Made by a program: the position numbers and the translations under genes
Shown here: positions 1 through 64,000 of the stretch, in pieces
How positions within the stretch are numbered: position 1 is the stretch's first letter
Layout: the number at the start of each line of letters is the position of its first letter
Assembly: GCA_951406725.2 (NCBI GenBank)
Contig: OX597816.1
Location: 152,086,001-152,150,000, forward strand
DNA length: 64,000 nucleotides
Source: Octopus vulgaris
Taxonomy: Eukaryota
Direction: 5' to 3'
The notes under the pieces: generated by a model
Seen by the model: only the letters and a program-made list of their open reading frames with translations
Database searches by the model: none
What the model was told of the DNA's origin: nothing

Positions 1-14
1 TGAAACCTGACAGA

Positions 15-741
15 TTGAATGTAGACCCAAATTCTACAAATGCTGATAAAACTTTTAATCACTGGCTTAGAATTTTCACTAACTTTATAAACTCACTACC
101 AGGGCAGGAAGGTAGGATTATCGATAAATTCAATCTTTTGATTAATTATGTGGAACCGAACGTATACGAATTCATCAGTGAAGTTAAAGACAAAGAACAA
201 GCTGTGAATACACTAAAGAGTGTACATTAAACCACAGAACATCGTAATGGCACGCCATCTTTTAGCCACAAGAAAACAGAAACCAGGGGAATCTCTAGAC
301 CAGTTCTTAAACGAACTCAAAATATTAGAGAAAGACTGTGATTTTGTTGCAGTGAGTGCTGAGCAGTACCGGTCTGAAATGATTCGAGAACCATTTATAA
401 ATGGGCTCACTTCGAATCAATTACGACAAAGACTATTAGAAAACAAAAGTGTCGACCTCAGTACAGCTTATGATCAAGCACGTTCACTAGATGTGGCGCA
501 ACAGAGTTCCAGTGTTTTTCTAAACTCTGAGGGTGCCAACTTCAGTCTAACTGCACCCATTGTAGCTAAGCCAATAGATTCCTTAAAGCAGGAAGGAAAA
601 CACTCTGCCGCGACCCGAAAAGGAGACCCCTCGCAATGTTGGTTTTGTGGCTATTCCAGACACCCGCGGACTCACTGCCTTGCGCGGAAAGCAGTCTGTC
701 ACAAATGCCAAAAAAATAGGGCATTTTGGAAAACTATGTAG
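15..741 (+). pseudogene. gag: Gypsy gag, frameshifted
   Basis: ORFs 15-230 and 220-741: RHLLATRKQKPGESLDQFL (major homology-like region), IREPFINGL, zinc knuckles CWFCGYSRHPRTHC and CHKCQK. Confidence 0.9.
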
Positions 742-804
742 GAGCAACGCAGCAACTGTAACACAGGATGATGGTAAATATGATTTGCCTTCCGAGTAAC
801 CTCC

Positions 805-3070
805 ATGGTTATACTGAACAATAGCTATAAAGCCGAAGCATTAATTGATAGCGGTAGCACTGACAAGACCTCCATCAGTGAAAAGCTAGTGAACACATTC
901 AACATCAAGCCGGTCAAATTGAAGAACGTCATTGGTATGGCTTCTGCATCTCTTTCTGCGGAATCCAAGGGCTACTGCACTGTTTCACTAACAATGACTA
1001 ATCAGAAATACTACCATTTGAAACTGTTACGTGCTCAGAAACTTGTGTACTGACCTAATTCTGGGTACTGACTTCCAAGAACGGCATGAAAGTATTACCA
1101 TACAATACGGAGAACAGAGACCACCATTAACATTTACTGCGCTAAAAGCTATGAAAACTGATCCTCCAAAGCTATTCGCTCATCTCAGAGAGGACTGTAA
1201 AACCTATTGTAGCCAAATCGCGAAAATACTCGGAACGTGATCGAGAGTTCATCAGGACAGAGGTACGCCGCTTAGCAGATGCGAACATTATTGAACCTAG
1301 CAACTCCCCTTGGAGATCGCAAATGTTAGTAGTTCAAGAAAAAAAAAGCCAAGAATGGTGATTGACTACTCAGAGACGATTAACAAATACACACAGCCTG
1401 ATACCTACCCACTTCCTAAAATTGATGAGTTAGTGAACACTATCGCCAAGTACAAAGTCTACAGTACTATAGACTTACGTTCGGCATACTATCAGATCCC
1501 TCTATTAGAGAAAGACCGTCAATTCACTGCCTTTGAAACTGATGGAAAACTGTGGCATTATATTAGGATGCCATTTGGAGTAACTAACGGCAGCGCATGT
1601 TTCCAACGTATAATGGACGACTTCGTGAGTAAATACAAGCTACGAGATACGTTCCCATTCATAAACAATTTAACCATATGTGGGAAAGATCAAAATGGCC
1701 GCGATAAAAATTTAGAAAAATTTGAAATGGCAGCAAAAAGTGAAGGGTTTACCATGAATGAAGACAAATGCGTTTACTCAACAACAACTCTTGACTTTCT
1801 TGGATACCGTATCTCACACACTACCCTCAGCCCTGACCCAGAAAGGCTAGCTCCACTCAATCCTCCTACGCCAACTGACCAGAAATCATTAAAACGTATA
1901 GTCGGTATGTTTTTCTTATTATGCTAAGTGGATCTCCAAATTTTCTGACAAAATATATCCTCTAAATAACGTATTAAAATGTCCTCTAAACAGCCAACAA
2001 GTAAAAGCATTTGAGTCATTAAAAGTAGAACTAGCCAATGCTGCCATTCAAGTAATAGATGAGAACATTCCATTTACTGTTGAGACGGATGCTTCGGATT
2101 TTGTCATATCTGCAACACTAAATCAAGATGGAAGACCAGTCGCATTCCATTCTCGCACGCTGCAAGGTAGCTCCTCAGTTGAAAAGGAAACACAAGCAAT
2201 AATCAAATCAATTCATTATTGGAGACACTCTCTTCTAGGTAGACATTTTACATTAATTACTGATCAACGTTCTGTTGCATTCATGTATAATTATAAAGCG
2301 ACGAACAAAATTAAAAATGATAAAATTATGAGCTGGCGCATTGCGTTATCTCCATGCTCATATGAAACCACAATATTATAAACCAGACTCAGTTAACTTA
2401 ATTAAGGCCATGCAGCTCTTTGAGCGAATTTCCATCGATTTCAAAGGTCCGATTTCTTCCACGAAGCATCCTTATCTCCTAACAATTGTTGACGAATATT
2501 CTCGGTTTCCGTTTGGTTATCCAGTATCTGACATATCAGCTCAGACTGTAATAAAGTGTCTTACAGACATGTTCTCAGTTTTTGTTATGCCCAGTTATAT
2601 ACATTCAGATCGTGGAACTGCCTTTATGTCGACAAGATTGAGAGAATGGCTCCTCAGTAAGGGCATTACAACGAGTAGGACGACACTGAAAACAGTCAAG
2701 TAGAAAGATATAATGATATTATTAGAAGTCAGTACTATTCTCTTTGAAAACCCGTGCCCTTCCAGTATCTTCATGGGAAACAGTTCTTCCAGACACGTTG
2801 CATTCAATCAGATCTCTACTAACGCCGCTCCACAAACGCCACTCCTCATGAACGTCTTTTTAACTATCAAAGACGTTCAGCAACAAGAACATCTATGCCA
2901 ACATGGCTTCTTAACCCAGGACCTGCGCTTGTTCAAAGGAACAATCGCTCTAACGAGTATGATCCTATCGTGGACCAAGTTGATTTAATCGAAGCCAACC
3001 CCCAATACGCTCACGTCCGTTACCGAGACGGTCGGGAAACCACAGTATCTACAAAACAACTGACATAACA
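805..3070 (+). pseudogene. pol: Gypsy pol (protease, RT, RNase H, integrase), multiply frameshifted
   Basis: ALIDSGS protease; RMVIDYS, YSTIDLRSAYYQI, RMPFGVTNG, LDFLGY in RT (catalytic motif decayed to FINN); FTVETDAS and RHFTLITDQRS RNase H (~2070-2275); FERISIDFKGP and IHSDRGTAF integrase core. Confidence 0.92.
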
Positions 3071-3206
3071 TTTGTCCCTCAAGAGCCAGACAGAGAGCCA
3101 ACTGAAATTTCTCCTCCTCCTAGAGATAACAAAAAGCTGCATCGATCACAAAGGATTTGGAAAGACCCGGAAAGGCTTGATCTTTCTTTTACTAGGAGGG
3201 AGTGAA

Positions 3207-3345
3207 TGTTATGCAAATAACGTTGATATAAAGAGCATGCGCATTTAATAGGAAGAGGAAGAGAGAACGGCCATTCGGAATAACGTACAGGACTATGACT
3301 AAAAATTAGTTTCTTTGAACCAGGATTTACTGGTAATACATGACA
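3207..3345 (+). repeat. 3' LTR (~139 bp) preceded by polypurine tract
   Basis: PPT AGGAGGGAGTGAA (3194-3206) directly followed by TGTTATG...CATGACA (TG...CA with 6/7 terminal inverted match). Confidence 0.7.
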
Positions 3346-3780
3346 CAATGTTAACATTATCCTGAAGTTTACTGGAGATATACCCTTGTGTAGCTTATTA
3401 CAGGGTTTTCAGGGTATTCCTCTTCAAAATTTTGAGTTACTCTTGCCCATCAGTTCTGAAATTGCTAGAAAAAAAAATCACCGAAGAGTGAGTACTTCTT
3501 GAGGTGTTCACAATCAACTCATAGAATGTTGTTCTATTAGTTTTTGATCACTTGGGTTGATGTATTACTTTTGCTGCTGTTATTTAGCAGATACAACACA
3601 CTCAAAGGATGCCCAACTGATACCATGCTTCTTCCTCCTGTCTTCGTCTGAAATAGATTTTGCCAATATCATTGTTTCTGTTGACGCTTCCTGTTGATAG
3701 CAGAATCTTGCAAGTTTTAATTTCTATGGAGATTTCCCCTACAGACCTATCAAATATACCAAAAGTTTTTATTGGTATTG
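3346..3780 (-). mobile_element. R4/Dong-like non-LTR retrotransposon fragment (post-RT region)
   Basis: Minus-strand translation near 3620-3710 reads LLSTGSVNRNNDIGKIYFRRRQ then (frameshift) GGRSMVSV, resembling the KLL..HPKSDVDRLYLPR..GGRGL motif of RLE-type LINEs. Confidence 0.6.
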
Positions 3781-5009
3781 GAAGTAATAATGCACAGTGG
3801 AATACTGTCTTGTAAATGGAAGCTCCTGCTGCGATATTTTAAAAAATCTGGAATAATATTCATTAGTCACTATGCAAGGTACATTTCCCCCCCCCCCGCA
3901 CTTTGCATAATATATTTTTCTCAATACTAATAAAGCATTCGTTATGTGGAAAGAAATAGAGATCCCATTGAGGTAATAATTTGGAGTAAGGGAAGCAGTT
4001 TTATTCGCGTTCAACTATCAAATATGAAAATTACTTTTGGCCAAATTCCATCCCTACATTCACTAATAATCTTACTAAATACAACTATCCCACAATATTG
4101 TAAATATTTCTGGAGGAGATCTTTAGATCGTCTATAAGTAATCTGTGGGGTACATTGGCATCTCTGGCTGTTATAGATTCATGATGTCATAGACCCATTA
4201 GATTTTATTTTTAAAATGACAGTAGACCAACTACAAAAAATAAACAGAGGTATAGTCAAATTGTTTCCTTATTATATATACTCTTCATATATTTATTAAA
4301 TAGGAGATAATCGTTCCACTTCTAGTTACAATTGTGAGAATTGTTGACCAAGTCTTCACGGACCTTTCCAATGGCAACAACAAAGGCAGCAAGTACTGCT
4401 ACTAAGTACAGCAAGTTCTGTATTGAAGCCATACTGTCATAAGATGTCGTAAGATGTCAAGAATAAAAAAAGTATTTTTTTTTAAACTTCAGACAGCACT
4501 GTTTATTTATCCAAATATTTTCGGCACATTTTTACACTTCCTTCCTTTCATCTACCTCCTTACCAGTCACTCTGCTGTTAGCTTTGCAACAGTCTTTGAG
4601 GAATTGGCTGTAATAGCCTGTTTAAAGTTTTTGCAATGGGCCCATACTTTTATTATTTTTTTTTTTTGCTAAGACAGTGTTTTTATTTTTGGTTACAAGA
4701 TTTATTTGTGCAATGACAATGCAACTTTGAACATCAATTTGCCTTTCCATAATTCTTTCGAATTACATATATGAATATTCTTTTCTGCTTTTTTTTTATT
4801 ATTCGAAGTCTTCCTGTGAGAAAAGAGCTGCTTTCTAATAAAAAATACAATGCTCGATCGTTGGAATATAGATATCAAAAACGAATTCTCATTTTAAACA
4901 TGAGAAAAGTCATATATAATTTTACTGTTCTACTTACAGATTGTATTTCTAATGTGAATATTAGCGTGTTAATATCTTTTTTCTGAAAACCCCAGCCTTT
5001 CAAAATTGT

Positions 5010-5270
5010 CGTATGTATGTATGTATGTATGTATGTATGTATGTATGTATGTATGTATGTATGTATGTATGTATGTATGTCCGGATTAGACTACTTCATG
5101 CGCAACTCCATTGTCTCCCGAGACAGAAAGGATGCCAATACAATACAATGTATGTATGTATGTATGTATGTATGTATGTATGTATGTATGTATGTATGTA
5201 TGTATGTATGTATGTATGTATGTATGTATGTATGTATGCATGAATGTATGTGTGTATGTATGTATGTTTA
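5010..5270. repeat. (TATG)n microsatellite pair
   Basis: Two perfect TATG tracts (5010-5080, 5148-5238) followed by a degenerate tail. Confidence 0.98.
5081..5148 (+). mobile_element. Short 3' end of an RTE-type LINE with (AATAC)n tail
   Basis: CCATTGTCTCCCGAGACAGAAAGGATGCCA plus AATACAATACAA; resembles the hairpin-containing RTE 3' terminus (recalled consensus). Confidence 0.45.
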
Positions 5271-6826
5271 TGTGCAGATTTATATGTTTTGTTTTATGTA
5301 TGTCTTCTCATGCGTGTACTTGCATATCTAGACATGTTCATATATACTTAAATGATAAACTTCTGGAAAGTTTTACAGATTTCTATACTTACAGTGATGG
5401 ATTGGATCTGTAATCTTCGTATCAGCTTTCTCCTTTCTGCTTTTGAGAAGCCTAATCTCTCAAGATTGGTATTTAGGCTGTGAGTTACATATCTCAGTGC
5501 CCCAATAGTTACAGGTATAACCCTGAACTTGTAATCTAGATAGAGTAACTGCAGATTTTTCAACAGTTCAGCGTAGGTGTTCTCTTTTTGACTGATCGTC
5601 AGCTTAATGCTAACATCCGCTGGGCAGCTGATTTCCACGACTGTACACAGTTTCTCTTCCCTATTCCAAATTCTTATATCAGGTCTCTTGTGTTTACATT
5701 TTATTGAGGGTTTCACTTGGACATTCCACCAGTACTCCTTTTTATCATGGCTTCCATCATACTGTGGGCTCTTATTTCTTTGTCCTCGGGCTTATCCTTT
5801 TGAAGGATCTCGTTATACAATATCCTAGCTACAACATCGAATCTAGGACATTTACTCCCCATGACAATAATCCCGCAAGGACAATTACTCCTGAGGACAA
5901 GAGATGATGATGTAAAACTTCTTAATATATTGGAGAGGGGGTAATTAACCAAGGGGCGGGGTAATTGTCCTAGGGGTACATGTCGTCTGGGGAATTGTCC
6001 TATGGGTGTTAATTGTCCTAGGGGCTAATTGTCCTGATACGACAACATCATGTCTCATCGGTAGATACTACCGCGATGACATTTTTAGACAACTGTTTAT
6101 GATATGGGTGAGATCTTCGGTGTTAACTCCACAAGTCTGCATCAGTTTCGCATTTTACTGCTTTTCCTGCATCTCTGTCCTTTTTGTGCATCAGGTACTT
6201 GGTTGATATTTCCTGTTCTTGGGTTGCAAATGCATACCCTTCAAAGTTGGAGGAAGCAATCCGGTTGTTGGTACATGATAGACTGCTTTGGTGATCAATG
6301 TTACTATCATCTCGCAGCTTTCTACTAACATATCCATGCCAAAGTCTTCTGCTCATACAGGCGCATCCCCAAACTCCCTTCTTTCCAGCTGCTTATTCTG
6401 CTGTGGTGATGTTATTGCTTTCACAATGGTCTTGGAGGAAGATTTTTGCCATGTGGGTGGTTCTGCATTTGGGGATCAATTTTGTCTCTGCCAGAGCTAA
6501 CCAATGTAGTATGCTACCGTTCCCATTGAGAGCTTGCTGGAACAAGTTGATAAGATATGGTTGGTATGTTAACTTCTTTTAACCATATCCAACAATCAAG
6601 TCTCTTCCAGGTGCTTTTCTATCCTGAAGTTTCTGGATCACAGTTACAAGGGTATCACCATCAATGCTATGTCTGGGTGTAATGCAGGGACAATAACTTC
6701 TTCGGATTTCTTCCAGCCACAGAGAATCTTGGTTAAACTCTATCTCTTCACTCCAGATTTTCCTCCAGAAGGAGTCTATGTCTTCTCGTGAAGGAGCTTC
6801 TGTGATGTTCACTGCTTCTCCTCCCA
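5271..6826 (-). mobile_element. R4/Dong-clade LINE with restriction-like endonuclease, 5'-truncated and internally deleted
   Basis: RPDIRIW..VVEISCPAD..KENTYAELL..IPVTIGAL (RLE, 5348-5716); EGYAFATQEQEISTKYL and RHDVVAR near zinc finger; FWRKIWSE..KAPGRD (N-terminal to RT, 6579-6826); (TATG)n on both sides. Confidence 0.92.
5839..6041. mobile_element. MITE with subterminal tandem repeats inserted in the LINE
   Basis: Left AGGACAATTAC-type repeats mirror right GTAATTGTCCT repeats; duplicated ACAACATC at 5831-5838 and 6042-6049; splits the RHDVVAR codons. Confidence 0.8.
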
Positions 6827-7239
6827 TGTATGTATGTATGTATGTATGTATGTATGTATGTATGTATGTATGTATGTATGTATGTATGTATGTATGTATT
6901 GTGTGAGTATGTATGCACACACGTGTACGTGTGTATGTATGCATGTATTATTAAAAGTGCGATAATCTAATCTAGAGAAACATAGCCGATTGAATTAGTC
7001 GGGTGCTGTACTATTAATTTCTGGAGCTATATTGTATCTATGACTTGACTCAAATCAGAGCAATTATAACCCGCAATAAAAAAGTGTCATTAGTCATAAA
7101 TAAAGATAGCATGTTTGGGTAGCTTCCCCAGCTGAATTTGAATTCTCCTTTGTGTTTAGATAGGATGAAAAGGAATGGCTTCCACCTTACTCGTTTGTTT
7201 TTTCAAGTTTATGTAAATTACGATTAGGAAAGTAGGTAT

Positions 7240-7309
<70 letters not shown>

Positions 7310-7810
7310 GTGGTATCATGGACAGTACGAAGGTCAGTGGGGACAGGCAGTCCCCTTGGAAGATGCCTCTCTTGATTTCTATTGTTCCTAAGCTTCTTCC
7401 ATATGCTGTCAGTTCCGTCCTCCACTTCGCCATACTTTTTCCAAGCAATCGCTCAACATTCGATTCAATACCAAATAGGTTCGTATATTCCATAATAATA
7501 GCAAGTGGTTTAGTTTTCTCCTATCTTTTCCCAGATCATACCCCAACTTTGTTTTCTGTAGTATTTCACTCAAGGGAATCATTCCTAGCACAAAGATCAG
7601 TGACGACACACTGTCCTCCTGGAAGATTCCTTTCTTGATTTTCACCTCTCCTAATTCTTGATTCCCTGCTGTCAATTCCGTTCTCCAAGATTTCAAACTG
7701 TTTCAATTCCGATCGCCAACATTTCATACTGCTATTATTATTATTATTATTATTGATATTGTTGTTGCTGTTGTTGTTTTTGTTGTTGTTGTTGTCGTCG
7801 TCGTTGTTGT
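7240..7810 (-). mobile_element. Two R4-clade RT fragments embedded in (TAA)n/(TTA)n tracts
   Basis: GIFQGDCLSPLTFVLSMIPL (7310-7490) and GIFQEDSVSSLIFVLGMIPL..KLNHLL (7502-7700); TAA tract 7240-7309, TTA/TTG tract 7733-7811. Confidence 0.85.
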
Positions 7811-7811
7811 T

Positions 7812-8025
7812 AGGGCGGTGAGCTAGCAGAATCGTTAGCACACCGGGCGAAATCCTTAGCGGCATTTCATCCGTCTTCAAATTCTGAGTTCAAATTCCGC
7901 CGGGGTCGAATTTGCCTTTCATCCTTCGGGGTCGATAAAATAAGTACCAGTTTAGCACTGGTGCCGATGTAATCGACTAGACTCCTACCCCAAATTTCAG
8001 GCCTTGTTCCAAAATTTGAAACTGT
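7812..8025 (+). mobile_element. tRNA-derived SINE family A
   Basis: GGCGGTGAGCTAGCAGAATCGTTAG head, GAGTTCAAATTCC B-box, central CCTTTCATCCTTCGGGGTCGATAAAATAAGTACCAG domain (resembles the Deu/Nin-type core); >10 copies in window. Confidence 0.9.
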
Positions 8026-8576
8026 TATTATTATCATTATTACTATTGAGTGAGAGAGCAATGCATTCCATCAAAGTGATGCTGGAGTAAAATATACGAA
8101 GCCCTGTATACCCATCATGGCTACCTGTCTGATAAGGGTACACTAGGCTCGTGCATCACAACCATATGTGTGTGACATGGTGATCTCATATCAAGATAAA
8201 CAGTGCATGACCTTGCAGGTGGGACCCAGTCAGAATTTTCTTTAGATCGAGTAGCTCATTCCACTCAAAAGGTCTCTGAATAAGGGTTGTTTAAGGATGT
8301 TGAACGAAACACCCATGTTTCCATAGGTAGATTATCCAAATCCCAAAGAATTCCTCTCAACATATGGCTATGATGCTCCTCCACTACTTTTGCTCGTGAT
8401 CAGAGCTACCAAGAGACATGCTCAACTGGTTAAGGATAAACAACTGACAAGCAAATCTGTGGTATTGAGCAGAATATTTGCTGTAGCCCATCTTTTATAC
8501 CAAAACAAAACAATGTACATGATAACACTTCCAATCAATTAAGATCAAAAGTATTATTATTTATTGTAACATAATT

Positions 8577-8812
8577 TGTTACGTACAATAAATAAGATAA
8601 TAAGACAAGAGTAACAACAATGTAACAAACACACAAATCCCATACCAACCAAAAATCAATATTCTTTGTGAACTAACCAGCCGACATCTGACTTCACTGC
8701 AAACTAACACGAACTTCACTCGACTCCGAACTCTGAACCTTGAACTCACTCGAATCGTTACCAGTTATACTTTACTCGGACCAGTCTACCTCTTGCAAGG
8801 GGGTGTTGTAAC
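8577..8812. repeat. Possible solo LTR
   Basis: Starts TGTTACG and ends TTGTAAC(T); internal GAACT-type repeats; no TSD confirmed. Confidence 0.3.
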
Positions 8813-8840
8813 TCTCATCACATTATTATTGTTATTATCA

Positions 8841-9160
8841 AGGTAGCGAGCTGGCAGAATCGTTAGCACGTTGGACGGAATGCTACGTTCTGAGTCCAAA
8901 TTCCGCCGAGGTCTACTTTGCCTTTCATCCTTTCGGGGTCGATTAAATAAGTACCAGTTACGCACTGAGGTCGATATAATCGGCTTAATCCATTTGTCTG
9001 TCTTTGTTTGTCCTCTCTGTGTTTAGACCCTTGTGAGTAGTAAAGAAATAGGTATTTCACCCATCGCTGCGTTCTAAGTTCAAATTCCGTCGAGGAAGGG
9101 TCGATATAATCGACTAGTCTCCTGCCCAGAATTTCAGGCCTTGTGTCTATAGTAGAAACG
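8841..9160 (+). mobile_element. SINE family A (dimeric, partially deleted)
   Basis: Same head, B-box and central domain as 7812 copy. Confidence 0.88.
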
Positions 9161-9896
9161 ATTATCATCACCATCATCATCATCATCATCATTATCATTA
9201 CAGTAGGTTTTCAAAACTGTGGTGGGTAGGTCTTTCAAGCAGCCGGTCTCCGTATTCGTCACAAAAAATATTCACTAAATTGTAAGAAAGAATTGTAATA
9301 TAATACAGGTAGAAATGATATTTTATTATTCAAAACTAGGGACTCCATAGATCATAGATGAGCGATCACTACGGAGTAATGGCAGGCTACTAATGAGCTG
9401 AGTGTGCAGTGTATGTTCCATTCTTGTTTGAATCACTGTAGCCAGTGAATGGAGTTATCGATCGCTCTATTAAACGCAATTTCTAAAGTTACGAATTACT
9501 TTCACGGCGTAAAATGAAATAGCAAGCAGTTAGAAGACACATTGAAAAGCTTCCATTGTGATTATGCAACTAGGATGTCTCAATTACCAAGAATAATTTG
9601 AAAAGTTAGAATTTGACATCGTTGCATTATTGAAGATAAAGAAATATGCAGGGAAGGAATATTTCTTTACTGACACGACAGTAAGAAATAAGATGATTCT
9701 TAATAGGCATTCAATGTTGAAGTCTTCAACTTGAGAAACATTGAGAGGACTGAGGTTCATTGTGTTCGTGACATCTGTAACTATTTGAATGACTTTAATT
9801 GTAAAGGTTTTTGTATCTATCAATTTGAGAATTGCCTTGACATATGGAAGTAATGAAATATTGTAAGCTCCCCATCACTCAAAGTCTCTGTCTCTT

Positions 9897-9931
<35 letters not shown>

Positions 9932-10323
9932 CCTCTTTTTTCCTCTCTTTATCTATTTATCATCTATGTATTTCTGGTAGAACAGACCATATCTCTATAC
10001 TTGTCATCAAACACAACTGCATCCACAACAATAATAAGTAAAGCAATATTCTATGCCAGGTTTCTATAGAAAAGTGCTATCTAACAAACGCTAATGACTA
10101 ATTAACAAGCAGGAAGTAGTCCTCGAATTCAGCACGACAAAGCGTGATCTAAGAACTTGAAGACACCAAGAAGTTAATGCAACTACATATGCTGTACATA
10201 CCAATACTTCCGAGACTACATTCTACTCATAGCTATGAAAGAATACTGTAAGGAACTAACTAGTCACCTACAATGCTGTTATCCATCCGTGTTGCGGCAA
10301 ATAGCATAATATTAAAGCATCTT

Positions 10324-10526
10324 AAGGCGACGAGCAGACATAATCGTTAGCATGCCGGGCAACTGGCTTAGTGGCATTTCATCTGTCCTTACATTCTAAG
10401 TTCAAATTCCACCGAGGTCGACTTTTCCTTTCATCCTTTCGGGGTCGATAAAATAAGTACCAGTCGACTTATTTCGCTCCACCCCTGCACCGAAATTACT
10501 GGCCTTGTGCCAAAATTTGAAATTGT
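10324..10526 (+). mobile_element. SINE family A with TSD
   Basis: Family consensus; TATTAAAGCATCTT duplicated at 10310-10323 and 10527-10540. Confidence 0.9.
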
Positions 10527-10976
10527 TATTAAAGCATCTTTTTTTATCTCTAAAATTCAATTTGATAGTCCAAAAATATATTAATCTTTTAAATAAACTA
10601 ATTTTATTCAATGTATTATATGCAATTTTCGCCTACATGAATAATACTCCGTATTAGACCATCTTGATAACCTCGCTCGGGGTTCGCAAAAAAGATCATG
10701 ATGCTGACACCCTAACCACTAAGCCACGCACCTCCACAAATTGTAAAATTAGTTGCCAAAAAATCATGAAATAAGAAAATTTTACTTTCTACATTATCAA
10801 TTTACCACCCACTATTTTAGATAATGAAATTTTTTTAATTTTTGTAAATTTCCATTTTTCAAAGAAAAGATTCTTTTGTTTAAAATTAGCGTTTATTAAA
10901 GAAATACAATAATAAAATGTTCTATTTCCAAATTCTTGGCCTATCTTAGCAGTCAGACTATTAATAACTTTGCGTT

Positions 10977-10978
<2 letters not shown>

Positions 10979-11059
<81 letters not shown>
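10979..11059. repeat. (TG)n microsatellite
   Basis: About 40 perfect TG units. Confidence 0.99.
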
Positions 11060-11061
<2 letters not shown>

Positions 11062-11339
11062 TGGTCAATTAAAGAAATAGTTCAATATGTCGAGTAGCAT
11101 ATTTCTGTAAATATTGTTTTCAAATTATAAAATAAAAAATCGTAAAATTTTTCATCAGATTTCGAGATAATGATTTCGGTAATAACTGTTTTCACTGTCT
11201 CTTCCTTCAGGTCAGAGATGTATCTACTTAAGACTTAGCTAATGTTTTCTACATTTATCACTACCGTCTGATAAATAGTACAATAAAATAAAGAGCCAAT
11301 GGTTGGTGTGTAAATTTAAAAGGAAAGATCTTGTACAAA

Positions 11340-12560
11340 TTACGGAATCATACTATGATTTGAAAATGGATGAAAGCACCATCATAACTAATCATAAACA
11401 GCTTCTTTGTTATTTTGTTTTCCATGTGCTTCTGACACTATACAGAATATAGTTGAATATTATCTATTTTGCATTGAAAATAGTGAGGATATCACTAGAA
11501 AAACTGTTTTCAATAAGATTGATGATTTCCTCGTTCAAGTTCAAATTCCCTGGGATAAATGCGTTTCCTCAACCACTGATGGGACTGCGACAATGATGAA
11601 TATTCTATCAGGAGCAGTGAATGCACGTGAACATGTTTTTTTCTTCCATATGCTTCAGTACGCACACCATTATTCATAGAAAAACAGATTGGAAAAACAC
11701 AAACTCGACTTAAGAGTCGACTTAAAAGAAATATGTTGATGTAACGTGTGCCAGTTATATAAAAATTCTATTCAAAATATCCCGATGTTTCAAAGCCTTT
11801 GTGAAGGTATGAATGTCAAATGCACACTTTTGTTATTGCTTTCTCTAGTTCGGTGCTTTCGAGGGGAAAATCCATGGTTCGGTTTTTCAAATTTCGTAAG
11901 GAAATCATCGTATGTCTCATCAAAATGAAGACTAACTTTGTCGCTTTCTCCGATAACTCAAAGAAGCCCATCACATTGCGGTTACATGGCTTCTATATTT
12001 GAACATTTAAACAGTTTTTACTACAAGAAAAAGATTATAGCACTTTTATTTTCAATTAGCAAAATCCGAGGACTTCATATTCTGTTAATGCCTGGAGAAG
12101 AAAGTGTCAAAAGAAAAAAGCAGTTTTTCAGTCTTCGTTATATGCTGACGGGTTTGAATCAAATTTTAAAAACTACAGCTGCATTATAGACAATATCATT
12201 AATCATCCTTGCTTTTTAAATTTTTATACCCAAAAATACTTCTTACAGCGGAATACAAATCACTTGAAAAATTAAGCTGAGCGTTAAATCCATTTGATGC
12301 AGTTGATACGGTAAGTATTCTTAATGAGACAAAAATTCAACCTCTGCAGTCAAACGTTGACTTGGTGAGAAAATTAAAATTCTTAACGTGATGTTCAATA
12401 AAGTGATCAAAATGAAAAGAAAAAGCTGGTTACTGAAGCTTTGAAAATCCTTGTTCGATTTTCCAACACATATCTCTGCCAGAAGGTATTCTCTGTAACA
12501 ATGACTCGAACAAAAAGCAAAGCAAGCAATCAACTTCGCAAGTTGGGCGTACTAAAGAAA
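11340..12560 (+). pseudogene. hAT (Buster/SPIN/ZBED8-type) transposase fossil
   Basis: LKMDESTII.N.KQLL, EYYLFC, IPWDKCVSSTTDGTATM, LSRGKSMVRFFKFRKEI motifs in broken frames. Confidence 0.85.
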
Positions 12561-12781
12561 GGCACACTATCTTCGCTTTCGTTACTATTAAAGAATTCCA
12601 TGAAACAACTGCAAAAGTAACCTAACCAATAAATTATAACAAGAATAAATTATAACAAGAGTCTTGAGATATAAGATTAGATTCTTCATGGCATTTTATG
12701 GAGTGTTATTTCTGTCTGCTTTTCTTTTATGGAGTGGTATAGTTTTTTTTTTTTCAATAAAGTAAAATGAAAAGCTGTATA

Positions 12782-13949
12782 CACAGGTTGAGCCAAAAGT
12801 TGTTTCTTTTTAAATTTTTGCTGGTGATTTTTGATACAAATTCTTGTCCAATCGTGGCTGAATTGTTTATTGTTTAATTTCATATATAACATATAAACTT
12901 TAATTGTTTATTCTTTGTTTTACATCTTTGGTAATGAGTTGCGAAAAAATTGCAATTAGAGCCATTTTACACAAACAGCTGGAAAAAAGACCGAATGCAA
13001 AGACAGTCGACGAATATGTGGTACAAAACTGGTTCAGACGTTTCGAGGAACGTGGCACTAACCTCGAAGACAAACCAAGGTCACGGAAACTTTCTGTTGT
13101 GGAAGATAAGGCCTTGTCTGAACAACAACCAAGCACAAGTACTCGTAATTGTCGGCAGAACTTGGTCCTTCGCAAAGCACCATCATTCTACACTTCCATA
13201 AGTTCGGCCTCATGGACAGACGCTGTCGAGAAGTTCTTCCTGAACTGACCAATGACCAGGCTCAATGACGAGTGAACATGCAAAAAACTGCTGGCAAATC
13301 CTCGAGATGTCCGTTTTTGGCGTCGAATTGTAAATGTGGATAAAAAATGGATCAATCAGTGGCTTCGTTTTGGCTAAGCTTCGGAACCTACTGTCAAACA
13401 AGGGTGGTTTGAACAGGTCATACTGTGTGGAATTTTGAGGGCGTGTTGCACTTTGAGCTTGTCCCATATGGTTATGTTGTGACCGCTAACCTTTATGCTC
13501 AACAACTGCAGCGAGTGTATGATGCTTCGAAAGCCCGCTACTTGGCGCTGGTCGATCGAGGATGCACACTCCTACAGTATGACAATGCCCTAGCATACAC
13601 TGTCAATGTGACCAAGTGCAAACTTGAGGAACTGAAGTTTTTTAAGTGCTGCCTCACCTTGCCCACAGTCAAGACTTTGCACCATCAGACTACTACCTTT
13701 TCTGAGCCATTGCTCATTTCTTTCACGGACGGAGGTTCATCAACGTAGATGATGTTGAAAGCAGGCGTAGAGAATTTCTTGCCTCTAAACCAGCTAAGCG
13801 GGGAATTGAACTTCTGACATAAAGATGGCAACATACAATAGAATATGATGGCATATATTTTGCTGAATAAACGCTTTTCGTGTGTAATCTGTTCGAACTA
13901 TTAATTAAATCTTGAAATACGAAAAAAAATCTTTTGACCCAACCTGGTG
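12782..13949 (+). mobile_element. Mariner transposon fossil with both TIRs
   Basis: TIRs CACAGGTTGAGCCAAAAG / CTTTTGACCCAACCTGGTG flanked by TA; QNWFRRF..LEDKPRS (HTH), WNFEGVLHFELVP, LLQYDNA, HSQDFAPSDYYLF motifs. Confidence 0.92.
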
Positions 13950-14172
<223 letters not shown>

Positions 14173-16020
14173 CTGTGTATTATTTCTACTTCGTTTTTGT
14201 ATCTGGTTTGCAAAATTCGTTATATGAATTCGTGTGCTGAAACAAATTTTGTTGTGTTTAGGGAGAGTCATTTTGCCAATATTATTAGCAAACTCTATAC
14301 TAATTAACACGCGTATTAATGATGTTGGCACAATGACTCTCCCTAGACACAACAAACTATATTATTTCTATTACATTTAAAAGTTCTTAATTAGTAATCT
14401 TTGGGGCTAATATCGTGAAAAAAAAAATAAGGAGATCACTGGCTTAGAGTACATGGCTGTAAATAGATATTGAGAAAGAGAGATTAGAAGAAAGAGAGGG
14501 AAAGCGATTGAGAAAGCGATGTAGGGAGCGGGAGAAGAAAGAGAGTAGAAAGAAAGTATGAAGAGAGAGAAAGAAGCTTCTGTTCGACGGCCTAGACACA
14601 GAAAAACAAAACAGTATAAAAATGGATTATTCCCTTATTGTATCTTCATTTGATACAATATTTTGTACATTCAAACCAACACTCGCTATTTGGCACTCAC
14701 ATTTTCTATGATTCTGACTTCCTTCACTATAATTATTTCGGCATTTGTTTATGTGTGCATGTATGCGTGTATTTGTGGTGTGTATGGGTGTTTGTCAAAT
14801 TAAAGACTGAACCAGAATATTGATACCTTGCTCGTAGAATAAGGACATTGTGATGTCAAGCTGCACAGTGTTATATTAAATCAAAGATGCTGACATTTTG
14901 CTCGGCTATCTTCAAGTCGTTGCAAATAAATAATTATTTCAGCTGTCAAGTTACTCCGAGAAGAATGTTTTCATTGTATGGTTATTCTAAAGAGACGTGT
15001 TGTATGAGGTAATTACTTTAGTAGCTGAGACTAATACGACTTCGTTTTAACTTCATGGTAAAGATATGCAATTGTATATCAAGACAGTGTAGTAGGCCTG
15101 CAAATGATACGTTCATACATCAGCCGTCTGCTTCTACAAAATTAGATTGAACGCTTCCTTAACATATTTTAATTAATCAACTCGCTTCTTCAACTGTGAT
15201 ATAGATTTAAACACAACAAATGATATCAAATTTATGATTTACAGATAAAATATTTCTTAGGAGATTAGAAAATCGAGTATAAGGTTACTTGTTGACATTG
15301 TACAACGATAAGATAAATTACCGTTCGCATTTTAATTATACTTAATGATTGCCATTATTTCTCCTTGCGAAAACAGTCGTAGAATTTCCAGTTAGGGTTA
15401 CAATTAGCTTTTTTCTTTACATTTTCTTTCCCTTATGAAATGAAAACGAGTGTTTAGATTAGATATTCCTACTGAAAATATCTTTAAGCTATTTATTGCA
15501 ATATGGACAACGTTATTAAGAAAATTGGTTTTAATATGGAAAGTGGCAAATGCGAAGTATAGAAGAAATAAACTTCTCATGTGTCATGACTGCATCTCAT
15601 TTCGTTTTGCTGTCGAAGCAGTTTCGCTGAATTTTAGTGAGGAATGCATGACCGTCATATGACACCATCACTTTTCTATGGTCTCCTCCTATTATTGGAC
15701 TATGTGGCCTGTCATGAGCTGAAAAATATTGCTGGCCAAATATCAGCTACTTGACTTACGCTAATTATATTTATCCTCAATCCAGTCACAATTCTCCCCA
15801 TATGTTCTTTAACAGATCTGACATGGTCATGCGATCTGCTGGAAAAGGCTGCCAAATTTCCTTCAAATCACACCCTACAACTTTTTTTGAAATTAGTATC
15901 GGAGAATGCATTGGCTAGTGTAGTCTTAGATACACTATGTTCAAAACAGTAAGATAATATGGCCACGACTGGAACGCCTCTAATCCTAGGTTTCCTCATT
16001 CGAGGTAAATGATAACAGTA

Positions 16021-16160
16021 TTACCACGCCCATCACTCCATTAACCACGCTATTCACTATATAAACCACGCTTATTACTACATTAGCCACGCTGCTCAAC
16101 ATATAAACCACACCCTTCTCCCTATTTTCCACATCACTCACCATATAAATCACTTCTTAT
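16021..16160. repeat. Degenerate ~23-bp minisatellite (ACCACGC core)
   Basis: ACCACGC/AACCAC recurs at ~20-25 bp spacing about six times. Confidence 0.6.
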
Positions 16161-16337
16161 CATATTTGACATGTTTTACCAATATCCGTTACAGTTGTAA
16201 ATTTTACTCCTTGCTGTATATTTTAGACCAAAGGGAATATGTTCAGTTTTTTCAGGCTCTTAAATTCAGCCTTCTCAAAGAAGTCTAGATCTGCATTAAA
16301 AAATACATCCTAATTCAATGCGGTGTTATATGTGTGT

Positions 16338-16394
<57 letters not shown>

Positions 16395-16404
16395 TGTACG
16401 TGTA

Positions 16405-16900
16405 GCTGGGAGGAGAAATCGTCAAATCATTATTCGTGAGTTATCAGAGGATGTGTAGATTAGTTACAGTTCAGTTCTATCTATTACCACTGAAAATTTG
16501 GGTATGAGACGTTTTTCTGCCAAGTTTGTGCCAAAACTACTTTCAGCTGACCAAAAAGAAACTCGGGTTTCAGTTGCACAAGATCTTCTTGATTGTGTTA
16601 AGAACAATGAAAACTTTTGAAAACTTTGCGTAGGCCTCTGAGCAGGTATCATCAAGCTTTTGGCAAACTTTGATGGAAATTTTCTACTCAGCTTTCTCTG
16701 TCATGATCAATGCAATGATCACATGCCACACACCTTTCTTCAAAGCACTGCTGTAAACAACGGAAATGAGCTAGAACGTTAAAACTTAGTGCATATGCGC
16801 AGCAGTGTTCAAGGTCAATCTGTGCCAAGTGGCTTCACTCTGCGTGCTTAAACTTCGTTACTATAGCAGCAGTCCGAATACTTATTGATCAGACCACGTA
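16405..16900 (+). mobile_element. Non-autonomous mariner-like fragment with right TIR
   Basis: RELSEDV..ENLGMRRFSAKFVPKLLSADQKETRV translation; ends AGTCCGAATACTTATTGATCAGACCACGTA. Confidence 0.8.
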
Positions 16901-16945
16901 TATAGAAAACAAATTTTATTGTACACGAGTAGAAATATAGAAAAA

Positions 16946-17215
16946 AGAAGTTGAAAATGCATTGGAATTCATTTAGACTTCTTGTTTAAAAAAAATTTTA
17001 AAGACTCAGCTGTTTTCACAAATTTCTCTGGTTTTCAAAAGTTGAGATAGAAAGGCGTGGAGTTATGCTGCAACTGTCTTGCAGCATAGACAGTTGCATC
17101 ATAGCTCCACGTCTTTCTGCTTCAAATTTTGAAAATCAGAGAAATCCGTGAAATCGATAAAGTCTTCAAAAGATTTTAAATAAGAAATCTAAACGAATCC
17201 AAGTGCATTTTCAAC

Positions 17216-17219
<4 letters not shown>
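16946..17219. repeat. Foldback element (imperfect ~130-bp inverted arms, 8-nt loop)
   Basis: AGAAGTTGAAAATGCA ... TGCATTTTCAACTTCT termini; inner TGCAACTGTCT / AGACAGTTGCA. Confidence 0.9.
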
Positions 17220-17263
<44 letters not shown>

Positions 17264-17374
17264 CGTTTAGTAGATGAAACTTTAGCGACTGAAGAAGGGA
17301 TTTTTCGTTATATATATATATATGTACATGTAGAGGTAGGTACGTACATATATGTTTATATATATGCATATATT

Positions 17375-17414
<40 letters not shown>

Positions 17415-17448
17415 CATACATACATACATACATACATACATACATACA

Positions 17449-17482
<34 letters not shown>

Positions 17483-17519
17483 CATACATACATACATACA
17501 TACATATTAGAAACATGAA

Positions 17520-18585
17520 TTGTTTGTGTCGATGGGGTCGTATGACAGTGCTGACATATGTGATCTAGTAGGTCTTTACATATTAAATACATTGAGATCT
17601 AAGTTCTTATCCCATGATATTGGTCTATTCCATGATGTTAGTTTGGTCATATCTGATGACGGTGATGGACATATATTTTTAGTCAAAATTATGGTACCCA
17701 CTAATTTCTTTAAAGCTGATTTCTTAGATGTTTTCCTACACTTGAACTCGTGCTCTTATAATCCCTATCATAAACTGAATGAGGAACTCACGTATATACA
17801 TAAACCGTCCTATCACTTTCTATAATATTTAAAAACCTTATAACCGATATCAGTAATAAAATATCTAATCTCTCCTCTTTATGGAAATATTCGATAAAGC
17901 AACCTCCTACAATAATTATACCCTGGCTGACAATAGCTCCAAAAATATGATACCTTACAATCCTTCCATTAAAAATATGGAACCTAAAACTAGACTCCGG
18001 AAAATAATATGGCTGCTACCCATTATTTTCTCTTAGAATGCTAAGTCTAACATACATAAAAAAAATTCTTGGACTTAATAGATAGGCATTTCCCGGTTAA
18101 CCATAAATATATAAAAGATTTTAATAGACGTTCAATGAAAATTTTATATAGCTGCTGCCCCGATATGAAAATATTATCATTCGTAGACCACATCAAGAAC
18201 TCACTCCAAGTTGTAACTGTTGAAATCTCGAAGCTTTCTTACTTGATCAGGCATATTTGATCAACTAAGTGTTTTATGAAGCCGAAGTCACAGCAGTTCT
18301 CCAAAATAAGGAAATCCAAAAGAAAGATTATGCTGATTTATTCGAAAGTAATTTTAAAACGTGCAAACCACCAGTCTTCTTTTCGACACATAGGTAAGAA
18401 TAAAGCTACAAAGTTAGCTACCTGTTTTGGGGATCTGAAGGGTAACTATACAACACACTCAATCAAGTGGAGTTATATATAAATAGATCAAGACCCAGGC
18501 TAGGTGTGGCCGTAAGATCTCAAATACTTTTTGGATGCAAGAACTCTACGGCCCTACTTAATTCCAAATTCGAAATTTTTAGTAA
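17520..18585 (+). mobile_element. Penelope-like element fossil (RT plus GIY-YIG)
   Basis: MGSYDSADICDLVGLYIL, DIGLFHD, LIDRHFPVNHKY..FNRRSMKILYSCCPDMK, NHQSSFRH..TKLA..IKWS motifs. Confidence 0.88.
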
Positions 18586-18589
18586 ATTT

Positions 18590-18955
18590 AGAGTGGTGGT
18601 AAGACGTTTACTTCTCAACCACTGCCTGGCTCCTTGGGCAAGTGTCTTCTACTATGGCCTCAGGCCGACCAAAGCCTTTAGTAGATTTGGTAGGCAAAAA
18701 CTGAAAGAAGCCCGTCGTATATGTTTATATTTATATGTGTCTTTGTGTATGTGTTAATCTCCCACTACCTCTTGACCAGTGTTGGTTTGTTTATGTCCCC
18801 GTTATTTAAAGGTTCAGTAAAACAGACCGATTGACTAAATACCAGGCTTTAAAAAAAGTTCTAATGTCGATTTGTTCAATTAACCCCTTCAAGACAGTGC
18901 TCCAGCATGGCCACAGTCTAATGACTGAAAAAAGTGAAAGATAAAAGAAAAGATA
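18590..18955 (+). mobile_element. SINE family B (tRNA head, CCTTGGGCAAGT CORE-like motif)
   Basis: GTGGTAAGA..CCTTGGGCAAGTGTCTTCTACTATGGCCTCAGGCCGACCAAAGCC..AACTGAAAGAAGCCCGTCG; related copies near 28715, 33130, 39974, 40734, 41212, 56866(-), 59680(-). Confidence 0.8.
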
Positions 18956-19914
18956 ACAAATTTCTCTTGTCAAACTTCGAATTAAGTAGGCAGTCTCACA
19001 GACTTTTACCTCCTCCCCGTGGAAATATTTTACACTTGCTTTATTAAATCTTATTCGAACACCATCCATTTTAATTAAACAGAAATAGGAGACGCAATTC
19101 TTATTTTCCTTTCCTTCTTTTCTTTCATTCTTACTTCTTTCATTTTCTTTTCCTTTTTTACCTTTCACCTTTTATTTTTTTCGTTCCGCTTTTTCTCACT
19201 CCACTTTTTGCCTTCACCTTCATCTCGCTCTTTCTCTGTGTTTTTTTTTTTTTGTTTTTGTTTTTTCATAAACCAACGTCCTATCTTTTTCTTTTTCAAA
19301 TAATACCAGCCATGTTGTATATTGAACCTGAAAGATTGCTTGGAAGCAGAAGGCATGATATAAAAATCTTCTGGTGTATTGTGTTTCCACAGCATGAAGC
19401 TAATTGTAACTCGTACTTAAGTACTGTGTATGTAAAATGACATATATTTAAATTTCTTCATATAGTTATTGAAATTTTCTTTTGATGCCTTACTAGATTG
19501 CATATAGTTAATGATGTGGCAGTGGAGAGCTAACATATCAATTACTTTTTAATTAATTACAATTTCACTTTTAGTGAAGAGAAAAATCATTAGCACTCAT
19601 GCTTAGTCTTCCCACCAATTAACCGTCACTTGGCGTCTGAGGGATATAAAAATCTTGAGCTATAAACATTCACATATATGACAACTTAAAATAATAATTG
19701 GGGGAATTTTCCCCGGATGCTATTTGCATAAGAAACATATAACTTAGTGCTGAGCCCAAAATTATAAAAAATTACAACTATAGTGACGACAAAAATTATT
19801 TGCTTAAATAATTAATAAATTGATAACACCTAATTCAATGTGATTTTTAAATATAAAGGGAAATGGCTCTTTGTCCTTCATCTAGACCTATAACTTTATC
19901 AGTTCATCGTTGTG

Positions 19915-20305
19915 TACATACATACATACATACATACATACATACATACATACATACATACATACATACATACATACATACACATACATACATACATACA
20001 TACCCACATACATACATACATACATACATACATACATACATACATACATACATACATACATAATATTTAAAGGATGACGGTTAAGTCAAGATACTTCCCT
20101 TCACAACCTTGCTACTAAGTCGGTGGACGATCAAAATTTACTCTAAAATAAGAAGAAAGAGAAGACATACATACATGCATGCATGCATGCATACATATAT
20201 ACATGCATGCATACATACATACATACATACATACATACATACATACATACATACATACATACATACATACATACATACATACATACATACATGCATGCAT
20301 ACATA
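19915..20305. repeat. (CATA)n microsatellites
   Basis: Tracts 19915-20062 and 20166-20305. Confidence 0.97.
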
Positions 20306-20571
20306 ATTAGCAACGGAAGAGGTATTAGCCCAAAATTAGCGACCTGCTTACATTCTTTAAAAAAATGTGTGCTTGTTGAAAGCCTTCTAAACTGTAGCAT
20401 TTGTCTTAAGAAAGTATCACTTATAGATATATAGTGTTAAAAATACAGAAAAATATCCACAGCAGGCGGAGGTCGCCCAGCCTTGGATGATCGCTAATTT
20501 TGAACCAATAAATTTTTGTTCAACCTACTGGCTAAATGCGTTATTGGTGACCTTTCAATGACTATATCTAT

Positions 20572-20745
20572 TTCTATTTCTTTACTACCCACAAGGGGCT
20601 AAATACAGAGGAGACAAACAAGGACAGACAAACGGATTAAGTCGATTACATCGCGACCCCAGGGCGTAACTGGTACTTAATTTATCGACCCCGAAAGGAT
20701 GAAAGGCAAAGTCGACCTCGGCGGAATTTGAACTCAGAACGTACA
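20572..20745 (-). mobile_element. SINE family A
   Basis: Reverse complement of family consensus (CGACCCCGAAAGGATGAAAGGCAAAGTCGACCTCGG). Confidence 0.9.
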
Positions 20746-21310
20746 GCAAGCAACTGGTGTTTTCTTGACAAAAAGGTGGCGTAGATATTTGCTGCTGCTC
20801 AAGCTAACTGGCAGAAATCTAGATTCAGAAATTTCACCACTAATGTTGGGTGACCTCCGGCTGCTGCTGGTATTTTTCTATGTTTTTAATACAATGTATC
20901 TATAAGAGATACATTCTGAAGATGAATACCGCAGTTTGGAAAGATTTCAACCAACACACATTTGAAGTATGTATACCAGTGGTTCCCAACCTCGGGCCGC
21001 GGACTCCTGGTGGTCCGCAAAGGTAGTGCTGGGATTCCGTGAACTAAATTCAAAATTTCATATATATTTATATATATATATATATATATATATAGCAATA
21101 ATAATTCTCTAAAAGAGATATAGACAGTAACTGCTCGATAACATAAGGGACTAAAGCCATCTGAATATGGCTAGGGACAGGGCAGGGTGGTGGGGGTGTT
21201 ACTGTTGCATTTAGCCCCAGGCGAACATCGACGTCGCCAGATAGGCCCGACACCGTCACGGTGTCCTTTAACCTGCAAAGGGAGATAATTCCCCGATGAA
21301 GCGGAAACCA

Positions 21311-21356
21311 CACACGGACCATGGTTTCAAGGTGTATTGCCTATCATCAACGTGTG
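21311..21356 (-). ncRNA. Minimal type I hammerhead ribozyme (U3 variant)
   Basis: Minus strand: CACACG-TTGATGA-TAGGCAATACACCTT-GAAA-CCATGG-TC-CGTGTG; perfect 6-bp stem I, AGG/CCT stem II, palindromic stem III, GUC cleavage triplet. Confidence 0.75.
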
Positions 21357-22010
21357 GTAGGCCTCCGCTTCCTCGACAAAATCTCACTCTGCAGGATATT
21401 CATATATAGATTTTCAAGCAAAATACATTTGCTGATTTCGAAAATCTGTTCGACAGCAATAATAATTCTCTAAAAGAGATATAGACAGTAACTGCTCGAT
21501 AACATAAGGGACTAAAGCCATCTGAATATGGCTAGGGACAGGGCAGGGTGGTGGGGTGTTACTGTTGCATTTAGCCCCAGGCGAACATCGACGTCGCCAG
21601 ATAGGCCCGACACCGTCACGGTGTCCTTTAACCTGCAAGGGAGATAATTCCCCGATGAAGCGGAAACCACACACGGAGAAACCATGGTCCGTGTGTGGTT
21701 TCCGCTTCATCGGGGAATTATCTCCCTTTGCAGGTTAAAGGACACCGTGACGGTGTCGGGCCTATCTGGCGACGTCGATGTTCGCCTGGGGCTAAATGCA
21801 ACAGTAACACCCCCACCACCCTGCCCTGTCCCTAGCCATATTCAGATGGTTTTAGTCCCTTATGTTATCGAGTAGTTACTGTCTATATCTCTTTTAGAGA
21901 ATTATTATTGCTGTCGAACAGATTTTCGAAATCAGCAAATGTATTTTGCTTGAAAATCTATATATGAATATCCTGCAGAGTGAGATTTCGTCGAGGAAGC
22001 GGAGGCCTAC

Positions 22011-22056
22011 CACACATTGACGATAGGCAATACACCTTGAAACCATAATCCGTGTG
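22011..22056 (+). ncRNA. Second hammerhead copy (stem III mutated)
   Basis: CACACA-TTGACGA-TAGGCAATACACCTT-GAAA-CCATAA-TC-CGTGTG. Confidence 0.6.
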
Positions 22057-22212
22057 TGGTTTCCGCTTCATCGGGGAATTATCTCCCTTTGCAGGTTAAA
22101 GGACACCGTGACGGTGTCGGGCCTATCTGGCGACGTCGATGTTCGCCTGGGGCTAAATGCAATAGTAACACCCCCACCACCTTGTCCATGTCTAGCCATA
22201 TTCAGATGGCTT

Positions 22213-22254
<42 letters not shown>

Positions 22255-22350
22255 CAAAGGATATCGCGGTACACGAGTTTCATAAACGACCCCTTAATGC
22301 TGTGTATTTCATGCTGTGCTGTATGAGACACGCTTATGTGCACGAGTAAG

Positions 22351-22381
<31 letters not shown>

Positions 22382-22955
22382 TATAAATTTATAAAGCTAG
22401 TAACTTGTAGTGACGGGTTAGTGTAAACTGACCACTCACCACAACGATATCAAATTTCAACCTCGAAACTAAGAAGTGATTTATGACCATTACCACCCCA
22501 TCAAAGCCAAAATTGTATTCTCAACATCTTATCTCTTTATCTCTTACTCTACCTTAAAGAATCAATTCTTTTATTATTATTTTTATATTTTTTATATTTT
22601 TAGTTACTTAATCCTTTTTTTTTTTTTTGCTAATTCTTATTTATATGTGGTTCTAACTTTATTATCCTTATTTTTACTTTTTATTATTTTGGGTTTTTTT
22701 GATTTTATTACCCTTGTCTTTTGCTTCCATTGTCTTTTACATCCAGCAACCCTGCCCCTTATTCCTTATTTTAACGTTTATTTTTTAACGTGTATTTCTT
22801 TGTCTCTATTTTTCTCTCTTTTTTCTTTCTATTTTTTCTCTCCTTTTCTCTCTGTTTTCTTTTCTTTTTTCTTTCTTTCTATCTTTTTTCTTTCTATTTT
22901 TTCCTTCCTATCTTTACAAGGGAAGTGAATACAAACACATTTCAATCTATTTAAC

Positions 22956-23315
22956 ACTAGCAGTATCGCCCGGCGTTGCTCGGGTTTGTTTCGACCCGCT
23001 GGAATTGTAATTTTGAAAAGTAAAAATTTTGTGAACATTTTTCTGGTCGAAATACACCGAAAAGTGGCGACACAGCAGTGAAAAAATCGTAAAAAATAGG
23101 GATTTTCATAGAAAAAAGCAGCTTTTTGATGTAAATAATTTTTGGTGTTAACATGGTCCGATTTGAATTTTATGTTCTACGGAAGGAAGAGCAACCCTTC
23201 TTCTATCATACTCTCAATTTTGGTCAACTTGCGCCGCAGGGTCTCGGAGGAGATAGTGTTAGTTGAAATTTACCAAACGTGGCGCACACAGACAACTTCA
23301 GCTTTATATAGAGAT
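22956..23315 (+). mobile_element. Helentron/HINE-like non-autonomous element
   Basis: Starts ACTAGCAGTATCGCCCGGCGTTGCTCGGG (short hairpin) and ends GCTTTATATAGAGAT, the architecture of DINE-1/Lep1-type elements. Confidence 0.55.
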
Positions 23316-23499
23316 AACACACACACATTAATACACATACATAGACACACACACACATGTATGTATGGATGTATATATGTACATCTGTCCACTTCTTGCA
23401 ATATTTTTATCCTTCACTTTCTACACACACACACACACACACACCTTATTAGCTTACACTTTCTTTCTGTCAACAATTGACAACAGAAATTTAACGACA

Positions 23500-24461
23500 G
23501 AAAGTAAATTAAAAACCAATTTACCTTTTCTGTATTGTTATGGCAATTCGACCGTCGGTGTGTTTTTGCAAATGTGTTCGAATGAGAAGTGAGTTGTGTT
23601 TGGCGCCTTTTTTACTAATAACAAACACACACGTGTTTGTATGTAGTTGTTTGAAACGTTTGTGTTTGTCACTGTCCTATATGTATGTGTATGCGTGTGT
23701 GTGAGGAATGGCAAACCAGATAGATAGCGCGCGAAGTTCTTTTGAAGTTCGCGCTCCGCTTGTGTGTGTGTGTGTGCGTGCTTTAGGTGTACGTAGGTAT
23801 GTGTACTCTCTCTGTCTCTTTACACACACTAACAAAAGCACTTCACTTACACACCACACTTTCTGTGTCGCACACTCCATCAAACACACACACACACACA
23901 CACGCACGCACACATGTACATCAATGCTTTCGGAGTGAAATGTTAAAATATTGAGTTTTCTCGAATTTTGTCTTAATTGGGGGTGAAATTGAAAGAAATT
24001 TTGTATGGCATGACCGAATGGAAGTACTTTGAAAAATCATAGGTAAACTCTAATTGAAGAAATTGTGTGAGGAGTAAATCGTTATGTATTTATTTGTTTC
24101 TGTTTGCTGTGTTTTTTTTTAGTAGTGGTTTAAGGTACACTTGCAAAGAGAAAGTGGGAGAAATTAGGGTGATAGCGTGAGTGAAGCAGATCGCTCCGTT
24201 TTGTGTGTGTGTGCGTGTGTGTGTGCGTGTGTGTGTGCTGTAGACCACACTAAGAAAAGCACTACACTTACACACCACAATGTGAGTTTTCTCTAAATTT
24301 TGCTTAATTGGGGTTGAAATTTTAAAAACCGGACCTGGCACGACCCGATGCATTCTACTCTTAAAAATGCTAGGTAAATTGTAATTGAAGAAATCCTATA
24401 TTGTAGATTTCTATAAGAGACAAGGGGAGGCAGATAAAATCTGCCTTTTATAATAAGAGAT
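23500..24461 (+). mobile_element. Helentron/HINE-like element with internal duplication
   Basis: Segment CGCTCCG..AAAAGCACT.CACTTACAC..GAGTTTTCTC..TAGGTAAA..AATTGAAGAAAT occurs twice (23750-24065, 24191-24395); ends CTTTTATAATAAGAGAT. Confidence 0.45.
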
Positions 24462-24654
24462 TCACTCTATGTTGACTGATGATACAATATGGACAGATTT
24501 TCGAAATCCAATGAATCTTTATACAGTTATACAGTTACGAAATTTTACAAATGCCCTTTCTCAGGGAGATATGATGTACCTATTATAATGGGTAATATTA
24601 CATGTACCTTTCATATTTTTTATAGTGTGATGTAACTCTTTGGAATAACAATGT

Positions 24655-24750
24655 TTGTGACTGAAGAGAGCTTTAAACCATCTTTTATATCAATTATACA
24701 CTGAAGTTAGAAAGGGGTCGTTTATAAAGCTTGAAACTCGTGTACCGCGA
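24655..24750 (+). ncRNA. Type I hammerhead ribozyme (Penelope pseudo-LTR-like)
   Basis: TTGTGA-CTGAAGA-GAGCTTTA..TAAAGCTT-GAAA-CTCGTG-TA-CCGCGA; canonical core, stem I weakened by probable CpG decay. Confidence 0.7.
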
Positions 24751-24844
24751 TATCCTTTGTGTTCTGTTTTTGATTTTATTTGATATATTCCCTCTCACCT
24801 CTGCCACTATCTGGCATATACAGGTGCTTACACTTATCAAGTAT

Positions 24845-25268
24845 TCACCCTAAATGAAGAAAGGCTGAAGACGCTCGACCTTTATTCTCTAGAAAAACGA
24901 CGACGCCGTGGTGATCTCATTCTTGCTCACAACATCATAAGCGGAAAGTGTAACCTCTCGAAAGAGCTGTTCTTCACTCCTGCTCCAGAGCGTCGGCTGC
25001 GGGTGTCACTCCGAAAAGCTCTATCTGCGACGATTTCATCTCAATCGAAAGAGAGGGGCTTTCTCCGTCCGGGTTGCGGATCCGTGGAATAAGCTGCCGG
25101 ACGAGATAGTGAAGATGCCAACGACCGCTCGGTTCAAAGTCTCCCTTGAGCACAAATGGCCTGAACTCTTTGCATGAGCACCACCCTGTACATAACTCCA
25201 TGTTCCCCTACATGGCCTTGCTTTTTTGCTTTTTAAGCCAAAAAATTAACTTAACTTAACTTAACTTA
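24845..25268 (+). mobile_element. CR1/L2-group LINE 3' end with (ACTTA)n tail
   Basis: EERLKTLDLYSLEKRRRRGDLI, FSVRVADPWNKLP; TAACT repeats at 25247-25268. Confidence 0.9.
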
Positions 25269-25439
25269 AATTTACAGTACCTACTATATATATATATTTA
25301 TATATTTAAAACTCAGCGTGGTGGTATTTCTCAGATACCCTAAATTATAATTTTAAATAATTATTACCTTTGAAAGGTTTTTATTCCCATTCTGGCCACT
25401 TGATAAGATCGATATTTTAATATCGATCTTATCGATCTT

Positions 25440-26230
25440 ATCAATGCAGTTTAATGCTGAAAAATTCCAAGCCCTGCGCTACCAGCACCCAAAACTGAAT
25501 ATAAAACTTACAGGGTACACCGGTACACAAGGAATTTAAATCCCAGAGCCTAAGTCAGTGAGGGACCTGGGTATCAACATGAGTGATGATACCTCTTTCC
25601 AAGTGCACATTACCAGGATGGCGACAAAGTGCAGACGACTGGCTGGGTGGATCCTAAGAACATTCAGAACTAGAGATAATGAAACCATGATGGTCCTCTG
25701 GCGGACATTCGTCCTCAGCCGCCTAGATTACTGCTCACAGCTATGGTCACCCACCAGTGTGAAATTAACAGCAGACCTTGAAGCAATCAGGAGAAGATTC
25801 ACAAAGAAGATCATCTCTTTGCAACAGCTCAGCTACTGGGAAAGGTTGAAACAGTTAATACTCTACTCCCTGGAAAGCTACACCAATGCCAGAACTGGAC
25901 GACACTGCATAGTGCCAAAGGTCCCGGTAATGCCATCACGCTTCAGGACCAGTTACTGCAACAGCCTGGGTTTCAGCTTTTTAATATTCTCCCAAAGAGT
26001 CTGAGAAACTTGCACAAAGTAGATGTAGGGGTTTTTAAATCAAAGCTGGACCTCTTCCTGTCGAGAATCCCAGATGAACCGACCTCACGGCAAGAGGTGC
26101 AAATGAAGGTAGTTATATCAAATTCCATGCTTCACCAAGTGCCACATATTAGAGGAGGCTCTTAGTAATAACAGTGTAGCAAAACGGCAGTGCATCGGCA
26201 TGGCCACAGCTCTGAGCTGAAACTAGAGAA
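25440..26230 (+). mobile_element. CR1/L2-group LINE 3' part (second family)
   Basis: FNAEKFQAL, RDLGINMSDD, LSRLDYCSQLWSP, SYWERLKQL, FKSKLDLFLSRIPDEP. Confidence 0.9.
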
Positions 26231-26427
26231 AAAATTTATATATAAGGATAAGCATATTAAAAGAGGAACGTGGGAAAACTCATTTAAATAAAAGGATTGG
26301 GAACCACTGTTGGGAACCACTGTAAAAAGGTTGGCAACCACTGATGTATACAGGTCGCTAATTTTGGACTTCTTTCATTACTATGTATGTCATTATTCAG
26401 CTTTATTTCAAGATTTTTTCAATAAGC

Positions 26428-26693
26428 ATACTCAATTTGATTTATACCAAATGATTTAAGAAAATGACTGGGTTATTTCCCTTGGCTGTTAAAATGAAAT
26501 ATATTAGATATATATAAGGATCCCTTCCAGGGGCCCTATTATCGATTGTTTCAATAATCTGAGTATGCCATGAGGTTCCCAGACATTAGTTCTACTCACA
26601 TGTCAAGTTTCATCAAAATCGATGAAACGATGTAGGAGGAGTTAGCTAACAACTCCACAAACACACCCACAGACAGAATTTCCCACTTATGTA

Positions 26694-26700
<7 letters not shown>
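26428..26700 (+). mobile_element. 3' part of Helentron-like repeat (second copy 46404-46650)
   Basis: TACTCAATTTGATTTATA..GGATCCCTTCCAG..AAGTTTCATCAAAATCGAT..GGAGGAGTTAGCT..CAAACACACCCAC shared by both loci. Confidence 0.7.
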
Positions 26701-26739
<39 letters not shown>

Positions 26740-26782
26740 TTATTAAAACTGCAAAATAAAATTTTATTCCAGTCTTGATCAC

Positions 26783-26824
26783 AACTGTCCGAAAAACGGA
26801 AACATGAAACACTTAGTAACAGTT
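26783..26824 (+). ncRNA. Degenerate hammerhead-like motif
   Basis: AACTGT-CCGAAAA-ACGGAAACAT-GAAA-CACTTAG-TA-ACAGTT; perfect stem I extended by flanking inverted repeats 26737-26855; core mutated. Confidence 0.45.
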
Positions 26825-29009
26825 TTTTGTGATGTTTTTGCAGCTTTAATAAAAAAAAAAGTACATTACTCTACCTTCGATATTCAAGTGCTATTTTCTC
26901 CCCCCTTGTTTTGCATTTATGTGCTTACTCGCGTGTGTGTGTGTATACATACATACATATACTGTATACATATTACATGGGTGCTAATATTTTCAACCGA
27001 GACGTTATGACTGTATCTGATTGTTCAAGTGCTTCAATTCTGTGTCAGTACATATATTTACTCGATTGCTGGCATTTATCAAAGGTTTCTCTTATTGTTT
27101 TGATCACCATTTTCTATCACTAATAAAACTGTCGGGATTTCTGACGATACGGGTATACTAGTTCATAATAATATTGACAATATTTTTATAGCATTTATAT
27201 TATTAGCAGTTTCCTTCATGATGTTCGTGTTATTCTTTATAATATTGACGATACCTTTTGATACTCTGAGAGATCTCTGAACCGACAGGAAAAGAAAATT
27301 GCTTATGCCAGAATTTTAGATCAACTTTCTTGTTCACTGCATAATGTTGATCATTTGAAGACAGGACAAATTTCAGTGACAAATAAAAATGATTGAGTTG
27401 CCAATATTTAATGAGATGTACTAGTCTCTATGACAACCAATTAACAACGATCATATCCAGAGCACATTTATATTTTCCCTTCTTAATCCCTTGCATTATT
27501 CATAGATTCAGTCGATAGCACTTGACATATGGAGACCTGGGCCGAACCTCTAACTCGATTGATTTGCTGAGATATTTGGATATTAGGGTACATAGACGTG
27601 TGGGCGTTTTCCTTCACTCACCTTTTTCCTTTTTTTTCAATAAGTCACCTTCACAATCTTTGTTTACAATTCACAATACTACAATGATACGAGTTCAAAT
27701 TCCGAAGTTACCTCTGTGTATAGTCCATAAATAATATGCATTAATCTACTTCGCGAAATCTTTTTAATGAATGTAAGATGGGGGCTTTTTTACCATTTCT
27801 GCACGTCTCTATTTTATAAAATAATTTTGTGCCTATGTTTGTAGTTTTTCTTTCATCTGAGCTTTTCCGTAGTCACGTATTGAAAGATTTTGCTACAGTT
27901 CTATTGTTGTAATTGTGAACAATGTTCATTGCTAGAATTGTCTTAATGGCCCAAGTAAAATAACTCACTGTTTCTCATTGTATGAATAACAGGGGATAAC
28001 AGGTGAGAGGAAAGAATGTACAGGAACGCCTATAATATAAAGGACAGATAGTAAAGCTGGGGTTAATATATTTAATATAGTGAGCGGGTAAAATTTAACC
28101 AATTAAAATTACACCGGTAATGAAGAGTAAAATTATTGCCTTAACGAATACGTTTGGTTAGAATGGGAATTTAAATGAATTATTAATGAAAGGTAGAATA
28201 TACTGAAATAAATCTCTCAAGTCATAGACAAAAAAAATTGACAGCAACTGTGAGATTGTTTCACTATGGAGGTCTTATAAGACAGAAACATGTTCAGAGA
28301 TGTCACTGAACTACTGAGATCGAACTCATACTCTTCTGCATTCAATGTTTTATTAACCGTAAATCTGGAGTTATCCTCCTTGACATTTCGACCAGAATTT
28401 TATATTTCTTTAAACAGGTGCAATTTTAATGAGTTGGTTCTTTACATTAGTTTGTATCTTACTGTATGGTGTTTTATAGTTAGTATTGGGATCAATTTTT
28501 TTTTTACTCCAACATTTATTTCGATTCATGCAAGCATGAAAAGATAATTAACATAAAGCTTTAAACATCCATTTCTATCTCAAATACAATGCTACAAATT
28601 TAGGTAGGGAGTCAAAGCGTTTATATCGCCTCCGCTCCTTTACTGGCACCTATTTTATCGACCTTGGAAGGATAAAAACGAAGATTTAAAAATATAACAT
28701 GCTTGTATGCAAGCATAACTGTGTGGCTGTGTGATTCGATCTCACTATGCAGCACATTCATCAAGTGCCTTTAGCGTTTAACAAAATCCTGAGACATGAA
28801 ATTTAGTGGGTAGAAACTGGGTGGAAGCCAGCCAGAGAGACCGTTCGTGTTCGTAGGTGTAATACCACCAGTCTTCCGGTGTAACATCATCATTTGACCC
28901 TTGTGTACCTTTAACATTCAGGGCACATTCTTCAATTTTTATGACAATAAAGTATGATTTGAAGGTAATATGCTTATTGTTTGGAGCAATCAAGTCGGTT
29001 TGGAATTAT

Positions 29010-29175
29010 TGCTGTTGTTTAGCTTCAGGTTAGCACTGATCAAGCTGGCCTACACAAAAGACATTTCAGTCGTGACCATCACGTCTTTTCTGTGTACAGG
29101 AAATCCAGAATTACATTATTCAGTGTGTCCTTTTCTAAGGTTACAAGGTGTTATTTGAGGGAGATTTGGCTGCAA
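29010..29175. repeat. Dispersed repeat family C (TTTAGC.CAGG ... GTGTCCTT ... GAGATTTGGCTGC)
   Basis: Related copies at 15825-16000, 30240-30320, 30350-30530, 47730-47790, 48040-48090 in both orientations. Confidence 0.65.
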
Positions 29176-29914
29176 CTTGATGCCAGCTAATTATTCAAAG
29201 AAAGAAATAAACTACACTTCAACAATTTGACACAAAATGGCAGATATTTGTTGCTTTTTTTAGGAAATGTAGAGAATATCATTTTACCAAGAGAAGTCAG
29301 TAGAACTAATTAAAACCGTTTTGGGAGGAGCTTTAGATAGTTTATTGCTGAGAGTTGCTCATGAGGAAAGCAATGAAACAGTATTTCTATTTCCTGGAGA
29401 TGGGTGGTATTTAGGTGTTAGTGTTAAATGAACTGGGGTACTGATAAAGGATGAGCTAAACATTATAAAAAGCTAAAGTTTAACATCATTTTATTCAATA
29501 AATGTCATGGACTTTTTTTAAATATAAGGAGTAACCTTTTTGCTGAACGGAACAAAAACTTTTTTACACGTCTCGAATAAATGAGATTTTTATGTCATTT
29601 TTTTATTTTTTATTTTTAAGGACAGTAATTTATTTACAATTAGGACTGAAAACGTGAAATAAAGAGAAATGTTGTAAATGTGTTAGTAATACAGTGAACA
29701 TATATTGTTGATGCAAATACACATGCACAAGCAAACACGCACACGCACACGCACGCAATAATGTATACTTATACACATGTGTGTGAGTGTATGTGTGCAT
29801 GCACGCGCGCGTGATTGGCACCTGTTTAGAAAGAATGGGATCCCTTGCTGTAATCTCCCTCTCGTTGTTCGTTAGCATTTACTGTGAATACTGAGACTCG
29901 ATGCTGCCCACACA

Positions 29915-30026
29915 ATGGCGTATCAGAACACCGGCAAAAGGCTTCAGAAATCCAATCATGACACCAGTCCCCTCACTCTGTTCATGTTTAAGATTGCTCC
30001 TGTTTGCTCAGTTCAGTTAGCTGCGG
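29915..30026 (+). CDS. Candidate first coding exon of an unidentified host gene
   Basis: ACAATGG (good Kozak) opens 37 codons MAYQNTGKRLQKSNHDTSPLTLFMFKIAPVCSVQLAA to a G|GTAAGT donor; non-repetitive sequence; GATTGG and a CpG cluster ~100 bp upstream. No homology recognised. Confidence 0.3.
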
Positions 30027-31019
30027 GTAAGTACCTCACCATTTTCAGAAGGCTTGGGAAAACCTTGAGTACCTCCCTATTCTATTGAATTATAAAAAAT
30101 CTCAAGTACAAAAGAATCCAGATCAATAAAAATATTTTTAGTGTTCAATCTTTGACTAGTGTTGAATTGTTAGCCACTTTTGGGGTGGTACCTTTCAGTA
30201 TGCACTAGGTAATACAAGGTTCACTGTGCCTAAGAAAAAGATAGACTTGTCACGGTTGAAGTGCCTTTGATCATAATTATATTTGATCAGGGCCGGTCTG
30301 AGGACAAATAGTAACAACAGGTAATTTTACTATTGATCAGAATATTCATGCGGTTGTTTAACTTTGAGTCAGCTCTGTTCGAGCAGAACTACGATCTAAG
30401 GCATTCCAGCCAGGAATATCCTGGTTTTAGGTATACATTGGGCCACATTATCTAATGTACCCTTCCTATTATTGAGACAAAACTATGTGATTAGGCTAGG
30501 ATTTGGCTGCTATTTCAAACAGATCAAACGACTAGTAGAAAATTCATTCCTTTTGTGTTATGCAGTATGCTGACTGAAATAGTCACATTAATAAAGTCGT
30601 ATTTCTGTCGTAATGGTGTCTCTATTGTAAAATGTTCCTAGCAGATTAATCGCCATGGTTGTAATTGGAGTTCATGAAGATATTTCTCAGTTACAACTAT
30701 CCACAAGATTTGGTTACAAGGAGGTTGTGTGAAAGTAAACGTTAGTATGAAGCAGAACTAAACGGAAGGTAATAGGAAAACGTTTAGCAATTAACTTGCC
30801 TGACTCAAGTAAAAGAGATCAGTTATGTTGTTGCTCGTAAGCATGAGGAAATACGTTCAGAAGAGCGCTGCATTCATTCAAATAACGCTTCATAATTAAA
30901 TGTTTTCTTGATCTTTTATGTAAATTTCTGAGAGGTACTTAACCTTTCTCATTTTCTCAACAAAATATCGAGTTGCCTGTTATAGAGGCAAACATACAAT
31001 CTACCACACAAGCCAGCAA

Positions 31020-31057
<38 letters not shown>

Positions 31058-31603
31058 CATTAGCACATACGCTTCCCAAACTTAGAGGTAGACACACACA
31101 TACACACGTACGTACATACATACATACATACATACATACATACATACATACATACATACATACATACATACATACATACATACATACATACATACATACA
31201 TACATACATACATACATACAGAAGGAAAGAGAGAGAGGTCGTATATTTGTGTCTGATGTTATATGAGCATGTTTGAATAAACGCTTTCAAAATTTAAAAA
31301 CAAAATACCTAAATAAAAAGTACTTGTGTTTTGGTTTAGATCTAATGACTTGTTTGGCAAGTCATTATATCCGGCATTGTGCATAATATAGTGATAGAGT
31401 ACCGTTGGTACAAGACCATAGATCGACTCCAGAATAACAAAAAGCAAAGTTGATCGCAGCATGATTTGGATTTCGAACGTAAGGAGCTGTAACTGACTAC
31501 TTCAAAACTTTTTCGGCGATCCAAATTTCTACCATTCCTAATACGAATACATTGCTTTATTTATCTGTGTTCTTTTTTTTTTTTAGATTTCATTTCTAAT
31601 AAT

Positions 31604-32224
31604 GCTTTCAAATTTTGGTACAAGGCTAGCAATTTTGTTGGAGTGGGTTGGCCGATTACAACAACCCCAATACTCTACTGGTAGTTACTTTATCGACCCC
31701 AATAAGATGAAAGGTAAATTCGAACTCAGAATGTAAAGACGGATGAAATGTTAAGCATTTTGCCCTGTGTGCTAACGATTCTGCCAGCTCGCCGTCTTAA
31801 TCTCATTTCTAATAATTATTTCTACTCTAGGCACAAGGCCTTGAAAATTTGGGGAGGAAGGGGGCTAGTCGATTTCATCAGCCCCTGTGTGTAACTGGTC
31901 CTTATTTTATCGACCCCGAAGGGATGAAAGGCAAAGTTGACCTCGGCGGAATTTGAACTCAGAACGTAAAGACAGACGAAATACCTATTTCTTTACTACC
32001 CACAAGGGGCTAAACACAGAGAGGACAAACAAGGACAGACAAACGGATTAAGTTGATTATATCGACCCCAGTGCGTAACTGGTACTTAATTTATCGACCC
32101 CGAAAGGATGAAAGGCAAAGTCGACCTCGGCGGAATTTGAACTCAGAATGTAACGGCAGACGAAATACGGCTAAGCATTTCTCCCAGCTTGCTAACAGTT
32201 CTGCCAGCCCGCCGCCCTGATATT
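31604..32224 (-). mobile_element. Two adjacent SINE family A copies
   Basis: 31604-31800 monomer and 31820-32220 dimer; (C)ATTTCTAATAAT present at 31591, 31804 and 32225. Confidence 0.9.
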
Positions 32225-32458
32225 ATTTCTAATAATATTTATCAAGGTCAGTAATACAATTTTTTTTATTATACTCTAATAAACTAATGTATCACTAACA
32301 TGTATTAAACGTACGACTATGCTCTTACTGCTTTTGTGGAAAAAATATCAAGACTATATTGATGACAAGAGTTTTTGAAAGGGTGATATGACTCCACAGT
32401 GATACAGATTAGATTTCATGTAAGATTCATGTGTGAAGATGGATGTAAATGTGTATAG

Positions 32459-32754
32459 TAGCAGTCTCCAACTTTTTTGGCACCATGAAACAGTTTAATG
32501 CAAGACAATTTTCCAAGGACCGGGGGATCACGGGCTAACAAAAAGCAATAAAGTACATAATGTGTAATTTAGTTATTACATATATAATACATATATATTG
32601 TTTATATATTACATATACAATGCAAAAACATCCTACAAACTGCGATAGCCAATAACATTGAAATGAACATTTAAAATATTTTTTTCTGTGCGGCCCGCCT
32701 ACAAATGATGCATGGTCCGGTACTAATACAGGGCCCAGTGGTTGGGGACCCCTG
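32459..32754. mobile_element. hAT-type MITE
   Basis: Ends TAGCAGTCTCCAAC / GTTGGGGACCCCTG; 8-bp TSD GTGTATAG / GTGTACAG (1 mismatch). Confidence 0.7.
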
Positions 32755-33317
32755 GTGTACAGTAGGTGTAAAGAATGCATTGCCGCGGGCGAAATTTTGC
32801 CCCCATTCAAATTTGAAATCGGCCTCTGCTGACATCTCTAGCAACGCATATGAAAAAGCTGAGCTTTACCATCAAAACACTAAAGTAAAAAGAATGTTTC
32901 TTTCCCAGAAGGATACGCACCCATAAGGGGTTCTTGAATATTGCAGCACCCTTAGAGCTGCAAAGGGTTCTCCACAATTGGACTTGAATATCTAAGACAC
33001 GTCGTTCTGTTTAAACGAGGAAATCATTTGTAAAAGCCACGTCTGAGGTAATATTGAGAATATTGTATCATAAGCGGGCCGACGGAAATATGTAAATACA
33101 CATGCGCGCGCGCGTGTGTTTGACGGTGCAGTATATCCGAAAGGCTATGAAAATTTGCTTCACAGTTGCAAGGTCCTGGGTTCGATTCCCCGGTATGAAA
33201 TTTTGGGTAAACGTCATATTCTATAGCCTCAGATCAACTCATACTTTGAGTAAACAGCAACTCTATAGAAGACCAACGGGTGCATTGTACCTGCAGTTCA
33301 AAATGTACAGCCTTGTT

Positions 33318-33970
33318 ACGTTCTGAGTTCAAATCCTGCCCAAGCCAAATTTGCTTTTCCTCCTTATGAGGTCGTTAAAATACAATATCAGTCAAGTACT
33401 AAGGTCGATGTAATTGTCCACAATTTCAGGCCGTGTGCGATTATTTGAAACTATTATTATTAATTTTGTTGTTGTTGTTTTAAAGGCGATGAGCTGACAG
33501 AGTTGTTAGCAAGCCGAGCAAAATGTTTAGCGGCTTTTCGTCCGTCTTTATGTTCTGAGTTCAAATTTCGCCGTGGTCGATTTTGCCCTTCATCCTTTCG
33601 GGGTCAATAAATTAAGTACCAGTCGATGTAATCGATTTGTCCTCTCCCTCAAAATTTCAGGCCTTATGCCTTTATTAGAAAGGATCATTATTATTATTAT
33701 TATCATTGTTATTATTATTATTATTAGGCCTTACGCCTATAATAGAAAGGTTTATTATTATTTAGGCAACGAACTAGCAGAATCGTTAGTGCGTCGGACA
33801 AAATGCTTAGCACTTTAAATTCAGAGTTCGAATCCTACTGAGGTCAACTTTACCTTTCAACCTTTTCGGGATCGATAAAACAAAGGTATCAGCCAAGGAT
33901 TGGGGGGGTCAATGTAATCGACTTGACTACTTTCCTCAAAATTGCTGACCTTGTGCCAAAATTAGAAAGA
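33318..33970 (+). mobile_element. Cluster of three SINE family A copies
   Basis: Copies at ~33318-33452, 33484-33682, 33763-33970 separated by (ATT)n tails. Confidence 0.85.
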
Positions 33971-34027
33971 ATTATAATTATCATTATATGTGAGAGTGTG
34001 TGTGAACATATGTACGGATGTATATTC

Positions 34028-34215
34028 TCTCACTCTTTCTCTCTCTCTCGCTTTCTTTCTCTCCCTCTTTCACTGTCTCTCTTTCTTTCTCACTTTCTCT
34101 CTCTCTCTCTCTCTTTCACTGTCTCTCTTTCTTTCTCACTTTCTCTCTCTCTCTCTCTCTTTCATTGTCTCTCTTTCTTTCTCAATTTCTCTCTCTCTCT
34201 CTCTCTCTCTTTCTC
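34028..34215. repeat. (CT)n-rich higher-order repeat
   Basis: CTTTCACTGTCTCTCTTTCTTTCTCACTTT(CT)n unit repeated three times. Confidence 0.85.
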
Positions 34216-34509
34216 GTGTGCGCGTGTGTGTGTACGGATGCACGACTCCATACCACTATTTGCCTTAAAAACATTAATTAACCGCCCATCTGTTAGTTTC
34301 ATGAACGCTTTATATTTGTGGAATTTTAAATCTATGCACTGTTGTTACACGACCTTAATGATATGTTTTATTAATGTTCCAGAATACTTCACGTCAATTA
34401 TATAAATAGATCTCCCTTGGAAACATAGATCTTAGGTTGATAATATTGTATGCGAAACTCAAGGCGCCAAACTGAATGTGTGTCATCTTCCTATCGTCAT
34501 CATCTGTCG

Positions 34510-34765
34510 TTGTCGTCATCATCATCATCTTTTCAACGTTCACTTTTCTATGCTTCATGGGTCAGACAGATTTCGTTGAAGCAGATTTTCCTATGGCCGG
34601 GTACCTTTCCTGTCACCAAACCTCATTTGTATCCAAACAAGGTAATATTTCATTTTGACCGGACATGTTTTTTTTTTTCTCACGAAGATTGGAAACGAAT
34701 GATATCGGTTTACGACAGTGACACTCGTTCGTTTAAAACTCTCATACGAGATCAAGACAAGGAAA
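34510..34765 (-). mobile_element. RTE-related SINE/LINE tail with (GAT)n end (family D)
   Basis: (CAT)n-TTTCAACGTTCACTTTTCTATGCTTCATGGGTCAGAC..GCAGATTTTC; relatives at 52335, 56000-56230, 56385, 58070-58270, 60370-60515, 61410-61560. Confidence 0.65.
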
Positions 34766-35021
34766 CACACACACACGCACACACACAAACACACACACAC
34801 ACACACCGAGTTTCAATCATTGTACAGGAGACGAGAAAGCACAGATTTGCACACTGCTGATTAAATCTGTCGAGGGATTCTTAAACGTTCTAGAAATTTC
34901 AGCCTTTAACCTGTTTTAAATTATTTCCTAATCCACGGGGAAATCTTGATTCAGTCAACGACTTTTGTATTACCAAATAAAATAGAAATAGATACTACAG
35001 ACAAATGCTGGGTTTAATCAG

Positions 35022-35238
35022 CTTCAAATTTTGGGCACAAGGACAGCAATTTCGTGGGGTGAGCAGGTCGATTATATCGCCTACGGTGTTAAACTGGTAC
35101 CTATTTTATCGACCCTGAAAGGGATGAAGAACAAAGTCAACCCCGGCCATATTTGAACTCAGAACAAAAAAAAAGGGACGAAATGCCGCTAAGCTTTTTG
35201 CCCGGTGTGTTAACGATTTTGTCAGCTCACCTCGCCTT
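35022..35238 (-). mobile_element. SINE family A
   Basis: Reverse-complement family consensus. Confidence 0.85.
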
Positions 35239-35651
35239 ATATGCTGGATTATATCATAGACAATAAGAAATATTTGTGGTATATTCTTGTCAAAACTTCC
35301 ATTAAATGCGCATGCAAGTGACCTGATATCATCTGGGACAGGAATTCAAAATCGATATCATATTCAGCAGCTAGATGTTACTCTAGGCCAGCAGAAAATT
35401 AAACATTGATGGGCAATTAGTGCCAACCCGACATTTTCCTGCGCTTTCGTTAAATGCTTTATCCATACTTGTACTCCTAAAATTGGTGTATTTGAGAACT
35501 TGTACTTCGCTTAATTCAATAATCTGGACTATTGTTATTTTCGATCAAGGAAATTCAGTTCATGTCTGCCTTATGTTTTTCTTTTTATTTTTTATTCCAG
35601 AACGAACTAATTTTGGGGTAAAACAAAATCCTTCAGGTCGACTATTGTTAC

Positions 35652-35652
<1 letters not shown>

Positions 35653-35740
<88 letters not shown>
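35653..35740. repeat. (TG)n microsatellite
   Basis: Perfect TG tract; nearby (GA)n 35939-35997 and (TG)n 36176-36236. Confidence 0.99.
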
Positions 35741-35932
35741 TGTGCGTGCGTGCGTACATACACACACACACACATATACACTCACATTAGTGCTGTCAAC
35801 TGGAATCCTTAATGGCTTGGTAGCATGAATCATGCTTTTGCTAATTGTTTTAGGTGCCTAAATAGTTGCGAGTAAGCAAGAACTCTCTCTTGATCCTCTC
35901 ATCTTTGGCTCGGTGGGACAACCAAGTTTTGC

Positions 35933-35998
<66 letters not shown>

Positions 35999-36168
35999 AG
36001 AGGTAGGTGGCTGCATCAGCTGTTGGTTAATCAAAATCTGAGTTGAGTAGCGTAAAATGAAGTATCATCCTCAAGTACACAATGTGTTGATTCGAAGATT
36101 GTCCAGGAATCGAAGATTGACTTTATGGTCGTGAGCCCGATACCACAACTACGACTAGAAATGCATAA

Positions 36169-36239
<71 letters not shown>

Positions 36240-36249
36240 TTTGAATGTG

Positions 36250-36542
36250 GAGGCACATGGTCTAGTGGTTAGAGCAGGGGACTCGCGGTCGAGGGATCGC
36301 GAGTTCGAATCTCAGACTGGGCGATGTGTGTGTTTATGAACGAAACACCTAAGCTCCACGCGGCTCCGGCAGAAAGTAATGGCGAACTTCTGCTGACTCT
36401 TTCGCCACAACTTTCTCTCACTCTTCCCTCCTGCATCTTGCAGCGCACCTGCGACGGACAGGCGTCCCGTCCAGGTGGGGAACCTATATGCCAAGGAAAC
36501 CGGCCCTTGTGAGCCAGGCGTGGCTCGAGAAGGAACAAACAA
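36250..36542 (+). mobile_element. tRNA-derived SINE with Meta/V-like domain
   Basis: A-box TGGTCTAGTGG, B-box GAGTTCGAATC, CCTGCGACGGACAGGCGTCCCGTCCAGG..ATGCCAAGGAAACCGG domain, AAC tail. Confidence 0.85.
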
Positions 36543-36557
36543 TACTATGCATGTGTG

Positions 36558-36558
36558 T

Positions 36559-36644
<86 letters not shown>

Positions 36645-36660
36645 GGATAGATAGATAGAT
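36558..36660. repeat. (GATA)n microsatellite
   Basis: About 25 units; other GATA tracts at 38845-38912, 40850-40940. Confidence 0.98.
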
Positions 36661-37093
36661 TCGTCTATCTAATTTTATATCTACCTATCTATTTGTCCAT
36701 CATATACATTACGTTGTACAAACATTATCTGATGCAGAACCAAATATGTTTGGTAAAATGTGGACAGATATATTTATTATATCAAATGTTGGCTGTCTAC
36801 TACTCTGAATTTCGTCCCCGGTGGCATTATTCACAACTGTTATTGATACATACATACATACATACATACATACACACATACATACATACATACATACATA
36901 CATACATACATACATACATACATACATACATACATACATACATACATACATACACAAATACCCTGTTGATGTTGAAATTCAAATAAAGAAGTCTTCAGTT
37001 GAGTACTGTTTCTCTATTGGCAGCTCTAAGAAACCAGCTCTTTCTCTATCGGTAAAAAAAAACCTTGAAAAAAAGCGGAATTATAACATACAA

Positions 37094-37144
<51 letters not shown>

Positions 37145-37536
37145 CGTGTGCATGCGAGCGTGTGTGCATGTGCTTGTGTGTGAGTATTTGCATGTATGCA
37201 TGAGCGCGCGTGGGTATATATATATATATATATAAACTCTGTTGAACTTTTGGACATTTCTCATAGGGTATTAGAATATTACATATATACCATTCTGCAT
37301 AAAAAATGGATTTACAACTTAAATGTCCATACGTATCTTGGATTTATTTTATTTTCTCCACCTCACTCTCTATTTTGTATCACATCTAAACTAACTACGA
37401 CTTAATCATCCTCTCACACCGTCTCCGATGAAGGGATATAATTGATAAATATCCTGGAAACAGCTGTAAGACCTTCTATCTATAAATGTTCTAATATCTA
37501 CGCAGCCTTGGTATTTTATCTCATTACGCAAAAAAT

Positions 37537-37593
<57 letters not shown>

Positions 37594-37644
37594 CATATAC
37601 ATACATATATACATATACATACACATATATATACACATATATAT

Positions 37645-38008
37645 ACTAGACTTGAAGTCACCCTTCGGGCGGCATTCACGATGGCTCCTGCGGAGGGCAC
37701 CTTTGAAGCCTGCGGCCCTCTACACTTGTGCAATGAAACTTATTTCTGCAAAGGTGCTAAGCACTGATGCTGATCATAGTTTAATCAATAAGCGTAGGAG
37801 CGAGGTAAATCTAGTAAAATCAGGGGGGGGCAGTGGGACCCCATTTAAGCGGCCCTTAAAAAAAATAGACCCCCTTAGGACATTCCCTAGGATTAGGAGA
37901 GTTGCTGGTTTGAGTTTCGTTGTCCTTGCACCAACGGTCTAGGGGGAAGTAACGTAAATAAAAACGTAACGGACAGAGAAACAGCACTCAAATTTATATT
38001 AAGAAGAT
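37645..38008 (+). mobile_element. Helentron/HINE-like element
   Basis: Starts ACTAGACTTGAAGTCACCCTTCGGGCGGC (hairpin) and ends AATTTATATTAAGAAGAT. Confidence 0.5.
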
Positions 38009-38013
38009 ATATG

Positions 38014-38159
<146 letters not shown>

Positions 38160-38844
38160 TATACATGCATGTATATACGTATGAATTTTGGCGAGTAGAT
38201 ATGTATGTCTGGGTGCATATGGACACAGACTCACACACTCACAGATAGTGAAATCCGCTTATTGTGATCAAAACTCAAAGTTAAGCCAGCATGTTTGATT
38301 TCATACAAAAACAAAATGTCTGACATTTAGTAAAAAGAAAGATGGGCCGCTATGGCATTCATGCTTTTCCCAAGGGAACTTAACGACGCAAATAATGCAA
38401 AAAGGTTCGAAATACGAAATGAAACCAGATCAGGAACTTAATTAGCTGAACGTTTACCGTCGTGCCATGGAACAGAAGATTGCACGAGGGAATATACTGA
38501 TTTCTCCAAAGACTTAAGATTTATAGCGGAAGTGATATTTGATTGTGTGGTGTTTGTCATGACTTTCTTGTGGGATGGAGGTGCAAGTGGAATTAAGGAA
38601 AATTATTACAATCACGATGAGCAAATCGGATCATAGAAATTGGTTTGCTGGCAAATTACTCGACTGGTATAAAATGTACAAACCTGAGTGTGGTGTGTGT
38701 GTGTGTGTGATATGAGGAGATGCTGAAAGGCTTTAAGGGTGTCGCGAAAGGCCTGGCTGTAGGCCCAACCTTCCCAGTTCATTTACAGGGCTTAGAAAAA
38801 CTGAAGAGTGTGAATCTGAGAGATGAATATGTTGAATAATCATT

Positions 38845-38913
<69 letters not shown>

Positions 38914-38949
38914 GCATATACACACACGTGTGTGAGTGTGTGTGCATAA

Positions 38950-39007
<58 letters not shown>

Positions 39008-40150
39008 TTAGTAACTAAATCCAGTACTTACCCATTCCAGTCAATTTATCATTTTTTATGTATTGAATCCAGTATGACTGCCAACGGTAATATGATCCTG
39101 AGAACTGATTGGATAACGAATTGAGTAACAACAACCACAGCTACAACATAACCATTGTAATTATTGTTTTTATCATCATCATCGATAAAATATCAGCAAA
39201 AACGAATCGAAATATATTCATTAATACAGAAAGCATTGCTAAATGAATACGACATACAGTGTCTACTAAACAAATTATGATATGAGATATGTAAAAATCA
39301 ATAGAAAGAATGAAATCAACGCTGAAATTCCCTTCACTCCTTCATTAAGTTGTGGTTGTTGTTTCCACCCCGTTTAACAACCAACATTTTATGCGGTGTT
39401 AGATATGATCAAGAAGGACCAGAGCGGGTTGTTTCTTTAGATAATGGCTTGCAGTTGAACGAGATGAAGAAGGTAAATACAAAACGGGGTGTATGACCTA
39501 GTCTGTTATCAGCTTTCCATCCAGTATACCTGCTCACAAAATATAACCCCACCTAATGTAAACATTGCTCTCTAATTGCATTGAGATAAATCATGAGCAA
39601 GCAGATACAATATATCACTTAAGTAGAATTCCTTTGCTGTGAAGACTAAGTATATTATAGTAGAAACTTGTACTGGTTTCATACAGATTGAAAAGCCACA
39701 AAACATTATTCCTATGACATTCTGAGAAATAAATGTCATAGAAAATTAATAGATTTCTCTTCCAGACACAAAGTTCTACCCTTCCATTATTTTCTCGTTT
39801 ATTTTATTTTATTTTATTTTAAGAGACCAGCTCAACCAATGTATATAATTCTACGTATTTAAATTGGAAATGTGTTGTTCGCTGTTATTATTGTACAGAG
39901 TAGATAGGAATGAGTTCGATGTAGTGTGTCATAAACAGATAACTGTGGAGCCAAAATCATCCATTTATTCGTAGCTGCGTGGTAAGAAGTTTGCTTCTCA
40001 ATCACATGGTTCCGGGTTCAGTCTCACTGCATGGCACATCGGGGAAAGTGTTTAAGTATTTTCTACAATAACCCCGAGTCGACCAGAACCTTGTGAGTGG
40101 ATTTGGTAGGCAGTGACTGAAAGAAACCCGCCGTATAAGCACACAGACAC

Positions 40151-40230
<80 letters not shown>

Positions 40231-40362
40231 ATATAGATGAGAAAGTTGGTTTGTGAAAGCACGTGGTTGAATATATAGAAAATAGTAAAATGTGAAAAAA
40301 CTACAGAAGGCTTGTTTTAAAAGGTTAAAAAATATATATTTGAGTCAATATATACTTTATTT

Positions 40363-40738
40363 TATCACCGACAGTTGTATGAAAATGTCATCACAGTAAT
40401 ATCTTCTGATAAGATAGCTAGGACACTCTATAATGAAATCCGCCGGAAAGATAAGCCTGAGGACAAAGAATTAAGAACCCTCAGTATGGTAGAAGCCACA
40501 GCCACTCATAATAAAAATGAGTACTGGTAGAATGTCACAGTGAATACCTCAATAAAATGTAAGCACAGCAGACCTGATATAATGATTTGAGATAGAGAAG
40601 AGAAACTGTGTACTGCTGTGGAAATCGGGTGCCCAGCGGATGTTAACATAAAGCTGAAGATCAGTGAAAAAGAGAATACCCATGCTGAACTATTGAGAAA
40701 TCTGCAGTTACTCTATACAGATTACAAGTTCAGGTTTA
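40363..40738 (+). mobile_element. Inverted local copy of the R4-like LINE segment 41556-41931
   Basis: Near-identical reverse complement, including the deletion that removes the RHD codons. Confidence 0.9.
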
Positions 40739-40847
40739 AGTATTTTCTACAATAACCCCGAGTCGACCAGAACCTTGTGAGTGGATTTGGTAGGCAGTGA
40801 CTGAAAGAAACCCGCCGTATAAGCACACAGACACTATATATATATAT

Positions 40848-40941
<94 letters not shown>

Positions 40942-41179
40942 GAGAAAGTTGGTTTGTGAAAGCCCAACTCTTCTCAACATAAACATAACGATAACTCGTC
41001 TCAACGTAAACATAACGATGTAAGAAATTTGAAAAGCTGAACGCGAAACTGGTCATTTCTTCTAAACTATGTCATTGTAAGAAAAACATTTATAACATTC
41101 TTCAGACATATTGACTCAAATATATATGTTTTAACCTTTTAAAACAAGCCTTCTGTAGTTTTTTTCACTTTTTACTATT

Positions 41180-41214
<35 letters not shown>

Positions 41215-41309
41215 CGCAGCAGTGGGTGTGTCGTAAGAAGCTTGGTTCCCTACCATATGGTTCCGAGTTCAGTCCCACTGCGTGGCACCTTCTACTATAC
41301 ACTCGGGCC

Positions 41310-42190
41310 GTGCAGATTTGTATGCTTTGCATTATGTATGTATTCTCATGCTTATAGTTGCATATCTAGACATGCGCATATATATTTCAATGATAAACTT
41401 CTGGAAAGTTTTACAGATTTCTATACTTACAGAGATGGCTTGGATCTGTAATCTTCGTATCAGCTTTCTCCTTTCTGGTTTTGTGAAGCCTAATTTTTCA
41501 AGATTGGTATTTAGGCAGTATGTTACATATCCCTGTACCCCAATAATTACAGATATAAACCTGAACTTGTAATCTGTATAGAGTAACTGCAGATTTCTCA
41601 ATAGTTCAGCATGGGTATTCTCTTTTTCACTGATCTTCAGCTTTATGTTAACATCCGCTGGGCAGCTAATTTCCACAGCAATACACAGTTTCTCTTCTCT
41701 ATCTCAAATCATTATATCAGGTCTGCTGTGCTTACATTTTATTGAGGTATTCACTGTGACATTCTACCTGTACTCCTTTTTATTATGAGTGGCTGTGGCT
41801 TCTACCATACTGAGGGTTCTTAATTCCTTGTCCTCAGGCTTATCTTTCCGGCGGATTTCATTATAGAGTGTCCTAGCTATCTTATCGGTAGATATTACTG
41901 TGATGACATTTTCATACAACTGTCGGTGATATCTTCGATGTCAACTCCACAAAGTCGGCATCCGTTGTCACATTCTACTGCTTTTCTTGCATCTGTATCC
42001 CTTTTGTGCATCAGATACTTGATTGATATTTCCTGTTCTTGGATTGCAAACGCATACCCTTCAAAGTGGGAGGAAGTAATCCGGCTATTGGTCTATTATA
42101 GACTGTTTTGATGATCAATGTTACTGTCATCTCGGAGCTTTCTACTAACATATCCATGCATAGTCTTCTGCTCATATAGGCACATCCTTT
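41310..42190 (-). mobile_element. R4/Dong-clade LINE 3' part
   Basis: EISCPADVNIKLKISEKENTHAELL..RRKLIRRLQIQ; same 3' UTR (GTGCAGATTTGTATG) as the 5271 copy. Confidence 0.92.
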
Positions 42191-43420
42191 CATCTGATGA
42201 TATGTTGCTACTTTGCTTGTTGCAAATATCAGCGGTTGAATGTCCCTTATTTATTTATATATTGCGAACTGGAACGAACGACTACAATTTCTAGCAGATG
42301 GGTACCCAATACTGAGGAAGGGTAAGACACTAAAACCAGTTCTGGTCTTCAGGTCCTGTCACCACAGGATGGGATGGGGGGGGGGGTCCCTCACTTGCTT
42401 GCAATATATTTGACACAGGTTTTGTGTCGTTAACCAGCTGGAGGAGGTGTCGTCCTGAGGTTTAAAAAAGTAGTGACATTGTTCTGTACAGAACAGCCAT
42501 GTTGAAGTGGCAACAAACATTATATATACAAATGCATCTTTATCATTTGTTGACTGAAGTTTTGCAGTTTCGGTAACATTAACAAGACCGCTGGCTTCAA
42601 CGTACCACTATATTTTAAAATCTACTCAGGAAAGGCTTAGCAACGATATGATTGAATGACAATTCGGAAGGCAATGTGTCTTCGGCATAGTGAGTCAAGA
42701 AGGCAAAATGTGCATGAGAATATGCTAAAAGTATGAAAATAAGTTATGTACGACAATTTAGACCGCTTGTTTAGTTATCAATATTCTGCAGAGACCAGCA
42801 GAATAGATAACAGGGATTGTATACAGTTAGAATATTAAAATATTTTGACTGAAGACAGGAGAGACCAAATCGGCAATGTGTGGTAATGCGTAAGGAAAAG
42901 AAATGGTGAGAAAGCGAAGACCATTAGTGCTACAACGTAAAGAGCAACAGAAGAGAAAGCGAAGACCATTAGTGCTATAACGTAAAGAGTAAAGGAAGAG
43001 AAAGTGAAGACAGGGTGAATATCAATGTGAACAGAACCAAAAATAGAGAGCACCTGTGGAAAGGAGGGTTGTGAGAAAACAGCAAAGCATTGTGGTATAG
43101 TATAAATATTAGAGAGAGAAAGAACGGGTAAAAAGAGAATAGAAGAAAAGAAGGAAGAGTAATGAAAACGAGAAAGGGAAAGAGTCAAGAAAAGATTGGG
43201 TGAAGAAGGATAGAATGACGCAAAAAAATGTAATTCATAAGTATGTATGTCTGTATGTGTTTACGTATATAACAGTGTGTGCGTACATGTGTATGGATAG
43301 AAGTGTATGGTTTGAACACTGTGTACGCATACCGCTAGGAAAAGGAGAACACAGAACTAACTGTACGTAAAGTAAGATCTATTTCGAGAATTGAAAAATT
43401 CAATACCTCCAAATGACTAA

Positions 43421-43806
43421 GACGGCGAGCTGGCAGAAACGTTAGCACAACGGGCGAAATGCTTAGCGGTATTTCGTCTGCCGCTACGTTCTGAGTTCAA
43501 ATTCCGCCGAGGTCGACTTTGCCTTTCATCCTTTCGGGGTCGATAAATTAAGTACCAGTTACGATATAATCGACTTAATCCGTTTGTCTGTCCTTGTTTG
43601 TCCTCTCTGTGTTTAGCCCCTTGTGGGTAGTAAAGAAATAGGTATTTCGTCTGCCGCTACGTTCTGAGTTCAAATTCCGCCGAAGTCGACTTTGCCTTTC
43701 ATCCTTTGGGGGTCGATAAATTAAGTACTAGTTGCGTACTGGGGTCGATCTAATCGACTGGCCCCCTCCCTAAAAATTTCGAGCCTTATGTCTAGAGTAG
43801 AAAAAA
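43421..43806 (+). mobile_element. Dimeric SINE family A with TSD
   Basis: Close match to consensus; TCCAAATGAC at 43408-43417 and 43813-43822. Confidence 0.92.
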
Positions 43807-44522
43807 TATATATCCAAATGACCGACAATTTCATCTTTTGATTCCTCAGACTGGGACATGCCACCATAGCTTTTGTTGTGTATAGGAAATATAATTTTAT
43901 TTCAATATAAACAATAATTATAATAAGAGATAGTTATTGACAGGAGATAGAAGGGGTTGCAGGAGTGTTGGAGTAGTAGGTTGTTAATTTGATGGAAGTT
44001 GTGGGTGCATGTGTTGACGGGTGTGCGAGTGTCGTTGTCCGGTTTAAGGGTGTAAATATGTCGGAGATACACAGATGTTTCGCTATACAAAGGTGGGTGA
44101 CCAAGTAATTATACAGTGAGACAGACATTGATGCATTGATGAGAAATCGGGTACGCTAAGTGATGAAGCACTAATTAATTAAGCAGATAAATAAAAGATA
44201 TAGATAAATATAAAGACTGAAACGGCTAAATGTCATGGTAATGGATCTAACTTCTGGTAATTTGCTTTCAATATCGGCTGTATGGATATTGGTTTGCTTG
44301 TGGTAGTTTTGGTAGAAGTGGTTGCTAGGTGCGTGTATGAAAGTGCGTAAGTGCAGAGACTAGGTGTTGGTGTTTATGGGGGTGGAGTGGGGGCATGTGA
44401 TGTGTCGTCTATGAAAGTCTGAATAGTTCACCGGAAATAATATTTGACGATATCAGTTGCAAGCAGAAGTACACGTATACATGTGTATATACGTAGAATA
44501 CATATATTCATGGAAATAGATG

Positions 44523-44562
<40 letters not shown>

Positions 44563-44737
44563 AACACACATACGCATACACACGCGTACGCGCACTCACA
44601 CACAGCATACGAAATGGTGAGAAAGACAGAAAGTTATACATAGGAAAAGAAACTCGAAACCTGGTGTATTTATGTGTGCGTTGTATACATTCACACACAC
44701 ATACATATATATACATGTATAGTGTATATGGATGTAT

Positions 44738-44773
<36 letters not shown>

Positions 44774-44774
44774 T

Positions 44775-45045
44775 ACACCAACCCTATACATACACACGTC
44801 CAGACCCCGCATACGCACTTATACTCTCTCACACACACACACACACACCTATACATACCAATACGTACTAATACATACTAATACATACTAATACATACAC
44901 CAACCCCATACATACGCACGTCCAGACCAATCTTACGCACTAATACTCTCTCATACACACACACACACACACACACCCTTATACATACTAATACATACAC
45001 CAACCCTATACATACACACATCCAGACCCCTCCCACGCACTTTTA
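44775..45045. repeat. Three-copy ~100-120 bp tandem repeat with internal (CA)n
   Basis: CACCAACCC.ATACATAC.CAC.TCCAGACC..ACGCACT recurs at ~44777, 44898, 44998. Confidence 0.8.
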
Positions 45046-45213
45046 GCTGGTCCCTCAACCCTTTTATCAACCCTATTATCTCCCCTTATTTCGCTCTCGC
45101 GTCTCATGTTTGATCTTTGACCTCTGGCCGAAATCAGATCGCCATGTTGATTCGTTAGCTACTGCACGCATTTTTTTTCTCTCCTTCTTTCTGTGTTTTT
45201 CTCTCTCTGTGTA

Positions 45214-45251
45214 TCTTTCTGTTGAAGAGCGTAGGCTCGAAACGTTAAAGA
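45214..45251 (+). ncRNA. Minimal hammerhead-like motif
   Basis: TCTTT-CTGTTGA-A-GAGC-GTAG-GCTC-GAAA-CG-TT-AAAGA; one core substitution (A6T). Confidence 0.55.
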
Positions 45252-45348
45252 CTTGTTTTATTTATATTTCCTGAGCGCCATACTAATACAATTGTTCGTT
45301 TGTTTTCCACCTGCCTTCGTCTTTTGTTTATTTTCATAAAGCTTCCCG

Positions 45349-45418
<70 letters not shown>

Positions 45419-45806
45419 TAATACTACTAATATAGGATGAAGTTTTTTTACAGAAAAAAATTCCATCAAAAAATGTGGCAGCATTTTAAAATACCTTTAA
45501 GGTGAAAATTATAAACAACTTATAAATAAGGGCTAAAGAAAATTATTTCTATGCCAATATGCTGATAACAGACTTTTAAATCGTCAATTTCCACATATTA
45601 TTTACTCGCTACAGAAAATACGTAGAGCTGAAACGAGGAAAGCCAACCAATAGAATTTTTTTTTAAAGTTCGTTATTTCTATATTGAATCAATTTCGGAA
45701 TTAATCTCATAATAGATTTTTTTCCTCTTCAGTAGAAAATACGAAAAGATACTTACATGCGCCTATGTATACATATATAAATAAATATATATATGTATGT
45801 ATACAT

Positions 45807-46660
45807 ACTACTTGACGTAACCGGCAATTCCAGGGGAAGCAGGGCTTATCCCTTGGTTCAGCTCTCATAATTGTTTCTCCAACCCGATAACAACAATACA
45901 AAATATGTAACCCTTAAAACGGTTTTTATGCATTTACAGAGAATACCGAACTGTCTTACACAGGAATTTTTAGGAATTCCCAATAAGTTATGAATACCCA
46001 AATTATGAAGTCAGTTATGTAATAACATGAAATTAGTTACCCGATAGTAAGAATTCAAATAAAGTAACCCCAAAAAGGGCTTTAATGCGTTCCAAGAGTA
46101 TATAGAACTTAGGAGGAAATACTAATAAGGTATGTATACTAAACTCGTGAAGCATCTTACGTAATAACAGGGTAATCAGATATGAGATAATAACAATTCA
46201 AAGTAAATAACTCTGTAAAGGGCTTTTGTGCATTCCCAGAGAATATTACCTTCAGCGGCGCTAGTGTTGATATATTCGTGAATGAGTCAGTAACCGAAAT
46301 AAGTGGATTTATTGTTTAGGAAAATACTATTTACTTGTTTAAGGGTTGTACTGGATAAATTGCGAAAATAACTCTGACAGTTCAAATACTAAGAAATAAG
46401 CTTACTCAATTTGATTTATATCAAATAATTTAGGAAAATGAATGGGTTATTTCCCTTTGCTATATACAAGGATCCCTTCCAGAGGCCCTAATATCGATTT
46501 TTTTTTTTCACCAATTTTAGTATGCCATGAGGTTTCCAGACATGAGTTCTATTCACGTGTCAAGTTTCCAAGTTTCATCAAAATCGATAAAACGATGTAG
46601 GAGGAGTTAGCTGACAACTCCACAAACACACCCACATACGGAATTTCCCACATATATATA
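45807..46660 (+). mobile_element. Helentron-like element (longer copy of the 26428 family)
   Basis: ACTACTTGACGTAACCGGC start; 3' part shared with 26428-26700; short inverted copy of its end at 46670-46700. Confidence 0.5.
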
Positions 46661-47065
46661 TATACTACATATGTGGAAATTCTGTCTGTGGGTGTGTTTA
46701 CAAAAACGAAAATTTCATCTTTGTAATCGATGGTGCCACACACACCGAACTTGCACAGCTGAAGACAATGATCATTGAACTGTTAATACAGAAACACAAA
46801 GTTCTATATGTAAGCCTCCATATCTGTATCGGTTAATAAATATGGTCCTCTGTTTCCAAAGATATGTATGTATGACATTATTCAGCTTTATTTCCGGATT
46901 TCTGGTCAATAGAGAGAGAACCAGTTTCTAACCTAGATCCAAGTCTCCTTCATTGGAACTTCAATAACATAAACAGAGTATGTATGTATGTATGGATGGA
47001 TGGATGGATGGATGGATGGATGGATGGATGGATGGATGGATGGACGGATGGATGGATGGATAGAT

Positions 47066-47416
47066 GTGTGCAGATTTGTATGTTTTGTTTTACCTATGTA
47101 TTCTCATGCATATAGTTGCATATCTAGACATGCTCATATATATTTGAATGTAAAACTTTACAGATTTTTACAGTTCCGGTGATGGCTTGGATCTGTTATC
47201 ATTGAATTAGCTTTCTCCTTTCTGGTTCTGAGAAGCCTAATTTCTCAAGATTGGTATTAAGGCAGTGCGTTTTATATCCCAGTACCCCAATAATTACAGG
47301 TATAAACCTGAATTTGTAATTTGGATAGAGTAACTGCAGATTTCTCAATAGTTCAGCGAAGGTATTCTCTTTTTCGCTGATCTTTAGCTGGGCAGCTGAT
47401 TTGAAAACTGTATACA
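47066..47416 (-). mobile_element. R4/Dong-clade LINE 3' end inside (TATG)/(GATG) tract
   Basis: LKISEKENTFAELLRNLQLLYPNYKFRFIPVIIG; microsatellite on both sides. Confidence 0.9.
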
Positions 47417-49000
47417 TGTATGTATGTATGTATGTATGTATGTATGTATGTATGTATGTATGTATGTATGTATGTATGTATGCATGCATGCATGTATGTA
47501 TGTATGTCTGTATGCATGCGCGCGCGCGTATGTGTTATGTCTGTAACTACTGCCACCAGTAGCAGTATCTACATGCTGCTGGTAACATGTTACACAGTAT
47601 AACCTATCGCATGAGAGGATCGTCAGCGAATAAACCTGCAAGCCAGGGTAGTTACAGCCAGAATGCTTTTAATCGGTGATCTCTTTTATTGAAGTTGGAC
47701 TAGGCAACAACAGTGATGTTCTATTACGTTGTCACTAGACTTGCTAGAAATAGTGGCCAAATAAATCCCTCCATCACACCCTAGCATTTTAGTAATAAGA
47801 CTCATTAGATATCATTGTCCGTGGTGTAATATGATTTGGGAAAAACATGGATTTGATATTCTGGTGGAGCCCGTATCGTCTCCAGTTATGATTAACAGTT
47901 GGCTTCTCTGCGAGGGTATCTTTCAACTTTTGACAGTTTTTTTAATTCCTCGTAATGTACACACACCACCCTCACCCAGTAAACTGGTTGGGATGCCATA
48001 ATCCAAATCATATTTGATTACGTGGTAGAATTAGACCTGTCCTTTGATCGTAAGTCAGCCCAGTCAATGCTAACTTGGGACTAAACAATACATCCTATTC
48101 TTTTTCGTGAAACAAACCCTTATCTGCAATCCATCTCTGCTGTCCTGACAATATTCAGATTTCCTGAATAATGGTGGGTGCTCATATACAGATTCCTTTC
48201 TCTCCTTGTCACTCATCTCTCTCATCTGGATACCAGAAACAAGGTCTTCTAATTACTCTGATCCACAGTCTCTCGGCAGTGTATGGATTCTAACGTGTAG
48301 AGAGCCTGAATAAATACCACATTAGTAATCTATCAGACACTCTAAAACTTGGCCAAAGCCACCAAAACATCAGGATATTTTCTGTTCGAAAGCCAGCATA
48401 ACTTTTACTCTCATTTTCTTTGTAGTAACATATCTAATGGAATACTGCAGTATTAGAGGTAAATTTTTGTGAAATTCGGTAGCAGAACTGGTTTTTGGTG
48501 AATTGGAAATGATTCTACGGCCTGTGCTGGAATATGTAGCTAATACAATATAGTTCAATAATTTCATTCCAAATCCTGGAATCATTTCTATCTCTAGTCT
48601 TGGAGTGTCTTCGATTTATGAATCCATTTATTCAGTAAAGCTACTTTTCATATAATAGTCAGATTACGGACAAATTATATGCATAGTACTTTATTTTGAG
48701 CCAAGAAGGAGATTTAAAGCCATGACAGAATTCTTTAAATCTTTCTAGAAATGCAGAATATGCTATTTCCATTGCTGAAGGAAATGTAACCTTCTTTAAC
48801 TTCGGTGAGGTGATTTCCCCCCTATTATCTACTTTGTATCACCAAATGCTTATAACTGTATCAATCAAAACGTTATTTTTAAAAAACAAAGGCAAAATAT
48901 TATTTTCAAAAAACTGCAACTCGGGGCAAAGGACTGTAAAATCTTCAGTTTTCCAACCGTTGATGTATGTATGTATGTATGTATGTATGTATGTATGTAT

Positions 49001-49486
49001 GTGCAGATTTGTATATTTTGCTTTACGTATGTATTCTTATGCATATAGTTGCATATCTAGACATGCACATATATATATTTAAATCATAAACTTCTGGAAA
49101 GTTTTACAGATTTTTACAGTTCCAGTGATAGATTAAATCTGTAGTCTTCGAATTAGCTTTTTCCTTTCTGGTTTTGAGAAGCCTAATTTCTCAAGATTGG
49201 TATTAAGGCAGTGTTTTATATCCCAGTATCCCTATAATTACAGGTATAAACCTGAACTTGTAATCTGGACAGAGTAACTGCAGATTTCTCAATAGTTCAG
49301 CGAAGGTATTCTCTTTTTCACTCATCTTCAGCTTTATGTTAACATCCGCTTGGCAGCTAATTTCCACAACTGTATGCAGTTTCTCTTCTCCATCCTAAAT
49401 CATTATATCAGATCTGTTGTGCTTATAATATCATGGAGGTCTTCACTGGGACATTCCACCAGTACTCCTTTTTATTATGAGTGGCT
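49001..49486 (-). mobile_element. R4/Dong-clade LINE 3' end inside (TATG) tract
   Basis: Same 3' UTR and RLE-coding sequence; TATG at 48963-49000 and 49487-49506. Confidence 0.9.
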
Positions 49487-49619
49487 TATGTATGTATGTA
49501 TGTATGGATGGATGGATGGATGTGTATTTCATTACGGAGACGGTCATATTTTCTTCATTATTCACACTTTCCTTCTTTCGCAGTCAAACTCTACGCCCTT
49601 GGCTTTTTTATAAGACATT

Positions 49620-50420
49620 CTTCTCCTTTCTGAATCATCTTTCTTCTTGAATATCCTATTCATCACATAGTTCCAACCCATCTTTTTGCTTCATTGATCA
49701 ATAATTCTTGATTACTTAAAAAATTAACATTGAAAGACCTTTAAACCACAAATAGCTTGTAGTAAGTTCGTGGTTTGATCTTCAAGCCATTTTCAAAACA
49801 GTCAAATTGAATAAAGGTTTTTTTTTTCCCCTCTAAATCTGAGCAAAACCAAGAAACTAAAAGTGAAAATTTGATTCAACATCGGCCTCTCTTCATCACG
49901 TGCACCAGTATGTTTTACATAAATTCCACTCTGATATCAAAACATTCATGAAGTGGTTTCTCAATCTCTGTTCTGAAACTCAATCGAATTTTGATTTGAC
50001 AATTATTGATATGGTATCTTTCAGCTTTTGCCGACGCGTTGGCGCCAGGAATACATTATAGTTAACAGCTCACACGCCAATCAAATTGAGAGAATGATTA
50101 TCGCAGTTTACTAAAGTAGGTTTGCAATTTTTTCAGTAAGCCTTTGTTGAAGACCACTTTAATAAGCATCTATAAGAGCAGCATTGTCATAACATAGAGA
50201 TCGATAGTCTTCGATCAGCATTTACGAATTGTTCTTAAATTGCTTCTATATTTTCAACATCCTTCCGTTTTCATTGGATAAATCCAAGAAAAGATTCTTT
50301 CATAAAAATTGTTTTCTCTTTTAAAATCAATACCAACATAAAAATATTGTTTTTGCCATTCAATCTCCGTGTAATTGTGACATGAAGTAAACTCAAATAC
50401 TAGGCGAAAATATTTTACCT
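49620..50420 (-). pseudogene. Probable hAT (ZMYM1-like) transposase fossil
   Basis: Minus-strand LNLIGV.AV..FLAPTRRQKLKDTISIIVKS resembles the HSLNLVG..FFSAST.RW..LK motif; heavily decayed. Confidence 0.4.
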
Positions 50421-50639
50421 GAAGAACGGTACGTAATAATTTCTATCGAACAGTAGAAGAAATCATTCGGAAATTATATTCTTCCAAAGTTCTTTCAACG
50501 TTACTGATTATAGTTTTTCGTCACACTCAAACTTCGCAGTTATAAAAATAGAGGAACAGAACCACCGTTTGACACTGACCACGTTCAGTTATTTATCCTG
50601 GGTGCCCTCAAAGATTATATACATCACCAAATTTTATCC

Positions 50640-51165
50640 CTACACGGAGATGATGACTTGGCAATTTTAAATCATATGAACGACCATGCAATGGATAAAT
50701 TCGCAAAGAATCTTATAAATAACTTCAAAGAATCTGGCTTAAGTATAACTGTTACCACCAACTTAAATGCTAACCTCTTGGACATCGCCATAGACTTCAA
50801 ATTAGACAGGTATTACCTCTACAAAAAAAAAAAAAACGACGAAGAAACTGTTTATATCCATGAATATTCCAACCACACTCTAGCTCTAATTAGAAACGTG
50901 GCCACAGGAACCACCTGGAAAATCTCCTACTATCGGTAGACAGAGAGATCTTCGAATGAACCACACCCATTTATAACAAGGCACAAGTAAGAAGTAGCTT
51001 TACTGGTAAGTGATTGTATGTGGAGGAACGCCTCAAACCTGAAAAGAGTTTAAAAAAGAGAAAGGTAATCCGGTTTAATCCGTCATATCAATTTTGATGC
51101 ATCCATCAAAGTAGCTAGAAGCTTCTTATTCCTAATCACACAAGATTTCCTAAGAACGAATTTAC
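50640..51165 (+). mobile_element. Penelope-like RT fragment
   Basis: LHGDDDLAIL (LYRDDGL-like), FKESGLSITV..NLLDI..YYLYKK..VYIHEYSNH, KRKVIRFNPSY. Confidence 0.8.
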
Positions 51166-51219
51166 CTGCACGCTAAATTCGTTACTATACTCATTGCTGA
51201 TCTTCACCTTTTGACAGCA

Positions 51220-51460
51220 TCCCTGTACATGGCTTGGACAGCTCTCACCAGCCACCCATAATGTGGCTGTACTGGAAGGGACGATTGTTACTGTCGTTTA
51301 GTCTCAGGAAACATCGTTTCCAGCTGGCTATACGACACACTTTCTGTGTCCTTATATTTTCGAATAGGGAGTCCAGCACAAAGCAGCATCTATGAACTGG
51401 TTTCTGGGTTATTTCTCTTCATTAACACAGAGTAGCTGCTTGGCTAGGTGGCGCTGCTGA
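51220..51460 (-). mobile_element. Diverged relative of the 362-bp retrozyme-like unit, with hammerhead motif at 51389-51431
   Basis: Collinear motifs AAT.TGGCT, TGTTACTGT..TTTAG.C.CAGG.AACATCG, CGACAC..GTGTCCTT; minus strand TCTGTG-TTAATGA-N14-GAAA-CCAG-TT-CATAGA. Confidence 0.65.
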
Positions 51461-51639
51461 ATTAGAAATTAGTCTAAATTTTAGTTTTCAGAGAGACACA
51501 CAGTCACTGCTCTAATAAATAGAAACATCATTATTTCTAAATCTCTCAAAGAGAGGTATTCAGTAACAGTTCTTTAGCTTTCTCTTTTAGTCTGCCTGTC
51601 ATCTTAATTAAACTCCCGTGTGTCCATAGTTTACACGGT

Positions 51640-53030
51640 TTACAAATAGAGTTCCCACCTACATCTTTCCGGCACATCGAGCATGGCCCATTTCATACCA
51701 TTTCTCTTACGTTTGCAGAGTCCTACTTTCTGTCCTTCCAATTAACGCTTTAGTCGTTGCTGAATTATCTAGAAGCCTCTCAATTCTAGGTTTTGCTTTT
51801 ACATTTCTCCTCTAAATCCCTCGCTGATTCGGATATAAGAACTAAATTCTCAGCAGAGAAAAGTTTCACGTACAGCTGGTCTGAAACTCCACTTTTATAG
51901 CTCAGATTGCTTTAATGAATAGGAACAGAATCAGGATAGAAACGTGATGAGTCACACTCTAACCACTAAATTTGCTGATGAACCGATTAATAAGTTTCGC
52001 CTTACTGACTGCACCCCTCTACATGATTTGTACGGCTGTCAAAAGCCATTCATCTAAAGCTAGAGCAATCGGCACCCACCAGATCATAGAAAGAGGAACC
52101 CTGTTAAAGTCTTCTCTAGATCAACTATAAGTGTTTAAGCGTGTCTAAGTACTTCTGTAATTGTCTCACTAAGAAGATGGCCACGGTAATATTTCTCCCG
52201 GGTATAAAGTCAACCTGCATTTTCGTCATCATCGTTATCGTCGTTGTTGTCGTCGTCGTCATCATCGTCATCGTCGTCGTTGTCGTCGTCGTCATCATCG
52301 TCATCGTCGTCGTTGTCGTTGTCGTCAACATCTTCATCATTTAACATCTGTTTTCCATGCTGGCACTGGCTGAACCGTTTGAGAGTTGCTATTATTTTTG
52401 TGGAATAAAATTTCTTGAAAAAAAGCCGCAATAATGCACCAACCCAATAGTTTGCATAAGAAAATTTCAGTAACCTTGTTCCCTCCTCAATACGGGAACC
52501 AACTCTATAGCCTCCATACACAGCATGGAAGCCACCAGGATACTGACCAGCATTCCCATTGAAGGCACCAGCCACAAAAATAAGGTAACTGTTATTTGTC
52601 ATTGGGGTAGTTTGCAAAAGGGTATTATAAAATCGATATTTTTGGTCGTCTGGCTGTCCCGGTTAAGAAGCATAGTCAGAAATAGCAGTCACCGAACTGC
52701 TTTGGAAAACTAGTCGAAGCATAAATAAATATCCTGTCGCAACCTCTGACAACCTAAATCCCCTTATAACACATTTCTCAGCTTAAAGCATGCCCCACAC
52801 CTCCCACACCATCATTATTATCTTCCCAGATTTTATACCTGTGTTTTTTGTTTTTTGTTTTTTGTTTTTATTTTTGTTTTTTTTGGCTTATGAAGAACCA
52901 AGCTGAAGCTCCCCTCCACCTTACTTCTTCAATGGAACACACATCTACACGCCTCCGTTCTAGCATCTCAACAACCTCACCAGACCTACTTTTCAATCTG
53001 CCTACATTGAATGTGCCAGCTCTAAAGATG
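51640..53030 (-). mobile_element. RTE-type LINE fossil (APE endonuclease and RT)
   Basis: LIFVAGAFNGNAG..VYGGYRVGSRIEEGTRLLKF (APE), QVDFIPGRNITVAIFLVRQLQKY (RT); interrupted by a (GAC/GAT)n-tailed insert at 52222-52385. Confidence 0.85.
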
Positions 53031-54761
53031 CGGATGGAGTGAAATGAGTGAACAGGGAGATGGGTCGATATTCAGCACCTGAAAAGAAGTATTACAGGGG
53101 CGTTTGCCAGGAGGTATAATAGTTACACAAGTAGGTATTAGATACGACCGCTCACCTGGACCATCATTTGCCCAGTTCCTCAAAATTCAAGGTCGAGGAG
53201 GAGGGGGGAGGTAAGTCTAGCTTTTCTATGGTTGTCATGGTGTTGGGGACAGGTAGGAGGGAGAGCGGTGATGAAAAGATAGTGACAGGAGTTGTTAAGT
53301 CCGCGAATAATTACAATAAATATTAAGAGAGAAGGAGAGAAAAATCGGCAACGTTTATTTTAAGGTTCGATATTTCGTTCTTGTCAGCTATCAAGATGAA
53401 TGCCCAAATTGACCAAGGTCTTACGTACATGATTTTTTACACCGAAAAAGGAAACTAGAGACAGGAAAAATTGGAGTGAGAAATCATCTAGCCAGCAGTG
53501 AGTTAGTATATGAAATCTTGCTCAGGATGATACGCCACATTTTCCATAGTGTAATATTAAAGTGCTTAAAAATATACAAACACTCTAGTTCATAGACATA
53601 CATTACGAAATAATACATTCTAAAAGGAGAGAGGTTTAAAAAATGGCCCCAGAGGAATTACGAATGAAACGCCAACCTTGAGATGAAACACCAACTTTGA
53701 ATTCATTTTATATCCGCAATCAAAGGACAAGTTATTGTGTATAGAGGTTTTGCTTCATATTTAGTGTAAGGGGTGGTAAAAGTTTATTTTCCTGTAGTAA
53801 GCTACAAAATTCTTACATTCTCTCGATTTCCTGTAATTCATGGTCCCCGTAGAAAAATAGAAAAGACGTTGTCCCAGAGGGTGGCGAGGAAGATGCATTG
53901 AAACATTCACTCTGACTCAGAGGGCTCGCACTTGCCGATAACGTACTAAGAGATATAAGTTGTAGGGGAGATAACTTTCAAGGGAAATAATTCTTGGTAG
54001 CATTATAAACGTACAAACAATTTTTTTCTTTATATATATTGTTTCTTTCCATGTCTATTTTTATTGTTTTATCGCTATTTTTCATAATAGAGTTTAAAAA
54101 CCATCTCATATATATTGAACGGTGCATATCTTTTTGCAAACTCTCGAAACTATTTTTATTAGTAAATTGATCACTTAGTTTTCGAGCTATTACTCGTGTG
54201 CAGGCAACAGCCAAACGGACCAGCTGAGAGGCACCATTCTTGAATACGCGCTTGTCGTATCATCAATAAGTATCTCCGCTAATTTGCAAACAAAAGTATA
54301 TCTCCAATTTGTGATTGTTATTGTGTCTTTTGATTTAGCTATACGCTATCCACATCACCATAACTTTCCGGCAAATCATCTACTTACATTGAAACAGCCC
54401 TGTTAAATATTTAATAAGCGGACAAGAGAGGTCTGTTTTTCCTTAAAAGATGGTTATTTAAAAAGATTCAATTGATGGTGAGATAGTTGTACATCAATAG
54501 TAGAATTGAGAATAAACAAAAGTATAGCTTTCAAAACTATAATTTTTTTAACAAAATAAATGTTTGACCCAGTTACCAACTTGATAAAAGCAGTGATCAT
54601 TAATGTTTTTCGTTGCATGTATTGATGATGTCACCATAAACAGAGCATTTTTTTCACAACCAGGCACTAACCTGATTAACATAGAAAACCGAAAAGCTAT
54701 TGGTCTGTATGCGATACATGTGCATGTGAGATAGAGAGTGGGGAGAAAAGAAGGCTTCTAA

Positions 54762-54762
54762 G

Positions 54763-54814
<52 letters not shown>

Positions 54815-55100
54815 TAATAATAATAATGAAAATATTGTGTATAGTGCTCAGGTGCACTACATCTCATCAAAGGTGCATGTATAGTGCATAGAATTATGTA
54901 CAAAAGTCAGGTAAGTGAACAGTGCATAAGACATGATATATATGTGTGCATGCGTATGGAGGGGAAATATCAGGTGTAGTGTTGGGGAATTTCAGGAAGC
55001 ATGGAGGTTTTAAAGGATGCAATGTTTCAAAGGGCATGCTAATTGAGCTGAATGTGCTTTGCTGAGAAGATCCAGTAAGATCGAAGCATGTCTGTTGTTT
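54762..55100 (-). mobile_element. Probable LINE 3' end with (TTA)n tail
   Basis: (TAA)n 54762-54827 adjoining a unique 3'-UTR-like segment; clade not resolved. Confidence 0.35.
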
Positions 55101-55137
55101 TCATCAATTAACTTTGAAGACAATATTCACATCTATC

Positions 55138-55754
55138 AAAGGCGGCGAGCTGGCAGAAACGCTAGCATGCCGGGTGAAATGCTTAGCGGTATTTCGTCCG
55201 CCGCTACATTCTGAGTTCAAATTCGACAGAGGTCGACTTTGCCTTTCATCCTTTCGGGGTCGATTAAATAAGTACCAGTTACGCACTGGGGTCGATATAA
55301 TCAACTTAATCCGTTTGTCTGTCCTTGTTTGTCCTCTCTGTGTTTTGCCCCTTGTGGATAGTAAAGAAATGGGTATTTCGTCTGTCGTTACATTCTGGGT
55401 TCAAATTTCGCCGAGGTCGACTTTGCCCTTCATCCTTTCGGGGTCGATTAAATAAGTACCAGTTACGCACTGGGGTCGATGTAATCGACTTAATCCCTTT
55501 GTCTGTCCTTGTTTGTCCCCTCTATGTATAGCCCCTTGTGGGCAATAAAGAAATAAGAAATGTTAGCACGCTGGGCCAAATGCTAAGCGCTATTTCGTCT
55601 GTCTTTATGTCCTAAGTTCAAATTCCGCCGAGGTCGACTTTGCTCTTCATCCTTTCAGGGTCGATAAGTTTAGTACCAGTTGCACGCTGGAGTCGATCTA
55701 ATCGACTGGCCCTCCTCCCCCAAAATTGCGGGCCTTGTGCCTAGAATAGAAAAG
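55138..55754 (+). mobile_element. Trimeric SINE family A with TSD
   Basis: Three central domains; AATATTCACATCT at 55122-55134 and 55755-55767. Confidence 0.92.
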
Positions 55755-56451
55755 AATATTCACATCTGTCTGCGTTAGTCTTAATTGTCGAAAAATGGCG
55801 AGTGTTATTGAGTTACTTCCCTTGGTGTTTTTTTTTTCTGTTTTATTTTAAAAAAACCCTAAAATGGAGCGTTTTGATTACTAATTGCTCTCTAACCGTA
55901 AATCTCTCAAATAAAATTATATCCACTTTAGGCCTCTCTACAGAGAATATTTATTAACTTTTTATTCGCACATACACGTACACCCACACCATCATCATTA
56001 ACATTTAATGTCCACTTTTCCAAGTTTGCATGGGTCAGACGGAGTTTGTTGAAGCAGATTTCTTATGGCTGGATGCCCTTCCTGTTTCCAGCTCTCACCT
56101 GTTTCTAAGTAAAGTAATATTTCCCCATTACAAGACATGTTTTTTTTTATGAAAGACTACTAACAGACGACATTATTTGTATGACAGTGACACTCATTTT
56201 CAACCATCCTGTGATATCTAGGCAAAGATACATACTAACACAAACACACACACACATATAGATATCCCCCTCATCATCATCGTCGTCGTTGTTGTCGCCG
56301 TCATTGTCGTCATCGTCGTCGTCGTCGTCGTTATCGACATCGTCGTCGTCCTTCTTCTCCTCCTCATCATCCTCATCCTCATCATCATTTAATGTCTGTT
56401 TTCCATGCTGGCATGGATTTGGTGGGAACAACCACAGACACACAAACATAT

Positions 56452-56524
<73 letters not shown>

Positions 56525-56614
56525 ATCCAAACAAGAAAACAAAAAGACAACAACGCGAGGATGTGGAACAAATAAAGTATTATTGGACGCTCAGGAAAGA
56601 AGGGAAGAAGGAGG

Positions 56615-56650
56615 GTATGACGTTTCGAGCGGAGCTCTTCGTCGGAAACA
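56615..56650 (-). ncRNA. Minimal hammerhead-like motif (C4 variant) in a (TA)n-flanked element 56521-56780
   Basis: Minus strand TGTTT-CCGACGA-A-GAGC-TCC-GCTC-GAAAC-GTC-ATAC. Confidence 0.55.
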
Positions 56651-56778
56651 TAGGAGAAAGAAAGATCCCGAGGCGGGAGGACAGAGGGAAAAAAAATTGC
56701 AGGTAGTCTTCACGAGGTCACATACTGAAAAGACAGAAGTGGTGAAAAAGGAGGAACATGTTTTTAATAACAGGAGAG

Positions 56779-56857
<79 letters not shown>

Positions 56858-57301
56858 TATATACGACAAGCTTCTTTCAGTTTCCGTCTACCAAATCCAC
56901 TCACAAGGCTTTGGTCAGCCCAAGGCTATAGTAGAAAAGGTGTCACACAGTGGGACTGAACCTGGAACCATGTAGTTGGTATATATTTGCAACTAAGTAC
57001 TTTGTGACCCTGTCAGTGCAGGTGCCACTTAAAAGCACCCAGTCCACACTGTAAAGTGGTTGATGTTTGGAAGGGCATCCAGCTGTAAAAACCTTGCCAA
57101 AACTGACCTCTCCTGTGCTTGTGCCACATCAAAATCACTAAGTATACTCTAGTGAGTGGTTGGTGTGAGGAAGGGCATCCTTTATAAAAATCCAGTTACA
57201 GAAATTGGGTGCAGGCTTCTGTCTGGCTGGTGTTAAACAATAATGATGATGTTGATGAGGATATGGAAAGAAGGAGTGTATTCCCACACAGGAAAATATG
57301 T

Positions 57302-58052
57302 AGAATTTGTTTTAGGGTTTGAAAATGCACCTGAATCTGAAAAACATGTAGTCATTTTTAAATAGATTTATTCACATATCAAGCTAGTTTCAACAATTTT
57401 TTGCTTATCAATGGTACAAGTATATATAAAAGCAGGATTTTAGGAGAGTTTAAAATTACAAGGTAAAAATTGGACAAACATGTTTTAACCATCAAACATT
57501 CAAATATTCACTGAAATTTCAATGAATTGCACAGGGATAGATAGTAATGTCACTGTAAATGCTCAGTGAAGATTATAACAGATGTACATTATTGAAAGTT
57601 CAGTCATATTGAGTTTTTATAAAATATGTGGAGAAAAAAGAGAAAAAAGAAGAGAGAAAGAAGAAATTTTTTTTTTTTGCAATTCCTGTCGTGGTGTGTG
57701 TAGTTCTTTCAATTTCAGTCTGTGGTCTCTTCATCTTTCATAGCTTATTGGAATCAGAATATTCAATAATGAACATCTGTTATGGTCTCCACCAAACATT
57801 TACATTGATATTACTATCTATTCTTGTGAAACTCAATGAAATTTTTGTGAACATTTGAACAGTTGATGGTTAAAACATGTTTGTCCAATTTTTAGCTTGT
57901 AATTTTAAACTCTAAAACTGCCTTTTATATATACATATTTGTACCATTGATAAGCAAAAAATTGTGGAAACAAGTTATGTGAATAAATCTATTTAAAAAC
58001 AACTACAAGTTTTTTTTTTAGATTCAGATGCATTTTCAAACCCCAAAATTCT
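57302..58052. repeat. Foldback element with ~300-bp inverted arms
   Basis: 57302-57605 mirrors 57750-58052, e.g. AAAAATTGGACAAACATGTTTTAACCATCAA / TTGATGGTTAAAACATGTTTGTCCAATTTTT. Confidence 0.92.
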
Positions 58053-58352
58053 CCTATATATATATATATATCATCATTTAGTATCACTTTTCCATGCTGG
58101 CATGGGTTACAGGGTTTAAATGGAACTAATAAGACAGAGAGCTGTATCAGCTACCAGTCTAATTTGGGGTTGATCTCTACAGCTGGATGACCTTCCTAAC
58201 ACCAACCACTCTAAGAATGTAGTGGGTGCCTTTTACATGTCACCAGCACTGGTAACTTTTAGTTATCACCAGCACTATATATATATATATATATATAAAT
58301 ATAAATTTAATAGAGTCAGTAGGAAGGAGTACATTTAGACAGCTATTTAATA

Positions 58353-58457
58353 AACACTACACATTTCGATACAACATAGATCCACATATTCACAAGATTT
58401 AAATTAAGCTAAGGTTTACCCATATAATGGGATCCAGTTGTATCTCCTCAGGTGATA
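58353..58457 (-). ncRNA. Type I hammerhead ribozyme with long stem II (Penelope pseudo-LTR)
   Basis: Minus strand ATCAC-CTGAGGA-GATACAAC..GTTGTATC-GAAA-TGTG-TA-GTGTT; canonical core and perfect 8-bp stem II; downstream of a same-strand GIY-YIG fragment. Confidence 0.75.
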
Positions 58458-58987
58458 TATAATTGCTGTCCCCATAAGTAAATCTTTGACTTTCATGCTA
58501 ACACATCCAACTGGCTCTTTTGAATCTAGTAGACACTGGCAGTTCTATTCTGCTCACTGTCAATGTGCCTCTACATGCTCGACATGAGCAGCATCGTATA
58601 CATTGGCTGTCCACTTTGTTTCACATGTTATGTTGCACATGCTAAATTTTATAATTTCACAAATACACTCATACATACATTCATACATAAACAATTACTG
58701 ATACACATATACACACAACTGCATCTCTAGGCATCCCCATACATACACACACACACACACACACACACATACTTATATACATATATACACATATGCATGC
58801 CCCCCCCACACACACACATATCAATCAACAAATACATTCACACCCATACATAGATGCACATACATATATCTACCCATATTCATGCACATAGGTATATCAT
58901 TGGGCACTCCATCATACATAGGCACATTCATAGACGTGAGACAGAAAGGATAGGTGTGGTGAAAGAGAATAATAATTATTATAATTT

Positions 58988-59640
58988 TTATACACTGTTC
59001 CAGCTTGAAAATGCATATTTGGCATGGTGGGTACACCTTGAAATTTTCTCATCATGCTTATTTACCAAGTTCTCATTACTCAGCACTAAATCCATTGTTT
59101 CCTCACGGCAAAGGTCACATTTGTCAGATAGTGAATTACATTGGTGTGCATTTTTTTTATTAGTGACCATTTCATTTCGTATTTAATTTTTGATTCTTTC
59201 AGTCCTCATATTAGGTCTGCCAGTGAATCTGCATGTTGTCTGATTATTTTTCAGAATGATGAGATGAGGTTGCAATAACAAACTTTGAATTGGTTTTCCG
59301 TGGCACCTATGTACATTTATTTATATTCAGATGTGGAGATTGTGCATCTGTATACTATGTTTTTTTTTAACACATTGGTTCATGAGTGGACAAGCAGATT
59401 TTCTTCAGAATGTGCAGTTATTTGTACTGTTATTATTTTTATGTTTATCTGGTGGCCTTTTGGTTCTGTTTCCATGATGTTCTGTTTGATTGTTAGTGTA
59501 TGGAGCATTGTGGAATCAATAATCTTTTCTGTTGGAGGTTTTTGATGATCCATTTCAATTTTATTGCCACTATCTCTTACGTTATCTGAGATTTTGCAGT
59601 CTATCTGTTGCTTATTTTTGTTATTGGCCTTAAACCCTGT
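58988..59640 (-). mobile_element. Penelope-like GIY-YIG C-terminal fragment
   Basis: KCDLCREETMDLV..LVNKHDEKISRCTHHAKY matches the CxLC..E..LLNKRSE..SKCRH tail of PLE endonucleases. Confidence 0.75.
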
Positions 59641-59734
59641 GATGCTTTGACCTGTGATGCTCTGCCATCGGACATTGTTTGGACACAGTGGGACTGAACC
59701 CAGAACCATGAGGCTGGGAAGCAAACTTCTTACC

Positions 59735-59967
59735 TATTTCTTTATTACCCACAAGGGGCTGAACATAGAGGGGACAAACATGGACAGACATAGGTATTAA
59801 GTCGATTATATCGACCCCAGTGCTTAACTGGTACTTAATTTATCGACCCCGAAAGGATGAAAGGCAAAGTCGACCTCGGCGGAATTTGAACTCACAACGT
59901 AACGGCAGACGAAATACCGCTAAGCATTTCGCCCGACGTGCTAACGATTCTGCTAGCTCGCCGCCTT
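59735..59967 (-). mobile_element. SINE family A inserted into a family B SINE
   Basis: 20-bp TSD TGGGAAGCAAACTTCTTACC at 59715-59734 and 59968-59987. Confidence 0.93.
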
Positions 59968-60736
59968 TGGGAAGCAAACTTCTTACCACACAGCCATGCC
60001 TGTGCTCATTAATATTTTACAAAATTTTCAACTCTAGGGTGTGTAAAAGCTATTGGCATGTCACAACACATGGTTCACTTGAAATGTCAACTGATTCTCA
60101 TCAGTATCTTGCTCGAAATACCATTTGTCTCTTTCAGTCAAATTAAATCTGCTTGTAGTTTTTTAAGCTAATATTATTTCCGAGCACAAAAACATCAACA
60201 ATGGTTAATCATTGGATTATATGCATGTACATGAGTGTGCATGAATATGTGCATCTGCATTGTGTACATGCATACACATATACACATTTTTTCCATTTGT
60301 GTATACATCTGCTTGTAAGGGATTTAAATGTGTATTTCTGTATTTGTATGATTATGGGAATATAATATGTATCATCATCATCATCATCATCATCATTTAA
60401 CGTCCACTTTCCATGCTAGCATGGGTTGGGCGGTTCAACTGGGGTCTGGGGAGCCCGAAGGCTGCACCAGGCCAGTCAGATCTGGCAGTGTTTCTACAGC
60501 TGGATGCCCTTCCTAAATGTATATATACACATACATATATGTATATATATATATGTGTACGTACGCTGCTATATGTATATATAGATATATGAAATGGAAC
60601 AAAATTGCAATAGAGGACAATAAAACATCCAGGTGTCCTTACAGTTTCGGGCAGTTACACTTGAGACTGTTTGATCTGGTTGCCCCCAAAAAAGTCCAAT
60701 CTAAGAAGAGTATAAGATTTTTTGTAAGAAAGCTAA

Positions 60737-60790
<54 letters not shown>

Positions 60791-60838
60791 AATACATATT
60801 TTACATATATTATTCATATATGTATATGTATATGTGTG

Positions 60839-60922
<84 letters not shown>

Positions 60923-61679
60923 GCTAGCTAGCTAGCTATATATATATATATTGACAGGCCGCTGGTATTTATAGAGTATCAAACACTTTCGGTATGCAAA
61001 TTAGGAACTCCTTCATAGAGTAACTGCTGCAGTTGTTGAGTTATAAACAGTTTGGCTGCTTGCTTCTCTGGAGAATGTCAGAATGATGCAGACACCTTTG
61101 ATGAGAGCCCAATAAGATTCGAAAATTGATTGAGGTTGTTCATCATTTTTTCAGTTGTGGGGAAATGGCAAAAATTTGCCCTGCTTATAATTATACGATA
61201 TGTTATATATACATATATATATATACACACACATATAATATATATGTGTATATATACATATATATTTATGTATCTGTATATATATAAATATATATACACA
61301 TATATACACACATATATATGTATGTAAGCATATCTATGTGTGTGTGTGTGTGCAAGTATGTATAAAAATATGTATATATGTGTCAGTGTGTCTGTATGTG
61401 TGTATCATCATTGTCATTTAATGTCCACTTTTCCATGCTTACATGGCTCAGACGAATTTGTTGAGGCAGATTTCCTAAAGTCAGGTGCCCTTTCTGTCAC
61501 CAACATTTGCTTCTTCCTAAGCAAGGTAATATTTTCTCACAACCAGACATGTTTTCCTGTACAATTATTCAATAGACAACTTAAGGGTCTCATTCAGCAG
61601 TGCATCTAGTGTAAAAGATATTAGTAGATGCCCCCAAAACCCCATACAGAGGGACGATACTCATGAAGAGTTAACAGTG

Positions 61680-62095
61680 AGTGCCCTGTAAATATCGATG
61701 CAACTCTGAGACTGTTGTCTACGAACCTGAAATGGTGTCCAACAGTTGCAGCACCAACAACATGAGGATACACATATGGAAATATATTAGTGCAATGGAG
61801 GGGCTCTTTAAGGCTAGACTAAATAACCACAGGTCCTCTTTTAGCATTCCAGAGCGGCACAACATTATGACATTATCTAGTTATATATGACATTTAAAAG
61901 AAGAGGGAACATCATATAAAATTAACTGGAACAATCTGGGTCATACTTTAATGGAAGCAGATAGTACAAACTTTGCTTGCCTGAAAGGACAATGATATTA
62001 GAAAATTCGCACAATCCGGGTGACTTTTTGGATTCAAAAAATGAAATTTTTATTTGGTGCCCTTCCAATAGAAAATTTATTTTGGAGATGTAGTC
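61680..62095 (+). mobile_element. Penelope-like GIY-YIG fragment
   Basis: CNSETVVY..KYISAMEGLFKARLNNHRSSF..TLSSYI.HLKEEG..YKINW. Confidence 0.82.
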
Positions 62096-62849
62096 TTCTC
62101 ATTTGTGGACTATAGAATAAAAAATGTACATAAACTGACCCATTTCTGACACAACTGAAATCGTTCAAAGGGAGGTAAATCTGTCCCTCCCAGAATAAGT
62201 GTTTTCGTTTCGGGGATTTTTGCTCCCATTAATAAATACAACCATTCTAACTCATTTATATAATACAATTTGGTCTATTTTTTCAAATGTCAAAGTCCTT
62301 TGACGATTTGGTGAAGAATACTTACCATAAAAAAAAAAACTAATGGAAAATAGGTTGAACAAATCTGTTTGAGTGGATTCTCCCTCAATCCAAAAGATAA
62401 TCATTCAATTGTATAACCAACTGAATTATTATGTAATTAATGTGTAGGTGACTGAGTATTCCACAGACACAGGTAAATGAATACTGCCTTATTATCATAC
62501 TGAATCAGCATGATAAATAAAGCAGAATCTTTGAATGAGTATAATCAAAAGAGGAGAGAGAAGTGAGAATGAGAGAAAGAGAAAGAGGGGAGAGAGGGGG
62601 AAGGAAGGGGGAGAGGGAAGGAATGTGGAGAAGAATTGACTCCTCCTCCCCAATAATGCTGGAATGATACTAAAGGGGGAAAGTCAAAGTTGGTCTCGTC
62701 AGGATTTGAATTCACAGTGCACACAAAACTAGGATAAATACTTATACAATACTTATAAATAGTTATTCTATCCAACACGTTAACGATTCCACCAATTCAC
62801 TAACTCCCAAAACTTACACATGCGTGCGTGCACACACACACACGCATGC

Positions 62850-62911
<62 letters not shown>

Positions 62912-62994
62912 AAACATACATTTATACACACACAGTCACACACACTCACACAGAGACGAAGGTGGTACTGAAAGTAATGCAAAAGTGGGCATTA

Positions 62995-63042
<48 letters not shown>

Positions 63043-63359
63043 CGTGTGTGTGTGTGCGCGTGCGCGTGTGCGTGTGTGTGTGCGTGTGTGCATGCACATA
63101 TTACCGTTTGCAGGTGAAAGTTACTTCTGGATCCGCATCATCAAAGTAGCAGAGTCTAGAGGAAAGGGTTATAACTGACTGTACTATTTCGCTCATCCTT
63201 TTGTCCCCACTATGAACATGGTAGTTAAGTTAGCAGGGATGGAGTGCTAAAGACTAGCAATATCGCTAAGCCCATACCCCATAATAACAACACAGATAAC
63301 AGAGCAGCACAACTCCAGGCTGATGTCAACAGAAGAGGCACAAGAAGTGTGAACACAAC

Positions 63360-63970
63360 CAGCACTCAAGTTTGGAGATATATCGAGTCAGCCAGAACTG
63401 CCTTCAAGCAGTACCTGTACAACCACAAGTCCTCTTTCAGGAGTCCAGAAAGACGATTCGTCATGTCCCTGGCAATCCACATGTGACACCTTAAGGATGA
63501 AGGAACCCCATACGATATTAAGTGGAGGATCATAGAGCAGCCAAAATCCTATATCAACAGGAGCAGACATTGCAAGCCTTGCATAACGGAGCGAGCAAGG
63601 ATCCTCAAAGACTCCCTGTATCCAGATTAACTATTAAATTCCCAACATGAGGTTTATAGTCCCTGCCCTCGTTCCCCATTCATCGATTAGAACAAGAAAA
63701 AGTCCTTACGGGCTAGAAGCAATCTAATGGTGGAGGCTCCCCATTTGTCACTTTAGCGCATATGGACTGCCACCTGACCTGGTCTAATGGAGATAACTCA
63801 CACTCGCCGACCCACAAGGTTTATTTTTTGTTTATTAATTAACTGGCCGTAACGGATTTCTACCTCCAGTTTGAAAACATATATGCCCTCCACTATTAAG
63901 GTCTGGTGAGTCGTCCATAGAGCTAAGCGTATTATGGATGTGAAACCATTGGTCACTCTATGACCGGACA
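63360..63970 (+). mobile_element. Penelope-like GIY-YIG 3' end plus pseudo-LTR
   Basis: RYIESARTAFKQYLYNHKSSFRS..SLAIHM.HLKDE..YDIKWRII..CKPCITE; hammerhead motif in the 3' region. Confidence 0.85.
63898..63959 (+). ncRNA. Degenerate type I hammerhead
   Basis: AAGGT-CTGGTGA-GTCGTCCATA..TATGGATGT-GAAA-CCATTGG-TC-ACTCT; A6G substitution. Confidence 0.6.
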
Positions 63971-64000
63971 TATGCTTAACTGCTTATAAATACATTACTG

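Follow-up and report, generated by a model that had tools for sequence, protein, structure and literature searches.

The 1.1-kb palindrome in the OX597816.1 window of Octopus vulgaris (the window being the whole stretch of 64 kb analysed here) belongs to a family of hammerhead retrozymes with a 360-nt unit, of which it is a single insertion that bears a Penelope-type footprint. Its two arms are best explained, with a probability of about 0.8, by a Penelope-like enzyme that twice carried out target-primed reverse transcription on the same RNA, which was uncut or circular. The preliminary description of this DNA had instead tied the centre of the palindrome to self-cleavage of the RNA, the junction between the arms lying next to the predicted ribozyme cut. 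Junction points are however spread along the whole unit in other insertions of the family, and the closeness of this one junction to the cut is therefore due to chance; the coincidence is not significant and the claim is to be dropped.

Architecture of the insertion

The palindrome occupies positions 21094-22214, is flanked on each side by a (TA)n tract and is composed of a 360-361-nt unit that has no other copy in the window. Unit positions are numbered from the predicted cut, position 1 being the first nucleotide 3' of GUC. The features of the locus are the following.

21060..21093, no strand: (TA)n target, left flank, like that of two-arm insertions elsewhere
21094..21677, minus strand: left arm, 584 nt, 1.6 units; 5' start at unit -2, 3' long end at unit 222
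21094..21137, minus strand: 44-nt 'tail' corresponding to unit 179-222, present in the left arm only; weak hairpin predicted
21308..21357, minus strand: complete type I hammerhead-like motif; predicted cut between 21317 and 21316
21677..21678, no strand: head-to-head junction, blunt, 0 nt microhomology
21678..21689, plus strand: 3' half of a hammerhead (GAAA, stem III, UC), which opens the right arm upstream of the predicted cut between 21689 and 21690
21678..22214, plus strand: right arm, 537 nt, 1.5 units; begins (5') at unit -12 and has a trimmed 3' end of the short class
22010..22059, plus strand: internal hammerhead copy, decayed, with AA in place of GG in stem III and a single change in helix I
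22218..22249, no strand: (TA)16 target, right flank

Read on the minus strand from 21677 to 21094, the left arm begins at unit -2, passes through one full unit and continues to 222. The right arm begins at unit -12 and passes through one full unit until the match stops at unit 164, after which CCC (22215-22217) precedes the (TA)16 tract. The complete motif at 21308..21357 presents the core UUGAUGA, helix II AGG/CCU, GAAA, the palindromic CCAUGG and UC, with an extended helix I that continues outside these limits. The predicted cuts flanking the junction fall between 21689 and 21690 on the plus strand and between 21676 and 21675 on the minus strand. The geometry given in the preliminary description is exact in its coordinates: the left arm ends at 21677, 2 nt past the predicted GUC cut, the right arm begins with GAAA at 21678, and both arms read outward in ribozyme sense (left 21094-21677, minus; right 21678-22214, plus). 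Its comparison with inverted Penelope insertions also holds, in that the insertion of this hammerhead-bearing unit is of Penelope type and inverted, head-to-head. Had the arms been joined through the 12-nt palindrome of stem III, no GAAA would remain between them, whereas GAAA is present, starting at 21678, and the join is therefore not the stem III palindrome.

Two other repeats were observed in the window. Directly after the (TA)16 flank lies the first of two perfect 32-nt inverted repeats (22251-22282 and 24732-24763), 2449 nt apart, which are possibly the ends of a DNA transposon. A 184-nt SINE-like repeat in two tandem copies at 55188-55554 resembles a repeat at about 20620-20740.

The predicted hammerhead ribozyme

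Each unit contains one type I hammerhead-like motif comprising the core, a helix II with a basal U-U or G-U pair, GAAA, a short helix III closed by a palindromic loop, and UC, together with a long extension of helix I (fold z=-4.2). The 12 named pairs are all retained in each of 11 natural variants (12/12 in 11/11), and a compensatory change from C-G to U-A in the older subfamily represents one event. Among 280 copies the stem III letters are CCAUGG in 260, CCUAGG in 16 and CCUGGG in 2, the first two being palindromic. Nearly all copies carry CCGAYGA or UUGAYGA as their core, in place of the canonical CUGANGA. These two cores differ at unit 327-328, where the UUGAYGA of older copies has given way to CCGAYGA in the youngest, and both adjacent changes skip the canonical CUGA.

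A scan of the window with Rfam at gathering scores gave no match to any model, the hammerhead included. At E values up to 5 it returned hairpin-shaped miRNA models and chance matches only, which we attribute to the DNA palindrome. A natural hammerhead with a U4C core variant is described in the available text of PMC3088659 as weak in vitro and sufficient in vivo in a viroid, and on this precedent we regard the unit as carrying a variant hammerhead and not a non-hammerhead. Hammerheads with a short palindromic helix III are thought to act as dimers, and in Schistosoma pairs of hammerheads lie on opposite strands 100-700 bp apart (passages of PMC4209133). Self-cleavage of the unit RNA after GUC is a prediction from sequence. 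The probable role of the ribozyme comes at an earlier stage, in the production of unit-length RNA and rings, and not in fixing the ends of insertions.

The family, its ends and its target

An exact 28-mer of the unit matches the genome 2319 times and, extrapolating from the first 100 of these matches, which fell in 34 insertions, we estimate a total of about 800-1200 insertions. We parsed 151 insertions, the window excluded: 34 consecutive ones on a single contig (C1), 77 found by a long end beside TA, and 40 found by similarity or by a match spanning the cut. The first two sets are unbiased for the position of arm starts and the third is biased. Arrays of the 360-361-nt unit reach about 10 units per arm; coding capacity was assessed by unit size only.

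The arms are arranged head-to-head in 113/151 insertions and tail-to-tail in none. It is scarcely conceivable, given the recurrence of this architecture and of strand-skipping joints in unassembled runs, that the palindrome is an assembly artefact or a post-insertion rearrangement of DNA. The unit is a high-copy repeat and none of the unassembled contigs listed spans 21677 and 21678, but the two arms of the window mismatch at several sites and their ends are distinct and defined.

A long end (near unit 222) is paired with a short end (near 178) in 107 of the 110 classifiable insertions, a count to which the sample of 77, selected for a long end, contributes; in the C1 set, which was unselected for end type, the pairing is 23/23. 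The exceptions are L063 (long/long) and L020 and L027 (scored short/short), with L062, L248 and L319 as further ones from sets picked near the cut. Long arms stop at 222 in 95/108 and short arms at 178 in 89/108, the short class including trimmed ends (150-182), and the tail present at one end only is 44 nt. A (TA)n tract is found on both flanks of 94/98 two-arm insertions, and target duplications of 12-15 bp (about 12) at the seven loci with informative flanks (L065, L066, L005, L007, L239, L311 and L320).

An older subfamily with 85-88% identity (L123, L167, L174, L183, L199 and L201) has the same 178/222 ends and compensatory changes in helix I. At L173 a single (TA)n tract holds two separate two-armed insertions side by side. 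L217, considered as a second family sharing the long end, turned out to be a 31-nt stub inside another repeat family; in that family (L217, L325:289-2781) the long-end stub and a further unit fragment of 48 nt adjoin a 1.2-kb duplication whose copies are about 90% alike.

Arm starts relative to the predicted cut

The mechanism put forward in the preliminary description has reverse transcriptase running off the 5' end left by self-cleavage and changing strand or template via stem III, with junctions clustering at the cut. In the two unbiased sets, from which arms shorter than 45 nt (4/191) and duplicate loci of one insertion were dropped, 3/187 arm starts lie within 3 nt of the cut, compared with 2.9 expected from the exposure-corrected mean rate, and 5 lie between -12 and +2 (6.7 expected). 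The biased, similarity-picked set has 0/69 starts within 3 nt (1.2 expected). Arms traverse the cut site 177 times and stop within 3 nt of it 3 times. When the genome was searched with a pattern for arms broken off anywhere from +24 to -22, 6/81 fell within 3 nt of the cut, where a flat spread would give 10.6. This pattern, which by design misses about half of all arms including both arms of the window, returned 90 rows that were judged by eye (the first 30 also checked by script), and 9 were dropped as internal indels or degenerate read-through; one of the dropped rows, L252, would if kept make the count 7/82. An earlier pattern that matched ordinary read-through copies was the source of five locus addresses only, and these were put in the biased set.

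Closeness of junction and cut beyond chance is thus absent from both the pooled and the genome-wide counts, and the peak of 5' ends or inversion points that had been predicted within a few nucleotides of the cut does not appear in other copies. At 4 loci, the window included, both arms begin no more than 30 nt upstream of the cut; controls of equal design give 9 loci at unit ~90 and 2 at unit ~250. The arm stops of the window lie about 10 nt apart, i.e. in the phase-coupled class described below, in which a double start near any landmark is commoner.

The switch through stem III fares no better, a perfect palindromic join being found at 0 loci of the genome with 2 mismatches allowed, while 0/10 of the inversion joints listed for unassembled runs lie at the cut by our own conversion to unit positions. 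Run-off itself is difficult to reconcile with the right arm of the window, which contains 12 nt from upstream of the cut that are absent from a cleaved linear RNA. The starts at -2 and -12 in the window remain in its favour, the left arm being readable as a start at +1 plus 2 untemplated nucleotides, as does the C1 set taken alone, in which 3/56 starts lie within 3 nt of the cut compared with 0.9 expected (p=0.057). Single arms starting at +1, -1, +2 or -2 do exist (L308, L309, L310, L044, L081 and L082), and a run-off path may operate in about 1-2% of arms. As a general rule it is refuted, and as the explanation of this palindrome it is very improbable.

The contrary outcome, a uniform distribution of ends, is essentially what was found, since starts occur along the whole unit, although the distribution is not perfectly flat. 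Start density is uneven, with 54 starts against 25 expected at 41-80 (33 against 16 among arms of at least 95% identity) and 10 against 34 at 241-320; RNA structure, or a short length that is favoured, may underlie this excess and deficit. Start peaks at the reverse transcription start phases, as would follow from a stall after one round, were also considered and rejected, since in the unbiased sets the counts at 174-185 (4 against 5.5) and 217-228 (7 against 4.6) are not significant; the biased set has 5 against 1.9 expected. The sign asymmetry between longer and shorter arms was left out because it is confounded by the length cut-off.

Relations between the two arms

The starts of the two arms coincide in phase, to within 30 nt, in 40/99 simple insertions compared with 20.0 on permutation (p<0.001), and they are still in phase in 17/46 of those whose arm ends differ by more than 200 nt (18% expected). 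The arms also share their sequence variants. They are identical at diagnostic sites in 46/51 insertions, as against 17.4% of 2811 between-insertion pairs, and across 70 insertions they diverge by 0.8% within an insertion compared with 3.0% between insertions. A variant that is fixed in both arms and private among the sampled insertions was found in 9/108, in one case spanning 8 unit copies. Unit copies within long arrays are near-identical (mean 0.2-6 differences in 8 arrays).

That two separate RNAs were copied independently and the products united by host end-joining, the similarity of the arms reflecting one active source at a time, is a rather unlikely alternative. In 59/99 insertions, or about 60%, the two starts are more than 30 nt apart in phase, as independent copying would allow, and the blunt and microhomology joins suit end-joining. 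Phase coupling above permutation and the private variants fixed in both arms argue in the opposite direction, and the near-strict pairing of long and short ends suggests one bound RNA. This alternative differs from the preferred reading, that of two reverse transcriptions of a single RNA, in the one-RNA step only, and our confidences in the two overlap.

A fold-back of the first cDNA would also account for the shared haplotypes and the phase coupling. Here one cDNA would prime itself so that the second arm is copied from the first, with the tail trimmed at resolution and later deletions blurring the centre. Such a route has been put forward for the inverted junctions of Penelope (PMC3846280) and the tail ascribed to endonuclease resolution (PMC8557442), in the parts of these sources available to us. 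One arm is nested in the other in 70/97 insertions, and L031 and L087 have perfectly symmetric joins, as fold-back would give, but in the remaining 27/97 neither arm is contained in the other and large central deletions would be needed. Moreover, either arm may reach further 5' (40 versus 43 of 108, with 25 within 30 nt), and fold-back gives no simple reason why the copy should end at the opposite site whichever arm is the longer. Both boundaries of the tail of an Anolis Penelope-like element are reverse transcription start sites in vitro, according to the available text of PMC11167929, and fold-back is on balance improbable.

Short overlaps between the arms are in excess at the joins, as the preferred reading would have it: an overlap of at least 3 nt is present at 20/70 young joins compared with about 5% by chance, a count that BLAST extension may slightly inflate. 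One ribozyme-linked junction hotspot was seen, and it is small but real. It lies in helix I, where 15/81 starts fall at +12 to +14 compared with 5.3 expected (p=0.0002, for an interval chosen post hoc). A recurrent join from unit 306 to 11-12, found at L168, L248, L305 and L306 with differing arm structures, sits at an 8-nt complementarity between the strands of the extended helix I, and a similar helix I joint is present in the unassembled run X15. At L104, L067, L094 and L234 the joins are complex and include additional internal pieces of the unit; several of these pieces have an end at unit 357-358, just within stem III, and may be template jumps.

A model for the insertion

Returning to the preferred reading of two target-primed reverse transcriptions, a dimer of a Penelope-type reverse transcriptase-endonuclease would make a staggered double cut about 12 bp wide in (TA)n, and both DNA ends would then prime on the same RNA, one at unit 222 and the other at 178. 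Synthesis would pass the ribozyme site and run for up to about 10 units, with variable stops that often lie near the stop of the other cDNA. The 3' ends of the cDNAs would finally be joined, either blunt or by short inverted homologies, helix I being favoured. The parts of this model differ in strength: two priming events per insertion are highly probable, the sharing of one RNA by both arms is somewhat favoured, and the identity of that RNA as a circle is a tentative proposal.

A more specific and equally tentative version places a Penelope-like element (PLE) dimer on one circular retrozyme RNA, with one cDNA starting from each edge of the 44-nt tail and rolling round the ring. In the same ring reading, to be held just as cautiously, joining would occur where a cDNA meets the end of the other or where the cDNA copies of helix I anneal. 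If true, these insertions would be a genomic record both of the PLE integration step and of retrozyme mobilisation from circles. Contigs of 390 nt that step back by 360 were found in 2/4 runs of different studies, runs that are guessed to be RNA. Such contigs would arise from tandem DNA too, and as a linear multimer would also look alike, the near-identical arrays and looping contigs fit a circle but do not prove it. The shared haplotypes could likewise stem from one source locus per germ line or from later conversion between arms, and the phase coupling modulo 360 could be the product of a linear multimer or of units gained or lost afterwards.

Comparison with known systems

What is new here is the cut-site test and the junction statistics, and not the system itself. 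The metazoan non-LTR retrozymes, as described in the available text of PMC7229834 and bioRxiv 10.64898/2026.07.22.740005, likewise consist of a non-coding tandem unit (150-450 bp, 350-390 in mussel) with one type I hammerhead per unit that has a short helix III and a palindromic loop; they likewise show duplications of more than 4 bp and a proposed dependence on PLEs, from which the bioRxiv text argues that they derive. The octopus family differs in its variant cores CCGAYGA and UUGAYGA and in its dispersed two-armed insertions with fixed ends; its cleavage is predicted from sequence and its circles are a tentative proposal. Head-to-head arms and fixed ends of retrozymes are not described in the accessible portions of PMC7229834, in which the word 'inverted' is absent, or of bioRxiv 10.64898/2026.07.22.740005.

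The footprint of EN+ PLEs, as set out in passages of PMC8557442 and PMC3846280, comprises an inverted 5'-truncated copy, a 30-40-bp tail at one end and a bias to microsatellites. The octopus family has the same head-to-head inversion at the 5' end, one-end tail, microsatellite targets and partial tandems. It differs in that its unit is without an open frame, its tail is 44 nt and its duplications are about 12 bp, compared with 8-10 bp in Adineta (PMC8557442, PMC3846280), and the counts presented here cover 151 insertions with statistics of pairing, phase and haplotype.

The closest biochemical counterpart is the Poseidon (PAc) PLE of Anolis, for which we rely on the available parts of PMC11167929. 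In vitro this element cuts and extends both strands of AT-rich DNA, is predicted to form a dimer and starts reverse transcription at two internal sites that bound the tail; ribozyme cleavage is dispensable for it, and no RNA reads end at the cut. The two tail-bounding starts, the use of both strands and the AT-rich targets are shared with the octopus family, whereas Poseidon is autonomous and its start site is alike on both strands. The pairing of one site with each arm and the joining of arms are not addressed in those parts of PMC11167929. The negative result at the cut agrees with the in vitro reverse transcription of uncut RNA by a PLE (PMC11167929). The octopus family provides a large natural data set on how Penelope-like elements form inverted ends and tails.

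In L1 twin priming, two primers on one RNA give rise to an inverted 5' segment in a head-to-head arrangement. L1 primes at the poly(A) end and at a variable internal site, and its two pieces are without overlap. In the octopus family, by contrast, the two starts are fixed and the sequences of the arms overlap. Within the literature covered, older subscription papers and supplements lying outside its scope, we found no study of a retrozyme in which the pairing of arms, their coupling in phase or the position of 5' ends relative to the cut had been counted.

An autonomous Penelope-like family in the same genome

No frame combining reverse transcriptase and GIY-YIG was found inside the unit arrays, and none linked to them was seen in the flanks among the matches listed for 41 single-arm loci. 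A GIY-YIG-like frame near L176 led to an autonomous Penelope-like family of the same genome with an open frame of 727 aa, which we take from its motifs to be of Neptune type; the 727-aa protein has no Pfam or PDB match. Of its insertions 20 were fetched, and 13/14 of those with two ends again show the long/short footprint; the tail is about 70 nt, compared with 44 nt in the retrozyme. There is no significant shared sequence between this family and the 360-nt unit, and the family is therefore not identified as the partner of the retrozyme. It is young and high-copy, as observed at L296 (3756-5936) and L285-L304; it inserts into (TA)n as head-to-head arms, and its two fixed ends are separated by about 70 nt. 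The same family contains a minimal hammerhead with a canonical core at L296:6952-6975.
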